Below, piece after piece: positions 1 to 64,000 of a stretch of 64,000 bases of DNA. The stretch covers positions 4,032,001 through 4,096,000 of the forward strand of contig OZ245006.1 of NCBI GenBank assembly GCA_965223545.1, written 5' to 3'. The stretch's first letter is position 1, and each line of letters starts with the position of its first letter. This stretch comes from Planctomycetota bacterium. Lineage in GTDB: Bacteria > Planctomycetota > UBA1135 > UBA2386. The position numbers and the translations under genes are program-made. Below the pieces are notes generated by a model. It was not told where the DNA came from, made no database searches, and was given only the letters and a program-made list of their open reading frames with translations.

Positions 1-387
1 GGCCGCCAAGGGATCGTGCGGGTAGAACAGCTCGAGGTCCTTGGGTCGCGAGCCGATCATCAGCACCACGCACGGCCCGTCGCCGGCGCCGATGAACACG
101 TGCGAGGTGCCGGCGGGACAGTGGACGAAGTCCCATGCTCCGAGCCGCTTCTCCTCGCCGTTGACGAGCAGCAGGCACTCCCCCGACAGCACCAAGAAGT
201 TCTCCTGGGCGCTCTCGCGGTGGTAGCGGCAGTTGGGCTTGCCCGGCTCGAGGATCGCGATGTTGATGCCGATCTCGGGGAACCGCTGCTCCCGCTCGAA
301 CAAGACCCTGCGGCCGAAGTCCGCGCTCTCCACCCACCGCGCGTCCTGCACGTTGACCGTGAACCAACCCTCGCGTTGTTCGATCAT
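1..387 (-). CDS. Cupin domain protein (3' end beyond window edge)
   Basis: Not in the ORF track; translated by hand from ATG at 387: MIEQREGWFTVNVQDARW...LEPGKPNCRYHRESAQENFLVLSGECLLLVNGEEKRLGAWDFVHCPAGTSHVF, containing both cupin motifs; open to position 1. Confidence 0.85.
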   Translation of the reverse strand, partial: MIEQREGWFTVNVQDARWVESADFGRRVLFEREQRFPEIGINIAILEPGKPNCRYHRESAQENFLVLSGECLLLVNGEEKRLGAWDFVHCPAGTSHVFIGAGDGPCVVLMIGSRPKDLELFYPHDPLAA

Positions 388-441
388 GTGGCGAGTGTAT
401 CGCGCGCGGGCTAGGGGCTACGCTGCGGGGCCAGAGACGCG

Positions 442-1389
442 ATGACCGGTGCTGTTGAGGGCGACGACGCGGTGGACGCCGACGCGCGAGCGGCAGGCTG
501 TTGCGCGGTGGTGGTCAACTATCGAACGCCCGACCTTGCCACGACTTGCGTCGACTCTCTCCGGGCTGATGGGGACCTGCGCGTGGTGCTGGTCGACAAC
601 GGATCGGCCGACGGCAGCGCCGAGCAGCTGCGCGCCGCGGCGGCGTCGCGACCGTGGCTGACCGTGTTGGAGGAGCCGACCAACGAGGGCTTCGGCGCCG
701 GCTGCAACCGCGGCATCGAGCACGCGCTGCGGCAAGACCCGGACCTGGATCTGTTGCTGTTGGTCAACTCGGATGCCGTGCTGCAACCGGGCAGCATCGC
801 CGCGCTGCGCGCCTCCGCAGCCGCGCACCCCGAGGCGGGAATCATCGGCGGCCGCGTACTGTCGGCCGACGGCGCGCGCGTGCTGTTCGAGAACGGAGTG
901 CTGCGGCCGTACACGCTGGCGCGGTCGCACGCCAAGGCGCCTGCAGGGGAGCGCGACTTCGAGACCGAGTTCGTCACCGGCGCGCTGATGTGCATCGACG
1001 CCCAGCTGCTGCGCGACGGCCTCCGCTTCGACGAACGCTACTTCCTGTACGTCGAAGACCTCGACCTGTGCCGCGAAGTGCGCCGCCGCGGCCGTTCGCT
1101 GCGCGTCACCCTGGACGCCGCCGTGCGCCACGAGGACGGTGGCAGCCAGCAGGACCAAGTCGCGGACGCCGCGGGAATGCGTCCCGACCAGCTGTTCTAC
1201 ATCACCCGCAACAAAGTGCGCTTCGCGCGGCGCTGGCTGCGCTGGCCGCAGCGCCTGGTGTTCTATGCAGTCGCCGGCGTGGCAAAGCCGCTGGTTGGCG
1301 TGCTGCGCTTTCGCAGCCTGGCGTTCCTGCGCCATTACTACGCGGGCCTCGCCGCCGGCCTTTGCGGTGGCGACGGAGCGCGCCGATGA
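442..1389 (+). CDS. Glycosyltransferase family 2
   Basis: VVVNY, VDNGSADGS, NEGFGAGCNRG, LVNSD, FDERYFLYVEDLDLC motifs. Confidence 0.92.
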   Translation: MTGAVEGDDAVDADARAAGCCAVVVNYRTPDLATTCVDSLRADGDLRVVLVDNGSADGSAEQLRAAAASRPWLTVLEEPTNEGFGAGCNRGIEHALRQDPDLDLLLLVNSDAVLQPGSIAALRASAAAHPEAGIIGGRVLSADGARVLFENGVLRPYTLARSHAKAPAGERDFETEFVTGALMCIDAQLLRDGLRFDERYFLYVEDLDLCREVRRRGRSLRVTLDAAVRHEDGGSQQDQVADAAGMRPDQLFYITRNKVRFARRWLRWPQRLVFYAVAGVAKPLVGVLRFRSLAFLRHYYAGLAAGLCGGDGARR

Positions 1390-2510
1390 CCGACGCGCCC
1401 GCAGTGCTGTTCGTCTCGCACTCGGCGCAGCTCTACGGCGCCGAGCGCTCGCTGCTGGCGCTCGCCGCCGCGTTGCGCGACCGCGGCGCGTTCCGCCCGT
1501 TCGTGCTCGTGCCGCGCCGCGGTCCCCTGCTCGACGCCTTGGCCGCGCGCGACGTGCCGGCAAAGCTGGTCCACTACCACCACTGGATCGGCCGCCGCCA
1601 CCGCGCGCTGCGCGCCCCGACCTCGATGGCGCTCAACCTCGCCGCGGCCGCGAAGCTGCGGCCCGAAACCGTCGGCAAGCCCGATCTGATCTACACCAAC
1701 ACGGTGGCGACCCCGTTCGGCGCGCTGCTGGCGCGGCGCTGGGCTGTGCCGCACGTGTGGCATTTGCGCGAGCTGGTGGCGCAGGACACGTTCGACTTCG
1801 GCGAGCGTCGCAGCGCAAAGCTGATCGCGCGCGCCGCGCGCGTCCTGTGCAACTCGCGCGCGGTGCGCGACCGATTCGCGCGCTCGATCGATCCAAAGCG
1901 CATGACGGTGGTCTACAACGGCTTCGAGTTCGAGGAACCGCGCGCGGCGAGCGCACCGGCGGATGGGCAAGTCCGCTTGGTCATCGCCGGCGCCCTGCAC
2001 GAGGGCAAGGGCCACGCCGACGCGCTGGCTGCGCTGGCGCAGCTGGCAGCGGCTGGCGTCGACGCACGGCTCGATGTGCTGGGCGATGGGCCGGAGGCCG
2101 AGCGAGTGCGGTTGCGCGCCCTCGCGCGCGATCTCGGCGTCGCTGACGCGGTGTGTTGGCACGGCTTCGTCGACGACCCCGCAGCACACCTGGCGCGCGC
2201 AACCGCGGTCTTGGCGTGCTCGCCCAACGAGGCGTTCGGCCGAGTGGCGGTGGAGGCCATGGCGGCGGGGGCGCCCGTCGTCGCGGCGGCGGCCGCCGGG
2301 TTGTGCGAGGTGGTGGAGGACGGGGTGACGGGGTTGCTCTATCCGCCGGGTGATGCGGACGCGTTGGCGAGCGCAGTGCGAAAGCTCATTGACGACGTCG
2401 CCCTGCGCGATCGGCTCGCGGCTGCGGGGAGCGCATCGGTGCGGGCGCGGTTCTCGCTCGAAGCGCACGTGGGCGCGATCGAGGACATCCTGTCCTCGAC
2501 CTTGGCATGA
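1386..2510 (+). CDS. Glycosyltransferase family 4 (GT-B)
   Basis: ATGA overlap with GT2 stop; SHSAQLYGAERS, WHLRE, KGH, EAFGRVAVEAMAAGAPVV, EDGVTGLL. Confidence 0.92.
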   Translation: MTDAPAVLFVSHSAQLYGAERSLLALAAALRDRGAFRPFVLVPRRGPLLDALAARDVPAKLVHYHHWIGRRHRALRAPTSMALNLAAAAKLRPETVGKPDLIYTNTVATPFGALLARRWAVPHVWHLRELVAQDTFDFGERRSAKLIARAARVLCNSRAVRDRFARSIDPKRMTVVYNGFEFEEPRAASAPADGQVRLVIAGALHEGKGHADALAALAQLAAAGVDARLDVLGDGPEAERVRLRALARDLGVADAVCWHGFVDDPAAHLARATAVLACSPNEAFGRVAVEAMAAGAPVVAAAAAGLCEVVEDGVTGLLYPPGDADALASAVRKLIDDVALRDRLAAAGSASVRARFSLEAHVGAIEDILSSTLA

Positions 2511-2662
2511 CGCATTGCGAGAAAGAGACCGAGGCACCAGAACCGCGTCGGATACTCCGAATGATCGACGAGATGGAGAAGCCAAAGCAGGAGCTCCGCA
2601 GCTACGTTGGAGGGGTGCCTGTGGTCCTCGCGGAGTTCGATTTGCAGGGCACGAACCTCTAA
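2507..2662 (+). CDS. Possible 51-aa small ORF
   Basis: ATG overlaps GT4 stop (ATGA); MTHCEKETEAPEPRRILRMIDEMEKPKQELRSYVGGVPVVLAEFDLQGTNL; no recognised family. Confidence 0.25.
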   Translation: MTHCEKETEAPEPRRILRMIDEMEKPKQELRSYVGGVPVVLAEFDLQGTNL

Positions 2663-2754
2663 GAGCGTGCTCGGCAAGCGGCGCGAGTTCAGCGATCGCA
2701 GACCGATCGAGTGCGGACCGCCGGAGCTGGAGCTGCGCCGCGAGCCTGGTCCTC

Positions 2755-4959
2755 TCAGCTCCCGACGTGCGCGCGCACGGCGTTGGACAAGGCGAGAGTG
2801 GATGCGAAGGCGCCGTTCGGATCGAACACCGCGTCCTGCAGGTAGAGGTCGAGGCACAACAGCGCCGGGTCGTTGGGCACGCTGAACACGTAGCTCTGTT
2901 CGCCTGCGCCGTCGGTGAACCGCAGCACGCTGGCGATCGGGGTCGCCAGGTAGAGGTCGCAGCCACCGCCCAGTGCCGTGGTCGCCTGGCTGGCGGAGAA
3001 GGACACCAGCACCGGCGCGAACGGCAGCGCGTTGGTGAGCTGCACGCCGAACGCCGGGTTGCCCAAGCTCGGCACGCCGATCCCGGTCAGCACCGGCACC
3101 AGGCCGCCGGTGCCCGGGCAGCCGGTGCCGAAGTCCTGCGTCAGCGCCGTGGCGGCACCGAGCGTCACGCTGAGGTCGTCGGAGCCCTGGTTGGCGATCA
3201 CCACGTCGTCGGCGCAGTCGCCGTTGAGGTCGCCGATCGCGACGGCCACCGGGTTGCTGCCGACCGTCAGGGCCGCGGTGCTCTGGAAGACCGAGCCGGT
3301 CGCGTCGTAGCCGTAGTGCGCCTCCGCGTCGCCCGAGCCGGCGTGCACCACGACGACGTCGCGCCGCGTCAAGAAGCCCGGCATCGAGTCGCCGTCGAGC
3401 TCGCCGCACGCCACGTCCACCGCGAAGGTGCCGCCGGTGGCGACGTCGCCGCCGGCGGTGTAGTCGCTCGGATCGAGAGCGCCGCCGCCGGTGTAGGTGT
3501 AGACGCGCAGGTCGGTGCCGGGCGTCGGGAACAGCACCGGCAGGACGACGGCGAGGTCGATGCTGCCGTCGCCGTCGAGGTCGCCGCAGCAGATGCCGGT
3601 GGCGAGGCCCGAGGTGGGCAGCGCGATGGCGCCGGCGAAGGTGAGACCGCCGAGGCCGTCGCCGTCGAACAGCAGCACTTGGTCGGTGGTGCCCTGCGCG
3701 ACGGCGGCGAGGTCGTTGTCGCCGTCGCCGTCGAGGTCGCAGAGCCCGAGCTTGACCACCTGGGTGGCGTTGCCGGCCGGGATGGTCAGATCGCTGAACG
3801 CGCCGCCGTTGAGCGATACGGCGATGCCGTCGCCACCGCTGAGGGGCTCGCCCTCGCGCGCCACGACGACGTCGTCGCGGCTGTCGGCGGCGTCGAGGTC
3901 GCCGACCGCGACGTCCGTCGGGTGCAGACCCCCCGAAGCGAGGCTCGCCGCGACCGGCGTTCCCCCCACGTCGGTGATCGTGCCGACGGTGTGCGAGTCG
4001 GCACAGGCCACCACCACGTCGTCGGCGAAGCCGTCGTCGTCGAGGTCACCGGCGGCGATCGCGACCGGAGTCTGGTCGGCGGCGTCGAGGGCGACCGAGC
4101 TCTCGGTCAGCGCGCCGGCACCGTCGTTGCTCCACAGCGACACGTCGTGCGAGCTGCTGTTCGCCGTCGTGGCGTCGAGGTCGCCGTCGCCGTCCGCGTC
4201 CAGCAGCGCGACATCACGCGGCGCCGTCGGCCCCATCGATGCCGACGGCGTGAAGCTGTTGTTGGTGATGCCGTCCGCGGAGTCCACCGTCATGCCGACG
4301 AGTGGGCCACCGACCGCGTCGGTAAACACGTTGGTCGCCCGCAACGCCGAGGTGTGGTCGATCTGTTGGGCACCCTGGTTTCCATGCGCCTCCGAGATGA
4401 CGATCGTGCGCACACGCAGCGGCACGTTGGTCTCGACCGCGAAAGAAGGTGTCGTGAACGTGCCCGCCGTGTTCGCGAAGAAGAACTGGGCAGGGTTGAT
4501 GGACGACAGCAGCGTCCCGTCGCTCTTGCGGTACACCTGCACGCGGAACCGCACGGTGCCGCCAAGCGACGTCGTGACGTCGTAGTCGAAGTTGAGGGTG
4601 ACGTTGGCCGACGTGCTCGCTCCTCCCGTGCCAAAGACCACGTCGTCGAACTCCCACCAGGCGTTGGAGTGCGTGACCTTGTTGGTCGCCAAGTTGTGTG
4701 AGGCGTAGGCCCTGGCGTTCAGGACCACGCCACTGTTTGCGAAACCGCCGTATGCGACGCCGGGCGACGGGTTGTAATTGGCGGGGGCCACGCCCACGGG
4801 CGGGGTCGTGCTCTGTGCGGTGACCGGCGTGCCGCCCACGGGATTGCTCGGCTCGTACGTCACTTCGACGCCGAACAGGCTCTGCGCGGGCAAGGACGCG
4901 GCGCCGATGCAGCACGACGACGCGAAGACGAGAAGGGAGAACGAGAGGATCTGAGGCAT
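2755..4959 (-). CDS. Secreted FG-GAP/VCBS repeat protein
   Basis: Signal peptide MPQILSFSLLVFASSCCIGAASLPAQ; repeated DADGDGDLD/GDLDGDG/GDLNGD loops; C-terminal beta-rich domain GTGCPGTGG...SNAVRAHVGS. Confidence 0.88.
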   Translation of the reverse strand: MPQILSFSLLVFASSCCIGAASLPAQSLFGVEVTYEPSNPVGGTPVTAQSTTPPVGVAPANYNPSPGVAYGGFANSGVVLNARAYASHNLATNKVTHSNAWWEFDDVVFGTGGASTSANVTLNFDYDVTTSLGGTVRFRVQVYRKSDGTLLSSINPAQFFFANTAGTFTTPSFAVETNVPLRVRTIVISEAHGNQGAQQIDHTSALRATNVFTDAVGGPLVGMTVDSADGITNNSFTPSASMGPTAPRDVALLDADGDGDLDATTANSSSHDVSLWSNDGAGALTESSVALDAADQTPVAIAAGDLDDDGFADDVVVACADSHTVGTITDVGGTPVAASLASGGLHPTDVAVGDLDAADSRDDVVVAREGEPLSGGDGIAVSLNGGAFSDLTIPAGNATQVVKLGLCDLDGDGDNDLAAVAQGTTDQVLLFDGDGLGGLTFAGAIALPTSGLATGICCGDLDGDGSIDLAVVLPVLFPTPGTDLRVYTYTGGGALDPSDYTAGGDVATGGTFAVDVACGELDGDSMPGFLTRRDVVVVHAGSGDAEAHYGYDATGSVFQSTAALTVGSNPVAVAIGDLNGDCADDVVIANQGSDDLSVTLGAATALTQDFGTGCPGTGGLVPVLTGIGVPSLGNPAFGVQLTNALPFAPVLVSFSASQATTALGGGCDLYLATPIASVLRFTDGAGEQSYVFSVPNDPALLCLDLYLQDAVFDPNGAFASTLALSNAVRAHVGS

Positions 4960-5104
4960 GTTCTGCGCTTGGCCGTAACCTGGACTGGCCGCAAACACGG
5001 CCGTGAGACGGGGCTGTTCGCCCCCGGAGTCCCGAACCCGGAGCGCCGGCGCAGGCCGCCAGCATTTCTCTCGCATCGCCGCGTAGAATCAGCGCCGCGA
5101 CGCC

Positions 5105-5671
5105 GTGGCACGACCCCTGACGCAGCTCCTGAACCGCATGGGTGCCGGCGACGCGTCGGCCCGCGAGGCGCTGTTCGATCGCGTGTACGAAGAGCTGCGT
5201 CGGCTGGCGCAGGGCCACGTCGGGCGCGCCGGTGCGGGCCACTCGCTACTGCAGCCCACGGCGCTCGTACACGAGGCCTACCTCCGTCTGATCAAGGTCG
5301 AGGATCCCTCGTTCGAGAGTCGCCGGGCGTTCTTCGCGCTCGCGTCCCGATGCATGCGCAGCGTCCTGGTCAACCACGCGCGCGCGCGGCACGCGCAAAA
5401 GCGTGGCGGACCGGGCGCCGATCTGGCGATCGACACGCAGACCCCCGTACCCGACGTCGCCGACCACGCCATCGACCTGCTCGACCTCAGCCTCGCGCTC
5501 GAGGAGCTCGAGCAGATCGACCCCGTGCTGGCGCAGGCCATCGAGCTGCGGCACTTGGCCGGGCAGTCGGTGCAGGAGGTCGCCGAAATCATGTCCAGCT
5601 CCCAGCGCTCCACCGAACGAAGGCTCCGGGTGGCGCATTCCTGGCTGCGGGATCGCTTCGATGTCGCTTGA
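5105..5671 (+). CDS. ECF sigma factor, TIGR02999/ECF43-like (kinase-activated type)
   Basis: GDASAREALFDRVYEELRRLA, LQPTALVHEAYLRL, FFALASRCMRSVLVNHAR...KRGG signature. Confidence 0.93.
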   Translation: MARPLTQLLNRMGAGDASAREALFDRVYEELRRLAQGHVGRAGAGHSLLQPTALVHEAYLRLIKVEDPSFESRRAFFALASRCMRSVLVNHARARHAQKRGGPGADLAIDTQTPVPDVADHAIDLLDLSLALEELEQIDPVLAQAIELRHLAGQSVQEVAEIMSSSQRSTERRLRVAHSWLRDRFDVA

Positions 5672-8600
5672 GCCAGAACACGAGCGCCGCGCCCTGCGCG
5701 TGCTGGGTGAGGTGCTCGACGTGCCGCCGTCCGAGCTCCCAACGCGGCTCGCCGAGCTCTGCGGTGGGGATGCGCGGCTGCGCCGCCGCGTCGAGGACCT
5801 GCTGGGCCACGCCGCTGCTGGCGCGCCGCCGCTCGCCGACGGTGGCGAATGGCTCGGCGACCTCCTGCCCGACGAGCCGCCGCGGATCTCCGGCAAGATC
5901 GGCAGCTACGAGATCCTGGAGCCGCTCGGGCAGGGCGGGATGAGCGAGGTGTACCGCGCGCGCCAGGCCGAACCCGCGCGGGACGTGGCGATCAAGATCC
6001 TGCGGCACGGCTTGCTCGATGCCAACGCCCGGCGTCGGTTCCAGAACGAGGCGCACCTCCTCGCCCATCTGCGCCACCCCAACATCGCGGAGGTTTTCGA
6101 CGCCGGTGTCCACACCGAGTGCACGTCGACGGGGGTGCGCGAGCTTCCCTACCTGGTGCTCGAGTGCGTCGGCGGTGCGCGCACGATCGTGGACTACGCC
6201 GAGCAAGAAAGCCTGTCGCTCCGGGCGCGGTTGCGATTGCTGGCGGACGTCGCGCGGGCGGTGCACCACGGTCACCAGAACGGCGTGATCCACCGCGATC
6301 TCAAGCCGGCCAACGTCCTGGTCGGTCGGGACGGCAGGGCCAAGGTGATCGACTTCGGTGTGGCGCGCGTGGTGCAAGGCGACCTGACACCGCAGACCGT
6401 GATGACCCTTGCCGGCCAGGTCGTCGGCACGCTCGGCTACATCCCGCCCGAGCTGCTGGCCGGTGAGGTGGAAGTCGCGGACGTCCGCGCCGACGTCTAC
6501 GCGCTCGGCGCCATGGCCTACCAGCTGGTGCTCGGCACGCTGCCGTTCGCAGTCGACGGCCTCTCGATCGCAGAGGCGGCGCGCCGGGTGACGACGACCG
6601 TGCCGATCCGTCCGCGCGCCCGGCGCCCGTCGCTCGACCCCGACCTGGAGGGTGTGCTCTGGCAGGCCGTCGCGCGGGATCCGGCGGATCGCTACGCGAC
6701 CGCCGATGCGTTCGCCGAGGACCTCGAGCGCTGGCTGCGCCACGAGGCGGTGGCCGCGCGGCGGCCCGGCCTGCTGCGGCGGTTGCGGCTGTTCGTGCGG
6801 CGGGACCCGAGCCTCGCGGGCGCCATGGCAGCGATCGCGGCCCTCCTCCTTCTCGGCGCTTTGACCATCGCCGTTCTGCAGGCGCTGGCGCGCGCGGACT
6901 CCGAGGCCAAGGCGCGCGAGGTGACGGCGGCAAAGGAGCTTGCCGAGTTCCGCCTGTCGGTGGCGAGCGTCGCGACTGCGCAGGTGGCGTTGCAACGCGG
7001 TGACCTGGCGCTCGCCCAGCACCACCTCACCGCGGTCCCGACTGCGCATCGCCAGCTCGAGTGGCATATCCTGCACCACGCCGCGAACCAGCATGTCCGG
7101 GAGTTCGCGCTCGACACGGAGCGCGAGGATCGCCTGGTCCGCGACTTCCGCGCCTTCGTGGCGATTCACCCCGACGGCGAGCATCTGTACACGGCCGCCG
7201 GGACACGCCTGCGACGCATCGAGATCGACACCGGTCGAGTCGTGGCACGGCATCGCTCCGACGCCGCGTTTCGGCTGCCGATCGCGATCGCGGGCGATGG
7301 CGGGCGGCTCGTCGCGGACAGCTTCCCCGCCACCAACCTCTGGAGTGCGCACCCGATCACGCCGCTGCCGCGGTTCACGTCGTTGAAACCGAAGTGCATC
7401 GCGATCTCGCCCGACAGCACACGCGTCGTGCAGGCGACGTACCGCGGTTGGCTGCACTCGGGCAGCGCGGATGGCAGTCACGTGCGGGACGTCTTCGTGC
7501 CCGCTGGTGTCGACGCGCTGGTTTGGCCAGGGCGCGCGAACGCCTGCTACATGCTCAGCGGCGAGTCGCTGCTGCGCTTCGATCCGAGCAGTCTCGCGCT
7601 CGCCGAGGTGTGCTCGCTGGGCGCGCCAGCGCGGCCGCTGCTCGCCGCTTCCGCGGATGGCAGCACGCTGGCCACCGTGGTGCGCGGCGTGATCCAAGGC
7701 ATCGACACGGCGTCCGGCGCCGGCACGTTCTCGTTGCCCGTGGTGGACTCTGTCCGGGCGTTGGCCTTGTGCCCCGACGCGCGGTTGCTCGCGGCCGGGT
7801 TCGAGAACGGCGGCATCCTGATCCAGGGTCTGCCGCCCGACGAGGGCCCGCGCATCATCGCGGGCCACTCGCGACCGGTCACCGACCTGGTCTTCCACCC
7901 GGCGGGCGGCCTGCTGGTCTCCGCGGGTGCCGATGACGTCGCCCGGGTGTGGGATCCGTACCGGCCGCCGCCGGCCACCGCAGTCGACCGCCACCTTGGT
8001 TTCCTCGAGCGCGGGCCAGGGCACTGCGTCCACGGCGAGGCCGCGGGCCGGATCGTCTCTCGTGGCGAAGACGCGGTCGTGCGGGTCTTCGCTGCCGACG
8101 ACCTGTCGCCGTTGTCGGCGGTGCTGGACGCGGGTGACGTCGGTCCCCTGCTGGCGTTCGAACCAGGCACCGGCCTGCTGCTGACGGCCGGACCGGGCCT
8201 CGAGGTCCAGGCACGCGAGACGCTGGACTTGTCCGTCGTGCGTACCGTCGCCGCGCCATTCCGCCCGCAGCAACTGGTCTTCGCGCCGGGCGGACGGACC
8301 TGTGTGATCGCGCGCGGCGCGCGGCTACAACGGCTGGACTGGCGCGAGACGCGGGCCGGCTGGAGCATCCGGCCGCGTCCCGACCATCGGGTGCGGGCGA
8401 TCCGCTGGTCTGCGGATGGCACCAGGATCGCGATCTCCTGCGGAACGGAGGTGCTTCTCGTCGACGCGCACGACGGCAGCGTGATGCACCTTGCGGAGCA
8501 CCCATCGGTCGTGCGCGCGCTGTGCTTCCTCCGCGGCGGCGAATTGCTGGCGGCTGCCGGGGACGACGGGCTGGTGAGGGTGTGGCAGACCGCGCGCTCC

Positions 8601-9413
8601 GAGCTGGCGTACGAGCTGCGCGGCCACAGCAGCGTCGTGCTTTCGCTGGACGTGGCTCCGGACGGAGACCGGCTGGTCAGCGCTGCGCACGACGGCGCCA
8701 TCAAGCTCTGGGATACGGCACGCATGCTCGAGGTCTACTCCTTCCCATCCCGGTCCGGGTGGGTCGAAGCGTGGTTCGGCGCTGGCGGTCGGTGTGTCTT
8801 GGGGCGGACCAAGTCAGGCGCGCTGCTGCGCCACGGCACTGGCGACGAGCGGTCGGACTCCCGCCGGCAACGGTGGCGGGCCTCGTCCGAGGTGGTGCGG
8901 GCCGCCGAGGAGCTGCTCGCCGAATGCGGTGGCGACGTCCGCGGCGCGCTCGACAAGCTCGGCGATGCCGGAGAATCCGACGCGCGGTTGACCATGCACC
9001 TGCGCCTGCTGCGCGGCGAGGAGCGCCACGTATTGCGAGACGCCTGGGACGTCGCGCTCGATCCCGAAGTCACTGCGGCCCGGGCACGCGCGGTGGTGCT
9101 CAGAATGACCGGCCTCGGCCGGGAGGTTGCCGGCCGGGCGGAGATCTGGCTGCTGCGCGCGTTCGCCAACTACCGGAACGGCTCGGACGGTCGCGTCGCT
9201 GCGGCGCTCAGCACTCTACAGGCACGGAACGTGTCGACCGACGTGCCCCGGCTCGAGCAGGCGCGGCTCGCGGTCTTGGCGTTGGCGGCGAACAAGGCCG
9301 GCCACACCGAGATGGCGCAGAGCGCCTTCTTGGAGCTCGAGCGCCACGTCCGTACGCACGACCTCGCGGTGCCGCGATCCTTGGTCGACGAGGTTCGTGC
9401 GGCAATGAAGTAG
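5661..9413 (+). CDS. Ser/Thr protein kinase with TM helix and WD40 repeats
   Basis: GQGGMSEVY, VAIK, HRDLKPANVL, DFG, GTLGYIPPE; TM AMAAIAALLLLGALTIAVL; WD40 repeats GHSRPVTDLVFHP...VWD and GHSSVVLSLDVAPDG...IKLWD; start overlaps the sigma 3' end. Confidence 0.93.
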   Translation: MSLEPEHERRALRVLGEVLDVPPSELPTRLAELCGGDARLRRRVEDLLGHAAAGAPPLADGGEWLGDLLPDEPPRISGKIGSYEILEPLGQGGMSEVYRARQAEPARDVAIKILRHGLLDANARRRFQNEAHLLAHLRHPNIAEVFDAGVHTECTSTGVRELPYLVLECVGGARTIVDYAEQESLSLRARLRLLADVARAVHHGHQNGVIHRDLKPANVLVGRDGRAKVIDFGVARVVQGDLTPQTVMTLAGQVVGTLGYIPPELLAGEVEVADVRADVYALGAMAYQLVLGTLPFAVDGLSIAEAARRVTTTVPIRPRARRPSLDPDLEGVLWQAVARDPADRYATADAFAEDLERWLRHEAVAARRPGLLRRLRLFVRRDPSLAGAMAAIAALLLLGALTIAVLQALARADSEAKAREVTAAKELAEFRLSVASVATAQVALQRGDLALAQHHLTAVPTAHRQLEWHILHHAANQHVREFALDTEREDRLVRDFRAFVAIHPDGEHLYTAAGTRLRRIEIDTGRVVARHRSDAAFRLPIAIAGDGGRLVADSFPATNLWSAHPITPLPRFTSLKPKCIAISPDSTRVVQATYRGWLHSGSADGSHVRDVFVPAGVDALVWPGRANACYMLSGESLLRFDPSSLALAEVCSLGAPARPLLAASADGSTLATVVRGVIQGIDTASGAGTFSLPVVDSVRALALCPDARLLAAGFENGGILIQGLPPDEGPRIIAGHSRPVTDLVFHPAGGLLVSAGADDVARVWDPYRPPPATAVDRHLGFLERGPGHCVHGEAAGRIVSRGEDAVVRVFAADDLSPLSAVLDAGDVGPLLAFEPGTGLLLTAGPGLEVQARETLDLSVVRTVAAPFRPQQLVFAPGGRTCVIARGARLQRLDWRETRAGWSIRPRPDHRVRAIRWSADGTRIAISCGTEVLLVDAHDGSVMHLAEHPSVVRALCFLRGGELLAAAGDDGLVRVWQTARSELAYELRGHSSVVLSLDVAPDGDRLVSAAHDGAIKLWDTARMLEVYSFPSRSGWVEAWFGAGGRCVLGRTKSGALLRHGTGDERSDSRRQRWRASSEVVRAAEELLAECGGDVRGALDKLGDAGESDARLTMHLRLLRGEERHVLRDAWDVALDPEVTAARARAVVLRMTGLGREVAGRAEIWLLRAFANYRNGSDGRVAAALSTLQARNVSTDVPRLEQARLAVLALAANKAGHTEMAQSAFLELERHVRTHDLAVPRSLVDEVRAAMK

Positions 9414-9512
9414 GACGGCACGAAATCACGGCGCCGCCGGCCTTGGCGAAGTCGGAACCGCGGCAGCCTCGGGTTGCTCGGGTCGGCGTCCGAGTGCGAT
9501 CATGCCGCCGCG

Positions 9513-9623
9513 ATGTACAAGACGCTCAAGCCGTCCGAGATCGTGCGGACGACGGCGCAGCTTCACCAGCGCATCTTGGAGCACTCCACCCCGAACCTCG
9601 ACATCGGAGCGTCCCGTGCCTAG
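9513..9623 (+). pseudogene. Short 36-aa ORF, possible N-terminal gene remnant
   Basis: MYKTLKPSEIVRTTAQLHQRILEHSTPNLDIGASRA; host-like codons in the first ~24 codons; ends overlapping the sheath start. Confidence 0.35.
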
Positions 9624-11211
9624 CCATTCACACCCGGGGGTCTACATCGAAGAGATTCCCGATGGCGATCACCCCATTGCCGGCGTGACCACGTCGGCCT
9701 CCGCCTTCGTCGGCAACTTCTCACGGGGGCCCATGAACCGAGCGGTGCGGATCACCAGCTATTCCGCCTTCGAACGCGAGTTCGGCGGTCTGCGGCGCGA
9801 CAGCGAGGCCTCGTATGCGATCCGGCAGTACTATCACAACGGTGGCGATGTCGCTTGGGTCGTCCGCGTGGCTTCGGGAACGCCGTTGCGCGCGAGTCGT
9901 ACGTTCGCCGGCGCCAACAAATCCGCCTTTACCGCGAGGGCGAGCAGCGAGGGCCGCTGGGGCGATCGTGTGCAGGTCGGCATCACGCCGACCGCGGGCT
10001 CGACAGACCGCTTCGACCTGGCCGTGCGCGAGGTCGTGGACTCCGCGGCGGGCTTGCAGGTCGTGCATTCCGAGGCCTACGCGAGTGTGTCGATGACGCA
10101 GGATGACGCGCGCTACGTCCAGCGCGTGTTGGCGGCGAGCCGCTTGATCGACGTGTCCGTCGACAACCCCGGCGAGCTCCCGGTCGCGACGGGAACCGGG
10201 GATGTGACCAACGTGGCGAGCTTGAACGACCCCGACAGTGCGTCGTTCGTCGGACTGGCGGTGAGCGGCGGCACTGCCGGTGACGATGGCAACCCCCCCG
10301 ACGCTGCCGCGATCATCGGGAGGCCGCAGCCCGCCACGGGCATGCAGGCCCTTGGAGAGATTGGGCCGGCCGTCTTCAACGTTCTCTGTATTCCGGATGC
10401 GGCCCGGCTGCACGCGACCTCGGCAACTTCCTACCGCGACGTCGTGACCGCGGGAGAGGACCTCTGCCTCGCCCACCGCGCGTTCTTCGTGGTCGATCCC
10501 CCGGCAAGCGTCACCACCGCGGCAGCGATGTCCGGCTTCGCCAGCGGCGGCGACCTACCGCGGCACCGCAACGCCGCGGTCTACTGGCCACGGCTGGAGA
10601 TTCCCGATCCCCTCGACGAAGGCCGGCTGCGCAACGTCGGCGCGAGCGGGACGATCGCCGGTGGCATTGCGCGGACCGACGCTGCGCACGGCGTGTGGAA
10701 GGCGCCGGCGGGTCTGGAGTTCGGGCTGCGCGGTGCCAGCATCGCGACGGGCGTCGACGATCGCGGCAACGATGCTCTGAACCGGATCGCCGTCAACGTG
10801 CTGCGCACGTTTCCCTCCTATGGCGCGGTTTGCTGGGGGTCGCGCACGCTCGATGGCGCGGATACGCGAGCTTCCGATTGGAAGTACGTGCCGGTGCGGC
10901 GGACGGCGCTGTTCATCGAGCAATCGTTGCTGCACGGTCTGCGGTGGGTCGTGTTCGAGCCGAACGACGAGCAGCTATGGGCGCGGATTCGGCGCGGCGT
11001 CGGCACGTTCCTACAAGGCCTCTATCAACAGGGCGCCTTCCCCGGGTCCGCGCCGGGCCAGGCGTACTTCGTCCGGTGCGACTCGAGCACCACGACGCAG
11101 GCCGACATCGACCAAGGCATCGTCAACGTCGAGGTCGGCTTCGCGCCGCAGAGGCCTGCGGAGTTCGTGGTGATCAGAGTCCAACAGAGGGTCCTTCAAG
11201 ATCGGTCGTGA
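9616..11211 (+). CDS. Contractile phage-tail/eCIS sheath protein
   Basis: GTG start with GGAG RBS; PGVYIEE, AFVGNFSRGP, GVWKAPAG, WGSRTL, WKYVPVRRT, WVVFEPND, GFAPQRPAEFVV. Confidence 0.93.
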   Translation: MPSHSHPGVYIEEIPDGDHPIAGVTTSASAFVGNFSRGPMNRAVRITSYSAFEREFGGLRRDSEASYAIRQYYHNGGDVAWVVRVASGTPLRASRTFAGANKSAFTARASSEGRWGDRVQVGITPTAGSTDRFDLAVREVVDSAAGLQVVHSEAYASVSMTQDDARYVQRVLAASRLIDVSVDNPGELPVATGTGDVTNVASLNDPDSASFVGLAVSGGTAGDDGNPPDAAAIIGRPQPATGMQALGEIGPAVFNVLCIPDAARLHATSATSYRDVVTAGEDLCLAHRAFFVVDPPASVTTAAAMSGFASGGDLPRHRNAAVYWPRLEIPDPLDEGRLRNVGASGTIAGGIARTDAAHGVWKAPAGLEFGLRGASIATGVDDRGNDALNRIAVNVLRTFPSYGAVCWGSRTLDGADTRASDWKYVPVRRTALFIEQSLLHGLRWVVFEPNDEQLWARIRRGVGTFLQGLYQQGAFPGSAPGQAYFVRCDSSTTTQADIDQGIVNVEVGFAPQRPAEFVVIRVQQRVLQDRS

Positions 11212-11314
11212 GCCAAGTGGTCGAGTCGGGGAACGTCGGTTGGGAGCGTGACATGGACGTCACTTTGCCCTGAGCCGCGGGCGGGTCGGTCGCATACCGT
11301 GGGCCCGCCACCAA

Positions 11315-12124
11315 ATGCGAGACGGGCCTCCGACCTCCACCGCCGGTCCTTCGACCGGACGCACCCTGCTGCGCGCCGCCGTCCGCGTGGCCTGGGTGCG
11401 GTTGCGCGACGCGATCCGCGATCTCCTGCCGGTGTTCGTGGTCATCGGTGCGTTTCAGCTGTTGGTCGTGCGGCAGCCGCTGCCGGATCTCTTGGGAGTG
11501 CTCGGCGGCGTGGTCGCCGTGGTGGCGGGGTTGGCGTTGTTCGTGCACGGGCTCGAGCTGGCGCTGTTTCCGCTCGGTGAGTCGATGGCCGACGCGCTCG
11601 CGGCGAAGGGCAGTCTGGTGTGGCTGCTGGTGTTCGGCTTCGTGCTCGGCTTTGCGACGACGGTGGCCGAGCCGAGCTTGATCGCGGTCGCGGCAGAAGC
11701 GGCCGAGGTCGTCGGCGGGGTGGGGCTGATCGGGGGCGGAATGCCAGAACGCGACGGCTTCGCGCTGCAGCTTCGGCTCACGGTCGCGGTGTCGGTCGGT
11801 TTGGCCGTGGCGCTCGGCGTGCTGCGGATCGCGATGGGATGGCCGGTGCATCTGGTGGTCATCGCTGGCTATGCCGTCGTGATCGCCCTGACCCTGGTGG
11901 CGCCCGCCGAGGTCGTCGGCATCGCCTACGACTCCGGTGGCGTGACGACGTCGACGGTGACCGTGCCGCTGGTCACCGCACTCGGCGTCGGTCTGGCCTC
12001 GGCGATCCGCCGGCGCGATCCGATGATCGACGGCTTCGGCCTGATCGCGTTCGCGTCACTGCTGCCGATCATCTTCGTGCTGGGCTTCGGCATCGTCCGC
12101 TTCGGTCTGCAGGGGGGTGCGTGA
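11315..12124 (+). CDS. DUF1538 family membrane protein
   Basis: Multi-[44 protein letters not shown]. Confidence 0.88.
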
Positions 12125-12924
12125 TCGCGGTCGCCGACCTGCTGGCGACGCTGGTCGCTACCGGGCGCGATGTGGTGCCGATCGTCGCGGTGCTGGTCGT
12201 GTTCCAGGCGTTCGTGCTGCGCCAGCCGCTGCCGCACTTGCCCCGGCTGATCTTCGGCAGCATCTGCGTGCTGATCGGCCTGGCGCTGTTTCTGATCGGC
12301 CTCGAGTTGGCGTTGTTCCCCGTCGGTCGCGCGATGGCGCAGCAGCTGTCCGGCCCGCAGTTCGTGTTCGGCACCGACCACGCGCCGGCCGACGCCGCGT
12401 GGCACGCCTACCTGTGGGTCTACGCGTTCGCGGCGCTGCTGGGCATCGCGACCACGATTGCCGAGCCATCGCTGCTGGCGGTTGCGCTGAAAGCCGAGGC
12501 CGTGTCGCGCGGCAACCTGCGGCCGTGGCCGCTGCGCATCGCGGTCGCCCTCGGAGTGGGAGCGGGTGTGTTGCTCGGCACCTGGCGCATCGTCACTGGC
12601 ACGTCGTTGGTGCTGTGCATGGTGATCGGCTACGTCCTGGTGATCGTGCAGACCGCGTTCGCTCCGCGCAGCATCGTGCCGCTCGCCTACGACTCCGGCG
12701 GGGTGACCACCTCGACCGTCTCGGTGCCGATGATCACCGCCCTCGGGCTCGGTCTGGCGAGCACGGTGCCCGGTCGCAATCCCGCCATCGACGGCTTCGG
12801 CCTGATCGCGATGGCCTCTCTGTTCCCGATGATCACGGTGATGGGCTACGCCCAGCTCGTCGCCTTCCGTGCCGGCCGGCGTGCGCGCGCCTGGCGCCAA
12901 CTCGGCCCCCGACCCCGCGCATGA
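12121..12924 (+). CDS. DUF1538 family membrane protein (paralog)
   Basis: GTGA overlap; [42 protein letters not shown]. Confidence 0.88.
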
Positions 12925-12933
12925 GGACACCGC

Positions 12934-13290
12934 ATGCAGTTCCACCTCATCGTCTCCGCCGTCAAGCCGAACTACACCGATGCCGTCGTCGATGCCGCGA
13001 AGGCGGCCGGCGCGACGGGCGCGACGATCATCCCGGCGCGCGGCTCGGGTGTGCGCGAGGCAAAGACGTTCTTCTTCTTGGCCCTCGATGTGCAGTCGGA
13101 CGTGATCCTGTTCCTGTTGGCCGAGCCCCTGGTCGAGCCGGTACTGGACGCCATCAACCGCGCGGGGGAGTTCGACAAACCGGGCACCGGCATTGCCTTC
13201 GTCATCCCGGTCGAACGGACGATCGGTCTCGAGAGCCAGATCCGCAGTCTGGGAAAGGACGGTGCGGACGGAGAAGGCGGGCCGTCGTAG
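12934..13290 (+). CDS. PII-like signal transduction protein
   Basis: AAKAAGATGATIIPARGSG and KPGTGIAFVIPVE; GAGG RBS; typical DUF1538 neighbour. Confidence 0.87.
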   Translation: MQFHLIVSAVKPNYTDAVVDAAKAAGATGATIIPARGSGVREAKTFFFLALDVQSDVILFLLAEPLVEPVLDAINRAGEFDKPGTGIAFVIPVERTIGLESQIRSLGKDGADGEGGPS

Positions 13291-13344
13291 CCACCCGACA
13301 GGCCGGCGAGCGATTTCCGGTCACGGCGGAGCGCCTCGTGTCTC

Positions 13345-16248
13345 ATGGCCCGCACCGTGACCGGACCACGACGACCGACGGATGTGCGCGACCTGCTCGC
13401 CGAAGTCGCCTGGCTGCGGCGGCTCACGCGCGCGCTCACCGACGACGCGCTCGCCGCCGACGACCTGGCGCAGGACACGCTGGCCGCCGCCGTCGCCCAG
13501 CCACCCGGCCTGCACGGCGATCGGCTGCGCGCGTGGCTGCGGCGCGTCGCGCAGCGTCGCCGGTGGCGCGCGCAGGCGCGTGAGCGGCAGCGCTGCGCGG
13601 TCGAGCGCGCCGTGGCCCGGCCCGAGCGTGCCGCCGACGACCGCTTGGACGCGGCGCGGTGGCTGCACGACGCGGTCGCGGCGCTGCCCGAGCCGTACCG
13701 CACCGCGGTGACGCTGCGCTTCTTCGACGAGCTGTCGCCGCGGCAGCTGGCGCAGCGCCTCGGGATCTCGCCGGCGGCGGCGCGGCAGCGCGTGCACCGC
13801 GGTCTGGTGCTGTTGCGGCAACGCCTCGAGCGGCAGCCGCGCGGCGCCGAACGCCTCGCCGCGGCTCTTCTTCCCGCCCCCTTGCCCCTGCTGGCCATCA
13901 TGTCCGCGAAGCTCACCCTCCTCGGCCTGGGCGCCACCGCCGTGGCTGCAGCCGTTCTTCTCTCGCTGTGGTCGGGCGATGCCCCCGCTGCCTCGGCCCC
14001 CGAAACGCCGCCGGCGGCCGCAGGCGTGGCGGCGACCGCCGCCGCATCGGCGGCGCCTGCCGGTCCGGTGCGGCGCGCGCTCACCGACCGAGCGGCACCG
14101 ACCGCGACGGCAACCGCCGTTCTGCGCGTGCTCGGTCCGGCCGGCGCGCCGGCGCTGGGCGCGCGGGCGGCGTGGCGCGACGAGACGGGTGCACTGCACG
14201 CGCTGCCGCTCGCCACGGACACCGCCACCGCCCCACTGCCGCCGAACGCTCAGGGTTGCCGGCTCTATGCGGGCGCCCCGGGCTGCGTCACGACCTCCGC
14301 GCAGGTTCCGGCCCAACCCGCCGATGTCACGCTCCGGCTGGCGGCCGGCGCGACGGTGCGCGGCCGCGTGGTGGAGCGCGAGGGGCCGGCCGTCGACCTG
14401 CGCCTGCACATCGCGGCGGCCGCCGGCAACGTCGCGCGGGTCGAGGGCACGGCACTGCGCGCCGCCCTCGCCGAGCTCGGGCTCGCCGGCGTTCCCGACA
14501 CAGTGCTCACCGACGCGAGCGGTGCGTTCGTCATCGACGACGTGCCCAGCGATTGGCGTGGTGTGGTGCACGTGCCCAACACGCACGTCCTCTACCGCGT
14601 CGACGGCATCGCGGTCGAAGGCCTCGAACGCAGCACCCTGCACGCGCAAGGCGCATTGCGCGCGGGTGGCGACCACCTCTTGGAGACCCTGCGGCGACCG
14701 TGCGTGCGCGGCGTCGCGCAGCACCTCGGCAGCGGCGCGCCGTTCGTTGGCAAGCTGACGGCAACGCTTGTCGATCGCGACGACGCACAGGGCGGCGTGA
14801 TCTGGTTCGAGAACACCGACACAGCCGGGCACTTCGCGTTCGGCTTGCCGGTGCCGTTGACGGAGCTGCTGGACCCCACCGGCGTGCCGCCGCGCTTCGA
14901 CGCCGTGACGCTCGCGTTCCGCGGCGTCGCCGGCGGCCCGCTGACGTTCGATCTCGCCGGCCGGTCGATACCGATCGATCTCGGCGTCGTCGAGATCGGT
15001 GGCGTCGCGCGGGCGTTGCGCGTGCTCGACGCCGGCGGTGCCCCGTTGGCCGGTGCCGTGGTGGTCAGCGCTGGCGAGACCGCCACCACCGGCGAGGACG
15101 GCGCGGCGACGCTCGGCGTCGCTGCCGGCGGGGAGATCGAGGTCACCGCCGCCGGTCACGGTTGGCTGCGCGTCACCGTGCCGGTTGGGTCCGCGCCGTA
15201 CGAGGTGCGGCTGCCGGCTGCGCCGAGTCTGCGGCTCAGCGCCGGTGACCCCGACGCGCGGCTGGTGGTGCGCTGGAAGAGATCGCCGTTCTGCCTTCCC
15301 GAGCGGCCGACGGCGCCGTTCGCGTTTCAGCGGAGCCGCGGCGACAGCCCCTCGCTGACGTGGAGCGCGGACGGCGCCGGCGCGTGGACCATGCGCCCCG
15401 GCCTGCTGGTCGGCTTGGTCCCGGGCGCGGTGCTCGAGGCCGGCGTCGCCGACCTACTGGGCACGCCGCTCGGGTTGCGCACCTTGGTGGTCCCCGCCGC
15501 CGCGGGGGTGCACGACGTGGCGCTACCGGACGCCGCCGGCCACGTGCTCACGATCACGGTGACCGGCTCCGACGCAGTCCCCCTTGCCGACGCCGCTGTG
15601 TTCTTCGGCAACGCGACGCGCGGCCGTTCGCTGCGCACCGACGCCACCGGTCAGGTCGCGATTGCGCCGTTGGCCGCGGGCCGATTGCGGGGCTACGTGC
15701 AGGCCCGCGGGTACGTCCCGCACCACTTCTCGGTCGACCTCACCGCCGACCGCGCGCTGCGCATCGAGCTCTTGCCGGCGCACGCGCTCGCGGTGCGCGT
15801 GGTCGACAGCCGCGGCAAGGTGTGGACGCCGGCGAAGGTCGAGGTGCAAAGCCCGGACGGGACTCCGTACCAGCTCGAGGCGCTGCCGCCGCGACCCCTC
15901 ACGGTGCGCGCGAGGTTGGGCACGCGGAGCTACGAGATCGCCGTCGGCCCGCAGCAGACCGAAGTGACGCTTGCCGTGCCGGCGCACGGCGCGCTGCGCA
16001 TCGTCGGCGGGGAGAACGACGGCGGCGGCCGGCTGACGGCGACGATCGAAGCCGAGGACGGCCGAAGAGCCGTGGTGACCGCTGCCGCTGACGGCGGCTT
16101 GATGGTGCCACTATTGCCCGGCCGCTACCGGCTGCGGCTGGAGCGGGTGCGCGGCGGCGCGTTCGGCGTCCCCCGTACCGCCGACGTGGTGCTGGAGCGA
16201 ACCGTCGAGATCCGCGCCGGGGAGACCTTGCGCCTCGCCGCGGAATAG
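13345..16248 (+). CDS. ECF sigma factor with TM helix and carboxypeptidase-regulatory-like extracytoplasmic repeats
   Basis: Sigma2 (ADDLAQDT, LRAWLRRVA), sigma4 (LPEPYRTAVTLRFFDELSPRQLAQRLGIS), TM LTLLGLGATAVAAAVLLSLW, repeats TDASGAF/TDTAGHF/TDATGQ. Confidence 0.85.
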   Translation: MARTVTGPRRPTDVRDLLAEVAWLRRLTRALTDDALAADDLAQDTLAAAVAQPPGLHGDRLRAWLRRVAQRRRWRAQARERQRCAVERAVARPERAADDRLDAARWLHDAVAALPEPYRTAVTLRFFDELSPRQLAQRLGISPAAARQRVHRGLVLLRQRLERQPRGAERLAAALLPAPLPLLAIMSAKLTLLGLGATAVAAAVLLSLWSGDAPAASAPETPPAAAGVAATAAASAAPAGPVRRALTDRAAPTATATAVLRVLGPAGAPALGARAAWRDETGALHALPLATDTATAPLPPNAQGCRLYAGAPGCVTTSAQVPAQPADVTLRLAAGATVRGRVVEREGPAVDLRLHIAAAAGNVARVEGTALRAALAELGLAGVPDTVLTDASGAFVIDDVPSDWRGVVHVPNTHVLYRVDGIAVEGLERSTLHAQGALRAGGDHLLETLRRPCVRGVAQHLGSGAPFVGKLTATLVDRDDAQGGVIWFENTDTAGHFAFGLPVPLTELLDPTGVPPRFDAVTLAFRGVAGGPLTFDLAGRSIPIDLGVVEIGGVARALRVLDAGGAPLAGAVVVSAGETATTGEDGAATLGVAAGGEIEVTAAGHGWLRVTVPVGSAPYEVRLPAAPSLRLSAGDPDARLVVRWKRSPFCLPERPTAPFAFQRSRGDSPSLTWSADGAGAWTMRPGLLVGLVPGAVLEAGVADLLGTPLGLRTLVVPAAAGVHDVALPDAAGHVLTITVTGSDAVPLADAAVFFGNATRGRSLRTDATGQVAIAPLAAGRLRGYVQARGYVPHHFSVDLTADRALRIELLPAHALAVRVVDSRGKVWTPAKVEVQSPDGTPYQLEALPPRPLTVRARLGTRSYEIAVGPQQTEVTLAVPAHGALRIVGGENDGGGRLTATIEAEDGRRAVVTAAADGGLMVPLLPGRYRLRLERVRGGAFGVPRTADVVLERTVEIRAGETLRLAAE

Positions 16249-16281
16249 CGATTGCGGGGCGCCGCGCGCCGCGGGCGAGCT

Positions 16282-16296
16282 TGGCATGACGCTTGC
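16282..16296 (+). promoter_or_regulatory. Putative sigma54 (-24/-12) promoter
   Basis: TGGCATGACGCTTGC vs consensus TGGCACG-N4-TTGC, exact GG-N10-GC spacing, intergenic. Confidence 0.6.
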
Positions 16297-16309
16297 GAGG
16301 GTGTCGGAG

Positions 16310-16933
16310 ATGAGACTCCTCCCGACGATCTGCCTCTTGGTCTTGGCGCCCACCACCGCCGCCCAGGGCTGGCACGGATCCTGGCACGGCGGGCATCACC
16401 GCGGCCATTGCGGGCCCGGCAGCTACGGCTACGCCCCGCAATACGGCATCGTGCCGTATTACGCGCCGGGCGGATTCAGCCCGGCCACGCTGCAGTACGC
16501 GTACGCCTCCAAGGAAGCGCGCTCGTACCTACTTTGGGCCAGTCGTACCGCCCAGATGAGCCAACGGCCGAATCTGCGGGTGTATCGCCAGCAGGTCACG
16601 GTGGGTGCGCGGCAGGGCACGGTGACCGGCGATGCCGCGGTGCCGGGTTCGGTTTGGGTCGCGGGCGTCGGATCCCTGGAGCGCGCGGCCAAAGCCGCGA
16701 AAGCAGACGGTGCTCAAGCGGCGACGCCGCGGCTGGCGTCTGCGGAGACCCCGGCAGCCCCCACCGTGCGGCGCATCGACGCGGCCAACGCGAAGCGGCT
16801 GCGCCGCGAATACCTGGCGCGGCAAGAGGCGAAGTCCTCGAGCAAGCCCGAGGTGCAGTCGCCGCGGCCCGTGGCGCCGCAGCAGAAGACGATGCCCCAA
16901 TTGGCGGGGCAGCGTGCGCGTTCGAGGCGGTAG
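16310..16933 (+). CDS. Hypothetical secreted protein (Gly/His/Tyr-rich N-terminus)
   Basis: Signal peptide MRLLPTICLLVLAPTTAAQ followed by GWHGSWHGGHHRGHCG. Confidence 0.65.
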   Translation: MRLLPTICLLVLAPTTAAQGWHGSWHGGHHRGHCGPGSYGYAPQYGIVPYYAPGGFSPATLQYAYASKEARSYLLWASRTAQMSQRPNLRVYRQQVTVGARQGTVTGDAAVPGSVWVAGVGSLERAAKAAKADGAQAATPRLASAETPAAPTVRRIDAANAKRLRREYLARQEAKSSSKPEVQSPRPVAPQQKTMPQLAGQRARSRR

Positions 16934-16969
16934 TCGCCAGCGTCGGTCGCCGGCGACCCCGCGTGGCTC

Positions 16970-17173
16970 TTAGAACATCGTGTAGATGAACGGAGCCGCG
17001 CCGGTCGAGCCCAAGACGAGGGCGACGCCGAGGATGCCGAACACGATCAGGAACGGCAGCAGCCACCATTTTGCGTTCTCCCGCATGAAGCCGAAGAACT
17101 CACTCACGAGGCCGCCGCTACCGGCTTCCGTCGCCTCGAGAAAGGACTGCTCGTTGTTTTCGTTGGTGGTCAT
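16970..17173 (-). CDS. DUF5989 (SxtK-like) small membrane protein
   Basis: KWWLLPFLIVFGILG...GAAPFIYTMF signature; context with SxtJ and carbamoyltransferase. Confidence 0.85.
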   Translation of the reverse strand: MTTNENNEQSFLEATEAGSGGLVSEFFGFMRENAKWWLLPFLIVFGILGVALVLGSTGAAPFIYTMF

Positions 17174-17197
17174 ATCGCGGTGGATGCAAGGGTCGCT

Positions 17198-17620
17198 TCA
17201 GTATAGCCGCAGGTAGCTCGCCGGGGTGCGCTGGGTCTCCCGCACGGTCCAGTAGGACTCGGCGGCGGGATCGGGTTTGCGGTGTAGGAGATCCCGGCCG
17301 GTGGCGCGGAACAGCAGACCGACGGGCGTGAACAGGCCGAAGTAGATCAGCGCCAGCAGCACGAACGAGATCACCATGCCGATCGGCAGGGCGATCAGCA
17401 TGAGCACGATGAAGACCGGCTTGATGACCGCGTCGAGTTTGGCGGCGGCGGCCAGGGCCATGGCGATGCCCAGCCCGAGGAAGATCCAGAACGCCGGATC
17501 CACCGGCAGCCAGCCGAACTTGTAGGTGAACAGCCAGCCGATCAGAGGAAAGCCGACGAGGGCGATCCAGCCGAACTGACGCAGCTGCGCGGCGGGCGGG
17601 TTGAAATCCATCTTGATCAT
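17198..17620 (-). CDS. SxtJ family membrane protein
   Basis: QLRQFG, LIYFGLFTPVGLLFRATGRDLL...SYW signature. Confidence 0.85.
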   Translation of the reverse strand: MIKMDFNPPAAQLRQFGWIALVGFPLIGWLFTYKFGWLPVDPAFWIFLGLGIAMALAAAAKLDAVIKPVFIVLMLIALPIGMVISFVLLALIYFGLFTPVGLLFRATGRDLLHRKPDPAAESYWTVRETQRTPASYLRLY

Positions 17621-17632
17621 GGCGCGGCTCCG

Positions 17633-19468
17633 TCAGTCCAGGGCGAACGACGACAGGTACTTCTCGCGGTCGATGACCGGCGCGTTCTTCTGCGCGTCAC
17701 GGCAGATGACGAAGTTCTCCAGCACCAGCACGTCCATCTCGGTGCCCCAGAAACAGCGCAGCGCATCGTTCGGCGTGCAGACGATCGGCTCGCCGCGGAT
17801 GTTGAAGCTGGTGTTGATCAGCACCGGGCAGCCGGTCTTCTCCTTGAACTTGCGCATCAGCGCCGCGAGCCGGGGATTGCGACTGTCGTCGACGGTCTGC
17901 AAACGCGCCGAGAAGTCGACGTGGGTGATCGCCGGCACCACCGAGCGGATCTGGTGCAACTTCTCCAGGCCCGACTTGTCGGCGTCGATCGGCTTGCGCT
18001 TCTCGTCGTTGACCGGCGCGACGATCAGCATGTACGGGCTGTTCTGGTCTTTGCGGATGCCGAAGTACTCGTGCGCATCTTCCTCGAGCACGATCGGCGC
18101 GAACGGCCGGAACGACTCGCGGAACTTGATCTTCAGGTTCATCACGCTCTGCATCTTCGGGGAGCGTGCGTCACCGATGATGCTGCGCGCACCCAGCGCG
18201 CGCGGGCCGAACTCCATCTGCCCGTGGAACCAACCGATCACGTTCTCGGTGGCGATCAGCTCGGCGACCCGATCGACGAGCTCGAACTCGTGCTCGTATT
18301 CCTCGAACTGGACGTCCTCGCTCTGCAGCATCGCTCGGATCTCGTCGTTCTCGAACTTCGGCCCGAGCAGGCTGCCGTATTGGCTGTCGAGCGCCGGCTG
18401 CACGTCGCGCGGGTTGTCCAGCAGCTGGTGCCAGATGAACTGCGCGGTGCCCAATGCGCCGCCCGCATCACCGGCGGCCGGCTGGATCCAGATCTTGTCG
18501 AACGGGCCTTCGCGCAGGATGCGGCCGTTGCCGACGCAGTTGAGCGCGACGCCGCCCGCCAGGCAGAGGTTGGACTTGCCGGTGACTTCGCGGGCGTGGC
18601 GCGTGGTGCGCAGCATCACCTCTTCCGTCACCGCTTGGATCGACGCCGCCATGTCCATGTGGAACTGGGTCAGATCGGTCTCCGGCCGGCGTGGATCGGC
18701 GCCGAACAGCGCGTGGAACTTCGGCGACGTCATCCGCAGGCCGGCGGCGTAGTCGAAGTACTGCATGTCGAGCCGATAGCTGCCGTCCTCTTTGAGGTCG
18801 ATCAGGTGGTCGAAGATCTTGTCGCGGTACTTGGGCTCGCCGTAGGGCGCCAGGCCCATCAGCTTGTACTCGCCGGAGTTGACCTTGAAGCCGCAGTAGT
18901 AGGTGAACGCCGTGTAGAGCAGGCCGAGCGAATGCGGGAAGCGGATCTCGCGCAGCATGCGCAGGTTGTGGCCCTCGCCGACGGCGATCGAGGTGGTCGC
19001 CCACTCACCGACGCCGTCCATGGTGAGCACCGCCGCGTCCTCGAACGGGCTCGGGAAGAACGCGCTCGCCGCGTGGCTCTCGTGGTGCTCGGTGAAGACG
19101 AACGGGTTCTTGGGCTTGCCGCCGAGCCCCTTCTTCAAGATGCGCGGGATGTGCAGCTTGTCCCTCAGCCACACCGGCAGCGCCTTGGTGAACGACGAGA
19201 ACCCCGACGGTGCGTAGGCGAGGTAGCTCTCCATCAACCGATCGAACTTCAGCAGCGGCTTGTCGTAGAAGCCGACGAAGTCGAGATCGGAGACCCCGAT
19301 GCCAGCGCGCTCCAGGCAGTACTCCACCGCCTTGGCGGGGAAGTCCGAGTCGTGCTTCTTGCGGGTGAAGCGCTCCTCCTGGACGGCCGCGACGATCTCG
19401 CCGTCGCGGAGCAGAGCGGCGGCCGAATCGTGGTAGAAGGCCGAGATTCCAAGGATGTGCGTCGCCAT
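17633..19468 (-). CDS. O-carbamoyltransferase (NodU/CmcH/SxtI family)
   Basis: ILGISAFYHDSAAAL, QEERFTRKKHD, HHESHAASAF, DGVGEW, EYKLMGLAPYG, GGVALNCVGNG, EFGPRALGARS, NTSFNIRGEPIV. Confidence 0.95.
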   Translation of the reverse strand: MATHILGISAFYHDSAAALLRDGEIVAAVQEERFTRKKHDSDFPAKAVEYCLERAGIGVSDLDFVGFYDKPLLKFDRLMESYLAYAPSGFSSFTKALPVWLRDKLHIPRILKKGLGGKPKNPFVFTEHHESHAASAFFPSPFEDAAVLTMDGVGEWATTSIAVGEGHNLRMLREIRFPHSLGLLYTAFTYYCGFKVNSGEYKLMGLAPYGEPKYRDKIFDHLIDLKEDGSYRLDMQYFDYAAGLRMTSPKFHALFGADPRRPETDLTQFHMDMAASIQAVTEEVMLRTTRHAREVTGKSNLCLAGGVALNCVGNGRILREGPFDKIWIQPAAGDAGGALGTAQFIWHQLLDNPRDVQPALDSQYGSLLGPKFENDEIRAMLQSEDVQFEEYEHEFELVDRVAELIATENVIGWFHGQMEFGPRALGARSIIGDARSPKMQSVMNLKIKFRESFRPFAPIVLEEDAHEYFGIRKDQNSPYMLIVAPVNDEKRKPIDADKSGLEKLHQIRSVVPAITHVDFSARLQTVDDSRNPRLAALMRKFKEKTGCPVLINTSFNIRGEPIVCTPNDALRCFWGTEMDVLVLENFVICRDAQKNAPVIDREKYLSSFALD

Positions 19469-19648
19469 GGATGCGGTGGAAGGGCGGGACGAAGGGCGGA
19501 GAAGAATACCGAAATCGCGGCGGGTGGGCGGGGGCGCCGGCCGCCGTTTTTTCGGTGGACGGGTTGTGCCGTCGCGTTCCCGCCCTGGAGCCGGCCCCGC
19601 ATGGGGCAGTCGGCGCGGCCGGAGCGACAACGAGCCCGTGGGAGATCC

Positions 19649-19679
19649 GCGTAAACCACTGATTCTTATTGGGTTACGC
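19649..19679. repeat. AT-rich imperfect inverted repeat
   Basis: GCGTAA-A-CCA-(CTGATTCTTAT)-TGG-G-TTACGC, intergenic. Confidence 0.5.
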
Positions 19680-19693
19680 TTGTGCCGCTGGCC

Positions 19694-21265
19694 TCATCGC
19701 CGGCGCCGAAACAAGAAGTAGTGGTGGCCGTCTCCACTCGAGACGCGCTCGACTTCTCGAAACTGCGGCGAGGCCGCCAGCCAGGCGAGCAGCTCGGCCT
19801 GCAGATCCGCGGTCGGCAGGTGGGCGACGCCAGCGGTGTCGGGCTCGGTTGCGATGATCAAGTCCGCTGTGCTCGCGCGGTCTCGATACGCGGCCGCGTT
19901 CGCGGCGAGGGGGCACGGCCACCAGGCGGTCTCCGGCTTGCCTTCGGCCAGACGCCACCAGCTGAACAGCAAGTGGTTCAGCGTCCCGATCGAGGTGAAG
20001 AACTCCCTCGCCCTCTCTCCCTGGCGCTGGCTTTCCACCGCGTCGAACAGCGCGCGCATGCCCGCGCGCAGAGCCGGGCCCGGGCGGTCGACGTCATCGC
20101 GCCACGGTGTTCGGAAGCCCGCGACCGCAATGACGGCGGCGAGGAGCACCACCGCGTGACCGCGGCGCGGTCGGAGATGGCCGGCGCCGATCTCGCGCAG
20201 AACACCGCGCATCATCGCCAGCAAGCCGAACAGGACCAGCACGTGGAACGTCCCGCCGAGGAACGGGTTCTTGATGTGGTTGAAGGTCGGCACGGCCCAC
20301 GCGACCACCAACACTGCGAGGAATGCCGCGATGTGGCGCAGCGCGGCCCAGCGGCGGCGCAGCGAGCACCACACCACCGTCGCCGACAGCAGGAGCGCGG
20401 CCGCGACCGCGTGCCCGCGCAGCATCAGGCGACCCGCATCGCCGAACACGTAGTAGTCCAGCCGCTTGCCCAGCGGGAGTGGGAGCTCACCGGTGGCCCG
20501 GCCGGCGCCCCAGGTGCCCATGCGGATGTAGTCCACCACCGCGCCGCCGTGCACGGCGTAGTAGGGCGCGGCGAAGGCGAGGGCGAGACCGCACAGCGCG
20601 CCGGCGCGCCACAGCGCCGGCCGCGGAGGATGCCGGCCGTGGTCGCGGAGAATGACCGCCGCGCACGCAACCAACAGCAGCAACAGAGTTAATGGGAAAA
20701 CCGAGGGTTTGGCCAGCAGCGCCGCGGCAAAGCAGGCGGCGGCGGCCGCGATCGAGCGCGCAGAGCGGGTGGCAAGGGGCCTGGACTGCACCGCGACGAC
20801 GCCGCAGGCGGTGAGCAGCGCGCAGCCGAAGTCGGGCCGGAGCACGTAGACCATCCACGCGACCCAGGGCGCGGTGACGGTGACCGCCAACGCCAGCAGG
20901 GCGGCCCACAGTGGCTGCGCGCGAAACAGCCAGGCCACCGCGGCGAGGAGGCCGAGCACCAAGACGCCCTGCGCTGCGTAGGGCGGCCACTCCGCGACTC
21001 CGAAGAACAAGAAGCCGAGCACGGTGAGCGCCGAGGTCAGCGGTGCGTGTGGCTGCAGCTCGACCGCCTGCGCCGCGACGCCGGCCCAACCCTCGTCCTG
21101 CAGGCACCGATACCGCGCGCCGTCGACCAGGTAGACGATGTCATCGAACGCCGGGGCGGCGGCGAGCCGGCCGCGGTCCAGCGAAGCGCCGACGACCCAC
21201 GCCGTGAACACCACCGAGAGCGCGGTGATCGCGCCGATGATCCACCAGCTCCGTCGCGTCAGCAT
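19694..21265 (-). CDS. Polytopic membrane protein, probable GT-C-type glycosyltransferase
   Basis: Many TM segments; FDDIVY after first TM, HAPL, RPD, LLAKPS as in ArnT/PMT-like enzymes; start uncertain (21265, 21307 or 21367). Confidence 0.6.
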   Translation of the reverse strand: MLTRRSWWIIGAITALSVVFTAWVVGASLDRGRLAAAPAFDDIVYLVDGARYRCLQDEGWAGVAAQAVELQPHAPLTSALTVLGFLFFGVAEWPPYAAQGVLVLGLLAAVAWLFRAQPLWAALLALAVTVTAPWVAWMVYVLRPDFGCALLTACGVVAVQSRPLATRSARSIAAAAACFAAALLAKPSVFPLTLLLLLVACAAVILRDHGRHPPRPALWRAGALCGLALAFAAPYYAVHGGAVVDYIRMGTWGAGRATGELPLPLGKRLDYYVFGDAGRLMLRGHAVAAALLLSATVVWCSLRRRWAALRHIAAFLAVLVVAWAVPTFNHIKNPFLGGTFHVLVLFGLLAMMRGVLREIGAGHLRPRRGHAVVLLAAVIAVAGFRTPWRDDVDRPGPALRAGMRALFDAVESQRQGERAREFFTSIGTLNHLLFSWWRLAEGKPETAWWPCPLAANAAAYRDRASTADLIIATEPDTAGVAHLPTADLQAELLAWLAASPQFREVERVSSGDGHHYFLFRRRR

Positions 21266-21728
21266 GTGGGTCGTCCACCCGCGACTCGACGATCGGCCGG
21301 GCGCCATTGTCGCGGACCCGGCGCCCCCGCGGATAGCCGTCGGCGTGTCAACCGTCACTGCGCGCACCTCCCGCGTTCCCCCGTCGCCTCAAACTAGATT
21401 CGGCGAAGGGAAAGTGATGGTCGGGATGGTGTACGGGATCGCATGCGAGCACAAGAGATGGACGAGTTCCAGCTCCCCGGTGCACGCGCACTCGCGCCCG
21501 ATGACCGCGCGCGCGGACTTTCTCACAAGAGTGAAATTGACCCTGCCAGGACGATCTTTTACGACGTCTGCCCGCCTGGCTGGACCCTCTCTCGGCGACC
21601 GCAAACTGCCCTCCTTGAATTCGCCAGCGTTCGACTCGCGGTCGCTCCGCAGCCTCGAGTCATCGCGGCGCCAGGGGTCCGGTCTCCTCGGTCGGCACCC
21701 CCGCCCGGGCTCACAGTGAGGACACGCG

Positions 21729-22375
21729 TTGACCGTCATCTTCCCAAAATGGACGAACCACCTCCCCACGATCGCCGCGGTGGGCGGCGTGTTGGGGTTC
21801 GGTCTGGTCGTCGTCGTCGTCACCTTCCTGTTCTCGCCGAACTACACCGACGTCGGCTACGCGCCGAAGCAGCCGGTCCCGTACAGCCACAAGCTGCACG
21901 CGGGCCTGCTGGGCTTCGACTGCCGCTACTGTCACCAGAACGTCGAGGACGGCCCGCACGCGAGTGTGCCCAGCACCGCGACGTGCATGAACTGTCACAC
22001 GCAAGTGAAGGCAGAGAGCGAACTTCTGGCTCCCGTGCGGGCGAGCGCCGCGTCCGGTGACCCGGTCGAGTGGGTCAAGGTGCACATGCTGCCCGACTAC
22101 GTCTACTTCGACCACTCGGTGCACGTGAACCTCGGCGGCGAGGCCGCGATCGGCTGCACCAGCTGCCATGGCCGGGTCGACCAGATGGAGGTCGTGCGGC
22201 AGGAGAAGCCGCTGAGCATGAGCTGGTGCTTGGAGTGCCACATGGCGCCCGAGCACCACCTGCGGCCGATCGGCGAGCTGACCAACATGGAGTACGCGCA
22301 CGATCCAGCAGTCGGCGAGCGGCTGAAGAAGGAACTCGACATCAACCCCCCGATCCACTGCTCGGCATGCCACCG

Positions 22376-22379
<4 letters not shown>
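21729..22379 (+). CDS. actA: Alternative complex III subunit ActA, pentaheme cytochrome c
   Basis: TTG start after GAGG; N-terminal TM; five CxxCH (CRYCH, CMNCH, CTSCH, CLECH, CSACH); PKQPVPYSHKLH. Confidence 0.93.
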
Positions 22380-25504
<3,125 letters not shown>

Positions 25505-25508
25505 AGCG

Positions 25509-26936
25509 ATGACCACCTCGATCACCGTTATCGACGAGCCCGAGAGCGCGGTACGGCGCGCTCCGATCGTCGAGGGCACCAACACCCTCGGCACGGTCAC
25601 CGAGACCATCGCCCGGGTCACCGAGTCCGCGACGCCGAAGGGGTGGTACCTCCTGTTCGGCATCTCGGTCGCGTGCTTCCTCAACCTGTTCGCCATGATC
25701 GGCTACCTGATCTGGGCGGGCGTCGGCGTGTGGGGCAACAACATCCCCGTCGCCTGGGGTTGGCCGATCGTCAACTTCGTTTTCTGGATCGGCATCGGTC
25801 ACGCCGGCACGCTGATCTCGGCGATCCTCTTCCTGTTCCGGCAGAAGTGGCGCACCGCGATCAACCGCTGGTCGGAGGCGATGACCATCTTTGCGGTGAT
25901 GGCGGCCGGCATCTTCCCCGCCATCCACGTCGGCCGCATCTGGGTCATCTACTGGGTGTTCCCGGTGCCCAACCAGATGGGCATGTGGCCCAACTTCAAG
26001 AGTCCGCTGCTGTGGGACGTGTTCGCGGTGAGCACGTACTTCACGGTGTCGGTGCTGTTCTGGTACGTGGGCCTGGTGCCCGACCTCGCTACCTACCGCG
26101 ACCGCTGCGTCAAGGCCGGCCGGATGGTGGCGGCGCGCATCTACGGCTTGTTTGCCCTGGGTTGGCACGGCAGCAACCGCCACTGGATCAACTACGAGAA
26201 GGCCTACCTGATCCTGGCCGCGCTGAGCACGCCGCTCGTGCTCTCGGTGCACAGCATCGTGTCCTTCGACTTCGCGGTGTCGATGCTGCCCGGCTGGCAC
26301 ACCACGATCTTCCCGCCCTACTTCGTCGCCGGCGCGATCTTCTCCGGCTTCGGCATGGTGTTGACGCTGCTGATCCCGGCGCGCAGCTGGCTCAAGCTGC
26401 AGGACCTGGTGACGCTGAACACGCTCGACAACATGGCGAAGATCATCCTGCTGACGGGCACGATGGTCGGCTACGCCTACGGGATGGAGTTCTTCATCGC
26501 GTGGTACAGCGGTGAGCCCTACGAGCAGTACGCGTTCATGAACCGTGCCTTCGGCCCCTACGCCTGGGCCTACTGGATCATGGTCTCGTGCAACGTGATC
26601 TCGCCGCAGCTGTTCTGGTTCCGCAAGCTGAGGCGGAGCCCGATGGCGCTGTTCATCATCTCGATCTTCGTCAACATCGGGATGTGGTTCGAGCGCTTCG
26701 TGATCGTGGTCACCTCGCTGCACCGCGACTTCTTGCCGGGTAGCTGGGCCTACTTCTCCCCGACGCTGATCGACATCCTGACGTTCGTCGGCAGCTTCGG
26801 CCTGTTCATGACCTTCTTCCTGCTGTTCTGCCGCTTCCTGCCGATCATCGCCATCAGCGAGATCAAGGGCACGATGGAGGTGGCGGATCCGCACCACGGC
26901 CACCACGGCAACGGCGCGAAGGAAGCCCACGGATGA
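25509..26936 (+). CDS. actC: Alternative complex III subunit ActC (NrfD/PsrC family)
   Basis: [54 protein letters not shown]. Confidence 0.95.
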
Positions 26937-27472
26937 GCGACACCAAGTACTACGGGGTGGTCGCCGAGTTCGACTCGGCGTCCGCGATCTACCACGCGGC
27001 GGAGAAGACCGTTGCGGAGGGGTATTCGAAGGTCGACAGCCACACGCCGTTCCCCGTGCACGGCATGGACGCGGTCCTGCGCCAGGGGCCCAGCCACCTG
27101 GGCTGGGTGTGCGCGGTGATGGGTGCGCTCGGCATCGGCGGCGCCCAGCTGATGATGTGGTGGATGAACGGCGTCGACTACCCGATCTGGGTGAGCGGCA
27201 AAGAGCCCTACGCCTGGCCGCCGACGATCCCGATCACCTTCGAGTGCATGGTGCTGCTGGCCGCGTTCGGCGCGGTGTTCGGCATGTTTGGCATGAACAA
27301 GCTGCCGCGGCTGCACCACCCGCTGTTCAACCACAGCACGATCCACCGCTGCTCCGACGACCGGTTCTTCCTGTCGATCGAAGCCGTGGACCCCAAGTTC
27401 GACGCACAGCGCACGAGGGAGTTCTTGCAGAGCATCGGTGGCGCACACGTCGAGCTGGTGGAGGAGGCGTGA
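26933..27472 (+). CDS. actD: Alternative complex III subunit ActD (DUF3341)
   Basis: [39 protein letters not shown]. Confidence 0.93.
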
Positions 27473-28197
27473 TGGTCTTGCGCAACGCGAGCCTGCTTCT
27501 CTCGGTCGTCGCCCTCGGCGCCTGCAGCGGTGGCATCTCCAAGCACCCGCCGATCCACCCCAACCTCGACATGGACTTCCAGCAGAAGCTGAAGGCACAG
27601 TCGGAGGCGTCGTTTGCCGGATGGACCGATGGTCGCGGCATGCGGCTGCCGGTCGACGGCACCGTGTCCCGCAAGGGTCACGTCGGCGATCCGGCGACCC
27701 TGCTCGCGCGCTACGACCGCGACGGGGACGGAGCGCTGAGTCCGACCGAGGCCGCGACGCTGGCCGTTGGCGGCCGCCGGTTCGCGGTCGGCGATCGCGA
27801 GGGCGATGGCTTGCTGGATGCCGGCGACCTGCAGCTGCTGGCGTCGCTCTACCACTACAAGGACGGCACCGACTTCGTCGTCGACAACGCCCTGCCCGCG
27901 ACCCAGGAGGTCCTCGAGCGCGGCCGCGAGCGGTTCAACATCCACTGCGCGGTGTGTCACGGGGAGAGCGGTGCCGGCGGCATCGTCGCCAGCCGCTGGC
28001 CGAACAAGATCCCGAGCCTGGTCAACGACGTCGACGGCCCGACGCGCGACCGGTTGGTCGCGCTCAAGCACGGCGAGATCGTCGACGTGATCAGCAACGG
28101 CCGCGCTCTGATGCCGGCCTATGGGTCGCAGGTCCACATCGAGGACCGCTGGGCGATCGCCCACTACGTGAAGGCCCTGCAGAAGCACTTCAACTGA
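27472..28197 (+). CDS. actE: Alternative complex III subunit ActE, monoheme cytochrome c lipoprotein with EF-hand-like insert
   Basis: Lipobox LGAC; DMDFQQKLKAQ, MRLPVDGTVSR, RGRERFNIHCAVCHG, MPAYG, DRWAIAHYV. Confidence 0.9.
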   Translation: MVLRNASLLLSVVALGACSGGISKHPPIHPNLDMDFQQKLKAQSEASFAGWTDGRGMRLPVDGTVSRKGHVGDPATLLARYDRDGDGALSPTEAATLAVGGRRFAVGDREGDGLLDAGDLQLLASLYHYKDGTDFVVDNALPATQEVLERGRERFNIHCAVCHGESGAGGIVASRWPNKIPSLVNDVDGPTRDRLVALKHGEIVDVISNGRALMPAYGSQVHIEDRWAIAHYVKALQKHFN

Positions 28198-28204
28198 GCC
28201 AGAG

Positions 28205-29435
<1,231 letters not shown>

Positions 29436-29437
<2 letters not shown>

Positions 29438-29468
29438 GTTTTCAGCCACCGAGTCTTTCAGCCACGAG
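29436..29468 (+). repeat. Short imperfect direct repeat
   Basis: GAGT-TTTCAGCCAC-C-GAGTC-TTTCAGCCAC-GAG between actF and next gene. Confidence 0.5.
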
Positions 29469-29474
29469 GCAACG

Positions 29475-29843
29475 ATGAGTACCGCAACGCACGAGCACAC
29501 CGCGCATGGCACCGGCACTCCTCCTGGCGCACCACCCGCGATCGATCCCGAGCGCGACATCGACGCCACCGCGACGATTCTTTGGCTGGTGATCGGGCTG
29601 GTGTTCGTGGTCGTCACGCTTTGGATCCTGAGTGCGGTCTTCGATGCGTCGCTGCGCGATGAGCAGTTCATCAAGATCGACAGCGTGCCGGCTACCGAGC
29701 TGAGCCAGTTCCGCGCCGCGGAGGCGCAGCTGCTCGCCAACCCGACGTCGGCCCCGGCCGCGGTCGGTGAGCGGCCGATGGCCGAATCCGCCGCGGCGCT
29801 GCGCGCGGCCACCGACGAGATCATTCGCGGCTACGTCCGCTGA
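29475..29843 (+). CDS. Single-TM protein in ACIII operon (possible ActG-like subunit)
   Basis: GAGG RBS; TM ILWLVIGLVFVVVTLWIL; position between actF and SCO. Confidence 0.7.
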   Translation: MSTATHEHTAHGTGTPPGAPPAIDPERDIDATATILWLVIGLVFVVVTLWILSAVFDASLRDEQFIKIDSVPATELSQFRAAEAQLLANPTSAPAAVGERPMAESAAALRAATDEIIRGYVR

Positions 29844-29878
29844 CGCCGACCTCCCCCACCGAACACTTCGCAAACCGC

Positions 29879-30775
29879 ATGCTGCCAGCGCAACGCACCC
29901 CACCGTCGAGACGCCGATCCCGCCGCGCCTGCGCGCGCCGCGGGCTGAGCGTATTGCCGGTCGCGGCGTCGACTCTGGTCGGGGCGACCCTGACCGGAGC
30001 TGCGTGGGCGCAGCACACGGCCGTCGACATGCCGACCCAGGATCTGGCCGTCGAGATCCTGGATCGCCGCGGCACCGAGGTGCCACGCGATCTCGGCTTC
30101 GTCGACGAGAGCGGCCGAAGCGTCGTTCTCGGCGACTACTTCGACGGGCGCCGGCCGGTGATCCTCAACCTCGGCTACTACGGCTGCCCGAGTCTTTGCG
30201 GTGACGTGATCAACGCGATGGTCGACACGCTGCAGGAGATCGGCCTCGAGATCGATGCCGACTACCAGGTGGTGTCGGTCAGCATCGACCCCAAGGAGAA
30301 GCCGCCGCTGGCGGCCGCCAAGAAGGCGTCCTACCTGGCCGTGCTCGATCGCCCGGGCGGGGAGCGCGGCTGGCACTTCCTCTGTGGCGGTGCCGAGGAA
30401 TCGGCGGCGCTGGCCGACGCGGTGGGCTTCCAGTACGAGTGGAACGAGTTCGACCACCGCTGGGACCACGGCGCCGGCTTGTTCGTGCTGTCTCCCACCG
30501 GCGTGCTGAGCCAGGTGTTGCAGGGCGTGCTCTACGAGCCGCGCGACCTGCGCCTGGCGCTGGTCGAAGCCTCCGACGGCGTCATCGGCACGGCGTGGGA
30601 CCGTATCCTGCTGTCTTGCTACTCGTACGATCCGTCCACCGGCTCGTACGACCTGATGGTCTGGACCGTGGTGCGCATCGGTGGTGCGCTGACCGTGGCC
30701 GGCATCGCGCTCATGCTGTTCTTCCTCTGGCGGCGGGAGCGGACGCGCTCGGCGCAGCCGTCCCTCGCCAGTTGA
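29879..30775 (+). CDS. SCO family copper chaperone
   Basis: YYGCPSLCG (CxxxC), VSIDP, WHFL, C-terminal LLSCYSYDP plus TM; start may be downstream. Confidence 0.88.
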   Translation: MLPAQRTPPSRRRSRRACARRGLSVLPVAASTLVGATLTGAAWAQHTAVDMPTQDLAVEILDRRGTEVPRDLGFVDESGRSVVLGDYFDGRRPVILNLGYYGCPSLCGDVINAMVDTLQEIGLEIDADYQVVSVSIDPKEKPPLAAAKKASYLAVLDRPGGERGWHFLCGGAEESAALADAVGFQYEWNEFDHRWDHGAGLFVLSPTGVLSQVLQGVLYEPRDLRLALVEASDGVIGTAWDRILLSCYSYDPSTGSYDLMVWTVVRIGGALTVAGIALMLFFLWRRERTRSAQPSLAS

Positions 30776-30796
30776 CCCTTCCTCTCTGAAGATCCC

Positions 30797-31774
30797 GTGT
30801 TCGCCATCCAAGATCCCCAGAGCTGGCTGCCCAAGGCGGCGTCGTCCTTCGCCGACCACATCGATCCGGTCTGGCGGCTGACGTTCTGGCTGTGCGTCTT
30901 CTTCTTCGTTCTGATCACCGGGATCCTGCTCTACTCCGTCCTCAAGTGGCGGCGGCGGACCCCCGAACAGCCGGCAGCGGCGGACACCACCCACAACACG
31001 ATGTTGGAGGTGGTTTGGACGCTGGTTCCGCTGGTCATCATGATGGTGCTGTTCGCCATGGGCTGGCGCGGCGTCAAGGACATGACCGTCGCCCCGACCG
31101 ATTGCCTTCAATACAAGGTGATCGCGGAGAAGTGGAACTGGACCATCCTGCACCCCGGCGCCACCGGCAGCTACGCCGAGCAGGTCGAGGGCTACGCCGA
31201 CCCGCTGCCGGTGATGTACGTGCCGGTCAACACCAACGTCAAGGTGCACTTGCAGAGCAAGGACGTGCTGCACTCGTTTTACGTGCCCGAGTTCCGCTGC
31301 AAGCGCGACGTGGTGCCGGGACGCATGCAGTTCGTCTGGTTCCGAGCGACCGAGCTCGGTGTCTATCAGATCAAGTGCGCCGAGTACTGCGGCGACCGGC
31401 ACTCCTACATGCGCGGTCTGGTCAAGGTCGTCACCCAAGAGGAGTACGACGAGAAGCCGTGGATGGTGATTCCGGACGACCCGATCGAGTACGGCAAGCT
31501 GATCTGGCAGGCGCTGCGCGCCTGCAAGCAGTGCCACACGATTGACGGCTCGGAGGCCATCGGGCCCACTTTCAAAGGGCTGTGGGGCAAGACCGAGACC
31601 CTGGTCGACGGCAGCACCGTGGTCGTCGACCGCGACTACGTCGCCAAGTCGATCCGCACGCCGCAGGCGGACATCGTCAAGGGGTTCGAGAACGCGGGGG
31701 CGATGACCGCCTACAACGACATCACGGAGGCCGAGATCGACGCGATCTGCGCCTTCCTGGAATCCATCAAGTGA
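30797..31774 (+). CDS. ctaC: Cytochrome c oxidase subunit II with fused cytochrome c (caa3 type)
   Basis: LEVVWT, DVLHSF, CuA motif [12 protein letters not shown], heme c CKQCH. Confidence 0.95.
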
Positions 31775-31793
31775 CGTTCAGCGAGCCACCGAG

Positions 31794-33445
<1,652 letters not shown>

Positions 33446-33449
<4 letters not shown>

Positions 33450-34144
33450 GTGGCCACGGCCACGCCCTGCCGACGACGCCGACGCCCGAGGGGTTCATCC
33501 CCCACAAGGTCGCGCATCACTTCAACACGCACGTCCAGGAGTACCAGTCGTGCAAGCTGGTGTTCTGGCTGTTTCTCGCGACCGAGATCATGCTCTTCGG
33601 GGGCCTGTTCGCGGCGTACTTCGTCTACCACAACCTGTATCCGGAGACCTTCCGGGTCGGTGGCCAACAGCTGGACTGGACGCTCGGCGCGCTCAACACG
33701 TCGATCCTGCTCTCCAGCTCGTGGACGATGGCGATGGGCGTGCGCGCCGCGCAGCTCAGCCAGAAGAAGGCGATGCTGACCTACCTGGGACTGACCGTGG
33801 CGGGAGCGGTGGGGTTCATGGTGGTCAAGTACTTCGAGTACTCGGGCAAGTTCTCACACGGCTTGTACCCCGGCCGCTACTTCCACCCGCACGGTGAGTA
33901 CGCCGCCTTGTTCGAGGGCGTGGAGTGGCCCAACCTGTTCTTCAGCCTCTACTTCACGATGACGGGCATCCACGGCCTGCACGTCGTGATCGGCGCCATC
34001 CTGATCGTTTGGGTCATGTGGCGCGGCGCCAAGGGCCACTACCACAGCGGCCACTACCTGCCCGTCGATCTGGTCGGGCTCTACTGGCACCTCGTCGACC
34101 TGATCTGGATCTTCCTGTTCCCCTTGCTCTACTTGGTGCCCTGA
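33446..34144 (+). CDS. ctaE: Cytochrome c oxidase subunit III
   Basis: [43 protein letters not shown]. Confidence 0.95.
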
Positions 34145-34533
34145 TGTCGCACGACGCTCACACGCATGCCGGTGATGACGCCGTGGGGTTTCATCCCCCG
34201 CACGTCGTGCCGGCGTTCCTCTTCGTCAAAGTGTTGTTCGCTCTGTTGATCTTGACGGTGGTCACGGTCGCGGTGACGCGCGTCGACTTCGGCTCGCTCA
34301 ACATGTTCGTGGCGATGAGCATTGCCGCCCTCAAGGCTTCCTTGGTGATGACCTTCTTCATGCACCTGAAGTGGGACACCGCCATCAACAACATCGCGAT
34401 CCTCAGCTCGTTCTTGTTCTTGGCGCTGCTGTTCATCTTCACGCTCGCCGATCTCAACACGCGCGATCAGGTCGACCCGATCCTCGTGCAGCCGACGCCG
34501 GTGGAGGCGCCCGGTCAGGGATTGGTGCACTGA
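34144..34533 (+). CDS. ctaF: Cytochrome c oxidase subunit IV
   Basis: LLILTVVTV, IAALKASLVMTFFMHLKWD. Confidence 0.9.
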   Translation: MSHDAHTHAGDDAVGFHPPHVVPAFLFVKVLFALLILTVVTVAVTRVDFGSLNMFVAMSIAALKASLVMTFFMHLKWDTAINNIAILSSFLFLALLFIFTLADLNTRDQVDPILVQPTPVEAPGQGLVH

Positions 34534-34577
34534 GCGCCGCAGCGGGTGCGGCACATGCCCCACCCGGTCGGAAACGA

Positions 34578-34606
34578 GGAACGGCGGGCGGTGACCCGCC
34601 GTTTCC
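34578..34606 (+). terminator. Hairpin, probable terminator of the act-cta operon
   Basis: AACGGCGGG-CGGTGA-CCCGCCGTT perfect 9-bp stem; weak U-tract. Confidence 0.55.
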
Positions 34607-34692
34607 CGTAGACGGAGGCAGCATTTAGACCCGCGAGGCCCCCCCTGGACGCCGCATATCTTCACGCCCGAGCCCCGAGCGCAGCCCGCGTC

Positions 34693-37491
34693 GTGTTCTT
34701 CCACCCCGAGGGGTTGGAGGCCGCGCACGAGGTGATGCCCGAAGAGCTGCGGGCGGGCAGCGAGCAGGTCGCGTTCCAGATCCTGCTCCCCACCGAGGAG
34801 TCCGCGCTGCTGCCGATCTCGGTGTCGCAGGTGCGCGCCAACGAGGGGACCGCGGCGCGGATCGCGCCCGCGCTGTGGACCATGACCGGTGTGGGCGTGT
34901 CGCTGGACGTCGCGGTGCCGGCGCTGGCGGCGACGGAGCCCGAGGCCGAGATGCCGGGGCTGTGCTTCTTGGTCGCGGTCTCTCGCCTGGTGATGGCGAT
35001 GGTCGAACGCGGCGAGTTCGCACCGGCCGAGAGCAAGAGCGTGCTGCAGGTCGTGCCGGTGTGGTCCGAACCCTCGATCCGCGCGGTCGGGGTGATCGCG
35101 GAGATGGCGCCGGAGTCGACGCTCACGGCGCGCTTCGCCTCCGGCGACGACCCGGTCTACGCGGTGACGCCGCGCAACGAGACCGTCAGCATGGTCGGCC
35201 ATTTCCTGGATGCCGTCGCTGGGGCTCGGCAGCCGGCATGGGATCGGGCCGAGCGCCTGCCGCGGTCGTTTTGGCGGACCGCGCCAGGACCGGTCCTGGA
35301 AGTGATCCGCCCCGAGCGAGAGCTCGAGGAAGGCGCTCCCTGGGGTCTGCAGCTGTGGTTTCGGCCGGTGCCTGGCGGCCGCTTGCTGTTCAGCTTCGAA
35401 GAGCTCGAAGAACGCCACCACGCGCGCTTGTTTCCCGACTCGCTCACCGCCGAGGGGCTGGCGTTGATCGAGATCAAGATGGAAGACCTGGCCCGGCGCA
35501 TGCCCGCGCTGCGCCGCGCGCGCAACATGAGCGACGGGCGCGCGTCGCTCAACCGCCAGGAGCTCGATCAGATCCTCGACCACCTGCCGTTGCTCGAGGC
35601 CGAGGGCATCGAGGTCACCCTGCCGGGTCTCGAGGAAGTGCATCGCCTGGCGGCGCGCGTCAAGCTGACCGAGGTTTCCAGCGAGTCCGACCCGCGGCCG
35701 TGGTTCGAGTTCAACTGGCAGCTGGCGATCGGCGACCGCGTCCTCGACAGCAAGGAGTTCGACGCGCTGGTGTCGGCGCGCAGCCCGCTGGTCGAGCTGC
35801 GCCGCGGCACGGTGCTGCTGAGCCCCAAGGACAGAGAAGCGCTGGCCACGCTGAAGAAGCGCGCCAAGGACGAGGGGCGCAAGATCTCGTTCTTCGAGGC
35901 CCTGCGGCTCAAGCTGGGAGGTGCGACGCACCTGCACGGACTGGCGATCGAATCGTTGGAGAGCGCCCCCCGCCTCGACGAGCTGACCAAGTGCCTCGAG
36001 CAGGCCCGTTCGCTCGAGCCGCGCGAGCAACCAAAGGAGTTCGTCGGCGAGCTGCGGCCCTACCAGGCCCGCGGCCACGCGTGGCTCTACTACCTGCTCG
36101 ACCAGGGCTTCGGCGCATGCTTGGCCGACGACATGGGTCTCGGCAAGACCGTGCAGGCGATCGCCGTGATCCTGGACTGGCGCCGCGATCCGGAGCGCCG
36201 CGGCCCGATGCTGCTGGTGTGTCCGGTGTCGGTGCTCGGCAATTGGCGCCGCGAGCTGCACCGGTTCTCGCCGAGCCTGGCGGTGTCGATGCACCACGGC
36301 AAGGGACGCGCGCGCACCGAGGAGGACTTCGACCGGATCATCGCCGAGAACGACGTGATCCTGACCAGCTACAACCTGCTGCAGCGGGATCAGGAGCTGA
36401 TCGAGAAGATCTCGTTCGAAGGGGTGATTCTCGACGAGGCGCAGAACATCAAGAACCCGCGCACGCGACAGTCGAAGGCCGCGCGCCGCCTCAAGGGTCG
36501 GTTCCGCATGACGCTGACCGGCACCCCGCTGGAGAACCGTCCGCTCGACCTCTGGTCGATCATGGACTTCCTCAACGAGGGCCTGCTGGGGACGCGCACC
36601 AACTTCGTGCAGACCCTCGAGCACCCGATCGTCAAGCAGCGCAGCCGCAGCACGATGTCGACTCTGGCGCGTCTGGTCCGCCCGTTCGTGCTGCGCCGGT
36701 TGAAGACCGATCCGGAGATCATCCACGACCTCCCCGAGAAGTCGGAGCAAGTCGTGGTCGCGAGTCTGTCGCGCGAGCAGGCCGTCCTCTACGAGTCCGT
36801 GGTGCGCTCCGGCTTGGCCGAGGTCGAGCTCGCCGCCGAGGGCATCCAGCGGCGCGGCGCGATCCTCACCACTCTGTTGCGACTCAAGCAGGTGTGCAAC
36901 CACCCCGCCCACTACCAGATGGACGGCTCCACCCTGCCGGGGCGCTCGGGCAAGCTCGACCTGCTGACCGAGATGTTGGTCGAAGCGCTGGACGAGGGCG
37001 ACCGGTGCCTGGTGTTCACTCAGTTCAAGGAGATGGGCACGCTCTTGAAGACCCATATCGAGAGCGTGGTCGAGGGCAAGGTGCTCTTCCTGCACGGCAG
37101 CGTGCCGCAAAAGGACCGCGAGTCGATGGTCGCCGAGTTCCAGCAGGGCGCCGAGGACGGTCCGCGCGTGTTCGTGCTGTCGCTCAAGGCGGGCGGCACC
37201 GGCCTCAACCTGACCGAGGCCAATCGGGTGTTCCACTTCGATCGGTGGTGGAACCCGGCGGTGGAAGACCAGGCCACCGACCGCGCCTTCCGCATCGGCC
37301 AACGGCGCAACGTCTTCGTACACAAGTTCGTGTGCACCGGCACTCTCGAGGAGCGCATCCAGACGATGCTGGAACGCAAACGAGAGGTGGCGGACAATCT
37401 GCTCGGCGCCGGTGAGGGCTGGTTGACCGAGCTGTCGAACGAGGAGCTGCGCAAGCTCTTGGTGCTGGACAAGGCGGAGGCGTTGGCTTGA
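34693..37491 (+). CDS. SNF2-family helicase/ATPase
   Basis: LRPYQ, LADDMGLGKT, ILDEAQNIKN, LTGTPLEN, SGKL, SLKAGGTGLNL, WWNPAVEDQATDRAFRIGQ; start approximate. Confidence 0.93.
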   Translation: MFFHPEGLEAAHEVMPEELRAGSEQVAFQILLPTEESALLPISVSQVRANEGTAARIAPALWTMTGVGVSLDVAVPALAATEPEAEMPGLCFLVAVSRLVMAMVERGEFAPAESKSVLQVVPVWSEPSIRAVGVIAEMAPESTLTARFASGDDPVYAVTPRNETVSMVGHFLDAVAGARQPAWDRAERLPRSFWRTAPGPVLEVIRPERELEEGAPWGLQLWFRPVPGGRLLFSFEELEERHHARLFPDSLTAEGLALIEIKMEDLARRMPALRRARNMSDGRASLNRQELDQILDHLPLLEAEGIEVTLPGLEEVHRLAARVKLTEVSSESDPRPWFEFNWQLAIGDRVLDSKEFDALVSARSPLVELRRGTVLLSPKDREALATLKKRAKDEGRKISFFEALRLKLGGATHLHGLAIESLESAPRLDELTKCLEQARSLEPREQPKEFVGELRPYQARGHAWLYYLLDQGFGACLADDMGLGKTVQAIAVILDWRRDPERRGPMLLVCPVSVLGNWRRELHRFSPSLAVSMHHGKGRARTEEDFDRIIAENDVILTSYNLLQRDQELIEKISFEGVILDEAQNIKNPRTRQSKAARRLKGRFRMTLTGTPLENRPLDLWSIMDFLNEGLLGTRTNFVQTLEHPIVKQRSRSTMSTLARLVRPFVLRRLKTDPEIIHDLPEKSEQVVVASLSREQAVLYESVVRSGLAEVELAAEGIQRRGAILTTLLRLKQVCNHPAHYQMDGSTLPGRSGKLDLLTEMLVEALDEGDRCLVFTQFKEMGTLLKTHIESVVEGKVLFLHGSVPQKDRESMVAEFQQGAEDGPRVFVLSLKAGGTGLNLTEANRVFHFDRWWNPAVEDQATDRAFRIGQRRNVFVHKFVCTGTLEERIQTMLERKREVADNLLGAGEGWLTELSNEELRKLLVLDKAEALA

Positions 37492-38222
37492 GCGAAGGGC
37501 GCGGCATCACTTTGGGAGAACGCTGGCGCCGTGAGAGCAACCGCGGTGTCGACGCCGAACAGCTCGACAAAGTGCTGGCGATGCTGCCATCGATCCGCCA
37601 CCCGAAAGTGCGCGTGCGCCACGGCGCGATCCACGCCGAGATGGAGGGCTCGATGGGCTCCATCAACGAGGTGAGCATCCACGTCGCGACCCTCGGCTCG
37701 CGGACGTGGCCGCAGGTCGCCCGCGTCCTCAAGCGCTCGTCGAGCATGATCGAGGCGCTGGAGTCGGGCCGGGTGCCGCGTTCGTTGGATCGGCTGGTGG
37801 CGCGGATCTCGGGCGAGCCGCTGTTTCCCGAGTCGCGCCGGGTGACCTCGGCCTGCTCGTGCGGGGCCCCGGACATGCCCTGCCGGCACATTCTCGGGCT
37901 GCACGAGCTGTTCGCCCGAAGGCTCGACGATCGGCCCTGGGAGCTGCTGACGATCCGCGGCGTCGAGGTCACCGACCTGCTGGCGCGCGCCAAGAGCGCG
38001 GAGCCCGATCCGGACCTGCCGCCGCTCGCGTTCGGCGCCACCGAGGAGCCGGTTCTGTTCCCCGAGGGGGAAGAGGGCGATCTCGATTCGGTGCTCGCGC
38101 CGGCCCAGATCGCCAGCCTGCTCGGCGTCTCCCCCGCCAACGTCTACGACGCGGTCGCCGACGCCCTGCGTCGATACGTCGAAAGCCCGTCCGTCCCGCC
38201 CCCGACCCCCGACCCCAACTGA
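37488..38222 (+). CDS. SWIM zinc-finger protein
   Basis: PLFP...CSCGAPDMPCRH (CxC-x-CxH); start overlaps SNF2 stop. Confidence 0.85.
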   Translation: MSEGRGITLGERWRRESNRGVDAEQLDKVLAMLPSIRHPKVRVRHGAIHAEMEGSMGSINEVSIHVATLGSRTWPQVARVLKRSSSMIEALESGRVPRSLDRLVARISGEPLFPESRRVTSACSCGAPDMPCRHILGLHELFARRLDDRPWELLTIRGVEVTDLLARAKSAEPDPDLPPLAFGATEEPVLFPEGEEGDLDSVLAPAQIASLLGVSPANVYDAVADALRRYVESPSVPPPTPDPN

Positions 38223-38226
38223 TCAC

Positions 38227-39600
38227 GTGCTAGGACTACTCGCTGAAGGCATCGATCTGATCTCTTCGCCGTTCGCCATCGCGGCGCTCGTCCTGTTCGT
38301 CATCGCCTATGCGATGGTGGTCGCCGAGGACGTCATCAAGCTGCGCAAGTCCAAGCCGGTCATCTTGGCCGCTGGCGTGATTTGGGTGCTGGTCGCACTG
38401 GCATACGGTGAGTGGGGACGGTCGCCGGACTACGATCTCGCGACCTTGCGCGAGCACCTGCACGGCGCGCAGGTCAACGATCTCAATGAGGGGCTGCAGT
38501 ACATGGTGGGTCACCATGTGCGCGACTTCGCCCAGCTGTTCCTCTTCTTGATGGTGGCAATGACCTACATCAGCGCCATCGCCGAGCGGAACGTCTTCTT
38601 GAAGATCAACGCGTGGCTGGTGTCGGCTGGCTTCGGGCTGCGCACGGTGTTCTGGACCACGGGTGCGCTGTCGTTCGTGATCTCGCCGATCGCCGACAAC
38701 CTGACCACCGCGCTGCTGATGGGTGCCGTCGTCGTCACGGTGGGCCGCGGCAAACCGCGCTTCATCTCGGCTGCCTGCGTCAACGTCGTCGTCGCCGCCA
38801 ACGCCGGCGGCGCGTTCTCCCCGTTCGGCGACATCACCACTCTGATGGTGTGGGAGAAAGGCCACGTGTCGACGCTGCAGTTCTTGGAGCTGATCCCGGC
38901 GTCGGTGGTGAATTGGCTGGTGCCGGCCGCGTTCATGCACTTCGCCGTGCCGAAGGAACGGCCGGAGCCGGTCCAGCAGGACGCCGAGCTCAAGCCGGGT
39001 TGGTGGCTGGTGATCGTGCTGTTCTTGTGCACGATCGCGACCGCCGTCAGCTTCCACGCCATCCTGCACCTGCCGCCCTTCCTCGGCATGACGACCGGGC
39101 TGGCCTACTTCTTCATCTACGGGTATTTCCGCCTTATCGTCGAGAGGCGAAAGGCGGTGGCGGAGCCGGTCGACGTGTTCAAGAACGTCGCCGAAGTCGA
39201 GTGGGACACGCTGCTGTTCTTCTTCGGCGTGATCATGTGCGTCGGTGGGCTGACCGAGCTCGGCTATCTGTCGGTGGCCTCGGAGGCGATGTACGGCGAT
39301 CTCGGCGCCTTCTGGGCCAACGTGTCGGTCGGCGTGATCTCGGCGATCCTCGACAACGTGCCGGTGATGTTCGCGGTGCTGGCGATGGACCCCGCGATGA
39401 GCCTCAACGAGTGGCTGCTGGTGACCCTGACCGCCGGCGTCGGCGGCTCGTTGCTGGCGGTGGGCTCGGCGGCCGGCGTCGCGCTGATGGGCGCCGCGCA
39501 CGGCATCTACACGTTCACCAGCCACCTCAAGTGGACCCCGGTCATCGCGCTGGGCTACGCCGCGGCAATCGCCACCCACGTCTTCCTGTTCGGCACGTGA
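38227..39600 (+). CDS. nhaD: Na+/H+ antiporter NhaD
   Basis: KSKPVIL, SPIADNLTT, ANAGGAFSPFGDITT, DNVP, TAGVGGSLLAVGSAAGV. Confidence 0.92.
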   Translation: MLGLLAEGIDLISSPFAIAALVLFVIAYAMVVAEDVIKLRKSKPVILAAGVIWVLVALAYGEWGRSPDYDLATLREHLHGAQVNDLNEGLQYMVGHHVRDFAQLFLFLMVAMTYISAIAERNVFLKINAWLVSAGFGLRTVFWTTGALSFVISPIADNLTTALLMGAVVVTVGRGKPRFISAACVNVVVAANAGGAFSPFGDITTLMVWEKGHVSTLQFLELIPASVVNWLVPAAFMHFAVPKERPEPVQQDAELKPGWWLVIVLFLCTIATAVSFHAILHLPPFLGMTTGLAYFFIYGYFRLIVERRKAVAEPVDVFKNVAEVEWDTLLFFFGVIMCVGGLTELGYLSVASEAMYGDLGAFWANVSVGVISAILDNVPVMFAVLAMDPAMSLNEWLLVTLTAGVGGSLLAVGSAAGVALMGAAHGIYTFTSHLKWTPVIALGYAAAIATHVFLFGT

Positions 39601-39618
39601 GGCCGGCGCGGGGGTGTT

Positions 39619-40362
39619 CTACACCCCTAGCGACAGGCGGTCGGCGAGGACGTCGGGGAGACCGGCTCGCTTGATCTTCGCCTGCGTCGTCTGCAGGTCG
39701 TAGGCGATGCGCCGGATGGACAGGGTGCCGCGTTCGGTGTCGTACAGGGCGTAGGCTGCGCGCGGGTCCTCGTCGCGCGGCTGCCCCACGCTGCCGACGT
39801 TGGCCAGGATCTTGGTGGCGTTCTCGGTGGTCGTCGAGATCTCGCTGTCGTAGAGCACCTCGAGCTCGTTGGGCCGCATGTCGGGGCGCTCGATGTAGAT
39901 CGCCGGGACGTGAGAGTGGCCGACGAAGCTGACCAGCGTGCGCTGCTGGCGCAGCGACTCCTTGGCCTCCACTTGCGTCAGCACGTAGCCGAACTGCTCG
40001 GGCATGTGCAGCGTGCCATGCACCACGGTGTAGGTGTGGTGCTCGACCACCAGCGGCAGGGAGCGGAGATACTCGAGATCCTCGGTGCGGAGCTGCTGGC
40101 GCGTCCAGTCGATCGCGGCCCGGGCGTAGGCGTTGAAGTAGTCGGTGTCGAGCAGGTTGACCACGGCGGCGTCGTGGTTGCCCATACACACCGTGCACTT
40201 GAGCTCGCGCACCAAGTCCAAGCATTCGCGCGGATCGGGTCCGTAGCCGACGATGTCCCCCACCTGGACCCAGTGGTCGACGCCTTCGCTGCGCAGCGCG
40301 TCGATCACCGCCTCGAGTGCCTCGAGGTTGCTGTGAATGTCACCGAGGATTCCGATCCGCAT
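39619..40362 (-). CDS. Calcineurin-like metallophosphoesterase
   Basis: GDIHSN, GDIVGYGP, GNHD, VHG, GHSH, NVGSVGQPRD. Confidence 0.93.
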   Translation of the reverse strand: MRIGILGDIHSNLEALEAVIDALRSEGVDHWVQVGDIVGYGPDPRECLDLVRELKCTVCMGNHDAAVVNLLDTDYFNAYARAAIDWTRQQLRTEDLEYLRSLPLVVEHHTYTVVHGTLHMPEQFGYVLTQVEAKESLRQQRTLVSFVGHSHVPAIYIERPDMRPNELEVLYDSEISTTTENATKILANVGSVGQPRDEDPRAAYALYDTERGTLSIRRIAYDLQTTQAKIKRAGLPDVLADRLSLGV

Positions 40363-40366
40363 CGTT

Positions 40367-41035
40367 TCAGTCTCGAAGACTACGGAGCGCGAAGCCCCAA
40401 GCCAGGAGAAGCCCGCCGAGGGTGGCGAGCCCCGCGGCGGCGTATGCGTCGGTTTGGGGGAAGAATCCGTTCGGTTCAAGCCCGGAATGCAGCAGCGCGC
40501 GCAGCGGCAAGGGCAGATCGATGGCCGCGGACGCCGCGATCACCGCGATCCACGCGGTGGTGCCCGCCAGTGTGGGCAGGGCCAGTCGGTGGATGGCGGC
40601 GGCCACTGCGGTCAGCGGCATTGCCATCACGATGGGCGTGATGGTGTTGCCGGGGCCCGCGGGGGGCCCCTTCGAGCCAAAAATACTGTCCGCCGCAAAT
40701 GCGATGAGGCTCAGACCGGCTCCGATGGCCAGCGTGTAGCACACCGCGCCGAGCCACTGCCCCAGAACCGGCCCAAGCACCCCCTTGTGATGTCGCAGCC
40801 AGCGCTCTTGCTCCGAGTCTCGCGCGAGCGCCCAGACCGATGCGATGACCAACGCCGTGGCCAGCAGCACCGCCGTCACCGTCGGCCAGAAGAACGCCAC
40901 GCGCGACAGCCCGGACGGCTGTTGTGTCTTGGTCAGCACGATCCAGCCGCCGGCGAGCGGCACGATCCAGGCGGTCAGCGACCGGTGCAGAGACACCAGT
41001 TCGACCCGCAACGACAGCGACAAGCTGGACAACAC
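40367..41035 (-). CDS. Hypothetical membrane protein
   Basis: Several hydrophobic segments; ends 4 bp before the phosphoesterase start. Confidence 0.55.
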   Translation of the reverse strand: MLSSLSLSLRVELVSLHRSLTAWIVPLAGGWIVLTKTQQPSGLSRVAFFWPTVTAVLLATALVIASVWALARDSEQERWLRHHKGVLGPVLGQWLGAVCYTLAIGAGLSLIAFAADSIFGSKGPPAGPGNTITPIVMAMPLTAVAAAIHRLALPTLAGTTAWIAVIAASAAIDLPLPLRALLHSGLEPNGFFPQTDAYAAAGLATLGGLLLAWGFALRSLRD

Positions 41036-41181
41036 GACGCCCGGTCACCATAGCGACTGGGCCGCCGGATTTTGCTCACAGACCGGGCGATGTCATGGCA
41101 AGATGCTGCCCAGGAGCAGGCGACGGTGCGCTGAGGGCCGTTTGCTCCGAGGGCGAACGCGGTGGGCAACTCGAGGCAAGC

Positions 41182-41907
41182 ATGAGGTCGGTGGCGCTGG
41201 CCAACCAGAAGGGCGGCGTCGGCAAGACCACCACCGCGATCCACCTGGCGCACGGGCTGGCCTTGGCGGGCCAGCGGGTGGCGCTGCTGGACTTGGACCC
41301 GCAGGGCAATGCGTCGCTGGCGGTCGAACGCATGCACCACGATCCCGGCGAGGTCGTCGGCCCGTTCGAGCTGATGCGGCCGATCGCCGAGCGCTGTTGG
41401 ATCCTGCCGTCGCCCGGGGCCGAGCGCAATCTGGCGCACGATGAGACCCTCAACACGGACGCCCTCGTGGCGATGGTGGAGGCGCTGGCGCGCGACGTCG
41501 ACTGGCTGCTGGTGGACTGCCCCCCCCGCATGGATCAATGGGGTTGGGCCGGACTGCGCCTGTGCGAGCAAGTCCTGATCCCGGTCCAGGGCGAGTTCTT
41601 CGCCATGCAGGGGCTGTCGCACATGATGCAGACCCTAGAGGCAGCCCAGCGCGAGTTCCCCGGCAAGGCGCAGTTGCTCGGGGTGCTGGTGACTCTGCTG
41701 GACCTGGCGGAGCCCATCGCCCAGGACGTGCTCGGGGATCTGCGCGCCAACTTGGGGCCGCAGCTGATGCGCGCGGTGATCTACCGGGACGCCCAGTTGG
41801 TCGAGGCGGCCAGCCATGGCGTCACCCTTTTCGACTATCATCCGTTCTCAAAAGGCGCGTTGGCGTACGCAGACTTGGTCAGGGAGGTGTTGCATGGTGG
41901 AGCGTAG
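41182..41907 (+). CDS. parA: ParA/Soj family ATPase
   Basis: NQKGGVGKTTT deviant Walker A, DLDPQGNAS, DCPP, PVQGEFFA. Confidence 0.9.
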   Translation: MRSVALANQKGGVGKTTTAIHLAHGLALAGQRVALLDLDPQGNASLAVERMHHDPGEVVGPFELMRPIAERCWILPSPGAERNLAHDETLNTDALVAMVEALARDVDWLLVDCPPRMDQWGWAGLRLCEQVLIPVQGEFFAMQGLSHMMQTLEAAQREFPGKAQLLGVLVTLLDLAEPIAQDVLGDLRANLGPQLMRAVIYRDAQLVEAASHGVTLFDYHPFSKGALAYADLVREVLHGGA

Positions 41908-42772
41908 ATTGGGCCGCGGGCTCGACTTCTTTCTATCCGGATCCTCGGCCCCCAGCGGGAGCCGCGGCAAGGACGGCGTCGCGGAGATCGAGCTGTCCAA
42001 GCTGACCCCCAACCGCCACCAGCCGCGCCGCGAGTTCGACGAGGGCGAGCTCAAGGAGTTGGCCGCGAGCATCCGGGCGACCGGGATTCTGCAGCCGATT
42101 CTGGTGCGGGAGGGCAAGAGTGGTTTCGAGATCGTCGCGGGCGAGCGGCGCTGGCGCGCCGCCCAGATGGCCGGGCTGGAGCGGATTCCCGCGATCGTGC
42201 GGGAGGTCGGCGACGAGATGTTGGCCGTTTTCGGGTTGGTCGAGAACCTGCAGCGCAGCGACCTCAACCCGATCGAGAAGGCGCAGGCCTTCCGCAAGAT
42301 CCAGACGCTGACCAAGGGCTCCCAGGCCGACATCGCCCGTCAGGTTGGGCTGGAGCGGTCGAGCGTGGCCAATTTCATGCGGTTGCTGGAGCTGCCCGAG
42401 GACGTGCAGGCGCATGTTTCACGTGGAACACTCTCGATGGGGCACGCCCGGGCCTTGCTCGGGCTCAGCGGGGCGGACGAACGCTCGGCCATCGCCGAAG
42501 AAGTGGTGCGCCAGCGAATGTCCGTGCGCCAAGTCGAGGCGCTGGTGCAGGAGATGGCGGAGGCCGCCAAGCCCTCACAGAAGGGCAAGCGGAAGCCAAA
42601 GAAGGGCGAACGCCCGGTTTGGCTCAACGAGATCGAGGACAACCTCGTCGAGGCCTTGGGCACCCCGGTGACCGTGCGCTACGGAAACCGGCGCTCCACC
42701 ATCACCATCGAGTGCAAGGGCCGCGAGGAGTTCGAGCGGGTCTACGAACGGCTCAAAGACCTCGGCGATTGA
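41894..42772 (+). CDS. parB: ParB/Spo0J partitioning protein
   Basis: RRLGRGL, QPRREF, GILQPILVR, AGERRWRAA (CTP motif), ENLQRSDLNPIE, HTH. Confidence 0.95.
   Translation: MVERRLGRGLDFFLSGSSAPSGSRGKDGVAEIELSKLTPNRHQPRREFDEGELKELAASIRATGILQPILVREGKSGFEIVAGERRWRAAQMAGLERIPAIVREVGDEMLAVFGLVENLQRSDLNPIEKAQAFRKIQTLTKGSQADIARQVGLERSSVANFMRLLELPEDVQAHVSRGTLSMGHARALLGLSGADERSAIAEEVVRQRMSVRQVEALVQEMAEAAKPSQKGKRKPKKGERPVWLNEIEDNLVEALGTPVTVRYGNRRSTITIECKGREEFERVYERLKDLGD
42415..42430. promoter_or_regulatory. parS: parS centromere-like site within parB
   Basis: TGTTTCACGTGGAACA; its reverse complement TGTTCCACGTGAAACA matches the consensus TGTTNCACGTGAAACA. Confidence 0.9.
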
Positions 42773-42807
42773 GGAGCTTTGCCCCGGCCGCTTCGGCCGA
42801 GGGCTCC
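42773..42807. terminator. GC hairpin between convergent genes
   Basis: CCC-CGGCCG-CTT-CGGCCG-A-GGG stem directly after the parB stop. Confidence 0.4.
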
Positions 42808-42847
42808 GGGGGAAAGGGCCCCAGGGAGGGGCACACAGGCGGCGCTC

Positions 42848-44263
42848 TCAGCCGCCGTTCTTGTTCTGCTCGGGCTGGCCCTCGGAGGGCGCACCCTCGC
42901 CGCCACCCGTCTCCTCGCTCTTCGGCGCGCCCTGGTCGTCGTCCTCACCACCTTCTTCGACCCCGCCTTCCTCGACGGGGGCCGGCGGGGTGTCGCCGAT
43001 GATCTCGACTGCATCGACGCGGATCGTGCTCAACAGCTCGCCACGACCGGCGTTCTGCGCACTCTCGTCGATGAAGCTGGCCTCGCGACAGATGCGCTCG
43101 ACGGCGTCCATACCCTCGACCACGCGGCCGAAGATCACCCGATCCCCGTCGTGGCGGCCGGCGCAGTCGTTGGCGTTGATCCAGATGCGCTCACCCGACG
43201 ACTTGCCGTTGGGGTCCTTGGCCGCGGCGACCATGCCGGGGAAGTGGCTCAGCTCGTTGTCCTCGAACTCGAGCTGCACGCCGCTGTCCTTGGTGCGCTC
43301 GGCTTGCCAGGACGAGCGGTCGTCGCTCTTGGTCGCGGGCAGGCCGATGTGCATCGCCTCGACCCAACCGCCGAAGGCGTTGTTGCCCTTGCGCTCCACC
43401 ATGTCGATTGCGAGCCCGTCGTAGAAGCCGTCCCGGCAGCGCTGCAGGAACGACGCCACGTGTTCGGGCGCGGCGTCCTTGTAGAAGCGGATCTTGATCT
43501 TCTCGTCCGAGTTGAGCGACAGCACGACGGTGGGCTCGGCGTCGGGCTGAGGAGCTTCGAACAGCTGCGGGTTGGTGGACTCGAAGCCCTGCTGGGCGGC
43601 GATCTGGTTGCGCAGCCGCGACACCAGGCTGCCCGCCTCGGCCGGCTCCAGTTCGGGGGGTTCGCTGGAGCGCTGCGCGGGCTCTTCCTCTTCGGGCTCG
43701 TCCGTTTCGACCGCCGGCCGGTACTGGGGCGGGAACTCCGAGCTCGCACACAGGAAGTGGTTGGGGAACCGGCTCTCCAAGTCGGAGAGGTGCGCGAGTG
43801 CCGTGTCCCAGGCGCGGTCCCGCACGGCCCGCGCCGCCCGCAGCCACAGCACCAGCGGTTCGGCATCCGTCCCGGCAACGTCCTGCTGGAGCTGCGAGAG
43901 CTGTTCCGCACCGACCGTCTCCACATCGTCGCCGAGCCGACTCACCAACTCCGCCTGGGTGTTGGAGAGGTACATCCCCATCATGTTGAACGTCTGGAAC
44001 TGCTGCTGGGTCTGCATGCCCAGCAGGTGGTGCATGTCGCCGTTCGTGCTGTACCCCTGATCGAGGGCCGTGCCCTGCGCGACCTTGCCCCAGAGCTGGT
44101 TCTGCTTCTGTCGCTCCAAATACTCTAGACCGTATACACCGACGAAGGCGACGACCACCAGGCCGAGGACGACCAGGACGGCGCGCCGGTTCTTCTCCCA
44201 GAACAGCTCGATCGGGTTGGGAGTGTCGATTTGCCCTGAGACGGGCGGCTGCGTGGAGGACAT
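42848..44263 (-). CDS. Membrane-anchored YfgM/TPR-like protein with C-terminal cyclophilin-like domain
   Basis: FWEKNRR + TM + helical region; APEHVASF...GFYDG, HFPGMVAAA, VIFGRVVEGMDAVERI. Confidence 0.8.
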   Translation of the reverse strand: MSSTQPPVSGQIDTPNPIELFWEKNRRAVLVVLGLVVVAFVGVYGLEYLERQKQNQLWGKVAQGTALDQGYSTNGDMHHLLGMQTQQQFQTFNMMGMYLSNTQAELVSRLGDDVETVGAEQLSQLQQDVAGTDAEPLVLWLRAARAVRDRAWDTALAHLSDLESRFPNHFLCASSEFPPQYRPAVETDEPEEEEPAQRSSEPPELEPAEAGSLVSRLRNQIAAQQGFESTNPQLFEAPQPDAEPTVVLSLNSDEKIKIRFYKDAAPEHVASFLQRCRDGFYDGLAIDMVERKGNNAFGGWVEAMHIGLPATKSDDRSSWQAERTKDSGVQLEFEDNELSHFPGMVAAAKDPNGKSSGERIWINANDCAGRHDGDRVIFGRVVEGMDAVERICREASFIDESAQNAGRGELLSTIRVDAVEIIGDTPPAPVEEGGVEEGGEDDDQGAPKSEETGGGEGAPSEGQPEQNKNGG

Positions 44264-44267
44264 TGGC

Positions 44268-44699
44268 TTACTCGGGATCCCGCTGCGTGCGGATCTTGAT
44301 TCTCATGACGGAGCTGGCGTCCGGTTGCTTCGACAAAGCGCATTCCGCGACGTAGAGTCCCCGGCGAAAGCGCAAGAGCTGGCGGCCGTCGTGGTCGGTG
44401 TCGTTGGCCTCGAGCTCCCAGCGCTCCTGCGGCATGCGCTCGAGCATGTAGGCGCGGACGTCCGCCAGCGGCATCGAGCCGGAGTAGACGTAGTTCGCGT
44501 AGCGATAGTTGCCGATCTCCCGCGCGTCGCTTTCGTGCAGTCGATCGCGCAGTCGCATGCCGCGCGGGATGGGGATATCGAGAAACTGGTGGGCAGAGAC
44601 GCCATCGGCAGCCAGCGCGGGCGGGCGTTGGCAGCCGACCAGCGCCAGTGCCAGCGCGGCGGCGAACACCGGCACTGGGCGGACGCGGACTGTTCGCAT
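44268..44699 (-). CDS. Hypothetical lipoprotein
   Basis: Lipobox ALALVGC; QFLDIPIPRGM. Confidence 0.7.
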   Translation of the reverse strand: MRTVRVRPVPVFAAALALALVGCQRPPALAADGVSAHQFLDIPIPRGMRLRDRLHESDAREIGNYRYANYVYSGSMPLADVRAYMLERMPQERWELEANDTDHDGRQLLRFRRGLYVAECALSKQPDASSVMRIKIRTQRDPE

Positions 44700-44926
44700 C
44701 GGTGAAACCGTAGGGTGCGCGGACAAAAGGGGGAGCAGTTTAGCCCCGCCGCCAGAGGCCCGCAACGCAAGGTTTTCGGCCGTTGCAGCGCCTCTGGGCC
44801 GTCGCTGGCCCTGCGTCGCAGGGCGCAAATCCGCGCGAATGCCGCCGCCGCCGGACGTAGTCTTCAGCAGCGGTCCGGTGGCCGATCGGCCACTGGCCTG
44901 TCTTGGGCGCGCTTCGAGCAGCGACG

Positions 44927-46066
44927 ATGACGGTTACGGTGAGCACGATGTGTCTGGCGTTGGGGTTGGCCGCGGGGCCGGCCTGTCAGCACCAACAAGA
45001 GCCGCCGGAGTCGCCCGAGTGGGTGCGGCAGGCCGCGCTGGTCGAGGTCGGCGGCGTCTGGGTCGAGCCCGACGCGGTGGCCGAGGCGCAGAAGGGCGTA
45101 TTCCGACACCGTGGCGCACGCGTCAGCCGCGGTGACAAGATCGCCTTGCTCGAGGGGCGGGTGCCCCACCCGGTGACCGGTGAGTTCATCCCCAAAGCCG
45201 ACATCGACCGTGCCGAGCGCGGGATGTTCCCGCTGCCCGGTGGACGCTGGGGATCGGTGGCCGAGGCGGACGTCGCACACGCCGACCCGGACACGCCGTG
45301 GGTGCTCCGGCACGGGAGCGTGCAGGTCATGACGACGTTGCCCATGGCCGATCACGCGCAGGTGACCCCGTGGATCGACGAGGCCGTCGCCGCCGTGCTG
45401 CCCCTGTTCGGTGGGGTGGCCCCGTCTCCCGCCGTCCGCCCGACCGTCGTCGTCTGTCCGACCACTGCCGAGTATCGCGCGGTGGGGACGCAGATCGGCG
45501 CCGAGAGCTCGGTCTACGGGGCGTTCGTCGGCAGCCACGCCCTCGCCGAGATGATGTTCGCCGGCGTCGAGCTGACGGCGGCCCCGGCGGTTGCCAACTT
45601 CGGCGAGGCCGGTTGGGGCGTCTACTACCTCCGCCACGCCACCGGCCTCGCGGTCGCGCAGGCCCTGGCCAAGGAGCGCAAGGTCCGGTTACCGGCCTGG
45701 TGGTTGACCGGCGTCGGCGCTTACGCCGAGCGGATGGTGGTGCCGTCGCAGGCCGCGTTCTTCGCCGAGCAGTTTGCCGCGAAGGGGGGCGTGGCGCCGC
45801 TCGGGGACTGGTTCGCCGACTTCCAGATCACCGTCGACATGACCGGGCCGCAGCTCGAGCACCTGATCTTCCAAGCCGGGCTGGTGGTCGCCTTTGCCGC
45901 GCGCTCGCACGACCCCGAGGTCGGGACCGCGATGGCGGCGTTGGGCCGGGCGTTCGCGCGCGTTCCGACCGAGGTCGAGCGGTGCCTGCAGCGGCTCGAG
46001 TCGGTGTTGATGACGAAAGACTCCGAGATCGGGGTTTTCCTCGACACGGTGCGCCGTCAGGGCTGA
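44927..46066 (+). CDS. Hypothetical exported protein/lipoprotein with degenerate zincin-like segment
   Basis: Signal with Cys (LAAGPAC); YYLRHATG...LPAWWLTGVGAYAE. Confidence 0.65.
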   Translation: MTVTVSTMCLALGLAAGPACQHQQEPPESPEWVRQAALVEVGGVWVEPDAVAEAQKGVFRHRGARVSRGDKIALLEGRVPHPVTGEFIPKADIDRAERGMFPLPGGRWGSVAEADVAHADPDTPWVLRHGSVQVMTTLPMADHAQVTPWIDEAVAAVLPLFGGVAPSPAVRPTVVVCPTTAEYRAVGTQIGAESSVYGAFVGSHALAEMMFAGVELTAAPAVANFGEAGWGVYYLRHATGLAVAQALAKERKVRLPAWWLTGVGAYAERMVVPSQAAFFAEQFAAKGGVAPLGDWFADFQITVDMTGPQLEHLIFQAGLVVAFAARSHDPEVGTAMAALGRAFARVPTEVERCLQRLESVLMTKDSEIGVFLDTVRRQG

Positions 46067-46196
46067 ACTCGCCGGATCCCGAGCGAGTGCGCGCCGACAG
46101 ACGGGCGCCTCCACGGGCCACCTGATGGAGCGGCCGCCCCCGAGGACTTCGCCCGGGGGCACGCGAGAACCGACTCCATCCCAACCAGAGGAATAC

Positions 46197-48083
46197 ATGC
46201 TCGACCGATTTGTCAGGCCGGCGACCGTGGCTGCCGCCACCCTGCTGTGCGTCCCGTCGTTTGCCCAGACCGGAATCCTGCGCGACGCGCTGCCCGCCAG
46301 CACCGTGTTCTACTTCTCGGCTCCCGATCTGGCGCAATCCGCCGACGAGATGGGCGAGATGCCTCTGATGCGGATCTGGCGCGAAGAGGAGGTGCAGGAC
46401 TTTCTCGCCGACGCGCGCGCCATGCTGGCCGCCAAGTGGGAGGAAGGCATGGCGCAGGCGCGCCAAGCGCACGAGGCCGGCCAGCTGCCCTTCAGCCCGG
46501 ACGACCTGATGAAGCTGCGGGTGTTCGGTTTGGACGTGGCGCTGACCCAGCTCGATCTGGCCCAGGGCGATCACGGACCCGTGCCGCAGGTCGGCATCGT
46601 CGCGCACCTGGACTTCGGTGACACCGCGCCGATTTGGCGCAACATGCTGGAGTTCGCGCTCGCGATGCTCGAGGGGCAGGCGCAGGGCGACCTCGTGCGG
46701 GAGACCTTCAGCGTGGGGGACGTCGAGGTGACGTCGCTCGTGCCGCCAGAGACCGGCATGTCCCTCAACGTCGCCTTCCACGGCAACGGCATGCTGTTCG
46801 GCACCGTGCGCGACGACGTGCAGGCGGTGCTTGGCCGGATGGCGAGCGGAGACGCGGCACTCAGCAAGAGCAGCGCGTTCGCGGCCACGTTTGCCAACCT
46901 CGACCGCAGCGGCATGGAGGCGGAGTCCTTCGTGCAGCCCAAGCGGATCATCGACTTCGTGATGAAGGCCCTGGCGGTTGCCGGCCAGATGGAGCCGGAT
47001 CTCCCGGTCGACCCCGAGGGCGTGGGACGCGCGATCGCGGCGCTGGGCTTGAACGGCCTCGGCCCGGTCGGTTCGACCATGACGTTTCACCCCAACGAGA
47101 TGACGCAGGGCAGCAAGAACGTGTCGCGCTCGTTCGTCTCGTCGCCGGCCGATCAGCGCACCGGTGTGCTGGCGGCGACGGGCGATCCACTCGACATGAG
47201 CTTCCTGCGCTGGGTGCCGAAGGACGTCGGCTCATTCTCCGCCAGCAGCTTCAAGGTGGCGAGCCTCTACGACACGTTCGTCGGGGCGCTGAAGGCCTAC
47301 GACGCGGACCTCGCCCAGCACCTGCTGGGCCAGCTCGCGCAGCACGAGGAGCAGCTGGGCGTGTCGTTGCGTGACGACCTGTTCGGCTCGCTCGGCGAGA
47401 AGATGGTGAGCTGGTCGATGCCGGTGTCGGCGATGATGTCGACGCCGGAGACGGCGATCCTGATGGAGGTGCACGACCAGGACAAGCTGGTGCGTGCGCT
47501 GCGCGCGATGACCGGCTTGTTCGGCGGTACGGTCAGCATCGAAGAAAACGAGCGCCGTGGCCTGAACGTCTACTCGGTGATGATCGACTTCGACACCGGT
47601 GGGATGGGCTTCAACCCGCTGGCGAGCTTCTCGCCCAGCTTCACCTTCCACAACGGGTTCTTGGTCGCGGGCTTCTCGACGACCGACTTGAAGCGGGCGA
47701 TCAAGCGCATGGATCGCGAAGACGACCCCGAGGGCGACATCCGCTCCAACTCCGGCTTCGCCCCCTACCTGTCGCAGCTGCCGGAGAACGCCGCCTCGGT
47801 GAGCTACTCCGACTGGGGTGCCCAGTTCGAAGGCGTCTACCAGATGCTGGTGGGAGTCGCCGCGATGCTGCCGATCGACGAGGACATCCCGATCGATCTG
47901 TCGCTGCTGCCCGACGTCTCCACGCTCACCCAGCACCTGTTCCCGGGCGTGAGCTGGAGCCAGGTCACGGACGAAGGCATGTCGAGCACCTCCGTCGGAC
48001 CTTGGGGTCCCGAGGTGGCGGGCTTGGTGGCCGCCGCCGTCGGCGCCGGCGTCGGCGTCGCCGCGCGTTTCGAAGGCCGCTGA
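46197..48083 (+). CDS. Hypothetical exported protein (DUF3352-like)
   Basis: GAGG RBS, signal peptide ...VPSFAQ, LPASTVFYFS start of mature region, strong codon bias. Confidence 0.7.
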   Translation: MLDRFVRPATVAAATLLCVPSFAQTGILRDALPASTVFYFSAPDLAQSADEMGEMPLMRIWREEEVQDFLADARAMLAAKWEEGMAQARQAHEAGQLPFSPDDLMKLRVFGLDVALTQLDLAQGDHGPVPQVGIVAHLDFGDTAPIWRNMLEFALAMLEGQAQGDLVRETFSVGDVEVTSLVPPETGMSLNVAFHGNGMLFGTVRDDVQAVLGRMASGDAALSKSSAFAATFANLDRSGMEAESFVQPKRIIDFVMKALAVAGQMEPDLPVDPEGVGRAIAALGLNGLGPVGSTMTFHPNEMTQGSKNVSRSFVSSPADQRTGVLAATGDPLDMSFLRWVPKDVGSFSASSFKVASLYDTFVGALKAYDADLAQHLLGQLAQHEEQLGVSLRDDLFGSLGEKMVSWSMPVSAMMSTPETAILMEVHDQDKLVRALRAMTGLFGGTVSIEENERRGLNVYSVMIDFDTGGMGFNPLASFSPSFTFHNGFLVAGFSTTDLKRAIKRMDREDDPEGDIRSNSGFAPYLSQLPENAASVSYSDWGAQFEGVYQMLVGVAAMLPIDEDIPIDLSLLPDVSTLTQHLFPGVSWSQVTDEGMSSTSVGPWGPEVAGLVAAAVGAGVGVAARFEGR

Positions 48084-48134
48084 GACCGCGGCAGCGCCTT
48101 TTTCCGGGCGCAAACGCCGGGCGCCGGCGTCACG

Positions 48135-50612
48135 ATGGTTGTCGTGCTGCCGCTGCCCGTTCGCCGCCGCCTGCCCGGGCCACCCCCCGGGCGCCTGTCG
48201 TCGCTCGCCGCCGCCGTGCTCGCCACGGGGGCGGTCGCCGTGGCGCAGACCCTGGAGGTCGACGTGGCGTGGTCGGGACCGCGGGGCGAGCTCGCCCTGC
48301 ACCAGGCCGCGCTCGACGCGAGCACCGACCAGCTGGCCCTGATCGTCGCGTCCCACCCCGACGATCGATACGTGATGCCGGCGGCCTACCTGCGCTTCGC
48401 CCTCGGTTGGCGCGTCGCTGTTCTGCTGGCGACCCGCGGTGAGGGTGGCCAGAACAGCCTCGGCCCGCAGACCGGCGACGAGCTCGGCTGGATCCGCACG
48501 CTCGAGGCCGAGGCCGGGGCGGCGGCCCTGGACTGCGACGTCTACTACCTCAACCGCCAGGACGCTGGCTACTGCCGGACCGCGGGCGAGGCGCTCGACG
48601 TCTGGGGCCGCGACGAGAGCGTGCGCCGCCTGGCGCGGGTGATCCGGCTGACGCGGCCGGACGTGATCGTCACCACCCACCACCCCGAGGAGCCGCACGG
48701 CCACGACCTGGCGCTGCTCGAGCTCGTGCCCCCGGCGATCGCCGCGGCCGCGGCCGACAGCGACGCCGCCGAGCTGCGCGGCCTGGCGCCGTTCACGGTG
48801 CGCAAAGCCCTGCGCGGTGCGACGCCGTCGGAGGTCGCGGCGGCACGCACTGTCCTGCCGATGGAAGAGGTGGATGAAGCGCGCGGCGAGACCTACCGGC
48901 GGCTCGCCTACGCGGCGCTCAAGCGGCACCGCAGCCAAGAGCCCATCCGGCCGATGCGGGATCTGTTCGAGCCGACCGTGCCGCTGGTGCCGTGGGATGG
49001 AGCCGCGAGCTCGCCCGCCGGCGAGCTGATGACCGGTCTGTCGACCGTGTTCGATGCACTGAGAATCAGCGCGCCGGACGAGGCGGCCGGCTTGACTGCC
49101 GCCCTCGATGACCTCGTGCACCGAACCGCGGATCGGCACGCGCTGCTTGCCACTGCCGTCACGCTGCACGCCAGGTTGCGCGCACTGCCCGCCGAGCCGG
49201 GCGGCGACGTCGCTCTGCGCCGCGCGCGCAGGCTGCGCGCGCTCGAACGCGTGATGCTGGCGGCGGCCTCGTTCGACGTGTCCGCCGAGGTGATGAGCGA
49301 TGCTCCCGCGATCGCGGGCAAGAGCTTTCCCCTCTCGCTGCGCGTGCAACACTCCGGCCGCGCGCGCATCGCCGGGTTGACGTTCGAACCGGTGGGCCCC
49401 GGGGTCCTGGAGATCGACCCCGACGCGTTCGCCCTGCTCGCCGAGCCGCCGCGCGGCCCGCTCACCGTGCACGGTGTGCTGCACACGCCGGGGGACGCGA
49501 TCGACCGCCCCCGGTGGCTGCAGCGGATCTTTCGCGCCGAGACGTTCGAACCGCCGGTCCGCCTGCGCTGCCGCGTCGAGCTCGGCTTGGTCGGTGTGGA
49601 GGGTCGCAGAATCGAGATCGAGCACCGGGTCGACGTCGCCACCGACCTGCGCCCGCCCCGCGAGATCACCACCCACCCCGAGGCCCTGTTGTTGCGCCGC
49701 GACGCCGAGGCGCAGAGCTTCTCGGTCCGCGTCGCGCAGTACGACCGCGAGGCCGCGCGTCCCGCCCGGCTGGAGATCCTCGGACCCCCGGGGTTCGAGA
49801 TCGTGGGCTCGCCGGTCGCGGTGCGGATGGATCGGTCCGAGTACCGCGACTACCAGTTCGAGCTGCGCGTCTCGGATCGGCTCGAGCCCGGCGTCTACAA
49901 CCTGCACGTTCGGCTCGGCGACCACCGCCGCGTGTTGCCGGTGCACAAGCTGGACCTGCAGGTGCCCAACCAGCTGTCCGTCGGCTTGATCGCCGGCGTC
50001 GACGACACGGCGCGGCAAGTCCTTGGTGGGCTGGTCGGCCGCGGCCTGCGCGTGCTGACCGAAGACGACCTGCACGAGCTGCGCCGGTTCGACACCATCG
50101 TCATCGACATCCGCGCGCTGCGGGAGCGCGCCGGCGACGGTACCTGGCGCGCGGCCCGCGCGGCGTTTCCAAGGCTCCTGCAGTACGTCCACGACGGCGG
50201 ACGGCTGGTGGTCTTCTACCACAAGGACACCGAGTTCAACGCCGACCAAGCCCGCTTCGTGGGCTGGCCGTACCCGCTGCACATCGGCAAGGGGCGCGTG
50301 ACGCGGGAGGACTCGCCGGTGCGGATCCTGGCGCCCGACCACCGGCTGCTGCGCCATCCCAACGTGATCCAACCCGAGGACTGGGACGGCTGGGTGCAGG
50401 AACGCGGCTTGTACTTTCCCGACGAGTGGGCGCCGGAGTACACGGAGCTCATCGCACTGTCGGATCCCGACCAGCCGGAGATGACCGGCGCACTGCTGCA
50501 CGCGCGCTACGGTGCGGGGGAGTACATCTACTGCGCGCTCTCGCTGTATCGCCAGCTCAACAGCCTGCACCCCGGGGCGTGCCGGATCTTCGCCAACCTG
50601 GTGTCGCCGTGA
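48135..50612 (+). CDS. PIG-L/LmbE family deacetylase, multidomain
   Basis: ASHPDD, ATRGEGGQN, IRLTRPDVIVT, HGHD; C-terminal WDGWVQERGLYF...RIFANLVS. Confidence 0.88.
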   Translation: MVVVLPLPVRRRLPGPPPGRLSSLAAAVLATGAVAVAQTLEVDVAWSGPRGELALHQAALDASTDQLALIVASHPDDRYVMPAAYLRFALGWRVAVLLATRGEGGQNSLGPQTGDELGWIRTLEAEAGAAALDCDVYYLNRQDAGYCRTAGEALDVWGRDESVRRLARVIRLTRPDVIVTTHHPEEPHGHDLALLELVPPAIAAAAADSDAAELRGLAPFTVRKALRGATPSEVAAARTVLPMEEVDEARGETYRRLAYAALKRHRSQEPIRPMRDLFEPTVPLVPWDGAASSPAGELMTGLSTVFDALRISAPDEAAGLTAALDDLVHRTADRHALLATAVTLHARLRALPAEPGGDVALRRARRLRALERVMLAAASFDVSAEVMSDAPAIAGKSFPLSLRVQHSGRARIAGLTFEPVGPGVLEIDPDAFALLAEPPRGPLTVHGVLHTPGDAIDRPRWLQRIFRAETFEPPVRLRCRVELGLVGVEGRRIEIEHRVDVATDLRPPREITTHPEALLLRRDAEAQSFSVRVAQYDREAARPARLEILGPPGFEIVGSPVAVRMDRSEYRDYQFELRVSDRLEPGVYNLHVRLGDHRRVLPVHKLDLQVPNQLSVGLIAGVDDTARQVLGGLVGRGLRVLTEDDLHELRRFDTIVIDIRALRERAGDGTWRAARAAFPRLLQYVHDGGRLVVFYHKDTEFNADQARFVGWPYPLHIGKGRVTREDSPVRILAPDHRLLRHPNVIQPEDWDGWVQERGLYFPDEWAPEYTELIALSDPDQPEMTGALLHARYGAGEYIYCALSLYRQLNSLHPGACRIFANLVSP

Positions 50613-50615
50613 CCG

Positions 50616-51062
50616 TCAGGTGAGCCGGCGCGCCTGCCCCGGGCGCCAGCCGTACCACACCGCGGCGGCGCCGAGCGCATTGGCGAGCAGCAGGGCCAGC
50701 AGGCCCCAGGGGACGAAGGCGCCTCTCAGCTGTAGCGCCAGGGCCCAGCTGACACAGAGCAGCGCGACCCCGACGAGGGTGGCGACGCGGCGGGGCGCCA
50801 GGCGGGCTTGGGCCGGGTCGACCAGGCCGCGCATCTGTCGGTGGGTGGGGACCAGGTCGAGGCGGTCGCGCAAGACGGTGACTTCGTCGACGAGCTCCTC
50901 GGTGCGGGCGGCGGTCGACTCGGTTTTCAGCCGGACCGCGTAGATCTCGTCGCGGATCTCGGACAACAGCTGCAGCGCCAACCCATCGGTGTCGGCTGGG
51001 CCGGCGTTGGACTCTGCCGGCTCGCTCGGGGCCGGGTTGTCTTCGTGCTCCGCGCTACGCAT
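50616..51062 (-). CDS. Hypothetical protein, coiled coil plus two C-terminal TM helices
   Basis: MRSAEHED...LLSEIRDEIYAVRL...VATLVGVALLCVSWALAL. Confidence 0.6.
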   Translation of the reverse strand: MRSAEHEDNPAPSEPAESNAGPADTDGLALQLLSEIRDEIYAVRLKTESTAARTEELVDEVTVLRDRLDLVPTHRQMRGLVDPAQARLAPRRVATLVGVALLCVSWALALQLRGAFVPWGLLALLLANALGAAAVWYGWRPGQARRLT

Positions 51063-51175
51063 CGGGGATTCGAGAATGGCTCTCCTGATCGTTTCGGCAC
51101 AAACCCGTCCCGATCTCGACCGGCGGCGCCCGCCATGGCAACGGCGAGCGCGCGCAGCGGGCGGCTGGGCGCTCT

Positions 51176-51688
51176 TCAGCGCAACACCATTTCCGCCCAC
51201 TTTTGCCACAGCGAGGGATGCGCCTGACGGACATGACGGTCGACCTCCCGCACGCGTCGCAGCGCTTCGGCGGTGGAGACCACCTCGGCGCCCACCGGGA
51301 TCTCCACCCACACCGTGCCAAAGGTCAGGTCCTTGCCCAACAGTGCCTGCAGCTGCTCGTCGCCCTCGGCGCGCACGAAGTCGTCGAGCAGACCCTGGTC
51401 GATGATGGTCTCACCGGGTGGCAGCGGGCTGCGATGCGCGTGGATGCCGAGCAACCATCCCGCGTCGACCTCGAAGTGCTCGGCGATCGCGGCGACCTCG
51501 AGCGCCGACGGGGTCGCGTGCGAGCTGGCGTCCTCCCAGCGCGAAACGGTCGCTTGGCTGGTGCCGGCGATCGCGCCGAGCGCGCCTTGGGAAAGTTGGT
51601 GCTCTCGGCGCAACTCGGCCAGCCGCCGCGCCACCAGCGCGGCGCGGTCCGTCCGATGCGACGGTGAGTTGGGCGACTCGTTGGTCAT
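51176..51688 (-). CDS. XRE-family HTH transcriptional regulator
   Basis: RLAELRREHQLSQGALGAIAGTSQATVSRWE...IAEHFEVDAGWLLG; GAGG RBS. Confidence 0.88.
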   Translation of the reverse strand: MTNESPNSPSHRTDRAALVARRLAELRREHQLSQGALGAIAGTSQATVSRWEDASSHATPSALEVAAIAEHFEVDAGWLLGIHAHRSPLPPGETIIDQGLLDDFVRAEGDEQLQALLGKDLTFGTVWVEIPVGAEVVSTAEALRRVREVDRHVRQAHPSLWQKWAEMVLR

Positions 51689-51784
51689 CGTGGGCGCTGC
51701 GGACCCTTCATCATCGACGCCCAAGAGGGGGCGGCCATCGAGAAATAGTTGGAAAAACCACGGAGTGACCGCTTGACCCATCTC

Positions 51785-51810
51785 TGAATTATGCAAAGAT
51801 GCATAACTCA
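51785..51810. promoter_or_regulatory. Operator-like inverted repeat
   Basis: TGAATTATGCA-AAGA-TGCATAACTCA, 11-bp arms with 1 mismatch, AT-rich, about 100 bp upstream of the XRE gene. Confidence 0.7.
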
Positions 51811-51841
51811 CCCGGGGAAACGTGGGTGGAGGAGAGTTCGC

Positions 51842-51889
51842 ATGGAGCTGAAGAAGGAAGCAGAAGCACGGGCCGCTGCGGCCCACTAG
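51842..51889 (+). CDS. Possible 15-aa small peptide
   Basis: GGAGGAG Shine-Dalgarno 7 nt before ATG; MELKKEAEARAAAAH. Confidence 0.35.
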   Translation: MELKKEAEARAAAAH

Positions 51890-51958
51890 GGTGATCCGGC
51901 CGCCGCGCCGAAGAGGCGACGGACGCGGCGGCCGGACGCCCGTTTTCTGTATCCGATC

Positions 51959-52981
51959 GTGTGTGAGCCGTCCTGTCATCTCCCGCGTCGGATCTCGCGG
52001 CGCGCGCGCCGTCTGCGGGGCCTCCTGCGGGTGGGGGTCGCGGTGGCGGCCGTGGCCGGCGCGGCCGCCCCGCAGGTCGCCGCGCAGGTGCGGGTGCACC
52101 CGGCGACGCCAGCGGTCGGCGAGACCGCGGTGGCGGCGGTCGAGCGGCACGTGCAGAACGCCATGCCCCGCCTGCAGCGCCGGTTCTCGGCCGTCGGGCC
52201 GTCGGCGGTGGAGATCGTCGTGCATCGCGATGCGCGGTCGCTCCCCGCGGAGGCGCGCACCGACCGGCGCGGCGAGACCGCCGGCGTCGCGCTGCTCGGC
52301 CGCAATCGGATCCACTTGATCCTCGACGCGGTCCGGCTGCGGCCACCGCACGACCTGGCGACGGTGGTGGAGCACGAGCTGGCGCACGTCATGCTCGACC
52401 ACCACGCGGCGGCCGCCGGGCCGTTCGTGCCGCGCTGGTGGCACGAGGGGATCGCGCAGTGGCTGTCGGGTGCCGCCTACCTCGGGCTCTCCGAGCAGCA
52501 GATCGCCTTTCGCTCGATCGCCGGCGGTCTGCTGCGGTTCTCCGATTTGGAGCGGCGCTTCCCACGGGGCGGCTCGGCGCTGCAGGTGGCGTATGCGCAG
52601 AGTCTGTCGTTCGTCGGCTACCTCGCCCGTCGCTACGGGTTCGATGCCCTGCTGCGCGTTACGCGTGCTTGCGGGCGGGACGCCGACATCCACGCCGCGT
52701 TCGGCGAAGTGGTCGGCGACCGGCTGCTCTTCGCCGAGCGCGATTGGCGCGAGTACTTGCGTACCGGATCGGGTGCCGGATTTCGGTGGTTGCTGGAGAG
52801 CTGCTTCTCCCTGATGCTCGTCGCCGCGCTGCCGCTCTTGGTTCTGGCTGCGCGGCGGCGGTGGCGCCGCGACGCCCGAGCGGCTCGCCGATTGGCAACG
52901 GATCCCGAGCCCGACGCCGAGGTCCTGCCATCCCGCCCCGAGTCCGACACCGGTCCCATGGGTCCGCCCGCCGCGCCTTGA
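51959..52981 (+). CDS. Peptidase MA family metallopeptidase
   Basis: HELAH, PRWWHEGIAQ, AYAQSLSFV; C-terminal TM; start uncertain. Confidence 0.82.
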   Translation: MCEPSCHLPRRISRRARRLRGLLRVGVAVAAVAGAAAPQVAAQVRVHPATPAVGETAVAAVERHVQNAMPRLQRRFSAVGPSAVEIVVHRDARSLPAEARTDRRGETAGVALLGRNRIHLILDAVRLRPPHDLATVVEHELAHVMLDHHAAAAGPFVPRWWHEGIAQWLSGAAYLGLSEQQIAFRSIAGGLLRFSDLERRFPRGGSALQVAYAQSLSFVGYLARRYGFDALLRVTRACGRDADIHAAFGEVVGDRLLFAERDWREYLRTGSGAGFRWLLESCFSLMLVAALPLLVLAARRRWRRDARAARRLATDPEPDAEVLPSRPESDTGPMGPPAAP

Positions 52982-53619
52982 AGTCACACAGCCGAGCACG
53001 CTGGATTGCCCGCTTCGGCGCGCCCGTCGTGCGCGTGCTGGCGTGGTCCTGGCGTGTCCGGCTGTACGCCCCGGGCATGACCGGCCCGCCGGATGAAGCG
53101 CTGGTGGCGTTCTTGCACGGCGACATGCTCATGCCCGCGGTGGCCTACCGCGACTTGCCCGCCGCGGTGATCGTCAGCGAGCATGGCGATGGGGAGCTGA
53201 TCACGCAGGTGATGCAGCGCTTGGGCAAGCACCGGGCAATCCGAGGATCGAGCTCGCGCGGCGGCTCCCGAGCGCTGTTGCAGATGATGCGCGGCCGCAC
53301 GGATCTGATCTGGGCGGTGACCCCCGATGGCCCGCGCGGCCCGCGCGGCTCGGTCCACCCGGGCGTGCTGATGCTGGCCTCGAAGAGCGGCCGCAAGATC
53401 TTGCCACTGGGCTTTGCTGTCTCGCGTGCCGCGCGGATGCGCTCGTGGGATCGGTTCGTGGTGCCGTTGCCGTTCGCCCGCGTGGTTTGCGTGGGCGGGC
53501 CGCCGCTCTCGGTCCCGGCAAAGCTCTCCCGCGGCACGCGGGAGGAGTTTGCCACCGAGCTGCAGCGCCGCTTGCAAGCGGCGCACGAGGATGCAGCCGA
53601 GCGGCTCGCCAGCTGGTAA
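52978..53619 (+). CDS. DUF374/lysophospholipid acyltransferase family protein
   Basis: VSEHGDGELI, IRGSSSRGG, TPDGPRGP, SWDRFVVPLPF. Confidence 0.9.
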   Translation: MKSHSRARWIARFGAPVVRVLAWSWRVRLYAPGMTGPPDEALVAFLHGDMLMPAVAYRDLPAAVIVSEHGDGELITQVMQRLGKHRAIRGSSSRGGSRALLQMMRGRTDLIWAVTPDGPRGPRGSVHPGVLMLASKSGRKILPLGFAVSRAARMRSWDRFVVPLPFARVVCVGGPPLSVPAKLSRGTREEFATELQRRLQAAHEDAAERLASW

Positions 53620-53629
53620 AAGAACGGGC

Positions 53630-53941
53630 GTGCCGAGGTCTTCCGCCGTCTTGCGCCGCGCGCCGTTGCTCGCGGCCGTCCTGTGTGTCCTCTTCAGCGC
53701 GAGCTGTGTCACGCACACCCACCGGGTCGGGGTGGGCGGCACCGGGGTCGGTCAGGCCAGCGCCCGCCAGTACTACCTGTTCTTTGGCCTGGCGCGGCTC
53801 AACACGGTCGAGGAGGGGCGCTTGGCGCCGGACGTGACCAGCTACGACGTGCGCACCGAGTTCTCGTTCGTCGACTTCCTGCTCACTCCGTTCTTGCTGC
53901 CGCTGACCATGACCTCGCGCACGGTCACCGTCTACCGCTGA
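53630..53941 (+). CDS. Bor/Iss-like lipoprotein
   Basis: FSASC lipobox; THTHRVG...QYYLFFGL, SFVDFLL, SRTVTV. Confidence 0.72.
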   Translation: MPRSSAVLRRAPLLAAVLCVLFSASCVTHTHRVGVGGTGVGQASARQYYLFFGLARLNTVEEGRLAPDVTSYDVRTEFSFVDFLLTPFLLPLTMTSRTVTVYR

Positions 53942-53960
53942 TGCGCGGGGGGGCGGGGTC

Positions 53961-54791
53961 GTGAGCGCTGCCCGCACGCTGCGGTTCGTCAAGATGGAGG
54001 GCGCCGGCAACGACTACGTCTACGTCGACGGCGTCGTCCAGCCGTGGTTCATCGATCGGGCGCCGGCGTGGGCGCGCCGGTTGGCCGACCGCCACTTCGG
54101 CATCGGCGGTGACGGTTTGATCGTCCTCTCCGGCCAGCCGCCGCGCCTGCAGATGTCGATGTGGAACGCCGATGGCTCGCGCGGAGCGATGTGCGGCAAC
54201 GGCCTGCGCTGTCTCGCCAAGCTCGCGTTCGACGCCGGCCACGCGCGCGGCGAGGCGGTGGAGTTGACGACGGATGCCGGTGTGCGGCGGGTGACGCCGG
54301 TGCGCGATGCCGCGGGAGTCATCGTCGGCGCTCGTGCCGAGCTCGGCCGGGTGACCGTGGCGGAGGCCCCGGGCCAAACGGTGATCGACGGCACGGTGGT
54401 CGAGTACTGGAGCGCCGACGCCGGCAACCCGCACGCCGTCGTGTTCGTCGACGAGCCGCCGGCGCGCGTTCCGTTGGCGCGGTGGGGGGCGTGGTTTCAG
54501 GCGCTCCCCGAGTTCGAGGGCGGGGTCAACCTGGAAGTGGTCCAGGTCACCGCCGAGAGCGAGCTCAGGCAACGGACCTTCGAGCGCGGATCGGGGGAGA
54601 CGTTGGCCTGTGGCTCCGGCGCCGCCGCGGTGGCGGTCGCCGCCTGCCGCGCGGGCCACGTCGATCACTTGCCGGCGCGCGTCGAGCTCGACGGTGGTTG
54701 CCTCGTGGTTCACCCCTCGCCGAGCGGGGTTGTGCTGGAGGGACCGGCTCGTACCGTGTTCACTGGCGAGATCGAAATGGGAGCGGACTGA
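53961..54791 (+). CDS. dapF: Diaminopimelate epimerase
   Basis: KMEGAGNDY, DRHFGIGGDG, MCGNGLRC, GNPHAV, ERGSGETLACGSG. Confidence 0.96.
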   Translation: MSAARTLRFVKMEGAGNDYVYVDGVVQPWFIDRAPAWARRLADRHFGIGGDGLIVLSGQPPRLQMSMWNADGSRGAMCGNGLRCLAKLAFDAGHARGEAVELTTDAGVRRVTPVRDAAGVIVGARAELGRVTVAEAPGQTVIDGTVVEYWSADAGNPHAVVFVDEPPARVPLARWGAWFQALPEFEGGVNLEVVQVTAESELRQRTFERGSGETLACGSGAAAVAVAACRAGHVDHLPARVELDGGCLVVHPSPSGVVLEGPARTVFTGEIEMGAD

Positions 54792-54839
54792 CCGTTCCGT
54801 GAGTTCGCCCCCGCAGTTCTTGTTTTCGCGGAGATCCCC

Positions 54840-55403
54840 ATGACCGGCTGGCTGATCGCTGGTGGCGTTGTTCTGTTGCTGATCATCATCGTCGCGTCGA
54901 TGTACAACGGGCTGGTCAAGCAACGCCAGCTGACGCAGAACGCCTGGAGCCAGATCGACGTGCAGCTCAAGCGGCGCTACGACCTGATCCCCAACCTGGT
55001 GGAGACGGCCAAGGGCTACATGGAGCACGAGCGCGAGACGCTGGAGGCGGTCACCAAGGCGCGGCAGATGGCGATCGACGCCAGCAAGGCCGATGACATC
55101 GCCGGCCAGATGAAGGCCGAGAACATGTTGACGTCGACGTTGCGCTCGCTCTTCGCGGTGAGCGAGAACTACCCCGACCTCAAGGCCAACGAGAACATGA
55201 TCCAGCTGCAGGAGGAGCTGACCTCGACCGAGAACCGGATCGGATTTGCTCGCCAGCACTACAACGACTCGGTGTCGACCTACAACACCAAGATCGAGTC
55301 GTTCCCGACCAACGTCATCGCCGGCATGTTCAGCTTCCGCATCGCCGAGTACTTCGAGATCGAGGATCCCCAGGAGCGCACCAACGTCAAGGTGGAGTTC
55401 TGA
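54840..55403 (+). CDS. lemA: LemA family protein
   Basis: N-terminal TM, AWSQIDVQLKRRYDLIPNLV, ENYPDLKAN, TENRIGFARQHYN. Confidence 0.95.
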   Translation: MTGWLIAGGVVLLLIIIVASMYNGLVKQRQLTQNAWSQIDVQLKRRYDLIPNLVETAKGYMEHERETLEAVTKARQMAIDASKADDIAGQMKAENMLTSTLRSLFAVSENYPDLKANENMIQLQEELTSTENRIGFARQHYNDSVSTYNTKIESFPTNVIAGMFSFRIAEYFEIEDPQERTNVKVEF

Positions 55404-55425
55404 ACGGCGGAATGCAGTGAGGTCG

Positions 55426-56532
55426 GTGAGCGCATCCGAGGATCGGGGACGACTGCGCGCAACCGTCGGGTTGCGCGTGCTGGGCGCCGCGACCTGCCTG
55501 CTCGTCGCCGGCGCGGCGGTGGGCCAGTCGCCGGAGGGCCAGCCGCCGGTGGGAGGGACGCCGGAGGGAGAATCGGCGACCGACCCGGTGCGCGCTTGGC
55601 TGACCGCCGAGCGGCCGAGCGAGGAGCTGCGCACGGCGGCGGCGGCGGCGGTGTTGGATGAGGGTGCGCCCGCCCTGCGGCGCCTGGAGCGGCGGTTGAG
55701 CGAGGTCGGACCCGCCGCCGCCGAGACTGCGGCGGAGCGCACCCATCGCCAGCGGCTGGAGTCGCTGGCGGTGGCGGTCTCGCTCGGTTTTCTGGAGCGC
55801 GCCATCGACAGTGAGATGGTGTATGCGGGCCAGTACGAACCGCTGCGGGCACTGGCGCCGTACTCGGGCCGGCTGTTCCTCAACCTGCTGCTGCAGACTC
55901 CGGATTGGTTTCCCGACAACCGCCGGCTGCAGCTCGTGCCGGCGCTGCGCGACCTGTTTCCCGAATCGCCGGGGTCGGTGCCGGTGGCGCGAATGCGCGA
56001 CCTGGCGGCCGATACTCGCACCGAGTCGTTCGCCCTGCGCTTGGTGCTGGGCTACGCGCTGGCCCAGTGGGGCGATCCGGAGTTGGCCGACCGGCGTCTC
56101 GCCGAGCTGGAGTCGGAGAAGGAGCGCGGCAGGGGGAGCGATCGGTTGGACGCGCTGCGTTCGATCGCCGACTTCCACTACAACATGCGCGATTACCGCC
56201 GGGCGGCGCGCGCGCACCGCGCATTCCTCGAGGAGAGCGCGGACAGCGACTTCGGGTTGGTGCCGGCGGACTACTACAACGCCGCGTGTTGCCTCAACTT
56301 GGCCGGCGACCTACCCGCCGCCATCGAGATGATGGACCGTTGTTTCGATCTGCAGACCTCGCCGCACGTGGACCAGTCGGTGAAGCTGGCTCGCAAGCTG
56401 TTCGAGAACGACCCGGAGATCGCACCGCTGCGCGCGACTCCGCGCTTCCAGCGCCAGCTGGAGCAGGCGTTCGGGGCGGCCGACGACGGCAAGGCAGGCG
56501 AGGGCGGGGGCAAGGGCGTGGAACGAACGTAG
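55426..56532 (+). CDS. Exported helical/TPR-like protein
   Basis: Signal-like LLVAGAAVGQ; YYNAACC...FENDPEIAPLR TPR-end motif; start approximate. Confidence 0.7.
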   Translation: MSASEDRGRLRATVGLRVLGAATCLLVAGAAVGQSPEGQPPVGGTPEGESATDPVRAWLTAERPSEELRTAAAAAVLDEGAPALRRLERRLSEVGPAAAETAAERTHRQRLESLAVAVSLGFLERAIDSEMVYAGQYEPLRALAPYSGRLFLNLLLQTPDWFPDNRRLQLVPALRDLFPESPGSVPVARMRDLAADTRTESFALRLVLGYALAQWGDPELADRRLAELESEKERGRGSDRLDALRSIADFHYNMRDYRRAARAHRAFLEESADSDFGLVPADYYNAACCLNLAGDLPAAIEMMDRCFDLQTSPHVDQSVKLARKLFENDPEIAPLRATPRFQRQLEQAFGAADDGKAGEGGGKGVERT

Positions 56533-56535
56533 ACC

Positions 56536-58284
56536 GTGGGGCTGCCGCTCCCACTCCTCGCCGGGCTCGGCGTCTTGGTGCTGGCCGAGCAATGGGACCG
56601 GACTCTGCCGGGTGAGGCGTCCTGGTGGCGCCTCGCGTTGACCTCGGTCGTGGTGTTGCTGCCGTTCTTGATTGCGCGGCACACGGCGGCGGTGCTGCGG
56701 CGATCCTTGGCCCGCGGTGCGCGCGTGCCGCGCTGGTTGGCGGTCGTGCTGCGCCTGCAATGGTTGGCGGTGCCGGCGAGCTACGCGGTGCTGGTGATGC
56801 TGGGCGACCTGCCGCAGCTCGCGGTGCGCGTGGCACCCGAGAGCTTCACCGGCCTCATGCTGTGGTTGGGCCTGCCCCTGGTGGCGATGGACTTCGGCCT
56901 GCGCCGCGGCGAGGCCCGCGGAGTGCGCTGGTTGGAGCTGGCCGGCCGCTCCGCGCCGGCGGGCTACGGTCCCGACCGGCTGCGGATGACGGCGTTCTTG
57001 GCGACCCCGTTTCTCCTGCTGGCGATCCTGGCCGACGTGGCGGTGCTCGATCGGCGCGCCGAGGTGCTGCTGTTGGAGACCTCCATCGGTGGCTCGCTGG
57101 GCCTGCTGATCACCGGCGTCGGTTTGTGTTTCGCCCTGCCGCTGATCTTTCGCGTGCTGTTGCCGGTGTCGCGCGCACTGCCGCCGCGGCTGGCGCCCGA
57201 GCTCTACGCGACCGCCGAGCGGCTGGGCTTCTCGCGCCGCTGCTTGCTGTCGCTGAACACCGATCACCGCATGGTCAACGCGGCGCTGGTCGGCCCGTTT
57301 CGCTGGCCGCGCTACCTGGTGCTCACCGACGGCCTGTTGTCGCTGCTGGACCCTTTGGCTCTGCGGGGCGTGGTCGCGCACGAAGTCGGCCACGCCAAGG
57401 CCAACCACCCCGGTTGGCTGGTGCTGGTGTTCGCCTGCTTGCCGGTACTGCTCTACCACCCGGTGCTGATGGTCGACATCGAGGAGTGGCCGCAGTCGAC
57501 GACGATCGGGCTCGCGGTGGCGGGCGTGGTGATCGGCTGGCTCGCGCTGCGCGCCATGGCGCACCGCTTCGAGTACGAGGCCGACCAGCTGTCGGCCGAG
57601 GCACTCGGCGGCGCCGAAGCCTGCATCTCCGCCCTCCGGCGCGTCGGCGCAATGACGGGGACCGATCGGCGGCGCTCTTCGTTCCGGCATCCTTCCGAAG
57701 CGCGGCGCATCCGCAACCTGCTGCGCTGCGAGTCCGACACCGGCTTTCGCCAGCGGTTCTGGCGACGCGGCCGCCTCATGCGCGGCACCATCGCCCTCGT
57801 CGCGGTCATCTCGCTGGGCTTCTTCGGCTGGGCTCAGATGCGGCTGTGGTCGGGCGATCAGGCCCGCTACTTGTTCTACACCGGCCGTTTGACCGAGGCC
57901 CGGGCGCTGCTGGCCGCCGAGGTCGACGACGCGCCCGCCACGCAGCAGGTGTGGCTGCGCGACCTGTCGGCCGAGATCGACCGGATCGAGGAGTTGGGCG
58001 TCGAGCGCTCGCCCTGGCGGACCATGCGCGAGCAGATCGCCGCGCGGGCGGCGCCGCGGGCGCTGCGGGAGCTCGAGAACGGGCTCGAAACCGCCGCCCC
58101 GTGGGTAGGGCTGATGCTCTACAGCCCGGACGCCGCCGCCTGGCAACAGGCCTTGTATCTCTACTGCCGCGCCGCCGAGGACGAAGACGCCGACGAGAAG
58201 CGACGCATCGCGGAGCACTTGCGGGGCCTCGACCCGGCGCCGCCGGCGGCGGTGCTCGCGGTGCTACCCGCGGCCGGCAGTTGA
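56536..58284 (+). CDS. M48 family membrane metalloprotease
   Basis: Multi-TM; VNAALVG, LTDGLL, AHEVGH, FEYEAD, HPS. Confidence 0.88.
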   Translation: MGLPLPLLAGLGVLVLAEQWDRTLPGEASWWRLALTSVVVLLPFLIARHTAAVLRRSLARGARVPRWLAVVLRLQWLAVPASYAVLVMLGDLPQLAVRVAPESFTGLMLWLGLPLVAMDFGLRRGEARGVRWLELAGRSAPAGYGPDRLRMTAFLATPFLLLAILADVAVLDRRAEVLLLETSIGGSLGLLITGVGLCFALPLIFRVLLPVSRALPPRLAPELYATAERLGFSRRCLLSLNTDHRMVNAALVGPFRWPRYLVLTDGLLSLLDPLALRGVVAHEVGHAKANHPGWLVLVFACLPVLLYHPVLMVDIEEWPQSTTIGLAVAGVVIGWLALRAMAHRFEYEADQLSAEALGGAEACISALRRVGAMTGTDRRRSSFRHPSEARRIRNLLRCESDTGFRQRFWRRGRLMRGTIALVAVISLGFFGWAQMRLWSGDQARYLFYTGRLTEARALLAAEVDDAPATQQVWLRDLSAEIDRIEELGVERSPWRTMREQIAARAAPRALRELENGLETAAPWVGLMLYSPDAAAWQQALYLYCRAAEDEDADEKRRIAEHLRGLDPAPPAAVLAVLPAAGS

Positions 58285-58343
58285 CGAACGGTTTGGGTAA
58301 GCTCGGGATGCCATAGTGATCTCGACCCCTTGAAGTGTAGGCA

Positions 58344-59321
58344 ATGAGATGGCTCGCGCTCCCAACCCTATTGGCAGTTGCGCTTGTCGGAGGCTGGGCA
58401 TGGATCAACTCGGTGCGCGAGACCGCGAAGGATCTCGCCGTGCAGGATGAGAGTTCGCCTGAGGGTTCGGGTCTCCGCGACTTGCGCCAACTCGAAACGG
58501 AACTCGCTTCGAATCGGCAGGCCGTGAGCGCGCTCGCTGCAGAGGTCGACAATGCCGCGCCGACAGAAAATGCCGCACCGACAGACAACGCCGTTGCGCC
58601 GGCCACTGGTGGTACGCGCGGCTCGGAGATCGATCGCGATGCCGAATGGGAGTCTCTCGGTCGGGTCAAGTTCTCGATCCCGGATTACCTGGTGGCGCGG
58701 GCAGGATCGGTGGAGCCCGAGCTCCTCTTTCGCCATGTAGATCTGAACCCCAGAGACCTGTACATCACCCCCTCCGAGCGAGACGGGATCGCGTTGTTCG
58801 TGGCGAACTACCAGCAACGTCTCGAAGAGTGCGACAGGCTACGCAAGGTCATCGCCGACAAGGAGTTTGCGGCGCTGATCGCGGCAGGGACAGCGCTCGT
58901 CGAAAGCGCGGACGTCTTGTCCTACGACTCCTACGTGCAAACGCTTGATGCTCCGGCGGCAGAACGGCTAAAGGAGCGCCGAGATCGGATCAGCAAACTC
59001 GCCCAACAGCAGCGTGTGCAGGCATACGGGCCCAACCCTACTCCGCCTGTGAACGTAATCGCTCGCATCGAGGATCCACAAATCGCCTTTCCTGGTAGAA
59101 AACTGGCCAAGTGGGTCATTCGAGACGGAAGGGTGTTTGCAGCAGAGATGACACAAATGCCGCTGACGGCGAAAGCGCGTGGGATACGAGACCACGTCGT
59201 GATCGAGCAATCCGCCACGCTGCTCTCGTTCTTCGTGGCGCGGACGGCCCTATCCGAGACCAAGCGGGTGGGGTTCTTGTCGAAAGTCCGCGAGAGGCTT
59301 CGAGGCGAGGACTGTGAATAG
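58344..59321 (+). CDS. Hypothetical membrane-anchored protein, atypical codon usage
   Basis: 325-aa ORF, N-terminal hydrophobic helix, many A/T-ending codons. Confidence 0.65.
   Translation: MRWLALPTLLAVALVGGWAWINSVRETAKDLAVQDESSPEGSGLRDLRQLETELASNRQAVSALAAEVDNAAPTENAAPTDNAVAPATGGTRGSEIDRDAEWESLGRVKFSIPDYLVARAGSVEPELLFRHVDLNPRDLYITPSERDGIALFVANYQQRLEECDRLRKVIADKEFAALIAAGTALVESADVLSYDSYVQTLDAPAAERLKERRDRISKLAQQQRVQAYGPNPTPPVNVIARIEDPQIAFPGRKLAKWVIRDGRVFAAEMTQMPLTAKARGIRDHVVIEQSATLLSFFVARTALSETKRVGFLSKVRERLRGEDCE
58551..58601 (+). repeat. 18-bp coding tandem repeat
   Basis: AATGCCGCGCCGACAGAA / AATGCCGCACCGACAGAC / AACGCCGTTGCGCCG = NAAPTE NAAPTD NAVAP. Confidence 0.7.
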
Positions 59322-59639
59322 ATGGCCCGGAGCAAGAGGATCATGGCGAGCGTCCGACTGCACGTGATCACGGGCCTCGCTGCACTGGTGGCCTTTCTCG
59401 CTTCGTTTCAGTGCACCATCCTGCTCTGGGCTTGGTTCCATGATGACGTTCCGCCCCCACCGAGCTCCCTCGGGATCGTGATCGGTATCGGCTTGATGCT
59501 GGCGATGACGGCAGCGTTTGCTCGCGTGGCTCGCAGGCGACTCGCCAAACGGAGTGCGGCGACGCAGTGGCTTGCGATCGCGTTCTTGGCGATCGCCTTG
59601 TGGCTGATCGTGCCGCAGGGGTTCACGTACGCTCAGTAG
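59322..59639 (+). CDS. Small hypothetical 3-TM protein
   Basis: Starts immediately after the upstream stop; three hydrophobic helices. Confidence 0.55.
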   Translation: MARSKRIMASVRLHVITGLAALVAFLASFQCTILLWAWFHDDVPPPPSSLGIVIGIGLMLAMTAAFARVARRRLAKRSAATQWLAIAFLAIALWLIVPQGFTYAQ

Positions 59640-61876
59640 CGGTTGGCTTCGACGGCCCAGGTCATCTGCTTCTGCCAGACGACGTTGCCGTTGCGGTCGA
59701 ATTCGCGCACGGCGGTGTTCTCGGCGACCAGGGTGTTGCCGTTGGGGAGTCGGTCGGCGTCGGAGGGTGCGTTGAGGCCGTCGATGGCGAACACCTCGAC
59801 GCCGGCGGGGTCGACTTCGACCACGCGGCTGACGGTGCGCAGGGTGATGAGGGTGTTGCCGTTGGGCAATCGCTCCGCGTCGTGGGCGGAGGGTTTGCCG
59901 GTGACTTCCCAGACGATCTCTCCCTCGGGGCTGACTTCGATGACCCGGTCGCCGATGACATCGGCGATGAGGGTGTTGCCGTTGGCTAGGCGGTCGGCGT
60001 CGAACGGCCGGATGTTGCGGTCGTATTGCCAGACGATCTCGCCCTCCGCGTCGACTTCGATCACTCGGCCGCGAAAGGTGTCGGCGATGAGGGTGTTGCC
60101 GTTGGGCAGTCGGTCGGCGTCGTAGGGGTTGCGCAGCTCTTCGAACGACCACACGAGAGTGCCGTCGCGCCGGATCTCCTGCACGCGGCTCACCGAGAAC
60201 TCGGTGATCAGGAGGTTGCCGTTGTCCAGGCACTCGACGTCCCACGCGCCGTAGACATCCTCGATGGCAAACACCTCGCGGCCCGATTCGTCGACCTCGA
60301 GCACCAGGTTCTGTGAGTAGTCGGCGATCAGCGTGAAGCCCCACAGCGCGCCGCCGGCGACGCCGAGCTCGATCGCGGCGATGTCGGCGACGTCCAGCTG
60401 TGCCACGCCCAGCACGGGCACGACGACGGCGATGGAGGCCGCGTTCGCGTCGGCGACGTAGCCGAGGACCCGGTCGCCGGTCGCCATGTCGATGCGGGTG
60501 TACAGATTGTTGTCCGGCGGGGTCGTCGGCGGTCGGCGCAGCAAGATGCCGGCAATGTCGCCGATGGGCAGTCGTTGCTCCGCACCGTCCTCGCCAATGA
60601 CGGTGGCGTGGTTGCTGTCGAGCGCATCGAGGCGACCATCGACGATCGAGTCATCCCGCAGCCGCACGCGGTCGAACCGGTCGGAAGCGCCGATCAGGCG
60701 GTCGAGGCCGGGGTCCAAGGCGATTCCCTGAATGGTCGAGCGCGGGATCTGGACCGGACCGTAGAGCGTGCTGTCGAGCACCACGTGCTCGTCGTCGACG
60801 CTGCGCAGCACGCCGGTCGCCAAGCTGCCCTGCCCCAAGAAGACGCGGCTCGTTCCGAGCGGCTCGACCGGCGCCGTGTCGAACTGAATCGGACCGCAGT
60901 CGGCGTAGGCGAGCTCGAGCTGCGACAAGCCCGAGATCGGTGAGTCGACGACGACGGCATCCGCGGTGATGTCGCGCAGCGACGTGGTCAGCGACGACCG
61001 GTCGCTGAGGGTGATGAGCGCGGGCCTGGGCTCGTCACCGGCTTGCCCAGCGGTCAACGACGCCGCGGCCGCGACGATCGGATCGCCGTTGCCGGCCGCT
61101 GCGCGCAGCACCTCGCCGCTGTCGGTGCGCCCGTGCAGACCGCGGATCACGCCGACCTTCTCGGTCTGCGTCAGCTCATCGCCGGCCAGCATGCCGGCGC
61201 AGAGCTCGAGAGCTTCATCGCCCCGCATGCGCGCAATCGCCGCCAGCGCCGCCCGCCGGTGGGCGGGCTGGGCGAGCATCGGCTCCAGCGCGCGCGCGTG
61301 CACGCCCTGGCCGTGGACGCCGAGCGCGCGCACCGCCCTGTTGCGCACGATCGAATCGGTGTGGCCCAACGCCGACAGCAGGCCGCGCGTCAATCGCTCG
61401 TCGGACTGCATGTAGAGCGCGGTGAGCACCAGCCCGCGCAGGATGTCGGTCTGTCGCAGCTCGCGCTCGGTCCCGCGGTCATTGATCTCCTCGATGATCC
61501 GCGCGCAGCGGATGCGCTCCTCGAGCAGGGGCGCGATCTCCTGCCGTTGCCGCAGCATTTGCCCGGCGTGGCCGCCGATCTCGATCAGCGCGCGTTCGGC
61601 TTGCTCCCGCTTGGCCCAGCGCGGATCGGTGAGCTGCTCGAGCAGGCGCTCGACCTTCAGGAGATACTCCCGGTGGTCGCCGTGGATCATCCCGGCGATC
61701 GCATGGCCGGCATCGGCCTCGGCGGCGACCAGCGTGCTCACCTGGGTGAGGTGGCTGAGCAGGTCGGTCTCGAGGAAGCCCTGCGCCCGGTTGATCAGCT
61801 CCTCCTCGGTCCATTGCTGTGCACCGATGGAGTGGGTGCAGATCAACAAAACCGCGACGGCGCGTCCGAAGTTCAT
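59633..61876 (-). CDS. Exported HEAT-repeat plus beta-propeller protein
   Basis: Signal MNFGRAVAVLLICTHSIGAQ; LTDPRWAKREQAERAL, VRNRAVRALG; repeated DADRLPNGNTLIAD blades. Confidence 0.82.
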   Translation of the reverse strand: MNFGRAVAVLLICTHSIGAQQWTEEELINRAQGFLETDLLSHLTQVSTLVAAEADAGHAIAGMIHGDHREYLLKVERLLEQLTDPRWAKREQAERALIEIGGHAGQMLRQRQEIAPLLEERIRCARIIEEINDRGTERELRQTDILRGLVLTALYMQSDERLTRGLLSALGHTDSIVRNRAVRALGVHGQGVHARALEPMLAQPAHRRAALAAIARMRGDEALELCAGMLAGDELTQTEKVGVIRGLHGRTDSGEVLRAAAGNGDPIVAAAASLTAGQAGDEPRPALITLSDRSSLTTSLRDITADAVVVDSPISGLSQLELAYADCGPIQFDTAPVEPLGTSRVFLGQGSLATGVLRSVDDEHVVLDSTLYGPVQIPRSTIQGIALDPGLDRLIGASDRFDRVRLRDDSIVDGRLDALDSNHATVIGEDGAEQRLPIGDIAGILLRRPPTTPPDNNLYTRIDMATGDRVLGYVADANAASIAVVVPVLGVAQLDVADIAAIELGVAGGALWGFTLIADYSQNLVLEVDESGREVFAIEDVYGAWDVECLDNGNLLITEFSVSRVQEIRRDGTLVWSFEELRNPYDADRLPNGNTLIADTFRGRVIEVDAEGEIVWQYDRNIRPFDADRLANGNTLIADVIGDRVIEVSPEGEIVWEVTGKPSAHDAERLPNGNTLITLRTVSRVVEVDPAGVEVFAIDGLNAPSDADRLPNGNTLVAENTAVREFDRNGNVVWQKQMTWAVEANRY
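59701..60300 (-). repeat. 120-bp-period coding repeat (40-aa propeller blades)
   Basis: GGGTGTTGCCGTTGG starts at 59731, 59851, 59971, 60091; variant GGAGGTTGCCGTTG at 60211. Confidence 0.85.
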
Positions 61877-61979
61877 GGTTTCCTGGACTAGTGGCGTAGG
61901 TAGCTGTCGGGGACCATCGGCGCCGAACATAACGCGGAACGGGACTCGCCGGTTGCTGAACGACGCCGTAGATTTGACG

Positions 61980-64000
61980 TTGATCGCCGCGCGGCCGGGC
62001 TGCTGCCCCAGCCGGCCGCGTGCTCTTGCCCCATCAGGCAGCCCCATCGAACTCGAAGACGATCCTCTGTCACCGCGATCCTGTGTTCCCAAGCGGAGCG
62101 CGGTCCTGGCGATCGGCGCGACCGGTTGGCTGGTCGTCGCGGCGGGGGCGCAGCCGATCCCGATGGCGCCCCCGTTGGATGTTCGCGGCGCCTTGCTCGA
62201 GGTGGTCGCGCCGGCGGACATCGAGTTCGGCGTGCCACCGCGGATGTTCCGCAGCGCGACGTTGGATCGATTCTTGCGCAAGGCGCAACAGCTGTTCTCG
62301 CGCGAGGATTTCGCCGGTGCGATCCGCGTCCTGCAAGACGTGCTGGAGGGGCGGGTCGAGCCCGGCGCGCTGGCCGGCGAGCCGCTCGAAGGGACCGACG
62401 GCACCGCGTCGGGCCAGCCGGAGGACGAAGCCGCCGGCGAAGAGGCAGTGGAGTCGGTCGAGGACGATCCCCGGCACGCGGTCTACAGCGCCGACGAACG
62501 CGTGTTCCGGCCGGTGCGCGGGCTGTGCCACGAGCTGCTGACCTCGATGCCGCCCGTCGGCCGGACGCAGTATCGGCAGATGTACGAGGTGTCCGCCGAG
62601 CGGGCGTTCGAGGCGGCGATGGCGGTGCGCGATCGCGCCGGGCTCGAGCGCGTCTACGACTCGTACTTCGTCACCCACGCCGCCGCCCGCGCGATGGCGG
62701 CCGCGGCCGATCTGTTGATGCACGACGGTCGCTTCCGCGCCGCGGCGGAGACGCTGCGGCTGCTGCTCGAGGTCTACCCGGACGAGCTGCGCCGTCAGGT
62801 GCCGGAGGCCGACGAGAGCTATCTGCGGATTCGGCTGGCGCTGTGTCTCGCCATGATGGGCGAGACCGACCGCGCCGCGGCGGCGCTCGCTCGGCTGCGC
62901 GAGCAGCGCGGCGACGAGGCCGTGCGGGTCATGGGGGAGTTGGTGGCGGTCGACGATCTCGCCGAGGGCCCGCTTCTGTCGGAGGCCGACCGAGTGGTGC
63001 CGCCATCGGTCGGCGACGATGCCTCGGCGGCGGCGCTCGACGCCGTCTCGACGAGAGATGCCCTGGTGCCACTGTGGGAGTTCCGCTTCACCGAGACGGA
63101 TCCCTACCGACCCGCGGTGTCCGAGGGCCGACGGGTGAATCGGTTCGGGCCGTCCACCGGCCGAGCGGGGCTGCTGCCCCGCGTGTCCCAGTACTCACCA
63201 GCGACCACCGCGATGTTCGACGGTGACCGGCTGGTGTTCCTGGACCACTTCAGGCTGCGGGTGAGCGACCTCGATTCCGGCATGATGCTCTTGGAGACGG
63301 GCGGTCTGCTGCAGGCGCCGACGCCGCAGCAGGGCCATCCGCGCGTCCGCATCGCCGCCTACGACTGGGGCAACATGCAGGTCGTCGCCGATGGCCAGCG
63401 CTACTACTGCGTGCTGGGCCCCGGTGCGGGCGGCGCCGCCGGCTACTACGCAGTGCTCAACAACGAGTTGGTCGCCTACGACCGCACGACGCTGGCGCAG
63501 GTCTGGACGTCGCACGACCGCGCCGTCGACCGCGCGCGCCGGCCGTCGTTCATGGCGGCGCCCGCGGTCTACGGCAACCAGCTGTTGGCGCCGGTGCTGA
63601 TCGACGACGCCTACGCCCTGCTCGGCATGGACAGCGCCACCGGTCAGGTGTTGTTCGAGACCCACCTACACATGGGCGGAACCGATCTGGTGCGCGCACC
63701 GGGATCGCCGGTCGTCGTCGACGGCGGCACGGCCTACGTGCTGACCAATGCCGGCGGCATTGGCGCGGTCGACGTCTTCAGCGGCCAGCTGCGCTGGGTG
63801 CGGCGCTACGAGCGCACCCATCCGATCCGTCCCAACCGCGCGCGTCAGCTGCAGACGCAGACCGTCAATCAGGGCTTTGCCCGCGAGACCAGCTTGTACG
63901 GCTTCGTGCCCGCCGCGCCGGTCGTTCTCGAGGGCCGCGTGATCGTCGCGCCGGCAGACGGCGAGGTGTTGGTCTGTCTCGACGGCGCGACCGGCGATCT
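61980..64000 (+). CDS. Large exported TPR plus PQQ/BamB-like beta-propeller protein (partial)
   Basis: Not in the ORF track (no stop in window); frame reads KRSAVLAIGATGWLVVAAGAQ...AQQLFSREDFAGAIRVLQ...AAPAVYGNQL...DSATGQVLF...DVFSGQLRW...LDGATGD; start uncertain (61974-62163). Confidence 0.78.
   Translation, partial: MIAARPGCCPSRPRALAPSGSPIELEDDPLSPRSCVPKRSAVLAIGATGWLVVAAGAQPIPMAPPLDVRGALLEVVAPADIEFGVPPRMFRSATLDRFLRKAQQLFSREDFAGAIRVLQDVLEGRVEPGALAGEPLEGTDGTASGQPEDEAAGEEAVESVEDDPRHAVYSADERVFRPVRGLCHELLTSMPPVGRTQYRQMYEVSAERAFEAAMAVRDRAGLERVYDSYFVTHAAARAMAAAADLLMHDGRFRAAAETLRLLLEVYPDELRRQVPEADESYLRIRLALCLAMMGETDRAAAALARLREQRGDEAVRVMGELVAVDDLAEGPLLSEADRVVPPSVGDDASAAALDAVSTRDALVPLWEFRFTETDPYRPAVSEGRRVNRFGPSTGRAGLLPRVSQYSPATTAMFDGDRLVFLDHFRLRVSDLDSGMMLLETGGLLQAPTPQQGHPRVRIAAYDWGNMQVVADGQRYYCVLGPGAGGAAGYYAVLNNELVAYDRTTLAQVWTSHDRAVDRARRPSFMAAPAVYGNQLLAPVLIDDAYALLGMDSATGQVLFETHLHMGGTDLVRAPGSPVVVDGGTAYVLTNAGGIGAVDVFSGQLRWVRRYERTHPIRPNRARQLQTQTVNQGFARETSLYGFVPAAPVVLEGRVIVAPADGEVLVCLDGATGD

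Follow-up and report, generated by a model that had tools for sequence, protein, structure and literature searches.

What is a pair of EF-hand loops doing inside a monoheme cytochrome of a respiratory complex? The question is raised by a stretch of 64,000 nucleotides from a bacterium of the Planctomycetota (the window in what follows), in which the gene at 27472..28197 (+) encodes a protein of 241 aa that was initially annotated as ActE, the monoheme cytochrome c lipoprotein of alternative complex III (ACIII), with an inserted EF-hand pair. The identification as ActE is borne out by PDB and structural alignment, by the heme-binding residues and by the place of the gene in its operon. Namely, the top PDB match is ActE of Rhodothermus marinus (6f0k_E, E 1.7e-33), and in a wide structural search the predicted core superimposes on ActE of Roseiflexus castenholzii (6loe_E) with a Z of 16.5 and an rmsd of 1.4 Å over 110 residues. 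The solved ActE chains from R. marinus (6F0K_E), R. castenholzii (6LOD/6LOE_E), C. aurantiacus (8K9E_E) and F. johnsoniae (6BTM_E) have in common with the window protein a lipoprotein N-terminus, an extended arm and a class I monoheme domain with CxxCH and Met. In the window protein, a signal peptide (27472..27525, +) ends, by inspection of the sequence, in a lipobox-like LGA-C18, the cysteine of which is invariant in all 14 aligned insert-bearing sequences, while a single heme c attachment motif, C159-x-x-C162-H163 (27946..27960, +), and M214 (28111..28113, +), the presumed distal heme ligand, lie in a predicted class I cytochrome c fold. C159, C162, H163 and M214 are invariant in 52 of 52 aligned ActE, and His/Met ligation of the heme is reported for R. 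marinus ActE (PMC5928083). As far as sequence features can tell, then, this is a normal ActE in its lipobox, its CxxCH and its Met ligand, and both its assembly into ACIII and its delivery of electrons to the oxidase would be expected from homology and operon.

The operon is equally typical. The gene sits between actD and actF of an actABCDEF cluster, as in known ActE, with actA (pentaheme), actB, actC and actD upstream (21729..27472, +), where open reading frames and Pfam give c7-type multiheme, Fer4, NrfD and ActD (204 bits) matches. Downstream (28205..34533, +), open reading frames, Pfam/NCBIfam and locus comparison give actF, a small membrane protein, SCO1/SenC and caa3 subunits II(c), I, III and IV, the caa3 genes following as in R. 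marinus. The gene actF, which has no Pfam or NCBIfam match, was called by its position and a weak similarity to ActC. The small protein at the actG position (29475-29843, +; 122 aa, a single membrane span) is labeled by position only and has no Pfam/NCBIfam family over cut-off, and it is kept in most relatives (32-45%); no other gene of the operon is as rich in A/T-ending codons as the one encoding it (GC3 0.84). That the oxidase is of the caa3 type, as had been assumed at the outset, can be read from its genes, because subunit II has the CuA ligands and a C-terminal CxxCH/Met domain; the subunit IV model is also over cut-off. In the insert-less relatives the gene order from actA to oxidase subunit IV, including sco, is unchanged (31 loci compared) and subunit II carries a c-heme as well, and there is no extra operon gene in the two insert-bearing genomes seen with genomic context. 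Outside the operon, a divergent gene for a NodU/CmcH-type carbamoyltransferase (17633-19630, -; below the cut-off of the NodU model) lies a few kb upstream of actA, a linkage that the window shares with 17 of the 22 nearest genome loci. After the oxidase genes, the translated reading frames at 34693-38222 (+) give a helicase-like gene, which we take to be of the SNF2 type, and then a small, presumably SWIM-like gene. A similar helicase-like frame occurs in the other insert-bearing genome (locus L001, 17641-20133), in which oxidase subunit I (L001:14335-15932) aligns in two pieces in different frames with a break near 14415, a frameshift that may be due to an assembly error.

The unusual part of the protein is found at aa 70-126 (27679..27849, +), where alignments, the model and structural alignment all place a compact EF-hand pair, inserted into the linker that joins the N-terminal arm to the cytochrome domain. 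The two loops lie between two conserved ActE blocks, exactly as initially claimed: loop 1, DRDGDGALSPTE (aa 82-93; 27715..27750, +), is canonical with D1, D3, D5, G6, L8, S9 and E12, and loop 2, DREGDGLLDAGD (aa 108-119; 27793..27828, +), is atypical with D1, E3, D5, G6, L8, D9 and D12, its start lying 26 residues from that of loop 1. While the insert is confirmed, the size of about 55 aa first given for it has to be reduced. Judging from sequence distances, the net gain is some 43-51 aa, because MDxQ and CxxCH are 125 aa apart here, as compared to 81-82 aa in three close insert-less relatives and 73-76 aa in many other ActE. R. marinus ActE has a short linker where the window protein has these extra residues: query residue 67 pairs with R. 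marinus residue 71 and the profile resumes at R. marinus residue 80, and the solved ActE chains either match the query in two separate stretches or align with its C-terminal part alone. We rejected a frameshift or faulty assembly as the source of the insert, since 14 other sequences have it in frame. A contig from one sequencing run also spans 27300-28400 without a single difference, although this run may be where the DNA itself came from; three other runs yielded short pieces only.

How good are these loops as EF-hands? They were scored against a 12-residue pattern, a 13-position PROSITE-type pattern and a relaxed pattern. Loop 1 fits the 12-residue consensus, in which sense its description as canonical holds, but fails the 13-position pattern; loop 2, with Glu at position 3 and Asp at position 12, fails both and fits the relaxed pattern only. 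Pfam EF-hand_6 scores 20.4 bits with the whole protein and 25.1 bits with the excised segment, against a cut-off of 25. For the family the picture is clearer, in that 12 of 14 insert-bearing members match Pfam EF-hand_1 at E <= 0.01, each of the two loops agrees with the 12-residue pattern in 11 of 14, and the oxygen ligands of a pair at positions 1, 3, 5, 9 and 12, along with the hydrophobic residue at position 8, are present at family level. The ortholog alignment, motif scans, structure prediction and distribution survey suggested in the initial annotation thus recover the pair, with the qualification that both loops fail the PROSITE-type pattern and that the whole-protein Pfam score is below cut-off. 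What did not survive is the claim that the segment is enriched in A/T-ending or rarer codons: the four codons named are present, but 7 of 57 A/T-ending codons are no significant excess over the 4.4 +/- 2.0 expected from the operon, and among 3236 overlapping 57-codon windows from the other operon genes, 15% score no higher in adaptation index and 7% no higher in GC3. The bias not being significant, codon usage was dropped as evidence that the insert is foreign or recent.

An AlphaFold2 model built on a 52-sequence alignment (mean pLDDT 86, pTM 0.71; pLDDT 88-97 for blocks 71-130) predicts helices at 74-81, 91-94, 102-107 and 117-125 and single-residue strands, or bridges, at 89 and 115, that is, two helix-loop-helix units paired through their position-8 strands. 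Residues 72-127 of the model superimpose on EF-hand pairs from 4zcu_A (Z 7.3, 2.0 Å over 54 residues), 1tiz (Z 7.1, 1.9 Å over 55) and 1a2x_A (Z 6.7, 1.7 Å over 53), although a Z below 8 may, by the tool's own note, reflect merely a common arrangement, and for this reason the EF-hand assignment is taken to rest on sequence motif and predicted fold together, with the motif carrying it. More broadly, the predicted insert matches the SCaMC-1 regulatory domain (4ZCU), a calmodulin-like protein (1TIZ), polcalcin (5OTJ) and troponin C (1A2X) with Z 6.7-7.3 and an rmsd of 1.7-2.3 Å over 53-57 residues, and has in common with them paired 12-residue loops, a hydrophobic position 8 and the helix-loop-helix arrangement. 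It differs from them in loop starts that are 25-27 residues apart, in its periplasmic location and in lying inside another protein; in calmodulin-type lobes the loop starts are about 36 residues apart. These EF-hand matches surfaced only in the wide structural search, and Foldseek with the whole model returned cytochromes only among the matches listed. Against the PDB, a 14-sequence profile hits over the insert CML18 (E 1.8e-5), ALG-2, SCaMC-1 and, at E 0.001-0.005, lanmodulins. Helix-like flanks for each loop, a further point of the initial annotation, are therefore seen in the AlphaFold2 model but not when the insert is folded alone from a single sequence, which gives a poor model (pLDDT 62) with loop 2 as a hairpin and the EF pair not reproduced; this prediction counts against a structural role for the lobe.

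Taken at face value, the model also bears on what the lobe could do. The helix leaving loop 1 has 4 residues only and the linkers between the loops 13-15, which would leave little room for an opening of the calmodulin type, and inner helices as short as these would be more in keeping with a rigid lobe than with a switch of the calmodulin kind. A pTM of 0.71, in a model with about 65 poorly packed N-terminal residues, suggests that the lobe has a fixed position on the cytochrome domain. That said, the exit helix of the pair is predicted to lead to a stretch some 20 residues ahead of the heme-binding helix, and this would favor Ca2+-dependent tuning, as raised in the initial annotation, with filling of the EF-hands shifting the heme potential of ActE or its docking on caa3 subunit II, such that respiration responds to external Ca2+. 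We consider such tuning unlikely, even if it has other points in its favor. Plant NDB1 has an EF-hand. Ca2+ activation of this enzyme is a reported precedent in electron transport (PMC4587368), and in R. marinus ActE has been proposed to pass electrons straight to caa3 (PMC5928083), the type of oxidase found in the window. NDB1 is described as a flavoprotein that senses cytosolic Ca2+, unlike the periplasmic ActE (PMC4587368), and cytochrome cL, likewise a respiratory-type redox protein with a Ca2+ site, is reported to hold its metal beside a heme propionate through Gly, Asp and Tyr, not in an EF-hand domain (PMC9728263).

If the loops bind metal, their ligands should be visible in the evolutionary record. 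A search of a 90%-clustered database gave 507 matches, and among the 120 best the EF pair is confined to the first 14, whose identity to the query is 48-59%, and the other 106 have no EF-like loop; together with genome locus L001, these 14 make up 15 distinct insert-bearing ActE. In loop 1, D1, D/N3, D/N/S5 and L/I8 are present in 15 of 15 sequences and E12 in 14; in loop 2, D1 and L/V8 are present in all 15 and N/D3, D5 and E12 in 14 each. Asp occupies position 9 in 17 of 30 loops, and the loop starts are 25-27 residues apart throughout. Across the 14-row alignment the ligand columns are 98% D/E/N/S, with a mean pairwise identity of 0.69, as compared to 14% and 0.25 for the other loop columns, so that the metal sites are under selection while the surface around them drifts; the non-conservation of ligands that would have spoken against metal binding is thus not what one sees. 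The window protein itself has the sole loop with Glu3 and the sole loop 2 with Asp12 (1 of 15 each), meaning that, judged on ligands, its loop 2 is atypical for a clade in which most relatives have a canonical one. For tuning these data cut both ways: both sites are kept across about 50% divergence, but the loop 2 ligands are altered in the window genome and the surface of the insert evolves faster than its host protein. The mean identity of the insert, 0.40 versus 0.68 for the rest of the mature protein, is unlike that of a tightly conserved protein interface, and we count it in favor of a structural lobe.

Some positions outside the ligands are nonetheless conserved in the insert. F104, ahead of loop 2, is invariant (14 of 14), R91 and L97 are each kept in 10 of 14 sequences, P98 in 9 and F99 in 8, and a conserved extension of 12 aa precedes the first EF helix in 10 of 15 members (P0003, P0006-P0014). 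R91, L97, P98 and F99, along with the extension, could form a partner interface, which would count against a purely structural role and for the Ca2+-filled lobe being a permanent docking surface for ActB, ActA, an ActH-like subunit, a second electron acceptor or a second ACIII. Published work offers some room for this: ACIII of R. marinus is reported to have extra periplasmic mass near ActE, namely ActH and an unassigned density above ActE (PMC5928083), and ActE of Flavobacterium johnsoniae is proposed to serve a second acceptor (PMC8552683). The same residues and extension are, however, not kept in the five short-type members, the window ActE among them, from which the 12-aa extension is absent altogether, and the operons of the two insert-bearing genomes with context hold no gene for an additional partner; docking is in our judgment distinctly improbable. 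In the cytochrome domain, D188 (15 of 15 with the insert versus 3 of 91 without) and R192 (15 of 15 versus 1 of 91) track the insert, as do K234 and F240, and this could mean functional coupling, again counting against a purely structural role. Co-adaptation of the cytochrome domain to the insert is partly undercut by the nearest relative, the insert-less L083, which already has the equivalents of K234, F240, L183 and V184.

How widespread is the insert, and where did it come from? Within the family, 84 of 91 genomes are ActE-positive and two (G000 and G068) match end to end across the insert, which is absent from the remaining 82 of the 84 among the matches listed, the 18 lowest lying outside those; in the class, the same two of 339 genomes pass E 1e-52, with 7 candidates scored per genome. 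A library clustered at 50% identity gave 11,642 protein matches, the best 150 of which include one cluster (P0009) of ActE with the pair and four long EF-repeat proteins that match the insert only. EF loops occur in the linker in 17 of 431 measurable rows, not de-duplicated and all from the insert-bearing clade (25 of 456 matches being unmeasurable), and a pattern scan of metagenomes found the insert in none of 80 loci among the matches listed. The expectation that characterized ActE lack such a pair agrees with the short linker of R. marinus and with these counts, and two of 339 genomes and one of the 150 best clusters also dispose of the objection that the insert is already common in ActE. 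The literature searched contains no description of an EF-hand in ActE, supplements and most subscription papers lying outside that search, the term EF-hand was not found in the ACIII literature searched, and the word calcium is not in the main text of two ACIII papers (PMC5928083, PMC7439408). By its sequence, the EF-bearing ActE is a new form of a known subunit, confined to one clade. The narrow distribution weighs against tuning as well, given the 82 family genomes with ActE that do without the insert and an operon content that shows no matching change.

The insertion site, as far as the alignments go, is a length-variable and permissive linker. Other ActE carry long, unrelated and often low-complexity linkers at the same site (e.g. 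P0151, P0191, P0243 and L175), with MDxQ-to-CxxCH distances up to about 150 aa (146 in P0151, 141 in P0191, 137 in L175), a few values above that being due to a match of the pattern to a Met further upstream. Other lineages have ActD-ActE fusion proteins (P0072, P0075, P0082, P0151, P0234), several with long acidic low-complexity linkers where the EF pair would be. With the insert columns removed, FastTree places all 15 insert-bearing sequences in one clade with support 0.975 (106 sequences, 169 columns), and IQ-TREE on 51 of the 106 gives the clade 74.7/49, or 91.8/98 with the insert-less L083 included. A single insertion is likely on these trees, L083 may be a secondary loss, and the insert is old, because it is common to members across about 50% sequence divergence. 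As to its source, 8 six-frame segments of the window genome show the paired-loop pattern, ActE among them, and the others are multi-EF proteins or EF pairs inside propeller proteins of the PQQ type. Three compact pairs inside such beta-propeller proteins (L194, L196 and L200, at G000:C1:1469506, 5396717 and 3515368) may be singled out, one of which shares its reading frame with a tricorn-like S41 protease. Compact bacterial EF repeats (P0126, P0143, P0235 and, in the window genome, L194, L195, L197 and L200) have the same loop type, a spacing of 23-28 within pairs and matches to the insert part of the ActE profile, but they are multi-copy or sit in beta-propeller proteins, whereas the ActE pair sits in a respiratory cytochrome. 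As a class, such repeats of secreted proteins probably supplied the insert, but the search turned up no individual donor, the best in-genome match being at E 1.2e-6.

Would a passenger explain all this just as well? One could argue that the insert brings no benefit and that its ligands are retained for no other reason than the damage an unfolded insert would do to ActE. The site is hypervariable, the genome holds a pool of similar EF pairs, the distribution is narrow, loop 2 is drifting in the window genome and L083, as the nearest insert-less relative, may have lost the insert. A clean deletion, though, would lift the burden, yet 15 of 15 members, 48-59% identical to the query, have retained both loops, and we give a tolerated passenger only a slim chance.

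The metal need not be calcium, and a lanthanide-binding module akin to lanmodulin comes to mind. Lanmodulin (6MI5, 8FNS) likewise has periplasmic EF-hands with short linkers: adjacent loops of the insert are separated by 13-15 residues, close to its roughly 13, a value of 13 being reported between its EF2 and EF3 (PMC13738343). What is more, Asp is frequent at position 9 and there are weak profile matches to 9pi2_A and 6mi5_X (E 0.001-0.003). Pro at loop position 2, which is linked to lanthanide selectivity (PMC13172409, PMC13128445), is however found in 0 of 30 loops; the insert has two loops where lanmodulin has four, and is fused into ActE rather than standing alone. In the genome, which is 91% complete, no PQQ alcohol dehydrogenase exceeds the TIGR03075 cut-off, similar loop spacing occurs in unrelated repeat proteins, and EF proteins of the Ca2+ type score as well or better in the profile search. 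Judged by sequence the insert is not a lanmodulin, and a lanthanide role, rejected on Pro2, loop number and the missing dehydrogenase, is exceedingly improbable.

This brings us to the explanation that we favor and to which we would give an even chance, namely that the insert is a periplasmic structural module, normally filled with Ca2+. A compact two-loop EF module, of a type often met in the secreted proteins of these bacteria, would have entered the ActE linker, which tolerates changes in length, a single time in one lineage of planctomycetes. Given the lipobox, the heme c and the reported periplasmic location of ActE (PMC5928083), the lobe would face the periplasm with the rest of the protein, and by its ligands it would bind one or two Ca2+, loop 2 perhaps weakly in the window genome. 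The sites would normally be filled, because periplasmic Ca2+ follows that of the environment, as reported in PMC8833165; this same dependence speaks against tuning, Ca2+ at the periplasmic location being set by the environment. In most waters and sediments sites of micromolar affinity would, we infer, be full. Some soils have 10-150 uM Ca2+ (PMC8833165), at which a weak site would not be saturated, and this counts against normally filled sites. A filled lobe would be rigid, would continue into the hairpin preceding the heme-binding helix and would brace the linker against the cytochrome domain. Its job would be structural, lending stability and giving ACIII a new surface on its outer side, and in this respect the stabilization put forward in the initial annotation as one of two possibilities is plausible. 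Electrons would pass from ActA through the ActE heme to caa3 as in relatives, with no Ca2+ switching under normal conditions. Unrelated inserts in the same linker, the unchanged operon and the other EF pairs in the genome all count in favor of such a structural lobe.

What would this mean for ACIII? The role assigned to ActE differs between organisms: in R. marinus the protein has been proposed as the donor to caa3, but in F. johnsoniae aa3 activity does not require it. An ActE with a folded, putatively metal-binding lobe marks the linker as an exposed, graft-tolerant site, and ActE with and without the insert, and with and without Ca2+, make a clean comparison for how the subunit sits in the complex. 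If Ca2+ did change electron transfer, bacterial respiration would here be regulated by an unusual signal. In particular, we think it decidedly doubtful that the quinol-to-oxygen chain is sensitive to external Ca2+ through an EF pair that controls either the heme potential or which acceptor is used, caa3 or another carrier; this, if real, would be a case of periplasmic EF-hands controlling a respiratory complex in a bacterium, of which the literature searched describes none. If the lobe is structural, as is more likely, the finding would be one of lineage-specific domain accretion, of interest mainly to specialists in ACIII and EF-hands.
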